The notes under the pieces: generated by a model
What the model saw: the letters and a program-made list of their open reading frames with translations, nothing else
The model's database searches: none
What the model was told of the DNA's origin: nothing
Virus record (IMG/VR): IMGVR_UViG_2663763232_000006
Strand: one strand, 5' to 3'
DNA: 14,419 nt
Source of the DNA: a virus
Taxonomy: Duplodnaviria; Heunggongvirae; Uroviricota; Caudoviricetes
Shown here: positions 1 through 14,419 of the stretch, piece by piece
Layout of the letters: each line of letters starts with the position of its first letter
Numbering within the stretch: the stretch's first letter is position 1
Position numbers and translations under genes: made by a program

Positions 1-18
1 CTCTGACTGAGAGTTTAC

Positions 19-642
19 TCACTTAGCCGCGTGTCCACTATTGCTGGGTAAGATCACAGTTATTGCTAGTAATGATATTTCGAAGCGCTCGATAGGTTCG
101 GACTTGATTTTAGATAGCTCGTTTTGCAAGCTCTCAATAACTTTTTTTGCCTCGGGGTTTTGAGGCATACGTACTTCAACTTTGTCAGCTCCAGGGCGAA
201 GTTCTATTATAACATTCCGCTTGTCGATCTGACGTAATGCAGTTTTAGACAGGTCTATTTCTTCATATTTGTATTCTACTGTAAGCGAGCCATCTTTTTT
301 AGCTACAATATTCAGGCTTTGACCTTTACTAGGGGAGCATGTTTTTTTTAGTGCTTCAGCAGCACTTTTTAATTCGGCCTGATTTGTTGAGGTTTGGAAG
401 CTCACACTAGTAGTGCTTTCCCTTGGGTCATATGTTTTGACCAGTTTTTTTATGTGTTCTAATTCATTAAATCCGTGAGGAAGTTTGGATATTTCCTCGA
501 TTAGTATTTCCTTGTCGAGTTCTGGTGATAAAAACACACCTCGATTCAACAATAATTCATGCAACTTTGCAGCGGTTATCCTTTTATGATGTAATGCATC
601 ATAAATATTTTTATCAGTTGCGAAATATAGTTTTTTAGCCAT
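19..642 (-). CDS. hypothetical protein, 207 aa; second gene of an AT-rich two-gene cargo operon (function unknown, candidate defence-system component)
   Basis: ATG start at 642-640 shares a base with the upstream gene's TAA stop (TAATG on minus strand). GGAG sits ~8 nt upstream. Lys/Glu-rich, no obvious transmembrane segment, no motif I can assign. AT-rich codon usage unlike the phage structural genes. Confidence 0.6.
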   Translation of the reverse strand: MAKKLYFATDKNIYDALHHKRITAAKLHELLLNRGVFLSPELDKEILIEEISKLPHGFNELEHIKKLVKTYDPRESTTSVSFQTSTNQAELKSAAEALKKTCSPSKGQSLNIVAKKDGSLTVEYKYEEIDLSKTALRQIDKRNVIIELRPGADKVEVRMPQNPEAKKVIESLQNELSKIKSEPIERFEISLLAITVILPSNSGHAAK

Positions 643-1643
643 TATCGTTGCTCCATGCCGATTTGTTCAAGATTATATTCAACAACAATTTTGTCTGTCT
701 TGTCGAAGTCAATTTTAAGAAAAAGTCTTTCATCCTCGCCTAAGAGCCAGTCTGTGCTGTATTTCTTTTTCGCTCTTTCAAAATGATGAATGGCATTTTC
801 ATTTGGGTGAATGTGACAATGGCGTAATACGATTGGTTTACCTTCGGTTAATATCTGATAAGTTGATAACATATCAAAGAAGTAAACGAATTCGTCTACT
901 GAATCCCCCGGTTGATTGTAATAAACAACATATCCCTCAGGGTTTTTATCCCTGAGCCAACTGAAAGCCTCATGCTTTATTATAATGTATGGTGATGTTA
1001 ATAATTCAATTGTTGCAGGTGTTGTCTGATTAATAGGGTGCTTTATTCTTGTTAGGGAAAGATCTGGATAATAATATGTGAACTTATCAGGTTGAGGAAG
1101 TTTGCCTGAACCAATTAACTTAGTTATGTCAGAAGATATGTTTATCAAATCTGATATTTTATAAGGGTCAAGCAAATGTAGTTTGATGTTTGGAGGGCAA
1201 TTTATAGATGAGTGATCTAATTTTTTTGTAATATTCTCATAGAAGTCTTTATCATATAAATTATCATGGTTATATAAGAATAATAACCCTCTTACGTTAT
1301 AACCTAAAGAATCATCATGAACATATTTCAATCGCCATTCTTCACTGACATTTGCACATTCGGTAGCTAAAGCAAGCGATGTTAAAGCTCCCTCGACTAT
1401 TTTTTTCCCAATAGTACCTTCTGCATAGCTTTTGAGGTCTGTGTTGAGATAGACCATTTCCTCCTCATATGGATCTATGTAGAAAAATACAACATCGCTT
1501 GGATGTGTTTTCTTGGAATGAGCCTCTTGGCAACAATCCCAATTCATGTCCGCTCTAGCGGCACGATCCCATTTGAACACTGAGAAAATATCATCAGAAA
1601 TCTTACCCGCGACTCGTTGTATAGCCGAAGTCTCTCCACCCAT
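642..1643 (-). CDS. hypothetical protein, 333 aa; first gene of the AT-rich two-gene cargo operon (function unknown, candidate defence-system effector)
   Basis: ATG at 1643-1641 preceded by AAGGAG about 10 nt upstream on the minus strand. Long ORF in an AT-rich region where spurious long ORFs are unlikely. No Walker A motif. His/Cys-rich cluster RHCHIHPNENAIHH near the C-terminus. No family assignable by eye. Confidence 0.65.
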   Translation of the reverse strand: MGGETSAIQRVAGKISDDIFSVFKWDRAARADMNWDCCQEAHSKKTHPSDVVFFYIDPYEEEMVYLNTDLKSYAEGTIGKKIVEGALTSLALATECANVSEEWRLKYVHDDSLGYNVRGLLFLYNHDNLYDKDFYENITKKLDHSSINCPPNIKLHLLDPYKISDLINISSDITKLIGSGKLPQPDKFTYYYPDLSLTRIKHPINQTTPATIELLTSPYIIIKHEAFSWLRDKNPEGYVVYYNQPGDSVDEFVYFFDMLSTYQILTEGKPIVLRHCHIHPNENAIHHFERAKKKYSTDWLLGEDERLFLKIDFDKTDKIVVEYNLEQIGMEQR

Positions 1644-1743
1644 TTCAATCTCGCTCCTTTACAATTGCTGTGGCAATCTGCCTGAAAATCCATCTGACTT
1701 GATGAGTAATCTAACCATATGGTTCGTATGCGTTTGTTGCATG

Positions 1744-1773
1744 ACTATAGCGCATGAAAATGAATGATCGCAA
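1744..1773 (-). promoter_or_regulatory. putative sigma70-like promoter for the two-gene cargo operon (-35 TTGCGA, 18-nt spacer, -10 TATAGT, read on minus strand)
   Basis: Hexamers read directly from the reverse complement of 1744-1773, about 100 nt upstream of the 333-aa ORF start. Not validated. Confidence 0.25.
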
Positions 1774-1793
1774 AAGGATCGTTTTTGCTCAGT

Positions 1794-1820
1794 CCCGCCA
1801 GTTCTGGCGGGCTTTTACTT
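1794..1820 (+). terminator. putative rho-independent terminator (stem CCCGCCA / TGGCGGG, short loop, followed by CTTTTACTT)
   Basis: Perfect 7-8 bp GC-rich inverted repeat followed by a T-rich tract on the plus strand. The minus-strand version is followed by an A-rich tract, so it is probably unidirectional. Confidence 0.4.
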
Positions 1821-1861
1821 ATGTCATGCAGGTGCATGAAAACCACTACACAAAGCGGGCA

Positions 1862-1880
1862 GGCGTGGCGGGGATACGAG
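1862..1880. other. putative cos site (cohesive-end region) of the P2-like phage
   Basis: GGCGTGGCGGGGATACGAG followed by GCGCGCGTAACGG resembles, from memory, the 19-nt cohesive ends of P2 and 186 (GGCG(A/T)GGCGGGGAAAGCA...) and the GCGCGC element after them. The position next to the 3' end of Q matches the P2 layout. Confidence 0.45.
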
Positions 1881-2059
1881 CGCGCGTAACGGGGCGAAAA
1901 AGTAATAATCCCGCGTATTGGAGAGATTGATTTGAAGTTTTCGGGATCGTGTTGCAATATATTGGCACACATTAAATGATGTTGATTTCATTGACTTAAT
2001 GTGGAAATGGAACTGTGAAACAACATACGTCAGCGATGTTACTTTCAAAAGGATAGACA

Positions 2060-2353
2060 ATGAAAACCATATACAACTATGACTTTCAATACTTACGTAA
2101 AGGGGATACGCGACCTCTTGATGATGGAGAGATTGTAAGATGTTCTTCGGAAGACAATCCACTCCTGATGCTTCCGAATGTTGGGGATTATGTCGACATT
2201 ACCAACAATGAAGACCGTGAGTCGTTTGGTGGGAAAGTGAAATCAAGGTTATTCAGATATACTCGAGTAAGTGAAGACCATGTTATTTGCAACATCAATA
2301 TTGTTGTTGAAGAGGTTGAAGACTCGGTGTGGGGCACACTTGTTAAAGAGTAA
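2060..2353 (+). CDS. hypothetical small protein, 97 aa (moron-like accessory gene between cos and Q)
   Basis: ATG at 2060 with AAGGA 6 nt upstream. AT-rich. Immediately followed by a strong hairpin terminator. Convergent with Q. No recognisable motif. Confidence 0.55.
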   Translation: MKTIYNYDFQYLRKGDTRPLDDGEIVRCSSEDNPLLMLPNVGDYVDITNNEDRESFGGKVKSRLFRYTRVSEDHVICNINIVVEEVEDSVWGTLVKE

Positions 2354-2355
2354 AC

Positions 2356-2383
2356 AAAGCGCCTGCAGTAGCAGGCGCTTTCT
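2356..2383. terminator. bidirectional rho-independent terminator between the 97-aa ORF (+) and portal gene Q (-)
   Basis: AAAGCGCCTGC-AGTA-GCAGGCGCTTT: perfect 8-bp GC stem extended by A/T pairs, flanked by T-rich sequence on both strands. Confidence 0.65.
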
Positions 2384-2398
2384 GAGCCTAATCTATAT

Positions 2399-3424
2399 CT
2401 AAAACATATAAGGTTCGAAGCGAATTATTTCTTCGCCCAGCCAGTCGTTAAGCTCCTGCAGTCGCTTCTGTAACGTCATCAGTTCGTTGCGGACAAAGAC
2501 GCGGCTGGCTTTTTCAACATCACCAAATCCCCCAACATTACTCGGCATGATTCCCATCATTTGTGGCGGTACACGGTGCGCAGCCATCATGTCATCGCGG
2601 CTGACATTTTTGATATTCAGAAACTCATCCTTCGCCGCGACTTCTGACAACGGGATGATCTGAAGCCCGTCCTTTTTGCCGTTAGGCGAGTACATGAACA
2701 GATTGCGGAAGTTACCTGGTCCTTTGGCACTTTTCATCGCATTGCGAAGGTTGTTCACGTCCTCCTGGTTCTGCGCGGCATCGGTCATGTACATGATGAA
2801 GCCTGCATGACTGCCGTTAATGTAATACTTACGGCGGAACAGCGTGGCGGACTCGTTGAGCAGGGCTGACGGAATGGCAGAAAGATAACCTGGCAGGCCG
2901 TAGATCTCCTGGTTGATGTCCGGTTCCATCAGATGAAAAATGCTGCCTTTCGTGAACTGATACGGCTGGGTTGTCATACCGTATTGCACAAACCAGTAGG
3001 TATCCAGGTCTAACCCGCGTCGGGTGTATTTTGCCAGAGCAGGCTCAAGGGCGATAACTTCACCGAAACGGTTCGTGCGTTTCTCCAGGTAGGCGTTACC
3101 AAAAACCAGATAGTCCTGTACAAAACGCGAAAAAGCCTGCTGGCTGAGCAGCGGGTGAGGGATGTAGGTGCTGGTCAGAATGTTGCACTTCACTGCAATC
3201 GGTGAGCTGTGATGCACGGCGGCGCGGAAAGTTCGCGCCAGTCCGTCGAAACTCACAGGCGGCTCATACCAACGATCCATCTGTACGCATTCCACATAGT
3301 CCAGCAGTTCGCGGCGGTCCAGAACAGGAACGGGATCACCGAAGCTGAATGCTTCGGCTGAAGTCTGGCCTTTATGCTGGATCTGTTTCGTCGACGCAGC
3401 GCGGTTCTTCTTACTCTTTCCCAT
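2399..3424 (-). CDS. Q: portal protein (P2 gpQ-like)
   Basis: ~341 aa with portal-like sequence, at the P2 Q position. ATG at 3424 overlaps the TGA stop of the upstream terminase gene. The ORF-track start at 3427 is a TTG one codon upstream, which I judge less likely. Confidence 0.93.
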   Translation of the reverse strand: MGKSKKNRAASTKQIQHKGQTSAEAFSFGDPVPVLDRRELLDYVECVQMDRWYEPPVSFDGLARTFRAAVHHSSPIAVKCNILTSTYIPHPLLSQQAFSRFVQDYLVFGNAYLEKRTNRFGEVIALEPALAKYTRRGLDLDTYWFVQYGMTTQPYQFTKGSIFHLMEPDINQEIYGLPGYLSAIPSALLNESATLFRRKYYINGSHAGFIMYMTDAAQNQEDVNNLRNAMKSAKGPGNFRNLFMYSPNGKKDGLQIIPLSEVAAKDEFLNIKNVSRDDMMAAHRVPPQMMGIMPSNVGGFGDVEKASRVFVRNELMTLQKRLQELNDWLGEEIIRFEPYMF

Positions 3425-5190
3425 CAAAAAATCTCCACAATATTGCTGGTATTGGCGGACTCGCCCTGCAGTGGTTCGTTAAACAGTGCGTGCATTGTTG
3501 CCCAGGCCAGATCGGCATGGCTGGCTTCTTCGCTGCGGCTGGCTTCATAGGTCGGGCGGTTGCCACTGGCAGTGGTAGCGCGACGGATTGCCATAAATGA
3601 CTGCGCAATGTCGGTGTGCCCGGCGTCAAACTCCAGACGGCGGTGGCTGATAATGTCGTAGGCCTTGAGTACCAGGGCGTTTTTAACGTTGGGGTTATAG
3701 ACAAACTCCCTGACGGCAGGAAAAAACGCTTTCACGTTCTCGTAAACCCCGTGACCGACGCCGGTCGAGTCGATACCGATATAGGTCACGTTATACTGTT
3801 CGGTCAGTTTTTTGATGGCGTCAGCCTGGGCGCGGAAGTCCATCCCGCGCCACTGGTGACGCTCAAGAATGCGGAACTTACCACCCGGCACGGCTGGCGG
3901 AGCCACCACCACGCATCCGGCACTGTCGCCGTTCTGCGTACCTTTTGCCGGGTCATAACCGATCCACACTTCGCGCCAGCCAAACGGGCGCAGCGCCAGT
4001 GCATGAAAGTCGGTCCAGACTTCCCAGCTGTCCACCATGCACGCCTGCAGCTCGCTGAGCGGGAACACGGACGCGAGATCGTCCACGAACTCACACATCA
4101 GCAGGTTCTGGTATTCGTCCGGGCTGTACTCCATGCGCAACTGGTCGAGGTCGAACAGGTTACAGCCGCCGCGCACCGCATCTTCCACGGTGACTATCTG
4201 GCGGTATTGCCCGTCTGCGCACAGCAGGCCGGGGGCCAGATTGCTGTGGGACAGGTCGATGTCCACCTTGTCAGCTTTGTTGCGCCCACGGTTGAACAGC
4301 GCACCGGACCAGAACGGATAAGCACTGTGGGTCAGACTGGATGGTGTGGAAAAATAGGTCTGCCGCCATTTCTTGTGAATAGCCATACCGGAAGCCACTT
4401 TGCGCAGCTCCTGGAATTTCGGTATCCAGAAATATTCATCCAGATACAGGTTGCCGTGGTAACTCTGGGCCGTGCGGGCATTGGTGCCGAGGAAGTAAAG
4501 CGTGGCCCCGTTGGGAAGCACCATCGGATCGCCTTTCAGCTCCACTTCCACTTCTTTGGCGAAGTCGATGATGTACTGCTTAAAGACGTGGGCCTGTGCC
4601 TTGCTGGCGGAAAGGAAAATCTGGTTACGTCCGGTAAGCAGAGCGTCAATCAGGGCTTCACGGGCAAAGTAAAAGGTCGCGCCGATCTGGCGTGATTTCA
4701 GCAGGTTGCGGATGCGGTTGGTTTTTCCGGCTTCCCACCAGTGGCGCTGGTAGTTGAACATGGAGGAATGGAAGATTTCTTCCAGCTTCTCAATCTGCTC
4801 ATCGGTGAAAACATTCTTTTCCGGCTGACGGCGCGGGCCTTTGTTGCGGTTGGCAACGTTAGGGTTTAAGTCGGCTTCGTTGCCGCCATTGTTAAACTTG
4901 CCGATCCGCGCGTGGCGTTCCGACTGGCGCGCCAGCAGGTCAATCTCTTTGAAATCTTTCCCTTCTTTGTGCTCCTTCATAATGAGCTGGCAGTAGCGTG
5001 CGGCGGTGGTGAGCTGCATCTGATCCAGCGGCCCATAGTCACCCCACTTGTCGCGTTTTTTCCAGCTGTGAACGGTTGCAACTTTCTCGCCCAGCATTTC
5101 AGCAATGCGGGCTACGCGGTATCCCTGAAAGTAGAGCAGCATGGCCTGCCGACGGGGATCGAGATCTGCGGGTGTCAGTGTGGTGTTCAT
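3424..5190 (-). CDS. P: terminase large (ATPase) subunit (P2 gpP-like)
   Basis: 588 aa, matching the size and position of P2 gpP. ATG at 5190. Translationally coupled to Q downstream. Confidence 0.93.
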   Translation of the reverse strand: MNTTLTPADLDPRRQAMLLYFQGYRVARIAEMLGEKVATVHSWKKRDKWGDYGPLDQMQLTTAARYCQLIMKEHKEGKDFKEIDLLARQSERHARIGKFNNGGNEADLNPNVANRNKGPRRQPEKNVFTDEQIEKLEEIFHSSMFNYQRHWWEAGKTNRIRNLLKSRQIGATFYFAREALIDALLTGRNQIFLSASKAQAHVFKQYIIDFAKEVEVELKGDPMVLPNGATLYFLGTNARTAQSYHGNLYLDEYFWIPKFQELRKVASGMAIHKKWRQTYFSTPSSLTHSAYPFWSGALFNRGRNKADKVDIDLSHSNLAPGLLCADGQYRQIVTVEDAVRGGCNLFDLDQLRMEYSPDEYQNLLMCEFVDDLASVFPLSELQACMVDSWEVWTDFHALALRPFGWREVWIGYDPAKGTQNGDSAGCVVVAPPAVPGGKFRILERHQWRGMDFRAQADAIKKLTEQYNVTYIGIDSTGVGHGVYENVKAFFPAVREFVYNPNVKNALVLKAYDIISHRRLEFDAGHTDIAQSFMAIRRATTASGNRPTYEASRSEEASHADLAWATMHALFNEPLQGESANTSNIVEIF

Positions 5191-5236
5191 GGCACAAACC
5201 TACAGCCTTGAATGAAGGCTTTCCCCGCCTGCGGTT

Positions 5237-5254
5237 TGTGTGGTTGTCGGTACA
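5237..5254. promoter_or_regulatory. TGT-N12-ACA dyad in the P/O divergent intergenic region (candidate Ogr-type late-promoter activator site)
   Basis: TGTGTGGTTGTCGGTACA is an exact TGT-N12-ACA. P2 late promoters are known to carry such a dyad centred near -55. This one lies ~88 bp upstream of the O start codon and ~55 bp from the P start codon. Confidence 0.4.
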
Positions 5255-5332
5255 AATACCGCGCATTGTTTCACTGCCCCCATCACCGCAACCATAAGGC
5301 TCCAGTAAGTTTTTTCTAACGGAGCACGGCTC

Positions 5333-6166
5333 ATGACAGTGAAAGCAAAGCGTTTTCGCATCGGGGTGGAAGGTGCCACTACCGACGGACGCGAAATCCA
5401 GCGTGAATGGCTGGAACAGATGGCAGCCAGCTACAACCCGGCGGTGTATACCGCGCTGATTAACCTTGAGCACATCAAGTCTTATCTGCCGGACAGCACC
5501 TTTAACCGCTACGGCAAGGTGACGGCGCTGTTTGCTGAAGAAATCACGGAAGGTCCGCTGGCAGGCAAGATGGCGCTGTATGCCGACGTTGAGCCAACGG
5601 AGTCCCTGGTGGAACTGGTGAAAAAAGGCCAGAAATTATTCACCTCTATGGAAGTCAGCCCGAAGTTCGCTGATACGGGCAAAGCCTACCTGGTTGGCCT
5701 GGCTGCCACTGATGATCCTGCCAGTCTGGGTACGGAAATGCTGACATTCAGCGCCAGTGCAGCCCATAACCCGCTGGCAAACCGCAAGCAGAATCCCGCC
5801 AATCTCTTTACCGCCGCAGAGGAAACGGTGATCGAGCTGGAAGAAGTCCAGGACGACAAACCGTCCCTGTTTGCCCGCGTCACGGCGCTGTTTACCAAAA
5901 AAGAGCAGTCCGATGACGCCCGGTTCTCTGATGTGCATAAGGCCGTGGAGCTGGTCGCCACTGAGCAGCAGAACCTGAGCGCACGCACCGAAAAATCCCT
6001 GTCTGAGCAGGAAGAACGTCTGTCTGAGCTGGAGACTGCCCTGCAGGCACAGCAGACCGCCTTTAACGAACTGGTGAATAAGCTGAGTCATGAAGACAGC
6101 CGCCAGGACTACCGCCAGCGTGCAACAGGCGGTAACGCCCCCGCTGACACTCTGACCAATTGCTGA
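5333..6166 (+). CDS. O: capsid scaffolding protein (P2 gpO-like)
   Basis: 277 aa. ATG at 5333 with GGAG 8 nt upstream. Position and sequence consistent with P2 gpO. Confidence 0.9.
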   Translation: MTVKAKRFRIGVEGATTDGREIQREWLEQMAASYNPAVYTALINLEHIKSYLPDSTFNRYGKVTALFAEEITEGPLAGKMALYADVEPTESLVELVKKGQKLFTSMEVSPKFADTGKAYLVGLAATDDPASLGTEMLTFSASAAHNPLANRKQNPANLFTAAEETVIELEEVQDDKPSLFARVTALFTKKEQSDDARFSDVHKAVELVATEQQNLSARTEKSLSEQEERLSELETALQAQQTAFNELVNKLSHEDSRQDYRQRATGGNAPADTLTNC

Positions 6167-6181
6167 TGGAGCACAAACCTG

Positions 6182-7240
6182 ATGAAGAAGAATACCCGCT
6201 TTGCTTTTAACGCTTACCTGCAGCAACTGGCACGTCTGAACGGTGTGGCAGTTGAAGAACTGTCCAGCAAGTTCACTGTAGAGCCGTCTGTGCAGCAGAC
6301 GCTGGAAGACCAGATCCAGCAGTCCGCCGCTTTCCTGACGCTGATTAACGTCACGCCAGTGACTGAGCAGTCCGGTCAGCTGCTGGGGCTGGGTGTTGGC
6401 AGCACCATTGCCGGAACCACTGACACCACCGCGAAAGAGCGTGAACCTGTCGATCCGACGCTGATGGTCGATGTGGAATACAAATGCGAGCAGACCAACT
6501 TTGACACGGTGCTGACCTACGCGAAGCTGGACCTGTGGGCGAAGTTTCAGGATTTCCAGGTGCGTATCCGTGACGCCATCGTGAAACGTCAGGCACTGGA
6601 CCGCATCATGATCGGCTTTAACGGCGTGAAGCGTGCGAAAACCTCCAACCGTAGTGAAAACCCGCTGCTGCAGGATGTGAACAAAGGCTGGCTGCAGAAA
6701 ATCCGTGAGGATGCACCGGATCACGTCATGGGCAGCACCACCACGGGCGGTGAAACCACTCCGGGTGCGGTGAAAGTCGGGAAAGGTGGCGAATATGCCA
6801 ACCTGGACGCTGTGGTGATGGATGCCGTCAATGAGCTTATCGACGTGGTTTACCAGGACGATGACGATCTGGTGGTGATTTGCGGTCGTGAACTGTTGTC
6901 TGACAAGTATTTCCCGCTGGTCAACAAAGAGCAGGAAAACAGTGAAAAACTGGCTGCCGATATGATCATCAGCCAGAAACGCATGGGTGGCCTGCAGGCC
7001 GTGCGTGCGCCGTTCTTCCCGCCGAATGCGCTGCTGATCACCCGTCTGGATAACCTGTCCATCTACTGGCAGGAAGACACCCGCCGCCGTTCAGTTATCG
7101 ACAACCCGAAACGTGACCGGATTGAAAACTTTGAATCCGTTAATGAAGCCTATGTGGTTGAGGACTACCGCTGCGCCGCACTGGTGGAAAACATCCAGAT
7201 TGGTGATTTCAGCGCCGCCGCAGCCGAAACCGGAGCGTAA
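6182..7240 (+). CDS. N: major capsid protein (P2 gpN-like)
   Basis: 352 aa. N-terminal region (TRFAFNAYL...KFTVEPSVQQTL) resembles P2 gpN as I recall it. Conserved position after O. Confidence 0.93.
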   Translation: MKKNTRFAFNAYLQQLARLNGVAVEELSSKFTVEPSVQQTLEDQIQQSAAFLTLINVTPVTEQSGQLLGLGVGSTIAGTTDTTAKEREPVDPTLMVDVEYKCEQTNFDTVLTYAKLDLWAKFQDFQVRIRDAIVKRQALDRIMIGFNGVKRAKTSNRSENPLLQDVNKGWLQKIREDAPDHVMGSTTTGGETTPGAVKVGKGGEYANLDAVVMDAVNELIDVVYQDDDDLVVICGRELLSDKYFPLVNKEQENSEKLAADMIISQKRMGGLQAVRAPFFPPNALLITRLDNLSIYWQEDTRRRSVIDNPKRDRIENFESVNEAYVVEDYRCAALVENIQIGDFSAAAAETGA

Positions 7241-7243
7241 TCC

Positions 7244-7894
7244 ATGAGCCTGAGTCCCGCACGGCAGCATCGCCTGCGCGTTCAGGCTGAACAGGCCGCC
7301 CGCGAGGGCGGCAGTGTTCGCCACGCATCGGGCTATGACCTGATGCTGCTGCAACTGGCGGAAGACCGCCGCCGTCTCAAGGGCGTTCAGTCCACGGTCA
7401 AAAAAGCGGAAATCAAGGTGGAGCTGCTGCCGAAGTACGCCGCCTGGGCAGAGGGTGTCCTGGCTGCCGGAGGCGCTCAACAGGATGACGTGCTGATGTA
7501 CGTGATGCTGTGGCGCATTGATGCCGGAGATTATGCCGGGGCGCTGGAGATCGGGCGTCATGCCCTGCGTCATGGCTGGGTGATGCCGCTGGGTAACCGC
7601 AACGTGCAGACCGTGCTGGCAGAGGAAATGGCAGACGCGGCGCAGAGCGCAATGCTTGCCGCCACCGGCTTTGATGCCGATCTGTTGCTGCAGACGCTGG
7701 AGCTGACAGACGGTCTGGATATGCCGGACCAGTCACGGGCGCGTCTGCATAAAGCGATTGGCGCTGTCCTGAGTGAAAGCAACCCGGCTTCCGCCCTTAA
7801 TCATCTCAACCATGCGTTACAGCTCGATCCCCGCTGTGGCGTGAAAAAAGACAAACAGCAGCTGGAGCGCAGACTGCGCAATGACAGCCGCTGA
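7244..7894 (+). CDS. M: terminase small (endonuclease) subunit (P2 gpM-like)
   Basis: 216 aa. Contains GAQQDDVLMYVMLWRIDAGDYAGALEIGRHAL, similar to P2 gpM as I recall it. GGAG 8 nt upstream of the ATG. Confidence 0.9.
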   Translation: MSLSPARQHRLRVQAEQAAREGGSVRHASGYDLMLLQLAEDRRRLKGVQSTVKKAEIKVELLPKYAAWAEGVLAAGGAQQDDVLMYVMLWRIDAGDYAGALEIGRHALRHGWVMPLGNRNVQTVLAEEMADAAQSAMLAATGFDADLLLQTLELTDGLDMPDQSRARLHKAIGAVLSESNPASALNHLNHALQLDPRCGVKKDKQQLERRLRNDSR

Positions 7895-7989
7895 CAGAAC
7901 GTGCCCCCGCGCACGGGCGGCACGGGGTGGCGAAAGGCACTGCCACATCAAAACCCCGTCCACCGCCCTCTATTTCAGGAGAAAGCAGC

Positions 7990-8454
7990 ATGAAGTTTGT
8001 TGCGCCAGAACAGGCACCGGAACAGGCGGAAATCATCAGGAATACGCCGTTCTGGCCTGATGTGGACCTGTCGGAGTTTCGCAGCGTGATGCGCACTGAC
8101 GGCACGGTGACGCAGCCGCGTTTAAAGCAGGTTGCGCTGTCGGCAATTTCGGAGGTCAACGCAGAGCTGTATGAGTTTCGCAGACGCCAGCAGATGCTGG
8201 GGTATGCCTCGCTGGCAGAGGTTCCGGCGGAACAGCTGGACGGCAAAAGTGAGCGCATTCAGCACTATTTCAACGCGGTTTACTGCTGGGCACGCGCCAT
8301 GCTCAACGAACGTTACCAGGACTATGACGCCACGGCGTCCGGTGTGAAGCGGGGCGAGGAACTGGCGGAAGCAAGCGGTGATTTGTGGCGTGACGCACGC
8401 TGGGCCATCAGCCGGGTGCAGGATGCGCCGCACTGCACAGTGGAGCTTATCTGA
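7990..8454 (+). CDS. L: head completion / stabilisation protein (P2 gpL-like)
   Basis: ATG at 7990 with AGGAG 8 nt upstream. The ORF-track GTG at 7927 adds a Pro/Ser-rich extension without an RBS. Stop TGA overlaps the start of X (TGATG). Confidence 0.8.
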   Translation: MKFVAPEQAPEQAEIIRNTPFWPDVDLSEFRSVMRTDGTVTQPRLKQVALSAISEVNAELYEFRRRQQMLGYASLAEVPAEQLDGKSERIQHYFNAVYCWARAMLNERYQDYDATASGVKRGEELAEASGDLWRDARWAISRVQDAPHCTVELI

Positions 8455-8657
8455 TGAAAGTGCGTGCGCATCAGTATGACACGGTGGACGCGCTTTGCTG
8501 GCGTCATTACGGGCGCACGCAGGGTGTCACGGAGCAGGTACTGAAGGCAAATCCGGGGCTTGCCGAATACGGCCCCTTTTTACCTCACGGGCTGCAGGTG
8601 GAGCTGCCGGACATTCCGACCACCACCACCGTGCAGACCGTCCAGCTATGGGACTGA
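8454..8657 (+). CDS. X: tail protein X (P2 gpX-like, LysM-like domain)
   Basis: 67 aa, the same length as P2 gpX, with similar sequence as I recall it (...YGRTQGVTEQVLKANPGLAE...LPHG...VELPD). Confidence 0.88.
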   Translation: MKVRAHQYDTVDALCWRHYGRTQGVTEQVLKANPGLAEYGPFLPHGLQVELPDIPTTTTVQTVQLWD

Positions 8658-8660
8658 ATT

Positions 8661-8876
8661 ATGACGCTTGAGCGAATCAGCGCCTTTATCACGTATTGCA
8701 TCGCCGTCGTGCTGGCCTGGCTGGGCGATTTGTCCATCAAGGATGCCTCAACGCTGGGCGGCCTGATGATTGGTGTGCTGATGCTGGCTATCAACTGGTA
8801 CTACAAACACAAAGCCTACCAGCTTCTGCGCGACGGGCAGATCTCGCGGGAGGACTATGAATCCATCAATCGTTAA
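8661..8876 (+). CDS. holin, 71 aa with two predicted transmembrane domains (class II / pinholin-like)
   Basis: Two hydrophobic segments (ISAFITYCIAVVLAWLG and LGGLMIGVLMLAINWYY) and a charged C-terminus. Sits directly upstream of, and overlapping, the endolysin gene. Shorter than P2 gpY (93 aa). Confidence 0.7.
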   Translation: MTLERISAFITYCIAVVLAWLGDLSIKDASTLGGLMIGVLMLAINWYYKHKAYQLLRDGQISREDYESINR

Positions 8877-9369
8877 ACGCTGCCTTGTCGGGACCGTGCT
8901 GGCTATTGCTGCCACGCTGCCGGGTTTTCAGCAGCTTCACACCTCCGTGGAGGGGCTGAAACTGATTGCCGATTACGAAGGCTGTCGTCTGCAGCCGTAT
9001 CAGTGCAGCGCGGGTGTCTGGACCGACGGCATTGGTAATACATCGGGCGTCATTCCCGGCAAAACCATTACGGAGCGACAGGCAGCGGAAGGGCTGATCT
9101 CCAACGTGCTGCGTGTGGAGCGGGCGCTGGAAAGGTGTGTGAAGCAACAGCCGCCGCAGAAGGTGTATGACGCGGTGGTGTCGTTTGCCTTCAACGTGGG
9201 AACGGGCAATGCCTGCAGTTCCACGCTGGTGAAATTACTCAACCAGCGGCGCTGGGCGGATGCGTGCCGACAGTTGCCGCGCTGGGTTTATGTGAAAGGT
9301 GTTTTTAATCAGGGGCTGGATAACCGCCGTGCGCGGGAGATGGCCTGGTGCTTACAGGGAGCAAACTGA
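8857..9369 (+). CDS. endolysin, T4-lysozyme-like muramidase with N-terminal signal-anchor-release (SAR) domain
   Basis: 170 aa. N-terminal weakly hydrophobic Gly/Ala-rich segment (CLVGTVLAIAATLPGF). The catalytic region EGCRLQPYQCSAGVWT fits an E-x8-C-x5-T triad (Cys where T4 lysozyme has Asp). C-terminal LPRWVYVKG resembles P21 R-type SAR endolysins. Confidence 0.85.
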   Translation: MNPSIVKRCLVGTVLAIAATLPGFQQLHTSVEGLKLIADYEGCRLQPYQCSAGVWTDGIGNTSGVIPGKTITERQAAEGLISNVLRVERALERCVKQQPPQKVYDAVVSFAFNVGTGNACSSTLVKLLNQRRWADACRQLPRWVYVKGVFNQGLDNRRAREMAWCLQGAN

Positions 9370-9370
9370 A

Positions 9371-9748
9371 ATGAAAAAGAAATTAATCAGCGGGCTGTTT
9401 CTGATGTTATGGATGGGGCTGTTGATCGCAACAATGATGTATCCACAGGGGATTTTTCCGGCACTGGCAGCATCTGGTGTCTGGGTAGCCTGTCTGCTGA
9501 CATGGGCAGTAATTCCGGTAGCACTGGCTGCGTTAATTAAGAACGGTCCGCTCTGGCAGGAGTTGAGGGCATCTTTGCTGAAGAGCATTACCCGAAAAGA
9601 AAACGTATTTATCAGCTGGGTGATGCGATTGCTGATTGTCGTCAGTCTCGCCTGGACGGGGTGGGCCATTACCCTGGTCTTTTATCTGCTGACCGTTATT
9701 GCCTTCTGGATCACCCGTAATCAGATGGCGCAACAGGTAGCAGCATGA
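9371..9748 (+). CDS. lysA: LysA-like membrane protein (lysis timing / accessory), 125 aa
   Basis: ATG at 9371 with GGGAG upstream, right after the endolysin stop. Several hydrophobic helices. Position equivalent to P2 lysA. The ORF-track start at 9299 is rejected because it overlaps the endolysin and lacks an RBS. Confidence 0.7.
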   Translation: MKKKLISGLFLMLWMGLLIATMMYPQGIFPALAASGVWVACLLTWAVIPVALAALIKNGPLWQELRASLLKSITRKENVFISWVMRLLIVVSLAWTGWAITLVFYLLTVIAFWITRNQMAQQVAA

Positions 9749-10173
9749 ACCGGTTGCTGCTGGTTGTGCTGACGTTATTACTGGCGGCGCTGGGCTGGCA
9801 GACGTGGCGGCTGGCTGATGCCAGCCAGACCATCAGCACGCAGGCAGACGAGCTGCAGAGCAAAAGCCAGGCACTGGCAAAGAGCAATAGCCAGCTTATC
9901 AGCCTGTCCATTCTGACTGAAACCAATAACCGGGAGCAGGCGCGGCTCTATGCCGAAGCAGAACAGACCATTGCACTGCTGAGACAACGACAACACCGGA
10001 TCGAGGAACTGAAACGTGAGAACGAGGATTTACGCCGCTGGGCTGATACTCCTTTGCCTGCTGACATTATCCGGCTGCGGAAACGTCCGGCACTCACCGG
10101 AGGTATGGCTTACCGTCAGTGGTTGTCCGCGAGTGACGCCGTGTCGGCTGGATCAGGCAGCGCCGCGCATTAA
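9745..10173 (+). CDS. lysB: LysB, Rz-like inner-membrane spanin (i-spanin)
   Basis: 142 aa with an N-terminal transmembrane segment (LLLVVLTLLLAALGW) followed by a charged, coiled-coil-like periplasmic region. Start overlaps the lysA stop. Confidence 0.8.
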   Translation: MNRLLLVVLTLLLAALGWQTWRLADASQTISTQADELQSKSQALAKSNSQLISLSILTETNNREQARLYAEAEQTIALLRQRQHRIEELKRENEDLRRWADTPLPADIIRLRKRPALTGGMAYRQWLSASDAVSAGSGSAAH

Positions 10174-10303
10174 CGGTGATCTGAACGCGTTGCTGGATGA
10201 AACGGAAGCAGCCTGGGCGGCCTGTGCAGACAAAGTGGACATGATTATTGCGTGTCAGGAGCGAAACAGTGAACAAACCACAATCCCTGCGCCACGCCCT
10301 TAA
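10016..10303 (+). CDS. lysC: LysC, Rz1-like outer-membrane lipoprotein spanin (o-spanin), encoded in the +1 frame overlapping lysB
   Basis: GTG start preceded by GAGGAA. Lipoprotein signal with lipobox LSGC. Begins inside lysB and extends past its stop, as in the overlapped Rz/Rz1 architecture described for P2 lysB/lysC. Confidence 0.65.
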   Translation: MRTRIYAAGLILLCLLTLSGCGNVRHSPEVWLTVSGCPRVTPCRLDQAAPRINGDLNALLDETEAAWAACADKVDMIIACQERNSEQTTIPAPRP

Positions 10304-10700
10304 TAAAGCAGTGCCTTATGTCCGTAATAACCCGGACAAACTGCATCTGTTTGTGGATAACGGTTCGCTGGTTGCCACGGGGGCCAGCTCCATGTCATGG
10401 GAGTACCGCTACACCCTGAACGTGGTGATTGAGGATTTCAGCGGCGACCAGAATCTGCTGATGGCCCCGGTTTTGCTGTGGCTTCGGGATAACCAGCCCG
10501 ATGCCATCAATAACCCGGCGTTACGGGAAAAGCTATTCACCTTTGAGGTGGATATTTTGCGCAACGATGTCTGTGATCTCAGCCTTAACCTGCAACTGAC
10601 GGAACGTGTGCTGGTCAGTACTGACGGCAGTGTGTCGAGCGTTGAAGCGGTAGCAGAACCCGATGAACCTGAAGAAATGTGGACGGTGAAACGTGGCTGA
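10269..10700 (+). CDS. R: tail completion protein R (P2 gpR-like)
   Basis: GTG start at 10269 with AGGAG 8 nt upstream; the ORF-track start at 10248 is a TTG. Contains NPDKLHLFVDNGS, RYTLNVVIEDFSGD and WLRDNQPD, similar to P2 gpR as I recall it. Confidence 0.85.
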   Translation: MNKPQSLRHALNKAVPYVRNNPDKLHLFVDNGSLVATGASSMSWEYRYTLNVVIEDFSGDQNLLMAPVLLWLRDNQPDAINNPALREKLFTFEVDILRNDVCDLSLNLQLTERVLVSTDGSVSSVEAVAEPDEPEEMWTVKRG

Positions 10701-11139
10701 ACTGCAGAAGGTGGACGACTGGCTTAGTGCCTTACTGGCGAATCTGGAACCAGTCGCAAGAAGCCGCATGATGCGCCAGCTGGCGCAGGAACTGCGCCGG
10801 ACACAGCAGCAGAATATCAGGATGCAGCGCAATCCAGATGGCAGCAGTTATGAACCGCGCAAGGTCACGGCGCGCAGTAAAAAAGGCCGCATCAAACGTC
10901 AGATGTTTGCAAAGCTGCGCACCACAAAATACCTGAAAACTGCCGCCAGCGCCGACTCTGCCAGCGTACAGTTTGAAGGCAAGGTGCAGCGCATTGCCCG
11001 CGTTCACCATTACGGCCTGCGTGATCGCGTCAGTCGCAAAGGACCTGAGGTCCGTTACGCAGAGCGTCGCCTTCTGGGTGTAAATGATGATGTTGAGGCA
11101 ATGACCCGCGACATGATTCTGCAATGGCTGGCGGGGTGA
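10693..11139 (+). CDS. S: tail completion protein S (P2 gpS-like)
   Basis: 148 aa. GTG start overlapping the R stop. Conserved position between R and V. Confidence 0.82.
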   Translation: MAELQKVDDWLSALLANLEPVARSRMMRQLAQELRRTQQQNIRMQRNPDGSSYEPRKVTARSKKGRIKRQMFAKLRTTKYLKTAASADSASVQFEGKVQRIARVHHYGLRDRVSRKGPEVRYAERRLLGVNDDVEAMTRDMILQWLAG

Positions 11140-11142
11140 TTT

Positions 11143-11162
11143 TTGTATCAGCACTGATACAA
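11143..11162 (+). promoter_or_regulatory. TGT-N12-ACA dyad upstream of V (candidate Ogr-dependent late promoter, PV-like)
   Basis: TTGTATCAG-CA-CTGATACAA is a perfect 9-bp inverted repeat containing TGT-N12-ACA, in the S-V intergenic region where P2 has its PV late promoter. Confidence 0.45.
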
Positions 11163-11207
11163 GTTGCAGCACTGCCGCCTTTCTTCCTCTGATGGCAACC
11201 TTTCCCT

Positions 11208-11786
11208 ATGAACGCACAATTAACCGAAATCATGCGCCTTATCACCAACCTGATCCGCACTGGTGTAGTCACCGAAGTGGACAGGACAAACTGGCTTTGC
11301 CGGGTGAAAACGGGCGACCTTGAAACTAACTGGATTAACTGGCTGACGCTGCGCGCGGGTAATGCCCGCACATGGTGGAAACCATCAGAAGGTGAGCAGG
11401 TGGTGCTGCTGAGTCTGGGCGGCAATCTGGAGACTGCCTTTGCGCTGCCCGCTGTCTATTCGAATCAGTTCGCACCACCGTCGACGTCGGCGGACGCCTG
11501 CGTGACAGAACATCCTGACGGTGGCTGGTTTGAATACGAACCCGCCACCGGGCGCTGGTATGTCAGGGGCATCAAATCAATGGTCATTGAGGCCGCTGAC
11601 AACATCACCATGAAAACCAGTGAGTTTGTACTGGAGGCTGACCGCACGCGCATTAACAGCGAAGTGGTGATCAATGGTGGCGTTACCCAGGGCGGCGGAG
11701 CGATGAGTTCTAACGGGATCGTGGTTGATGCGCATCAGCATACTGGCGTCCTGAAAGGCGGCGATACAACCGGAGGCCCGGTATGA
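11208..11786 (+). CDS. V: baseplate spike / assembly protein V (P2 gpV-like)
   Basis: 192 aa. N-terminus and central region (RTWWKPSEGEQV...LETAFALPAVYS...SADA) resemble P2 gpV as I recall it. Confidence 0.9.
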   Translation: MNAQLTEIMRLITNLIRTGVVTEVDRTNWLCRVKTGDLETNWINWLTLRAGNARTWWKPSEGEQVVLLSLGGNLETAFALPAVYSNQFAPPSTSADACVTEHPDGGWFEYEPATGRWYVRGIKSMVIEAADNITMKTSEFVLEADRTRINSEVVINGGVTQGGGAMSSNGIVVDAHQHTGVLKGGDTTGGPV

Positions 11787-12142
11787 CGCTGTATATCGGC
11801 ATGAGTCAGAGCAACGGAAAAGCTATTACAGACACGGACCATCTGCGCCAGTCGGTGCGGGACATTTTGCTGACGCCACAGGGTAGCCGCATTGCCCGTC
11901 GGGAATATGGTTCCCTGCTGTCGGCGCTGATAGACCAGCCACAAAATCCGGCATTGCGCCTGCAGGTCATGTCGGCAGTGTATGTGGCGCTGAGTCGCTG
12001 GGAGCCACGGCTGACGCTGGATTCCATCACCATCAACAGCAACTTTGACGGTTCTATGGTGGTGGAGCTGACCGGGCGGCGGAATAACGGTGTACCTGTG
12101 TCCCTTTCCGTATCAACAGGAGCAGAGAATGGCAGTGATTGA
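11783..12142 (+). CDS. W: baseplate wedge protein W (P2 gpW-like, gp25/lysozyme-like fold family)
   Basis: 119 aa. ATG overlaps the V stop (ATGA). Sequence consistent with P2 gpW. Confidence 0.9.
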   Translation: MTLYIGMSQSNGKAITDTDHLRQSVRDILLTPQGSRIARREYGSLLSALIDQPQNPALRLQVMSAVYVALSRWEPRLTLDSITINSNFDGSMVVELTGRRNNGVPVSLSVSTGAENGSD

Positions 12143-13037
12143 CCTTTCGCAGTTGCCTGCACCGCAGATTGTGGATGTGCCGGACTTTGAGACGCTGCTT
12201 GCCGAACGCAAGGCAGAATTTGTGGCGCTTCATCCGAAAGATGAGCAGGAAGCAGTGATCCGCACGCTGGAACTGGAATCTGAACCCGTCACCAAATTGT
12301 TGCAGGAGAACGCTTATCGTGAGTTGCTTCTGCGCCAGCGCATTAACGAAGCCGCACAGGCGGTGATGGCGGCTTATGCCATAGGGAGCGATCTGGACCA
12401 GCTCGCTGCCAATTACAACGTGAAACGCCTGACGGTGACACCTGCTGATAATGACGCTGTGCCGCCCGTTGCAGCTGTGATGGAAAGCGATGAAGCGTTA
12501 CGCCTGCGTGTGCCTGCAGCCTTTGAAGGGCTTTCTGTTGCGGGGCCAACTGCAGCTTATGAATTTCATGCCCGAAGCGCCGACGGTCGGGTGGCGGATG
12601 CCAGTGCAACCAGCCCGGCACCTGCAGAGGTGGTGCTGACTGTCCTTAGCCGCGAAGGCGATGGAACTGCAGAAAAAGACCTGCTGGACGTGGTGGAAAA
12701 AGCTCTGAACAGTGAGAACGTCCGCCCGGTGGCTGACCGTCTTACGGTTCGCAGCGCAGAAATCATCCCGTATCGCGTGGAAGCCACCATTTTTCTCTAT
12801 CCGGGACCGGAAGCAGAGCCGGTAATGGCAGCGGCAAAAGCCAGCCTGCAGAAGTACATCGCCAGTCAGACGCGTCTTGGTCGGGATATTCGCCGTAGCG
12901 CCATCTTTGCCGCCCTGCATGTTGAGGGTGTGCAGCGTGTGGAGCTGGCTTCTCCTCTGGCGGATGTGGTCCTGAACAAAACACAGGCGGCATCATGTAC
13001 GCAGTGGAGCGTAACCAACGGAGGAACGGATGAATAG
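12129..13037 (+). CDS. J: baseplate assembly protein J (P2 gpJ-like)
   Basis: ATG at 12129 with AGGAG 6 nt upstream gives 302 aa, the length of P2 gpJ. The ORF-track start at 12090 lacks an RBS. Confidence 0.9.
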   Translation: MAVIDLSQLPAPQIVDVPDFETLLAERKAEFVALHPKDEQEAVIRTLELESEPVTKLLQENAYRELLLRQRINEAAQAVMAAYAIGSDLDQLAANYNVKRLTVTPADNDAVPPVAAVMESDEALRLRVPAAFEGLSVAGPTAAYEFHARSADGRVADASATSPAPAEVVLTVLSREGDGTAEKDLLDVVEKALNSENVRPVADRLTVRSAEIIPYRVEATIFLYPGPEAEPVMAAAKASLQKYIASQTRLGRDIRRSAIFAALHVEGVQRVELASPLADVVLNKTQAASCTQWSVTNGGTDE

Positions 13038-13635
13038 TCTGCTGCCACCGGGTTCAACACCACTGGAGCGCCGACTGGCGCAAACCTGCAGCGGGATTTC
13101 TGATCTGCAGGTACCGCTTCGTGACTTGTGGAATCCGGCAACCTGTCCGGTCAGTTTCCTGCCTTATCTCGCCTGGGCGTTCTCTGTGGATCGCTGGGAC
13201 GAGGGCTGGACAGAAAGCGTCAAGCGCCAGGTGGTGAAGGATGCTTTTTATATTCATCAGTATAAAGGGACCACCAGTGCCGTGCGGCGGGTGGTGGAGC
13301 CGTTCGGCTTTCTGATCCGCATTATTGAGTGGTGGCAAACCGGAGAGGCACCGGGCACGTTTCGCCTGGATATCGGCGTGCAGGACCAGGGCATCACTGA
13401 AGATACCTATCTGGAACTTGAGCGACTGATAAGCGATGCCAAACCATGTAGCCGTCACATGATCGGCATGTCCATCAACCTGCAGACCAGCGGCACGCAT
13501 TGGGTAGGAGCCGCCAGCTATCTTGGCGAAGAAATCACGATCTATCCGTATATCAACGAAACAATTATTTCCGGCGGCACCGCGCATGAAGGCGGGGCGG
13601 TCCATGTTATTGACACAATGAGAGTGAATCCATGA
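13030..13635 (+). CDS. I: baseplate / tail protein I (P2 gpI-like)
   Basis: 201 aa. GGAGGAA upstream of the ATG. Overlaps the J stop and the H start. Confidence 0.88.
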   Translation: MNSLLPPGSTPLERRLAQTCSGISDLQVPLRDLWNPATCPVSFLPYLAWAFSVDRWDEGWTESVKRQVVKDAFYIHQYKGTTSAVRRVVEPFGFLIRIIEWWQTGEAPGTFRLDIGVQDQGITEDTYLELERLISDAKPCSRHMIGMSINLQTSGTHWVGAASYLGEEITIYPYINETIISGGTAHEGGAVHVIDTMRVNP

Positions 13636-14381
13636 GCACAAAATTTTATACCCTGCTGACGGATATTGGCGCGGCGAAACTTGCCAGCGCCGCCGCGCTC
13701 GGTGTGCCGCTAAAAATTACCCATATGGCGGTGGGCGATGGCGGCGGAGTATTGCCAACGCCGGACGCAAAGCAGACGGCACTGGTAAATGAGAAACGCC
13801 GGGCTGCGCTGAATATGCTTTATATCGACCCGCAGAACAGCAGCCAGATTATTGCTGAACAGGTGATCCCTGAAAACGAGGGCGGTTGGTGGATACGTGA
13901 AGTGGGCCTGTTTGATGAGTCCGGGGCATTGATTGCCGTGGGCAACTGCCCGGAAAGCTATAAGCCGCAACTGGCTGAAGGCAGCGGGCGCACCCAGACC
14001 GTGCGCATGGTGCTGATTACCAGCAGTACGGACAATATCACCCTGAAAATCGACCCTGCCGTTGTGCTGGCAACCCGCAAGTATGTGGATGACAAGGCAC
14101 TGGAGCTGAAGGTGTACGTGGATGACCAGATGGCAAAACATCTTGCCGCACTGGACCCGCATTCGCAGTATGCACCCAAAGAAAGTCCAACGTTTACCGG
14201 AACTCCCAAAGCGCCAACGCCAGCGGCGGGGAATAATACCACGCAGCTTGCGACCACCGCATTTGTTCAGGCGGCACTGACGGCTCTTATTAATGGTGCG
14301 CCAGCCACGCTGGACACGCTGAAAGAAATAGCCGCAGCCATTAACAATGATCCGAAATTTAGGGCACTGTTGCAAAGTTAG
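13632..14381 (+). CDS. H: tail fibre protein H, conserved N-terminal (baseplate-proximal) part; reading frame ends at a TAG after 249 codons
   Basis: N-terminus (...MAVGDGGG...ESYKPQLAEGSGR...) and the C-terminal stretch TGTPKAPTPAAGNNTTQLATTAFV...LDTLKEIAAAINNDPKF resemble the conserved part of P2 gpH as I recall it (~669 aa in P2). Here a TAG stop follows directly at 14379-14381. Confidence 0.85.
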   Translation: MSTKFYTLLTDIGAAKLASAAALGVPLKITHMAVGDGGGVLPTPDAKQTALVNEKRRAALNMLYIDPQNSSQIIAEQVIPENEGGWWIREVGLFDESGALIAVGNCPESYKPQLAEGSGRTQTVRMVLITSSTDNITLKIDPAVVLATRKYVDDKALELKVYVDDQMAKHLAALDPHSQYAPKESPTFTGTPKAPTPAAGNNTTQLATTAFVQAALTALINGAPATLDTLKEIAAAINNDPKFRALLQS

Positions 14382-14419
14382 CGATGAGGCAGCCTTTTGT
14401 CTTATTCAAAGGCCTTACA

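Follow-up and report, generated by a model that had tools for sequence, protein, structure and literature searches.

A probably IS3-inactivated copy of the three-gene 3HP defence system, with predicted distant relatives of GAPS4, at the cos side of a P2-like hotspot

Introduction

The stretch of Caudoviricetes DNA analysed here (IMG/VR record IMGVR_UViG_2663763232_000006, 14,419 nucleotides at its full length, hereafter the window) begins with two minus-strand open reading frames (ORFs) of 333 aa (642..1643) and 207 aa (19..642). The question raised by this locus is whether the two ORFs constitute a new anti-phage system or belong to one already described. An initial annotation, made from the sequence alone, had taken them for a novel, uncharacterised two-gene operon placed where phage P2 carries old and tin, coupled by a TAATG stop/start overlap and AT-rich compared with the phage core. 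Direct reading of the sequence confirmed the two ORFs, their overlap (640..644, minus strand) and their base composition, with a GC content of 33-40% over bases 1-1750 of the window vs. 54-62% in the phage late region. The same overlap occurs between the first two genes of intact loci (6758-7759 and 7759-8838). The best explanation of the locus as a whole, with a probability of roughly 0.85, is that it holds the promoter-proximal part of the 3HP defence system, that this copy is inactivated by IS3, and that the intact system is GAPS4-like.

Results

Identity of the two ORFs

Judged from sequence identity and profile matches, the pair in bases 1-1643 of the window is the first two genes of the known 3HP defence system and not a new one. 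The 333-aa protein is identical in 333/333 residues to protein 1 of plasmid pFR109, and also to WP_000508501. The three-gene P2-hotspot system on this plasmid, described as 'hp + hp + hp', protected E. coli against phage P1 (Rousset et al. 2022, PMC9122126). The system is named Rst_3HP by DefenseFinder and is represented in PADLOC by the models Hp1, Hp2 and Hp3. The Hp1 model (PDLC03004) matches the 333-aa protein with 792 bits over residues 1-333 of 333, and the Hp2 model (PDLC03005) matches the 207-aa ORF with 428 bits, covering only profile positions 1-195 of 359. The locus thus falls into an already characterised family, and the claim of novelty has to be given up. The proposal of anti-phage cargo, on the other hand, was sound.

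Comparisons with intact loci showed what a complete copy looks like. Locus L001 has full-length matches for Hp1, Hp2 and Hp3 alike. In the intact locus, the second and third genes encode 359 aa and 227 aa, respectively, and bases 57-2400 of the window are identical to this locus at 2344/2344 positions. The 3HP of pFR109 has the same upstream region, including cos, and the same P2-hotspot position as the locus described here. However, the validated system has three intact genes, whereas IS3 interrupts the present hp2 after codon 195 and no hp3 is contained in the window. The reported protection is narrow, being limited to P1 out of eight phages (Rousset et al. 2022, PMC9122126). The same study is not reported to have included single-gene deletions of 3HP (Rousset et al. 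2022, PMC9122126), and no 3HP experiments other than plaque assays were found in the literature searched.

The predicted nuclease Hp1

The hp1 gene (642..1643, minus strand) is intact, and its 333-aa product is predicted to be a PD-(D/E)xK nuclease (Pfam PF26115, PDDEXK_GAPS4) from the PADLOC match, the identity with the pFR109 protein, and the PGAP and Pfam annotations. PGAP names it 'PD-(D/E)XK nuclease domain-containing protein', and precomputed Pfam annotations assign PF26115 to P0001, a protein of identical sequence, as well as to each of the 120 homologues listed. The codons of the predicted catalytic core, H47-P48-S49-D50 ... D69-L70-K71, were located by conservation at 1431..1505 (minus strand). 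Across 23 homologues with identities as low as 35%, residues E4, H47, P48, D50, D69 and K71 do not vary, and H47, P48, D50, D69 and K71 are at least 90% conserved among 87 sequences. The earlier statement that neither protein carries a hallmark was therefore wrong for the 333-aa protein, which has this conserved motif. A local Pfam-A scan gave no significant match for either protein, the copy used apparently being without PF26115 and PF26110. Sequence-profile searches of the PDB with the Hp1, Hp2 and Hp3 alignments likewise gave nothing significant.

Relationship to GAPS4

Profile comparisons suggest a distant, collinear relationship of Hp1 to GAPS4a and of Hp2 to GAPS4b. In GAPS4, a PD-(D/E)xK nuclease of ~330 aa is followed by a GAPS4b_N partner of ~360 aa; 3HP has the same order and a similar combined mass (79.1 kDa for Hp1 plus Hp2 vs. 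80.4 kDa per GAPS4 a+b pair). PF26115 and PF26110 are common to the two systems, the latter (GAPS4b_N) being borne by Hp2 homologues. The NCBIfam model GapS4a is matched by 7/23 members of the Hp1 family (best E 1.2e-10) and the model GapS4b by 10/52 members of the Hp2 family (best E 1.3e-6). Residues 14-314 of the E. coli Hp2 align with positions 8-329 of 355 in the GapS4b profile at 23.5 bits, and an NCBIfam search with Hp1 and Hp3 gave no match. The GapS4a/b scores of the 3HP proteins, 23-36 bits or less, lie far under the curated cut-offs of 270 bits (GapS4a) and 300 bits (GapS4b), so that these proteins are not members of the GapS4a or GapS4b subfamilies.

The GAPS4 complex has the composition a2b2, and its DNase is triggered by DNA breaks (Mahata et al., bioRxiv 10.1101/2025.09.07.674715). 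Each GAPS4 gene alone gives no protection, and the GAPS4b pair forms a ring (Mahata et al., bioRxiv 10.1101/2025.09.07.674715). The catalytic motifs differ, reading HPxD...DxK in Hp1 vs. HGxD...SxK in GAPS4a, and D-to-A substitutions in the HGxD-SxK motif of GAPS4a lead to loss of defence (Mahata et al., bioRxiv 10.1101/2025.09.07.674715). GAPS4 consists of two genes (a and b, or fused) and needs no third protein, whereas hp3 is present in 76/76 judgeable related loci. In addition, GAPS4-RiKo protects against many phages, whereas P1 is the only reported target of 3HP. The GAPS4 preprint (bioRxiv 10.1101/2025.09.07.674715) does not mention 3HP. Its authors draw a parallel between GAPS4 and Shedu and Hachiman (bioRxiv 10.1101/2025.09.07.674715), defence nucleases that respond to DNA ends or to aberrant DNA. 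The logic proposed below for 3HP is the same, with a PD-(D/E)xK effector that would become active once DNA ends or damage are sensed. However, the sensor proteins of Shedu and Hachiman differ from those of 3HP, and no homology between them was detected.

Predicted folds and variability of Hp2 and Hp3

The predicted monomers of Hp2 and Hp3 appear to resemble RdgC, a DNA-encircling ring protein, most closely. In the Hp2 model, residues 1-195 form a helical N-domain and a first alpha/beta module, and residues 196-359 form half of the RdgC-like module. A Foldseek search with the Hp2 model gave weak support, placing CENP-N/Chl4 at the top (E 2.4e-4, TM ~0.25), and RdgC was not among the best 50 matches. 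RdgC forms ring dimers with DNA in the pore, and IML3-CHL4, a heterodimer on DNA, has the same fold as RdgC. RdgC, lambda RexA and IML3-CHL4 (CENP-L/N) make up a DNA-binding fold group without sequence similarity to the 3HP proteins. RdgC and RexA have no nuclease partner, unlike Hp2 and Hp3, which are found beside Hp1. The best 150 matches of an Hp2 profile search were all of the 3HP type. Hp3 has a pI of 9.0 and is highly variable, with 2 positions conserved at 90% or above vs. 63 in Hp1. Comparisons of Hp2 with Hp3 by hhalign, using both shallow and broad alignments, showed no similarity, and a recent origin of hp3 by duplication of hp2 was rejected.

These properties bear on another reading of the system, in which 3HP is a real defence without being GAPS4-like: for example, Hp2 or Hp3 might recognise a specific phage (P1) protein instead of DNA ends, or Hp1 might be kept inactive by Hp2/Hp3 in the manner of a toxin-antitoxin pair and released upon shut-off of host expression. 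We consider this unlikely, while granting that the P1-only range compared with the broad range of GAPS4-RiKo, the extreme variability of Hp3, as expected of a component that contacts phage factors, and the lack of a GAPS4 counterpart of Hp3 all speak for it. Against it stand the apparent collinear homology of Hp1 and Hp2 with both GAPS4 components, and the basic character of Hp3 together with the DNA-clamp-type folds predicted for Hp2 and Hp3. Lone GAPS4 genes also gave no protection, a result that concerns protection and not toxicity. A GAPS4-like intact system is the reading retained here.

IS3 insertion and truncated hp2

Followed towards base 1, the match between the window and intact 3HP loci ends at base 57. 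Genome matches identify the remaining bases (1..56, minus strand) as the left terminal end of IS3, clipped by the window edge; the minus strand reads TGATCTTACCCAGC... from base 56. This 56-base segment has 14,664 matching places across 3,955 E. coli genomes. In locus L002, a CDS annotated as 'IS3-like element IS3 family transposase' begins 10 nt past the 56-base match on the same strand. The TG-starting terminal inverted repeat of IS3 is seen here, whereas the transposase CDS is seen in L002 and lies off-window in the present locus. The element has the same orientation as the operon.

The second ORF (19..642, minus strand, 207 aa) is a fusion of truncated hp2 with IS3 (hp2'::IS3), as indicated by the PADLOC profile match over positions 1-195 and by a 195-aa prefix in common with protein 2 of pFR109. 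Its first 195 codons (bases 58-642) are those of native hp2. The junction falls within codon 196 (bases 55-57), and from this codon onward the ORF encodes 12 non-native residues (VILPSNSGHAAK*), the stop codon also being read from the IS3 terminal repeat. The 207-aa length, which had been taken for that of the gene, is thus not a natural end and results from an IS3-made truncation of the 359-aa Hp2, in which 164 of the 359 residues (196-359) are missing. The GAPS4b_N domain lies within the retained residues 1-195. The exact pattern of the IS3/hp2 junction occurs neither in genome_contigs nor in viral_contigs, nor in any complete E. coli genome, and no database record of the exact truncated 207-aa protein was found. 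Hp3 is absent from the window, which ends 56 bp into IS3, and is present in intact loci. The suspicion that more of the system lies past the window edge agrees with these intact loci, which have the full 359-aa hp2 and hp3.

Since the second 'gene' is an IS3 truncation, this copy of 3HP is probably non-functional in defence. Its Hp2 is without the C-terminal half of the ring-type module, and hp3, if still there, would lie ~1.26 kb of IS3 away from the operon promoter. A contrary reading is that the interrupted copy still works, with Hp1 and residues 1-195 of Hp2 acting as an active or deregulated nuclease and hp3 possibly expressed by read-through or from an outward promoter of IS3. Such activity is improbable. 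It would be compatible with an hp1 sequence unchanged from that of the functional allele, with the retention of both parts assigned above to residues 1-195 of the Hp2 model, and with the co-orientation of IS3 and the operon. However, GAPS4 needs both genes and its GAPS4b pair makes the ring, whereas removal of residues 196-359 takes away half of the RdgC-like module of Hp2. The keeping of Hp2 and Hp3 in all 76 judgeable relatives argues that all three proteins are needed, and an unrestrained DNase would be counter-selected. Inactivation by IS3 is thus the preferred interpretation of this copy.

Hotspot setting and distribution

The P2-family cos site (GGCGTGGCGGGGATACGAG) has one exact match in the window (1862..1880, plus strand) and bounds the hotspot towards the phage core. 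Its context, AAGCGGGCAGGCGTGGCGGGG..., is as in the P4-like cos regions of Rousset Table S2A. Beyond cos lie a 97-aa ORF (2060-2353, plus strand), the portal gene Q (2399..3427, minus strand) and the terminase gene P (3424..5190, minus strand). The cos site proposed in the initial annotation is therefore real, but it does not directly adjoin Q, as the 97-aa ORF intervenes. A terminator-like GC-rich hairpin (CCCGCCAG-TTCT-GGCGGG, 1794..1811) separates cos from the hp1 promoter region, and the region has 7 terminator-like sites vs. 1.8 expected. A consensus scan placed a candidate sigma-70-like promoter (TTGCGA-18-TATAGT, 1744..1773, minus strand) upstream of hp1, which is weak evidence; promoter-like sites in the region are no commoner than in shuffled sequence. 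The candidate falls within the pFR109 fragment whose native promoter drove defence. An Rfam search found no RNA families in the window, a repeat scan of bases 1-2450 gave nothing beyond short matches of chance size, and a PHROGs search matched 'unknown function' families only.

The slot is the P2-like hotspot, bordered by cos and gene A, of a P2-family (Peduoviridae) prophage, and the window matches L001, with Q and P beyond cos. In intact loci, hp1-hp2-hp3 is followed by a DinI-like gene and gpA. Another E. coli prophage with the same flanks has a gene for a 630-aa P-loop NTPase in place of 3HP, and this alternative cargo bears out the assignment to a variable, old/tin-type defence hotspot. 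Old and Tin of phage P2 use the same slot, bounded by gene A/orf91 and cos, and share with 3HP a role in inter-phage exclusion. However, their proteins are unrelated to the 3HP proteins, and the PADLOC matches here are to Hp1 and Hp2 only.

3HP occurs in 18/5,426 complete E. coli genomes, and the 359-aa Hp2 together with Hp3 in 16. The system is IS-disrupted in 2/18 of these genomes too. The inactivations seen in E. coli comprise IS3 here, two IS1 copies, ISKpn26 and one frameshift allele. The order Hp1-Hp2-Hp3 is kept in 76/76 judgeable related loci of other species, and the 3HP family invariably includes the third gene. Some relatives are plasmid-borne, others lie in islands flanked by an integrase, and a P4-like satellite context also occurs.

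Practically no room is left for an intact, undescribed two-gene anti-phage system of 333-aa and 207-aa proteins. That reading draws on the coupling of the two ORFs in a defence hotspot and on the lack of a significant match for either protein in the local Pfam-A copy. Yet the 3HP models of PADLOC match both proteins, Hp1 is the protein of the validated construct, the 207-aa ORF ends within IS3, and related loci carry three genes wherever this can be judged, as do the 16 E. coli genomes with the 359-aa form and Hp3. The description as a two-gene operon fails too, the natural unit having three genes in 76/76 judgeable related loci. That the two ORFs are simply conserved genes of the P2 core or of lysogeny, as their prophage position with cos on one side and the replication gene A on the other might suggest, was rejected as exceedingly improbable, given the restriction to 18 genomes, the other cargo with the same flanks, the low GC content relative to the late region, the relatives in plasmids, islands and a satellite context, and the defence experimentally shown for 3HP (Rousset et al. 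2022, PMC9122126).

Discussion

The preferred reading, an IS3-inactivated part of a GAPS4-like 3HP system, allows a mechanism for the intact system to be inferred by carrying over that of its distant relative GAPS4. Hp1 would be the effector, a PD-(D/E)xK DNase by homology. Hp2 would be its GAPS4b-like partner, in which the N-terminal helical domain docks the nuclease and the remainder, with its RdgC-like fold, may form a ring or clamp encircling DNA. Hp3, a second protein of predicted RdgC-like fold, basic and fast-evolving, could complete or modulate the DNA-sensing clamp or set the specificity of the trigger. As in GAPS4, the signal perceived by the complex would be DNA ends or breaks associated with phages, or else DNA that is linear or undergoing recombination, like that of P1. 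Once triggered, it would degrade DNA non-selectively, and the infection would be aborted.

Tentatively, 3HP may be a three-component branch of GAPS4, in which a hetero-oligomeric clamp of Hp2 and Hp3, unrelated in sequence, senses DNA ends or intermediates of recombination and licenses Hp1 and in which the repeated inactivation reflects a cost in autoimmunity and DNA-damage sensitivity; this is a possibility that we regard as less likely than not. Costs of both kinds have been shown for GAPS4 (Mahata et al., bioRxiv 10.1101/2025.09.07.674715).

The locus belongs under known, probably inactivated defence systems and not among discovery candidates; a PADLOC or DefenseFinder run would flag Hp1 and Hp2. 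For the family, 3HP, so far described as having 'no predicted domain', gains a testable mechanism, that of a GAPS4-like break-sensing DNase acting with two proteins of predicted RdgC-like fold. The three independent IS-mediated knock-outs fit a costly carriage of self-targeting nucleases.

Identity of the operon

Two minus-strand ORFs of 333 aa (hp1, 642..1643) and 207 aa (truncated hp2, 19..642) are present in the six-frame ORF list, and the minus-strand sequence reads TAATG at 640-644, where the stop codon of hp1 overlaps the start codon of hp2. The GC content is 33-40% over window 1-1750 vs. 54-62% over the phage late genes, and the P2-family cos sequence GGCGTGGCGGGGATACGAG is located at 1862-1880. 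Thus, the initial annotation correctly described two coupled AT-rich ORFs beyond cos. To the right of cos lie a 97-aa ORF (2060-2353, plus strand) and the portal gene Q (2399-3427, minus strand), whose stop codon is directly followed by a strong terminator-like hairpin (2356-2381, minus strand; an 11-bp stem with seven GC pairs). Terminase P and the late genes O, N, M, L and onward are located beyond Q, and the late region shares ~97% identity with peduoviruses of E. coli and Klebsiella.

Each window protein has a single match in PADLOC-DB. The 333-aa protein matches Hp1 (PDLC03004) with 792 bits over positions 1-333 of 333, and the 207-aa protein matches Hp2 (PDLC03005) with 428 bits, confined to profile positions 1-195 of 359. 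In a megablast search of 5,426 complete E. coli genomes, P2-like prophage loci in five genomes were 99.8-100% identical to window 57-2400. In E. coli 08-00022, the intact locus (L001) comprises three overlapping genes in the same direction that encode 333, 359 and 227 aa. All three proteins are full-length matches to PADLOC Hp1, Hp2 and Hp3, and a DinI-like gene, a small ORF and replication gene A lie downstream. Scripted comparison showed that window 57-2400 and L001 are equal at 2344/2344 bases and that their Hp1 proteins do not differ. Rousset et al. 2022 (PMC9122126) cloned eight further P2-hotspot systems; Table S2A of that work lists plasmid pFR109 as 'hp + hp + hp' (P2 locus, 3 genes, source E. 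coli E1114) and gives the cloned DNA and three protein sequences. The sequences of pFR109 proteins 1, 2 and 3 equal those of the window 333-aa protein and of L001 Hp2 and Hp3, respectively. The cloned fragment starts with the sequence at about window base 2066 and therefore spans the cos and native promoter region present here. DefenseFinder names the system Rst_3HP and describes it as mostly prophage-encoded; no later mechanistic paper on 3HP was found in the literature searched. The PADLOC matches and the identity to pFR109 protein 1 contradict the earlier description of the genes as uncharacterised: 3HP is an already characterised family rather than a new system, and the feature in the window is real but represents a known, experimentally validated system that is incomplete here.

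Variability of the hotspot

As anticipated, the hotspot varies across related P2-like prophages. Between the same flanks (portal, 97-aa ORF, DinI-like gene and gpA), a gene for a 630-aa P-loop NTPase takes the place of 3HP in E. coli 2014C-3011. Prophages with different small genes in the Q-cos interval also carry the 3HP cassette, as does Klebsiella phage ST437-OXA245phi4.1. The 97-aa ORF matches PHROG 12676 (unknown function), with zero matches in Pfam, PADLOC and NCBIfam, and is found in several P2-like prophages regardless of the hotspot cargo. Other prophages have in its place either an LPO_1073/Vpar_1526-family gene together with a small ORF or a gene annotated 'SinR', suggesting that the Q side of cos holds a second small variable slot.

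Two records with an E. coli plasmid annotation (L012, NZ_CP148585.1, 55,571 bp; NZ_CP148400.1, 55,211 bp) contain a complete-looking P2-like late region and intact 3HP; they could represent phage DNA in an extrachromosomal or concatemeric form, or else an artefact of assembly. A 3HP homologue of Photorhabdus stackebrandtii (L010, 5001-7772; Hp1 identity 61%) neighbours an integrase, an AlpA-like regulator and a primase with Toprim/D5_N domains, a P4-like satellite context and not a P2-like phage. The 13-kb records of Pseudomonas phages 54-4 (OR621021.1) and 99-2 (OR621024.1) encode Hp1 relatives of 30-36% identity annotated 'nuclease related protein', and may be satellites that carry the system.

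Relationship of Hp1 and Hp2 to GAPS4

An Hp1 alignment of 23 homologues down to 35% identity showed invariant E4, H47, P48, D50, D69, K71, S72 and Y73, which appear to form a PD-(D/E)xK core (D ... D-x-K) and reach at least 90% conservation across a set of 87 sequences. Precomputed Pfam annotation places PF26115 (PDDEXK_GAPS4) on all Hp1 homologues among the matches listed and PF26110 (GAPS4b_N) on Hp2 homologues, and PGAP names the identical protein WP_000508501 'PD-(D/E)XK nuclease domain-containing protein'. Our Pfam-A scan, using a copy that seems older than PF26115 and PF26110, gave no match for Hp1 and sub-threshold noise for Hp2. Residues 14-314 of E. coli Hp2 align to positions 8-329 of the 355-position NCBIfam GapS4b model with only 23.5 bits vs. 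a cut-off of 300. GapS4a matches occur in 7/23 Hp1-type proteins (best E 1.2e-10) and GapS4b matches in 10/52 Hp2-type proteins (best E 1.3e-6), and no other family recurs among these two sets. The shared Pfam domains and the weak but recurrent matches argue that Hp1 and Hp2 are distant collinear homologues of GAPS4a and GAPS4b, outside the curated subfamilies.

The GAPS4 complex is a 164-kDa a2b2 heterotetramer that requires both genes and the catalytic Asp of the N-terminal HGxD-SxK PD-(D/E)xK motif; the GAPS4b pair is predicted to form a ring, with GAPS4a docking on the GAPS4b helical domains (bioRxiv 10.1101/2025.09.07.674715). Once DNA breaks appear, as with nalidixic acid, GAPS4 degrades phage and host DNA non-selectively and is therefore abortive and a liability for the host (same preprint). 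By analogy, Hp1 of intact 3HP would act as a PD-(D/E)xK nuclease with Hp2 as its GAPS4b-like partner. The combined mass of Hp1 and Hp2 is 79.1 kDa, compared with 80.4 kDa for the GAPS4 a+b pair. However, GAPS4 has two genes, whereas 3HP has Hp3 in every judgeable locus.

Conservation of the three-gene unit

When one genome per species was scanned by pattern plus tblastn, 233 genomes had a relative of Hp1, and 80 loci were taken from these. Hp2 and Hp3 HMMs showed all three genes, ordered and tightly packed, in 72/80 loci, and a broader HMM recovered a divergent Hp3 in four more. With the four loci cut by contig ends left out, Hp1-Hp2-Hp3 is kept in 76/76 judgeable loci. Thus, the operon is not the two-gene unit first proposed, and this retention argues that Hp3 is integral to the 3HP branch. 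Most hosts belong to the Gamma- and Betaproteobacteria, and some metagenome-assembled genomes add other phyla; the settings of the operon include plasmids, islands flanked by an integrase and a P4-like satellite context. In the family alignments from these loci, conservation drops steeply along the operon although Hp3 is always present (63, 19 and only 2 positions at least 90% conserved in Hp1, Hp2 and Hp3, respectively), pointing to a fast-evolving Hp3.

State of the window copy and decay of 3HP

Window 1-56 matches thousands of sites in the 5,426 complete E. coli genomes (megablast), and at one of these a CDS annotated 'IS3-like element IS3 family transposase' starts 10 nt past the match. 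The 207-aa ORF comprises the first 195 residues of Hp2 followed by VILPSNSGHAAK and a stop read from IS3, and lacks the other 164 residues of Hp2. Residue 195 falls, in the Hp2 model, in the stretch that joins a short strand (185-188) to a helix (197-209). The truncated protein retains the helical domain at the N terminus together with the first alpha/beta module and loses residues 196-359. The IS3 has the same orientation as the operon, and hp3, if still present, sits past about 1.26 kb of IS. Because the GAPS4 genes protect only together and all three 3HP genes are universally retained, the window copy is, by analogy, most likely inactive. The window hp1 does not differ from the functional allele by any substitution, indicating that the insertion is probably recent.

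The 3HP operon is present in 18 of the 5,426 genomes, including two independent IS disruptions. In L016 (NZ_CP024275.1, 3758-6313), hp1 is interrupted by two IS1 copies; in L017 (NZ_LT883142.1, 2952-4848), an IS5-like ISKpn26 accompanies a deletion of hp1 and the first ~77 codons of hp2. Degraded alleles are also common in the public protein collection, in which P0013 and P0123 are relatives of window 642-1643 and 19-642. The intact Hp1 and Hp2 clusters have 534 and 296 members; a frameshifted Hp1 form (228 native residues plus 5) has 152 member sequences and an N-terminally truncated 280-aa Hp2 form has 235, as raw counts that may include clonal copies and show only that 3HP decay is not rare. 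Decay would fit the cost described for GAPS4, and could equally reflect ordinary prophage erosion.

Predicted folds of Hp2 and Hp3

AlphaFold2 models from homologue alignments were confident (mean pLDDT of 82.4 for Hp2 and 91.4 for Hp3). Both models appear to resemble RdgC best, which forms ring-shaped dimers with DNA bound in a basic pore; IML3, CHL4, CENP-L/N and TBP-like domains come next in both fold-match lists, and lambda RexA is also in that of Hp3. The fold is common to RdgC, the prophage exclusion protein RexA and the DNA-contacting IML3-CHL4 heterodimer. Foldseek with the Hp2 model ranked CENP-N/Chl4 first at a weak TM-score of ~0.25, with RdgC absent from the top 50. Sequence-profile comparisons showed zero similarity between Hp2 and Hp3, and between either profile and PDB chains. 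Hp3 is basic (pI 9.0) and Hp1 and Hp2 are acidic. The predicted RdgC-like folds fit the ring predicted for GAPS4b, and RdgC is unmentioned in the GAPS4 preprint (bioRxiv 10.1101/2025.09.07.674715). The residual value of this locus is a mechanistic lead for 3HP, which may combine a GAPS4-like nuclease with two proteins of predicted RdgC-like fold.

What the first reader, a model, noticed from the sequence alone, without database searches (positions are those of the whole stretch)
783..1475. Sequence motifs in the 333-aa protein that may hint at a nuclease-like effector
Near the N-terminus, VVFFYIDP followed 12 residues later by TDLK (coordinates ~1431-1475) is compatible with a PD-(D/E)xK-type core (hydrophobic strand ending in D, then D-x-K), though it is not a clean match. 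Near the C-terminus, RHCHIHPNENAIHH (783-824) is a dense His/Cys/Asn cluster that could bind a metal or form an HNH/His-Me-like site. Both are pattern-level observations only.
Basis: inference. Interest (0 to 1): 0.45.

Follow-up and report, generated by a model that had tools for sequence, protein, structure and literature searches.

The report
Nuclease subunit of 3HP phage defence
The 333-aa protein is Hp1 of the known prophage-borne "3HP" anti-phage system; it has a real restriction-enzyme-like nuclease domain at its N-terminus, using D50, D69 and K71 rather than D57, while the C-terminal His/Cys cluster is an unconserved local quirk and not a second nuclease site.

Summary
The gene (642-1643, minus strand) is Hp1 of the 3HP defence system (PADLOC E 1e-239). 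It sits in the low-GC cargo hotspot of a P2-like prophage. Every listed homologue carries Pfam PF26115, PDDEXK_GAPS4, and newer RefSeq annotation already names it a PD-(D/E)XK nuclease.

The nuclease reading holds. The AlphaFold N-domain (pLDDT 89) matches almost only PD-(D/E)xK nucleases. D50, D69 and K71 are about 100% conserved in 268 relatives. D50 aligns with the aspartate whose mutation abolishes defence by GAPS4.

The HNH reading fails. Each His/Cys of RHCHIHPNENAIHH is kept in 13% of relatives or fewer, 40% have a deletion there, and no beta-beta-alpha-metal fold appears.

Hp1 is a GAPS4a-like subunit with a canonical DxK. It always comes with Hp2 and a third gene, Hp3 (79 of 79 loci). 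In this window an IS3-family element truncates hp2, so the system is probably dead.

In passing: four invariant residues (C37, H42, H47, C96) form a probable zinc site.

The parts
642..1643 (-). hp1: 333-aa Hp1 of the 3HP defence system (identical to WP_000508501.1), a GAPS4a-like PD-(D/E)xK nuclease subunit
   Evidence: PADLOC PDLC03004 Hp1, E 1e-239, full length. Precomputed Pfam PF26115 PDDEXK_GAPS4. RefSeq product 'PD-(D/E)XK nuclease domain-containing protein'.
1098..1643 (-). N-terminal nuclease domain, residues 1-182, with the restriction-endonuclease-like alpha-beta-beta-beta-alpha-beta core
   Evidence: AF2 pLDDT 89.4, pTM 0.85. The Foldseek PDB hits listed are almost all PD-(D/E)xK nucleases: HamA E 4.9e-4, R2 RLE, FokI, SduA, MUS81, BamHI, MGME1, AddB, McrC.
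1494..1496 (-). D50 codon: the true first catalytic aspartate, in the invariant H47-P48-x-D50 motif
   Evidence: D in all 268 relatives. BLASTP aligns HPSD50 with HGID49 of GAPS4a-RiKo, whose D-to-A mutant loses defence.
1431..1439 (-). D69-L70-K71 codons: the canonical (D/E)xK on strand beta3
   Evidence: D69 and K71 both round to 100% (one E at 69). They lie in strand 63-73, which pairs with strand 46-56. The GAPS4a equivalent S69-x-K71 lies 3.5-4.4 A from D49 in the published AF3 model.
1473..1475 (-).
   Evidence: 75% D, otherwise E/N/H/S/Q. It lies at the start of the 57-62 hairpin loop.
1632..1634 (-). E4 codon: invariant acidic residue in helix alpha1, possibly a further metal ligand of the active site (inference)
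   Evidence: 95% E; the rest are N-terminal gaps. Helix 2-22.
1356..1535 (-). Span holding the invariant C37 (1533-1535), H42 (1518-1520), H47 (1503-1505) and C96 (1356-1358): a probable structural Cys2His2 (zinc-type) site
   Evidence: All four are about 100% conserved in 268 relatives and also in GAPS4a. The equivalent atoms in the published GAPS4a-RiKo AF3 model are 3.1-3.9 A apart.
642..1097 (-). C-terminal domain, residues 183-333. Fold not assigned; inferred to dock onto Hp2
   Evidence: Confident model but no significant structural match. Only residues up to about 226 align with GAPS4a.
783..824 (-). RHCHIHPNENAIHH (residues 274-287): a lineage-specific His/Cys-rich loop, not a catalytic or conserved metal site
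   Evidence: Only R274 (84% R, 9% K) and the following F288 (90%) are conserved. Each His/Cys is kept in 13% or fewer, and 40% have a deletion at 276-277. DSSP shows strand 271-275, a loop, then helix 284-298.
57..642 (-). 5' part of hp2 (codons 1-195 of 359), the GAPS4b-like partner. Its start overlaps the hp1 stop (TAATG).
   Evidence: PADLOC Hp2 match to positions 1-195 of a 359-position profile. Intact 359-aa Hp2 in L001. NCBIfam GapS4b E 2e-5 and Pfam GAPS4b_N weak.
1..56 (.). Terminal 56 bp of an IS3-family insertion sequence that interrupts hp2 and adds a 12-aa foreign tail and a stop
   Evidence: Intact loci match the window only from base 57. The 56-mer occurs at 14,660 places in 3,955 E. 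coli genomes and abuts an IS3-family transposase gene.
1744..1773 (-). Candidate sigma-70 promoter about 100 nt upstream of hp1 (weak, consensus match only)
   Evidence: TTGCGA-18-TATAGT, 9 of 12. The number of such sites is no higher than in shuffles.

Best explanation
The 333-aa ORF is Hp1, the enzymatic subunit of the three-gene 3HP anti-phage system carried in the cargo hotspot of P2-like prophages.

Its N-terminal ~180 residues form a PD-(D/E)xK (restriction-endonuclease-like) nuclease domain. The active site is D50, at the start of strand beta2 in the invariant HPxD motif, together with D69-x-K71 on the neighbouring strand beta3. E4 on helix alpha1 probably contributes as well. A separate invariant C37/H42/H47/C96 cluster probably holds a structural zinc.

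Hp1 is a diverged relative of GAPS4a. By analogy with GAPS4, I infer that it assembles through its C-terminal half with Hp2 (GAPS4b-like), and in this clade with an obligatory third protein, Hp3. I also infer that it is held inactive until infection and then degrades DNA non-selectively, aborting the infection.

Shown here: identity as Hp1, the fold, residue conservation, homology to GAPS4a, and the fixed three-gene architecture.
Inferred: DNase activity, complex formation, the trigger, and the zinc.

The C-terminal His/Cys cluster has no conserved role. In this particular genome an IS3-family element truncates hp2 after codon 195, so the system is most likely non-functional.
For: - Identity: PADLOC Hp1 E 1e-239 and Hp2. 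The intact Hp1-Hp2-Hp3 locus lies between the portal and the DinI/gpA genes of P2-like prophages.
- Defence phenotype: Rousset 2022 describes a P2-hotspot system of three genes with no predicted domain that protects against P1 (PMC9122126).
- Family: Pfam PF26115 PDDEXK_GAPS4 on every listed homologue.
- Structure: AF2 models with pLDDT 86.9 and 89.4. Foldseek with the N-domain finds HamA (8vx9_A, E 4.9e-4, prob 0.94), R2 RLE (prob 0.98), FokI, SduA, MUS81, BamHI, MGME1, AddB, MspJI and McrC.
- Conservation in 268 relatives (27-100% identity): H47, D50, D69, K71, S72 and N125 about 100%; E4 95%, with the rest gaps.
- Homology to GAPS4a: hhalign of the Hp1 profile gives 96-97.5% probability, E 1e-9 to 6e-12, over about 200 columns. 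BLASTP aligns HPSD50 with HGID49.
- GAPS4 biology: D59A/D49A abolishes defence; the complex is an a2b2 heterotetramer; it is a DNA-break-triggered, non-selective DNase (10.1101/2025.09.07.674715).
- Geometry: in that paper's AF3 model, D49, S69 and K71 lie 3.5-4.4 A apart.
- Architecture: the Hp1-Hp2-Hp3 order is conserved in 79 of 79 loci with enough flanking DNA.
Against: - No biochemical data exist for Hp1 itself, and nothing here tests the substrate (DNA or RNA) or the trigger.
- Foldseek TM-scores are modest (0.28-0.45), and only one hit passes E 1e-3.
- MAFFT and hhalign do not place GAPS4a S69-x-K71 exactly on Hp1 D69-x-K71. They are off by 1-3 residues in that strand, so that equivalence rests on strand register and function.
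- I could not read coordinates of my own Hp1 model, so the D50-D69-K71 clustering is inferred from hairpin register and from the GAPS4a model.
- Homology of Hp2 to GAPS4b is weak: hhalign against one GAPS4b sequence gives E 0.03 over the N-terminal 49 residues, and the NCBIfam score of 23.5 bits is far below the 300-bit cut-off.
- 3HP protected only against P1 in the published eight-phage panel, whereas GAPS4-RiKo is broad. Together with the extra Hp3, this means trigger and regulation may differ.
Confidence: 0.78

Rival explanations
1. Hp1 carries a second catalytic centre, or its only one, in the C-terminal RHCHIHPNENAIHH cluster: an HNH/His-Me finger or a metal-binding site.
For: Six His/Cys in 14 residues is unusual for this protein's composition (0.3% of shuffles). 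The cluster is kept, in part, among the closest enterobacterial relatives.
Against: Each His/Cys is conserved in only 6-13% of 268 relatives, and 40% have a deletion at 276-277. DSSP shows a single strand, a loop and a helix, with no beta-hairpin before the helix. There is no His-Me nuclease among the 50 Foldseek hits listed for either model. The region lies beyond the part of Hp1 that aligns with GAPS4a.
Confidence: 0.03
2. The PD-(D/E)xK site uses D57 with D69-x-K71.
For: The spacing of 12 residues and the preceding hydrophobic strand fit the textbook pattern. D57 is still the majority residue at 75%.
Against: D57 is replaced by N, H, S or Q in 14% of relatives, while D50 never varies. D57 begins the hairpin loop 57-62, and K71 is at the far end of the return strand. 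The experimentally essential aspartate of GAPS4a aligns with D50.
Confidence: 0.04
3. Hp1 is a nuclease-fold protein that acts on something other than bulk DNA (RNA, or a specific structure), or serves mainly as a sensor or scaffold, with Hp2 or Hp3 as the true effector.
For: PD-(D/E)xK domains also occur in RNases and in binding modules (established knowledge). Hp2 and Hp3 have no recognisable domains. The phage range of 3HP differs from that of GAPS4.
Against: The full catalytic set E4/D50/D69/K71 is invariant over wide divergence, which argues for catalysis. The homologous GAPS4 degrades DNA in vivo, and this depends on the equivalent aspartate.
Confidence: 0.12

Closest known systems
GAPS4a of the GAPS4 system (Mahata et al., bioRxiv 10.1101/2025.09.07.674715; Pfam PF26115 PDDEXK_GAPS4)
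   Same: - Same N-terminal domain (hhalign 96-97.5%, about 200 aligned columns).
- Same invariant W25, C37, H42, H47, D50, Y55 and C96.
- The catalytic aspartate is in the same H-x-x-D motif.
- The partner gene directly downstream has a GAPS4b_N-like N-terminus.
- Similar sizes: a+b is about 690 aa.
   Different: - Pairwise identity is only about 23-25%, and BLASTP is significant only over residues 1-55.
- The motif is HPxD...DxK (canonical acidic residue) rather than HGxD...SxK.
- The last ~100 residues do not align.
- An obligatory third gene, Hp3, is present in 79 of 79 loci, whereas GAPS4 works as two genes.
- The signature string NTDLKSY does not occur in the stored (truncated) copy of that paper's homologue file.
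- The published phage range differs: P1 only, against a broad range.
3HP / Rst_3HP (Rousset et al. 2022, PMC9122126; PADLOC Hp1/Hp2/Hp3)
   Same: This is that system: full-length, near-perfect HMM matches, and the same P2-like hotspot next to the portal gene.
   Different: In this window the system is incomplete: hp2 is cut by an IS3-family element and hp3 lies outside the window. The 2022 paper reports no clear predicted domain for the three genes, and a 2024 survey preprint lists Rst_3HP as unclassified. The nuclease assignment comes from later Pfam and RefSeq annotation and from this analysis.
HamA of Hachiman, SduA of Shedu, FokI cleavage domain and other PD-(D/E)xK defence nucleases
   Same: Same catalytic fold, and these are the best structural matches. 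Like HamA, which works with the helicase HamB (established knowledge), Hp1 appears to depend on partner proteins.
   Different: No detectable sequence similarity: a profile search of PDB sequences found nothing relevant. TM-scores are only 0.28-0.45. The partners are different, with no helicase.
Restriction-like endonuclease (RLE) domain of R2 retrotransposon protein (9nl2_A)
   Same: Highest Foldseek probability (0.98). From memory, the R2 RLE is also accompanied by a Cys/His zinc knuckle; this is a lead, not tested.
   Different: Unrelated biology and no sequence similarity. The zinc-site equivalence was not examined.

Membership tests
PD-(D/E)xK phosphodiesterase superfamily | Restriction-endonuclease-like alpha-beta-beta-beta-alpha-beta core fold | tested here: met
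   DSSP order: H3-23, E26-36, E46-56, E63-73, H80-99, E115-125. The Foldseek hits listed are almost exclusively PD-(D/E)xK nucleases.
PD-(D/E)xK phosphodiesterase superfamily | Conserved D on beta2 and (D/E)xK on beta3 | tested here: met
   D50, D69 and K71 are about 100% conserved in 268 relatives and lie on the paired strands 46-56 and 63-73.
PD-(D/E)xK phosphodiesterase superfamily | Divalent-metal-dependent phosphodiester cleavage | not testable with these tools
   Needs an enzyme assay. The only evidence is indirect: DNA degradation by the homologous GAPS4.
GAPS4a (Pfam PF26115 PDDEXK_GAPS4) | Significant match to the family profile or its sequences | tested here: met
   Precomputed PF26115 hit on Hp1 and on all 120 listed homologues. 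hhalign against GAPS4a sequences gives 97.5%, E 6e-12. The local Pfam copy gave no hit for Hp1 (it apparently lacks PF26115), and NCBIfam has no hit for Hp1.
GAPS4a (Pfam PF26115 PDDEXK_GAPS4) | Published motif HGxD...SxK | tested here: not met
   Hp1 and its clade have HPxD...DxK: P48 99%, D69 100%. This is the same architecture in a more canonical form.
GAPS4 system | Adjacent GAPS4b partner gene | tested here: inconclusive
   Hp2 hits Pfam GAPS4b_N (weak for the E. coli protein, E at most 1e-5 for V. fluvialis) and NCBIfam GapS4b at E 2e-5 but only 23.5 bits against a 300-bit cut-off. hhalign against GAPS4b-RiKo finds only the N-terminal 49 residues, E 0.03.
GAPS4 system | Two-gene system | tested here: not met
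   A third co-directional gene, Hp3, follows in 79 of 79 loci with at least 2 kb downstream. Hp3 resembles neither GAPS4a/b nor Hp1/Hp2.
3HP (Rst_3HP / PADLOC 3HP) | Hp1 HMM match | tested here: met
   PDLC03004, E 1.1e-239, positions 1-333 of 333.
3HP (Rst_3HP / PADLOC 3HP) | Complete Hp1+Hp2+Hp3 gene set | tested here: not met
   In this window Hp2 matches only profile positions 1-195 of 359 and then runs into an IS3-family end. Hp3 is not in the window. The set is complete in reference loci.
3HP (Rst_3HP / PADLOC 3HP) | Location in the P2-like prophage hotspot next to portal gene Q | tested here: met
   Portal, terminase, scaffold and capsid genes flank it in the window and in the reference loci.
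HNH / His-Me finger nucleases | Beta-beta-alpha-metal fold | tested here: not met
   Residues 271-298 form one strand, a loop and a helix. There are no His-Me hits among the Foldseek matches listed.
HNH / His-Me finger nucleases | Conserved catalytic His and Asn/His metal ligands | tested here: not met
   No His/Cys of 274-287 is conserved above 13%, and deletions are frequent.

The most novel reading that the evidence does not exclude
3HP is a distinct three-component sister lineage of GAPS4. It keeps the ancestral canonical D...DxK active site, carries a structural Cys2His2 zinc site next to it (so the 'H' of the published HGxD motif would be a metal ligand, not a catalytic residue), and uses the fast-evolving, obligatory Hp3 as an extra sensor or gate. 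That extra component would give it a different trigger or phage range from the DNA-break-sensing two-gene GAPS4.
Probability: 0.4. Interest if true: 0.45.

Novelty: new member of a known kind. Interest (0 to 1): 0.3.

Why it matters
3HP was described in 2022 as three genes with no clear predicted domain, and a 2024 survey preprint still listed it as unclassified. Tying Hp1 to the GAPS4a nuclease family, with the correct catalytic residues, gives 3HP a testable mechanism: a DNase effector held in a multi-subunit complex. It also supplies specific point mutants to make, and it marks Hp3 as the component that sets 3HP apart from GAPS4.

The gain is incremental. Pfam and RefSeq already label the protein a PD-(D/E)xK nuclease, and the copy in this window is disrupted.

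Tried and rejected
- A profile search of PDB sequences with the Hp1 alignment found nothing relevant; the best hit was SMUBP-2 at E 1.
- Foldseek with the full-length model gave no hit at E of 1e-3 or better, only weak local hits to PD-(D/E)xK proteins. Re-predicting residues 1-182 alone sharpened this.
- The local Pfam-A scan and NCBIfam gave no family for Hp1. The PF26115 assignment comes from hits precomputed in the protein collections.
- PHROGs lists all three proteins, and the neighbouring 97-aa ORF, as unknown function.
- Looking up the Hp1, Hp2 and GAPS4 accessions in the supplements of the GAPS4 preprint found nothing. I transcribed the GAPS4a and GAPS4b RiKo sequences from the AF3 cif instead.
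- BLASTP of Hp2 against GAPS4b was not significant, and hhalign was only marginal.
- Hp3 showed no similarity to Hp1, Hp2, GAPS4a or GAPS4b.
- No paper in the held library mentions 3HP and GAPS4 together.
- I could not measure distances in my own models, because their coordinates are not exposed. I used strand register and the published GAPS4a model instead.

Full report
CONTEXT

The window is the late region of a P2-like prophage. It holds the portal gene (2399-3427, minus strand), the large terminase (3424-5190, minus strand), and then scaffold, capsid, small terminase, lysis, tail and baseplate genes on the plus strand. At the left end, bases 1 to about 1500 have 33-40% GC against 55-60% for the phage backbone. 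Two co-directional, overlapping minus-strand genes lie there: a 333-aa ORF (642-1643) and a 207-aa ORF (19-642).

PADLOC identifies them as Hp1 (PDLC03004, E 1e-239, full length) and the first 195 of 359 positions of Hp2 (PDLC03005). In intact E. coli loci the same DNA encodes three proteins between the portal gene and the DinI/gpA replication genes:
- Hp1, WP_000508501.1
- Hp2, 359 aa, WP_001085272.1
- Hp3, 227 aa, WP_000756244.1

This matches the P2-hotspot system that Rousset et al. [quoted passage not shown] DefenseFinder lists it as Rst_3HP.

THE OBSERVATION

- VVFFYIDP is residues 51-58.
- TDLK is residues 68-71.
- RHCHIHPNENAIHH is residues 274-287, at 783-824.

As a bare pattern the N-terminal motif is not special; a loose version occurs in 11% of shuffles. 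The His/Cys density is unusual (0.3% of shuffles).

CONSERVATION

A search of about 5.8 billion proteins gave 185 relatives. All 120 listed carry Pfam PF26115, for which UniRef gives the name "GAPS4 PD-(D/E)XK nuclease domain-containing protein". A profile search of 1.84 billion representatives found 557 clusters.

In an alignment of 268 family members (27-100% identity, median 38%):
- C37, H42, H47, D50, D69, K71, S72, C96 and N125 all round to 100%, and W25, P48, Y55 and P58 to 99%.
- E4 is 95%, and the remainder are N-terminal gaps.
- D57 is only 75% D, otherwise E, N, H, S or Q.
- Within 274-287, only R274 is conserved (84% R, 9% K). Each His and Cys is present in 6-13% of sequences, and 40% lack residues 276-277.

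It is not met for D69 and K71.

STRUCTURE

AlphaFold2 gave a confident model with a 37-sequence alignment: pLDDT 86.9, pTM 0.86. Residues 1-182 alone gave pLDDT 89.4.

The N-domain has the order helix 3-23, strands 26-36, 46-56 and 63-73, helix 80-99, strand 115-125. This is the PD-(D/E)xK core. Strands 46-56 and 63-73 form a hairpin with loop 57-62. In that register D50 faces D69, with K71 on the same face. D57 sits at the hairpin tip, an estimated 20 A or more from K71. This is an inference from strand register, because the coordinates of my model were not available.

Foldseek against the PDB with the full model gave no significant hit, and no HNH or His-Me protein among the 50 hits listed. 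With the N-domain the hits listed are almost all PD-(D/E)xK nucleases:
- HamA of Hachiman (8vx9_A, E 4.9e-4, probability 0.94)
- R2 restriction-like endonuclease (probability 0.98)
- FokI, SduA of Shedu, MUS81, BsmI, BamHI, MGME1, AddB, MspJI and McrC

TM-scores are modest (0.28-0.45), so Hp1 is a divergent member of the fold.

Around the His/Cys cluster the confident model shows strand 271-275, a loop, and helix 284-298. There is no beta-hairpin, so it is not a beta-beta-alpha-metal finger.

LINK TO GAPS4

The preprint 10.1101/2025.09.07.674715 reports the following:
- GAPS4a is a divergent PD-(D/E)xK protein with the motif HGxD...SxK.
- Mutating the aspartate (D59A in the Vibrio system, D49A in E. 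coli RiKo) abolishes defence.
- GAPS4a and GAPS4b form a 2:2 heterotetramer.
- The system degrades phage and host DNA once DNA breaks are sensed.

I transcribed GAPS4a and GAPS4b of RiKo from the authors' AF3 file.
- BLASTP aligns Hp1 residues 1-55 with GAPS4a 1-54 (E 3e-7), which places HPSD50 on HGID49.
- Profile comparisons give 95.7-97.5% probability, E 1e-8 to 6e-12, over about 200 columns, covering Hp1 residues 2-226.
- W25, C37, H42, H47, D50, Y55 and C96 are invariant across both families.
- In the authors' model, D49 OD2 to S69 OG is 3.5 A, S69 OG to K71 NZ is 3.9 A, and D49 OD2 to K71 NZ is 4.4 A (computed from the coordinates).

The Hp1 triad is therefore D50/D69/K71, with a canonical aspartate where GAPS4a has serine. 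One caveat: the automatic alignments misplace the beta3 strand by 1-3 residues, so the equivalence of S69-x-K71 and D69-x-K71 rests on strand register and function.

SYSTEM ARCHITECTURE

Hp2 is only weakly GAPS4b-like:
- Pfam GAPS4b_N is a weak hit for E. coli Hp2 and a stronger one for its V. fluvialis homologue.
- NCBIfam GapS4b gives E 2e-5 over nearly the full length, but 23.5 bits against a 300-bit cut-off.
- hhalign against one GAPS4b sequence finds only the N-terminal 49 residues, E 0.03.

Hp3 resembles none of the other proteins.

I examined 83 loci: 80 from a scan of 185,579 species genomes and three already in hand. They span Proteobacteria, Cyanobacteria, Verrucomicrobia, Clostridia and others. 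Every one of the 79 with at least 2 kb downstream of hp1 has hp1-hp2-hp3 in the same order and orientation, usually overlapping. The four exceptions are contig ends. Hp3 evolves fast, at 16-22% identity between E. coli, Vibrio and Delftia.

The Hp1 clade is therefore a three-gene relative of the two-gene GAPS4. The signature NTDLKSY does not occur in the stored (truncated) copy of the GAPS4 homologue file. No paper in the held library mentions both systems. A 2024 survey preprint still lists Rst_3HP as unclassified. The databases have caught up, however: Pfam covers Hp1, and recent PGAP runs call it a "PD-(D/E)XK nuclease domain-containing protein".

STATE OF THIS COPY

Reference loci match the window only from base 57. 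Bases 1-56 are the end of an IS3-family element found at 14,660 places in E. coli genomes, next to an IS3-family transposase gene. The insertion cuts hp2 after codon 195 and adds 12 foreign residues.

Neither GAPS4 gene protects without the other. By analogy, this 3HP copy is probably inactive, although hp1 itself is intact and identical to the common allele.

VERDICT

The C-terminal HNH or metal idea is wrong.

The protein is the nuclease subunit of an already described defence system, and its nuclease family is already in Pfam. What this analysis adds:
- the explicit link between 3HP and GAPS4
- the corrected catalytic residues
- the obligatory third gene
- a probable Cys2His2 site
- the IS3-family disruption of hp2 in this genome

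Interest is modest.

Noticed in passing
window 1356-1535 (codons C37, H42, H47, C96 of hp1): Four residues, about 100% conserved in 268 Hp1 relatives and also in GAPS4a, look like a tetrahedral Cys2His2 (zinc-type) site. In the published AF3 model of GAPS4a-RiKo the equivalent atoms (C36 SG, H41 ND1, H46 NE2, C97 SG) are all 3.1-3.9 A apart, and about 13 A from the D49 carboxylate. The 'H' of the published HGxD motif may therefore be a metal ligand rather than a catalytic residue. The words zinc, metal and cysteine do not occur in the preprint's main text.
   Followed up: partly
window 1-56 and 19-642: The end of an IS3-family insertion sequence interrupts hp2 after codon 195 and creates a 207-aa truncated product with a 12-aa foreign tail. 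The rest of hp2 and hp3 lie outside the window, so the defence system is probably inactive in this genome.
   Followed up: yes
L096 (NZ_CP024275.1, E. coli O6:H16 M9682-C1) 3086-5641: An independent disruption of the same system: two IS1 copies split hp1 into three fragments. Truncated Hp1 alleles are also common in the protein collection; for example P0013, 232 aa, stands for 152 member sequences. Recurrent inactivation would fit a fitness cost like the 'double-edged sword' reported for GAPS4.
   Followed up: partly
L016-L095 (80 genome loci), plus L001, L003 and L005: The order hp1-hp2-hp3 is kept in 79 of 79 loci with enough downstream DNA, across several phyla. Outside the enterobacterial P2-like prophages examined, an integrase or serine recombinase gene lies next to it in the two contexts annotated (V. 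fluvialis, Delftia). Hp3 is very divergent (16-22% identity) and has no detectable domain.
   Followed up: partly
window ~1790-1885: Between hp1 and the 97-aa ORF there is a GC-rich stretch, GGCGTGGCGGGGATACGAG on the plus strand at about 1857-1875. From memory it resembles the P2 cos cohesive-end sequence. A terminator-like hairpin lies at 1794-1811. If this is cos, the 3HP cassette sits at one end of the packaged linear genome. Not checked against a phage record.
   Followed up: no
window 2060-2353 (+): A 97-aa ORF lies between the defence cassette and the portal gene. It is conserved at this position in some of the P2-like prophages examined (WP_000849765.1; phrog_12676, unknown function) and has no Pfam, NCBIfam or PADLOC hit.
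   Followed up: partly
preprint 10.1101/2025.09.07.674715, text and figure legends: The catalytic mutant of GAPS4a-RiKo is called D49A in one place and D59A in others. The RiKo sequence in the authors' AF3 file has the HGID aspartate at position 49, so D59 is the Vibrio numbering.
   Followed up: yes

Follow-up and report, generated by a model that had tools for sequence, protein, structure and literature searches.

Positions ~1895-2428 (+ strand) of the DNA analysed here, a stretch of 14,419 nucleotides called the window below, are with high confidence a self-contained accessory-gene cassette in the cosL-to-Q arm of the gpA-gpQ hotspot of a P2-like prophage. The cassette was delimited by comparison of its borders among related prophages and comprises a leader, a small open reading frame (the ORF; 2060-2353, + strand), a terminator and the last ~10 codons of the portal gene Q. 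The interval from gpA to gpQ has been published as the cos-proximal hotspot of P2-like phages (PMC9122126; PMC13586616) and, since the slot between cos and Q is part of it (PMC9122126), the slot is not novel; slot and layout are already known from the P2 hotspot and from ctx of phiCTX, and the protein family is uncharacterised. The ORF is accordingly presented as a putative conflict gene, and not as a new kind of element.

On the + strand, the ORF extends from an ATG at 2060 to a stop codon ending at 2353 and codes for 97 amino acids. A Shine-Dalgarno motif (AAGGA, 2049-2053, + strand), read from the sequence, lies 6 nt 5' of the ATG. A 97-aa frame with its own ribosome-binding site had been called from the letters of the DNA and a list of reading frames (the sequence-only reading), and its coordinates proved exact. 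The acidic, predicted all-beta product is a member of PHROG 12676, matching the HMM of that family over its full length (positions 1-97 of 97, E = 5.1e-49). A word-indexed search returned 89 homologues of near-constant length and an exhaustive profile search 212 clusters at 50% identity, nearly all of 90-100 aa, while pairwise dN/dS between the ORF alleles of P2-like phages was 0.04-0.16. Purifying selection acts on the family, and the ORF is a true, conserved gene; given the full-length PHROG match, the homologues and the low dN/dS it is not a chance frame. A spurious ORF, which the sequence-only reading had allowed for should conservation be poor, has only the small size of the frame in its favour and can be given practically no credence in view of the conserved family and the purifying selection. 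PHROG 12676 carries no functional annotation, so that membership names the gene without explaining it; literature searches found no mention of the protein accession or the PHROG identifier, and the accession was not found in the accessible part of the supplement of Rousset et al. 2022.

On its left the cassette is bounded by the conserved cos region of the P2-like backbone (1738-1894), recognised by similarity, which acts as the left anchor. Within this region lies cos itself (1862-1880), a 19-nt cohesive end (GGCGTGGCGGGGATACGAG) which aligns to cosL/cosR of P2 (GGCGAGGCGGGGAAAGCAC). The region was 83-99% identical in prophages with other cargo or with none, and its similarity ended at window positions 1885-1915, varying by relative. 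The right anchor is Q (2399-3427, - strand), which matched the Pfam profile Phage_portal (E = 5.7e-17), is annotated as 'phage portal protein' in the identical E. coli loci and is followed by the large terminase gene. The ORF starts 180 nt from cosL and points inward. It is flanked by cos on one side and by the 3' end of Q on the other, and the two genes converge, as had been claimed. In P2, cosL occupies positions 1-19 and tQ positions 160-181, with the Q stop at 187, and the interval 20-186 was found to contain the tQ terminator only and no gene; the earlier statement that the cos-Q interval of P2 is short and gene-free was therefore accurate. When the window was compared with the ORF-less backbones L003, L045 and L051, similarity stopped at ~1886-1894 and resumed at 2429-2441, which gives an exchanged cassette of ~534 bp and a point of resumption inside the last ten codons of Q. 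The G+C content was 0.34-0.42 in the cassette versus 0.50-0.64 in Q and P. The cassette is exchanged by recombination, for which cos and the 3' end of Q serve as anchors. On the right the recombination border falls within the portal gene (2399-2428), and the C-terminal residues of the portal protein are swapped along with the cargo.

The cos region was present in 1,248 of 5,426 complete E. coli genomes and the ORF in 12 of the same 5,426, ten with this allele and two with another; ~99% of E. coli P2-like prophages were without it. The second allele is 68.7% nucleotide-identical and lies between the same anchors in strain HCM-26C-1, and one strain has an identical left cargo and cos, yet the other ORF allele. 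A tblastn search of 50,697 deposited phage genomes gave no match to the ORF. As an identity for the ORF, a core packaging gene of P2-like phages was rejected, the gene being absent from P2, from those deposited phages and from nearly all of the E. coli P2-like prophages; the same absence disposes of a conserved packaging-associated gene in all relatives, which the sequence-only reading had named as the finding that would count against an insertion. In the identical loci the order is A, DinI-like gene, cargo, cos, ORF, Q. The comparison of the cos-Q interval across P2-like phages, which that reading had proposed, showed the ORF to be variable and the slot to hold other cargo elsewhere: a ParA gene with a 131-aa gene, two small genes or, in Fels-2, a 565-aa gene. 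The partners of the ORF to the left of cos vary too (Hp1/Hp2 in the window, a P-loop NTPase in L002, and others). The ORF is rare, swappable accessory cargo. In E. coli FDAARGOS_433 (L003), positions 6247-8352, a retron St85 effector and reverse transcriptase occupy the cos-to-Q slot of a prophage which shares the left cargo and cos of the window.

The closest parallel in layout is phiCTX (NC_003278), a P2-like Pseudomonas phage with ctx in the same slot, where cosL is followed by an own promoter, one + strand cargo gene, terminator(s) and a convergent Q. The product of ctx is a sequence-unrelated toxin of 286 aa, and its promoter and terminators are mapped, whereas the ORF is of 97 aa and has a candidate promoter only. 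Known cargo of the gpA-gpQ interval (old and tin of P2, the systems of Rousset et al. 2022 and retron St85) occupies the same hypervariable cos-adjacent locus, and the ORF resembles it in its exchange between near-identical backbones, in a G+C content below that of the backbone and in being laid out as a separate transcription unit; with its position between A and Q beside cos, and its variability among similar prophages, it has two of the features by which members of this hotspot are recognised, anti-phage activity being putative. In contrast, recognisable domains and a tested anti-phage activity characterise the known cargo, which consists of enzymes or multi-gene systems, and the ORF encodes a single small protein with no domain and no PADLOC match.

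The convergent ORF and Q have in common a GC-rich hairpin terminator at 2356-2381, identified by folding and by a terminator scan (AAAGCGCCTGC/GCAGGCGCTTT; 11-bp stem, 4-nt loop). It folds with an energy of -21.2 kcal/mol (z = -3.96), a stability matched by none of 200 shuffled sequences. On the minus strand the hairpin passed the terminator scan, ending Q, and it is the counterpart of tQ of P2; the T-tail of the + strand (TTTCTGAG) is the weaker one and fell below the scan threshold. The bidirectionality of the 'strong bidirectional terminator' described earlier is therefore plausible and half borne out, for the Q strand. Hairpins of the same form and different sequence follow the diverged ORF alleles.

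Upstream of the ORF, a promoter scan of the + strand detected no sigma-70-like promoter with at least 9/12 matches. The best candidate (1949-1980, + strand) is weak: its hexamers, TTGCAA at 1952-1957 and AATGAT at 1975-1980 with a 17-nt spacer, were found by eye, score 8/12 and lie under the scan threshold, and the stretch is kept in an 88%-identical allele (L021). No shared promoter was visible in an upstream alignment across alleles, the region being too diverged. An Ogr-type dyad (TGT-N12-ACA) is present at the divergent P/O promoters (5179-5254) and none was found upstream of the ORF, for which reason the ORF probably lies outside the late regulon. Read-through into the ORF from the left would be unlikely, because of a hairpin at 1794-1811 and because the left cargo is on the opposite strand; independent transcription is the most economical reading of the arrangement. 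An 'independently expressed insertion' had been proposed, of which the insertion is confirmed by the presence of the ORF in so few genomes (12/5,426) and the own promoter is not, no site reaching 9/12. Several further elements were observed around the gene. The hairpin at 1794-1811 is terminator-like on the + strand (CCCGCCAGTTCTGGCGGG followed by a T-run) and belongs to the conserved flank left of cos. A 22-bp near-palindrome (GTGTTGCAATATATTGGCACAC, 1949-1970), which may serve as an operator, extends over the best -35 candidate, and leader positions 1979-1996 are 78% complementary to 2055-2072, the region of the ribosome-binding site and start codon, a pairing which could occlude translation of the ORF. 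A search of window positions 1600-2500 against Rfam gave no match.

Morons, in the sense of Hendrix and colleagues, are defined by an own promoter and by expression in the prophage. The ORF is like them in being an extra gene of deviant base composition that close relatives lack and in having its own terminator (the + strand T-tail of which is weak); as regards the defining features, its promoter is a candidate (8/12, with no Ogr-type dyad) and its expression from the repressed prophage is putative. The moron-like reading is thus supported in architecture, not in expression.

The protein is hydrophilic and has a pI of 4.65 (19 D+E versus 12 K+R; the median pI across the family is 4.7), in agreement with the acidic small protein described earlier. 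Among the invariant positions of the family are an LPNVGDYV motif, GKVKSRLFxY, one Cys, and IVVEE with an acidic stretch and a Trp after it, and no catalytic motif was found among its members. The AlphaFold2 model (pLDDT 85) has four beta strands and a short C-terminal helix, and as modelled the protein is all-beta, single-domain and non-enzymatic-looking. There were zero matches in the Pfam, NCBIfam and PADLOC libraries, Foldseek against the PDB gave no match below E = 0.1, and matches in BFVD were to uncharacterised phage proteins only. The structure prediction and profile searches suggested by the sequence-only reading thus yielded a confident model, yet fold and profile matches that were non-significant. 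No genuine domain fusions were found in the family: longer members are mis-called starts or chimeras, and one TetR_N match was the sole domain among them. Three candidate identities were rejected. For a Nudix hydrolase, neither the Nudix-box helix nor a significant fold match was found in the ORF protein. The PilZ domain, by which one source labels a Sphingomonas homologue, was unmatched by its profile even at E <= 1. A profile search of the PDB gave a marginal match of residues 14-49 to the halves of a designed double-psi barrel (DPBB; E = 0.0017, 13 bits per repeat), which appears to reflect a GD-box-like motif and lends no support to homology, and a cradle-loop barrel (DPBB, AbrB/MazE) was set aside at hhalign probabilities of 0.6% against VAT-N and 0.2% against MazE, both obtained with sequences entered by hand.

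Homologues were recovered well beyond this prophage, across Proteobacteria and in two cyanobacteria. In the cos-Q slot of P2-like viral contigs and of a Serratia prophage remnant they were 56-99% identical, and three contigs had extra unrelated cargo stacked between the ORF and Q. A fragment of the P2 hotspot, consisting of GmrSD_N and HEPN genes, a cos remnant, the ORF and a 3' remnant of Q, has moved into a lambdoid prophage; the Q remnant (residues 281-338) accompanies the ORF into the lambdoid prophages L024, L027 and L090. In a distant P2-like contig (L038) the homologue lies downstream of Q and is co-oriented with it. In a Comamonas prophage it is separated by 15-19 nt from TerL on one side and from the portal gene on the other, in a P22-like phage it is divergent from an Sf6-type TerS and beside a P22-type portal gene, in L041 it is near TerL and in L044 it adjoins an HK97-type capsid gene. 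In L036 (4688-4969) it is found between TerS and TerL on the opposite strand, an unusual antisense insertion within a packaging operon. An inovirus carries a homologue after DUF4238, and other homologues occupy islands with IS110, AbiTii, DUF4917 or a TIR-domain protein nearby. On Pseudomonas syringae conjugative plasmids the homologue is part of a run of small co-oriented genes. Syntenic chromosomal homologues among housekeeping genes were observed in Kushneria (4 species), in a Rhizomicrobium-like group (7 species) and in a further alphaproteobacterial group. When 145 flanking proteins from 18 independent contexts were scanned, any one family recurred three times at most. Over more than 40 independent contexts no gene was conserved as a partner, and no neighbour recurred across phages, plasmids and chromosomes.

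As regards function, the explanation placed first is tentative as a whole. The ORF would be transcribed alone in the lysogen, outside the Ogr-controlled late regulon, and its protein would bind a conserved protein target stoichiometrically; the most probable benefit would be that the lysogen is shielded from other phages, in line with other cargo of the gpA-gpQ hotspot. Independence from late control is suggested by the convergence with Q, the conserved terminator and the absence of a TGT-N12-ACA dyad. Protection itself is offered as a prior-driven guess, made by analogy and somewhat short of an even chance. Occupants of the slot elsewhere include conflict or conversion genes (retron St85, ctx), and the neighbours of homologues include the defence genes DUF4238, AbiTii, DUF4917, a TIR-domain protein and GmrSD_N with HEPN. 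In the P4 hotspots, six of eight randomly chosen unknown loci were protective (PMC13586616). Against protection, no PADLOC defence model was matched by the protein, and 97 aa with neither an enzymatic nor a membrane domain is atypical for single-gene defence. The syntenic copies at housekeeping loci are easier to reconcile with a general cellular function than with an immune gene, and the repeated placement beside terminase, portal and head genes could indicate a packaging-related role. The inference of defence draws on location priors, not on properties of the protein. Protection of the lysogen nevertheless ranks first; anti-defence and a captured cellular modulator follow on a level with each other, and a packaging-directed role comes after both.

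Under the anti-defence alternative, which is possible though doubtful, the ORF would encode a small acidic inhibitor, made by a phage or mobile element, that binds and blocks a host immune system. The product is indeed small, acidic (with the pI values given above), single-domain and non-enzymatic, resembling many known inhibitors, and divergent alleles are found within near-identical backbones. The start of the ORF 180 nt from cosL, pointing inward, and the run of small co-oriented genes on the P. syringae plasmids are in keeping with such a role. So is its placement in a Mu-like phage (L042), where an accessory island at 4008-7316 is flanked by a G-like virion morphogenesis gene and by protease I and contains, besides the ORF homologue, genes for a Ser/Thr kinase, a PP2C phosphatase and a protein of 291 aa from PHROG 12528; in Pseudomonas Mu-like phages, anti-CRISPR genes are located at this same position. 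However, an anti-defence gene would not be expected to have syntenic copies at housekeeping loci in several genera, and these vertically inherited chromosomal members weaken the case. The absence of the ORF from all 50,697 deposited phage genomes also speaks against it, as does its orientation, convergent with the late operon and outside the early operon.

Equally doubtful is a modulator of host physiology, that is, a phage-captured cellular protein which would bind a conserved housekeeping target and alter the physiology of the lysogen, leaving phages unaffected. Its best support is vertical inheritance at fixed housekeeping loci, in Kushneria, in the Rhizomicrobium-like group and in the other alphaproteobacterial group; the spread across Proteobacteria and two cyanobacteria and the lack of a partner gene are also consistent with it. 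The DinI-like gene in the same prophage region shows that such capture happens in this backbone. The DinI-like proteins of these prophages are likewise small, acidic and non-enzymatic, with cellular homologues captured by P2-like phages, a likeness that is one of analogy only since in sequence and fold they are unrelated to the ORF protein. On the other side, the ORF is rare in Enterobacteria and confined there to a phage hotspot, and elsewhere homologues are often in variable islands beside IS elements and defence genes.

An accessory of packaging or of the head, acting on terminase, portal or capsid and directed, for example, against satellites (P4) or the packaging of competitors, is improbable. 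Its best support is the recurrence of the gene next to packaging or head genes in several phage lineages unrelated to one another. A related version, to which we would also give a small share of the probability, is a single-protein conflict factor of new fold that acts on the packaging machinery, for instance by blocking the use of terminase or portal by a competitor or satellite; it would account for independent insertions next to terminase, portal or head genes in six or more unrelated lineages of phages. However, ~99% of the related E. coli prophages do without the ORF, and near-identical portals and terminases exist without it. Moreover, its orientation relative to packaging genes varies, cargo is generically found at module borders near cos or pac, and no phage lies close to the chromosomal members. 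A toxin or antitoxin component, as the sequence-only reading had suggested, is very improbable, for there is no conserved partner gene adjacent to the ORF in any context, hhalign against MazE and Pfam gave the results stated above (0.2% probability and no match), and in its favour are the small size and acidity and a marginal, non-significant match to the YefM antitoxin profile (E = 0.17).

Should the ORF be protective, or counter-protective, it would be among the smallest stand-alone conflict proteins known, with an uncharacterised fold and homologues across Proteobacteria and cyanobacteria; should it be a plain lysogenic-conversion or cellular gene, it would be one more hypothetical protein in a known hotspot. 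As the cassette is short and well delimited, a functional test would be cheap. With cos and the last codons of Q as the limits of exchange, the cos-to-Q arm also constitutes a separate cargo slot within the P2 hotspot.

The cargo on the other side of cos was identified by PADLOC on the - strand (19-1643) and consists of Hp1 (642-1643; E = 1e-239) and a truncated Hp2 (19-642), the match to which covers positions 1-195 of 359. Hp1 and Hp2 may be read as a 3HP-type anti-phage system independent of the ORF. Strain 08-00022 (CP013662) has an intact three-gene Hp set and is 100% identical to the window over 57-2500. Window positions 1-56, which truncate Hp2, form the end of a multicopy element with 14,665 occurrences across 3,955 of the 5,426 E. 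coli genomes, and presumably resemble an IS3 terminus. In E. coli M9682-C1 (L001) the ORF-bearing prophage is decayed, with two IS1 copies inside Hp1 and a deletion which fuses the terminase region to the D/ogr end, and the ORF is intact and 100% identical.

Follow-up and report, generated by a model that had tools for sequence, protein, structure and literature searches.

An IS26 end in the tail-fibre gene H of a P2-like Escherichia coli prophage

Why does the tail-fibre gene H at this locus stop after 249 codons, with a new ATG opening directly behind it? The original prediction for the window (the whole stretch of 14,419 nucleotides analysed here) placed this stop at the junction between the conserved and the variable parts of the fibre, and offered several accounts of it: the distal fibre might be a separate gene, the junction might be a site of module exchange, or the gene might be disrupted. 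The reading frame is present as described, with a 249-aa ORF at 13632-14381, a TAG at 14379-14381 and an ATG in another frame at 14384, and the length of approximately 669 aa given there for P2 gpH agrees with the 2010 nt CDS in AF063097.1 (669 aa). The last of these accounts is the one that held, since an IS26 end abuts nt 731 of H. We conclude, with a probability of about 95%, that in this P2-like (Peduoviridae) E. coli prophage one end of IS26 has broken gene H directly behind nt 731 (codon 243). The features concerned, in window coordinates, are as follows.

1..56, minus strand: terminal 56 nt of IS3; the prophage matches all start at query 57
13632..14381, plus strand: truncated gene H ORF, with ATG start, 249 aa and TAG at 14379-14381
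13632..14362, plus strand: 5' part of the P2-like gene H, 731 nt, i.e. codons 1-243 plus 2 nt
14355..14362, no strand assigned: AAATTTAG, the 8 bp adjoining the IS26 end; in a simple insertion, these would be the target-site duplication
14363..14419, minus strand: first 57 nt of IS26, the end adjoining the 3' end of tnp26, with 57/57 identity to IS26
14384..14419, plus strand: ORF of the new ATG, a chance ORF inside IS26, antisense to tnp26

The H ORF lies directly after the baseplate genes V, W, J and I, in the same order as in the annotated prophage and in P2. A Pfam scan detected the Phage_tail_fib N-terminal domain (PF12571, E=3e-65) at aa 1-150, and the phage-derived fragment (13632..14362) consists of this N-terminal tail-collar fibre domain and most of the first 74-aa shaft repeat, with the motif LKEIAAAINNDPKF at aa 230-243. 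Both the PF12571 N-terminus and the V-W-J-I-H synteny are points of likeness to the gpH of P2 and the S proteins of P1 and Mu. A megablast search with 13632-14419 as the query against phages and complete E. coli genomes gave nucleotide identities of 99.9% with XH988 (E. coli) and of 96-97% with the phages Cartapus and 500465-1, and all of the phage and E. coli matches (96-99.9% identity) ended at query 728-731, corresponding to 14359-14362 of the window. At the protein level, 242 of the 243 residues of the fragment were identical to H of XH988; beyond them the window reads ...PKF RALLQS (stop), whereas the relatives read ...PKF STTINNALALK.... The C-terminal receptor-binding part and the fibre assembly chaperone gene are absent from the window, the phage-derived ORF ending at codon 243, and a look-up of the exact 249-aa product found none on record. 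The H of the window is a truncated member of the P2-type gpH family and, in effect, a pseudogene.

The DNA that follows is IS26. Positions 14363-14419 are identical (57/57) to nt 1-57 of the 820-bp IS26 from plasmid NZ_CP024194.1. The last 60 bases of the window matched at approximately 100% in at least 5000 plasmids, in features annotated 'IS6-like element IS26 family transposase', and at least 4965 plasmids matched the IS26 end at 99% or more. The 14-bp terminal inverted repeat of IS26, GGCACTGTTGCAAA, is present as an exact and single copy in the window (14363-14376), beginning exactly where phage homology stops. Read base by base, the window runs ...GATCCGAAATTTAG followed by GGCACTGTTGCAAAGTTAGCGATGAGG..., whereas intact XH988 and 08-00022 run ...GATCCGAAATTTAG followed by TACCACCATTAACAATGCG.... 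Across the break site, the intact relatives read ...CCGAAATTTAG followed by TACCACC (in the longer reading, by TACCACCATTAAC), so that gene H continues with TACCACC where IS26 reads GGCACTG; the phage DNA ends at 14362, the limit of the relatives' homology.

Since 14363-14419 are IS26, the last six codons of the ORF (RALLQS), the TAG and the downstream ATG are IS26 sequence, apart from the first two bases of the R codon, which are phage. Codon 244 (R) combines AG from the phage with G from IS26, and codons 245-249 (ALLQS) and the stop are derived wholly from IS26 (14363..14381, plus strand). The tnp26 stop codon (TAA, minus strand) lies at 14415-14417, and the window includes this stop and 2 nt of tnp26 (14415-14419); the transposase CDS is likewise on the minus strand in the retrieved locus L003. 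The ATG at 14384 opens the frame MRQPFVLFKGLT, which differs from that of H and is open to the end of the window. Translated through the full IS26, it gives MRQPFVLFKGLTFQKL...SPQYL and stops after 46 codons; this ORF is non-coding IS26 DNA, and its ATG is no gene start. Of IS26, the window contains one end of 57 nt, so that neither the full extent of the element nor its transposase or target duplication is in view.

The H frame enters the terminal repeat of IS26, gains the six foreign codons and reaches the TAG within the element. The truncated product keeps the N-terminal domain, which presumably attaches to the baseplate, and approximately 90 shaft residues. Missing from it are the second of the shaft repeats, the crossover site and all of the receptor-binding tip. 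Gene H is an essential virion gene of P2. Because H is essential and its receptor-binding half is missing here, the prophage would have no functional fibre from this copy of H, and infectious particles are not expected unless it is complemented.

When members of the IS6 family insert simply, or when their cointegrates are resolved, 8-bp target duplications result; their transposition is replicative, with intramolecular events leading to deletions or inversions without flanking repeats (PMC7986276). H and IS26 meet precisely at the outermost base of the element, which is what transposition predicts. If IS26 was simply inserted, AAATTTAG should be repeated at its far end, where the junction would read CTTTGCAACAGTGCC and then AAATTTAGTACCACCATTAAC, and another contig would carry the remainder of H together with the tail genes. 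Alternatively, IS26 may mark the end point of a deletion or inversion, as in E. coli E47. We consider simple insertion and a deletion or inversion end point to be roughly equally likely. A search of the GTDB species representatives (genome_contigs) and the JGI metagenomes (metagenome_contigs) with a degenerate pattern, built to match one or the other IS26 junction together with the expected 8-bp duplication and validated on the window, gave no match.

Among the complete E. coli genomes, none had the same junction as the window, and only E47 had IS26 beside H. In E47, a separate IS26 (6792-7611 of the retrieved locus L002) is located in H at nt 791/792, 60 nt further into the gene and in the same orientation. 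Its flanks, CTCACCGG and GTTATGAT, show no 8-bp duplication, and a truncated gabP lies on its far side; this is an IS26-mediated deletion of the rest of that prophage. The occurrence of two IS26 hits within 60 nt in the shaft-repeat region of H may be a coincidence. It is very improbable that this region is a preferred target of IS26, or that the truncated 243-aa H is kept because it is useful to the host, as it might be if it disturbed particle assembly in P2-like phages that superinfect the cell.

The window thus resembles known IS26 insertions and adjacent deletions in Enterobacteriaceae in its 57 identical nucleotides including the 14-bp inverted repeat, in the break at the IS terminus, in the end of the contig within a repeat, and in the E47 event in the same gene. 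It differs in that one end is visible here, so that the target duplication, the transposase and a partner IS26 are outside the view, and in that the target is a prophage structural gene, whereas IS26 insertions are usually described from resistance-gene contexts. The disruption of H by IS26 is a known kind of event, and neither a novel fibre organization nor a novel recombination site.

The intact locus of the relatives shows where the constant part of the fibre ends. Intact H is a single continuous protein of 473-502 aa (473 aa in XH988 and 502 aa in 08-00022). The 08-00022 protein carries PF12571 at its N-terminus and a Collar domain near its C-terminus, and its gene is followed by a Caudo_TAP chaperone gene, then by a second chaperone gene and a gp53-like tip cassette, both on the opposite strand, and by a serine recombinase gene. 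The fibre tips of the relatives are either Collar or gp53-like, each with its own Caudo_TAP assembly chaperone, and their invertase matched Resolvase (PF00239, E=2e-53) and HTH_7 (PF02796, E=1e-15). Of two inverted repeats, TTCTCGCATACCTTGGTTTGGGAGAAG and its partner, one occupies H nt 1037-1063 and the other lies a short way upstream of the recombinase gene; a cix-like crossover site, ATACCTT followed by GGTTTGGGAGAA, lies at H nt 1050/1051 in codon 350, 319 nt downstream of the IS26 site. Between XH988 and 08-00022, collinearity extends across H nt 1-1063 and holds again in the recombinase gene, but the interior is inverted; the two H proteins agree as far as ...LLAYLGLGE and are wholly different beyond. 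The lineage therefore carries a classical Cin/Pin-type invertible fibre segment with its constant/variable junction at codon 350, and the two genomes are natural inversion isomers. Cin/Pin-type fibre switching is an already known kind of system. Homology to e14/pinE-type segments starts at H nt 1038-1049. The invertible segment measures approximately 1.85 kb and lies in opposite orientations in 08-00022 (23612-25475 of locus L004) and XH988 (7037-8968 of locus L001). In RefSeq, H of XH988 is annotated as a pseudogene fragment (6001..6390) and a separate gp53-like protein (7012..7422); the stretch 6001-7422 of L001 is one open ORF of 473 aa, and the split looks like an annotation artefact.

The stop at 14379-14381 was therefore not at the conserved/variable junction: the relatives are collinear to nt 1063 and diverge at the nt 1050/1051 site. 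The motif LKEIAAAINNDPKF, which had been taken as a marker of the junction, belongs to the first of two shaft repeats. It recurs as LNELAAALGNDPNF at aa 304-317 of intact H, and the two copies are part of a tandem 74-aa repeat, 81% identical to repeats b1 and b2 of P1 S. In P1 gene S (M81956.1), the boundary annotated between Sc and Sv lies within the core that is also found at the crossover site of the relatives, ATACCTT followed by GGTTTAAGAGAA. The relatives resemble the Cin/Gin/Pin systems in the cix-like site, the two tips each with a chaperone and the resolvase-family invertase, whereas H of the window stops at codon 243 inside the first repeat, without an invertible apparatus. P2 gpH aligns with the intact H protein to about aa 332-340; P2 differs from the relatives in its 669-aa H and the lack of an invertible segment.

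A natural split of the fibre, in which the lineage would have a short H of approximately 249 aa and a separate distal-fibre gene starting at ATG 14384, is suggested by an ATG 2 nt after the stop and by a frame that is open to the end of the window. However, this ATG and everything beyond it belong to IS26, the frame closes after 46 codons antisense to tnp26, the closest relatives (96-99.9% identity) carry H as one continuous protein, and a short H was found in no relative except E47, where the gene is itself cut by IS26. We regard a split fibre as vanishingly improbable, and the separate distal gene of the original prediction falls with it. It is also extremely unlikely that the stop marks a point of module exchange, whether through invertase crossover, as a DGR target or where cassettes are swapped. 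In favour of exchange are the fibre-tip segment and serine invertase of the relatives, the opposite orientations of that segment in two of them, and the mosaic fibre genes of the family, with recurrent homology breakpoints in H at nt 464, ~1040 and ~1250. The suggestion of inversion was accordingly sound as regards the relatives, which have an invertible segment with a Gin/Cin-type invertase, but inversion does not end the ORF here. The crossover site lies 319 nt downstream of the break, and the site ATACCTTGGTTTRRGAGAA has no match anywhere in the window at up to 3 mismatches, a scan that also bears out the earlier statement that the last 38 bp show no Gin/Hin-type crossover site. No homology breakpoint was seen at nt 731 among the relatives; in alignment with related tail fibres, homology reads straight on past this point. 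The foreign DNA at the break is IS26, and neither a serine recombinase nor a reverse transcriptase was found in the window by the ORF list and synteny with the annotated prophage.

An assembly or sequencing artefact, in which the IS26 end was misjoined to an H that is intact in the cell, would account for a window that ends inside repeats at both sides, as in a fragmented assembly, and no independent record of the junction was found. Against this, the IS26 inverted repeat begins precisely at the join, as is predicted by transposition but not by a k-mer misjoin; H and IS26 have no common sequence at the join that could mislead an assembler; and the complete E47 genome contains a similar real event. 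We hold such an artefact to be very unlikely. The chief value of the IS26 reading is a correction: the apparent split of the fibre where two modules meet is the boundary of an IS26, probably at the end of a contig, and has no place among new fibre architectures, DGR targets or inversion sites. This copy of the prophage is probably defective in fibre production.

The other end of the window is formed by IS3. Bases 1-60 matched 14668 places in E. coli genomes, beside CDSs annotated 'IS3-like element IS3 family transposase', and the junction, read base by base, is ...GGGTAAGATCA followed by CAGTTATTGC. The IS3 end cuts a gene at 19..642 (minus strand) after 195 of its 359 codons and supplies the tail VILPSNSGHAAK before the stop. 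PADLOC identified this gene as Hp2 (PDLC03005, E=5e-129, profile positions 1-195 of 359), and the three-gene Hp system is broken by IS3 in the window genome. Hp1 is intact at 642-1643 (minus strand) and adjoins the truncated Hp2 (PDLC03004, E=1e-239); Hp3 (PDLC03006) is present in 08-00022 (region 7837-10587 of L004) and would lie beyond the IS3 end in the window genome. A Pfam scan of Hp1, Hp2 and Hp3 gave no match. The three genes are located in the gpA-gpQ hotspot of P2-like phages. A three-gene system without recognizable domains in the P2-like hotspot is reported to protect against P1 (Rousset 2022, PMC9122126); the term '3HP' was not found in the main text of that paper.

The window thus comprises 14,306 bp of prophage flanked on either side by a multicopy IS element, of which 56-57 nt are included. 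Since it starts 56 nt inside IS3 and stops 57 nt into IS26, it is probably a short-read contig broken in repeats. The remaining prophage genes are all open and syntenic with the 08-00022 prophage, to which window positions 57-14359 show 98.0% identity. The window is comparable to prophages decaying through IS elements in having two of them, the first in a virion gene that is essential and the second in an accessory gene for defence, but differs in that the remaining 14.3 kb is open throughout and shares 98% identity with a prophage that is apparently intact, and because of this both IS events look recent. Given the flanking IS3 and IS26, both terminal genes, H and Hp2, should be treated as truncated in the typing of this prophage and of its host range and defence cargo.

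Between Hp1 and the portal gene lies a 97-aa ORF (2060-2353, plus strand), conserved in 08-00022 under the annotation hypothetical protein and without a PADLOC match. The cos region is presumably located near 2060-2353; a putative P2 cos 19-mer had no match at up to 3 mismatches, and either the 19-mer or the lineage may differ. An Rfam scan of the window detected no family at the gathering score. The spacer between S (virion-morphogenesis gene) and V (baseplate gene) measures 68 nt in the window (11140-11207). At this spacer, XH988 carries a GmrSD restriction endonuclease gene (1523-3298 of L001) and E47 a hypothetical gene of 157 aa (3008-3481 of L002), and the S/V spacer may serve phages of this kind as a second hotspot for cargo.
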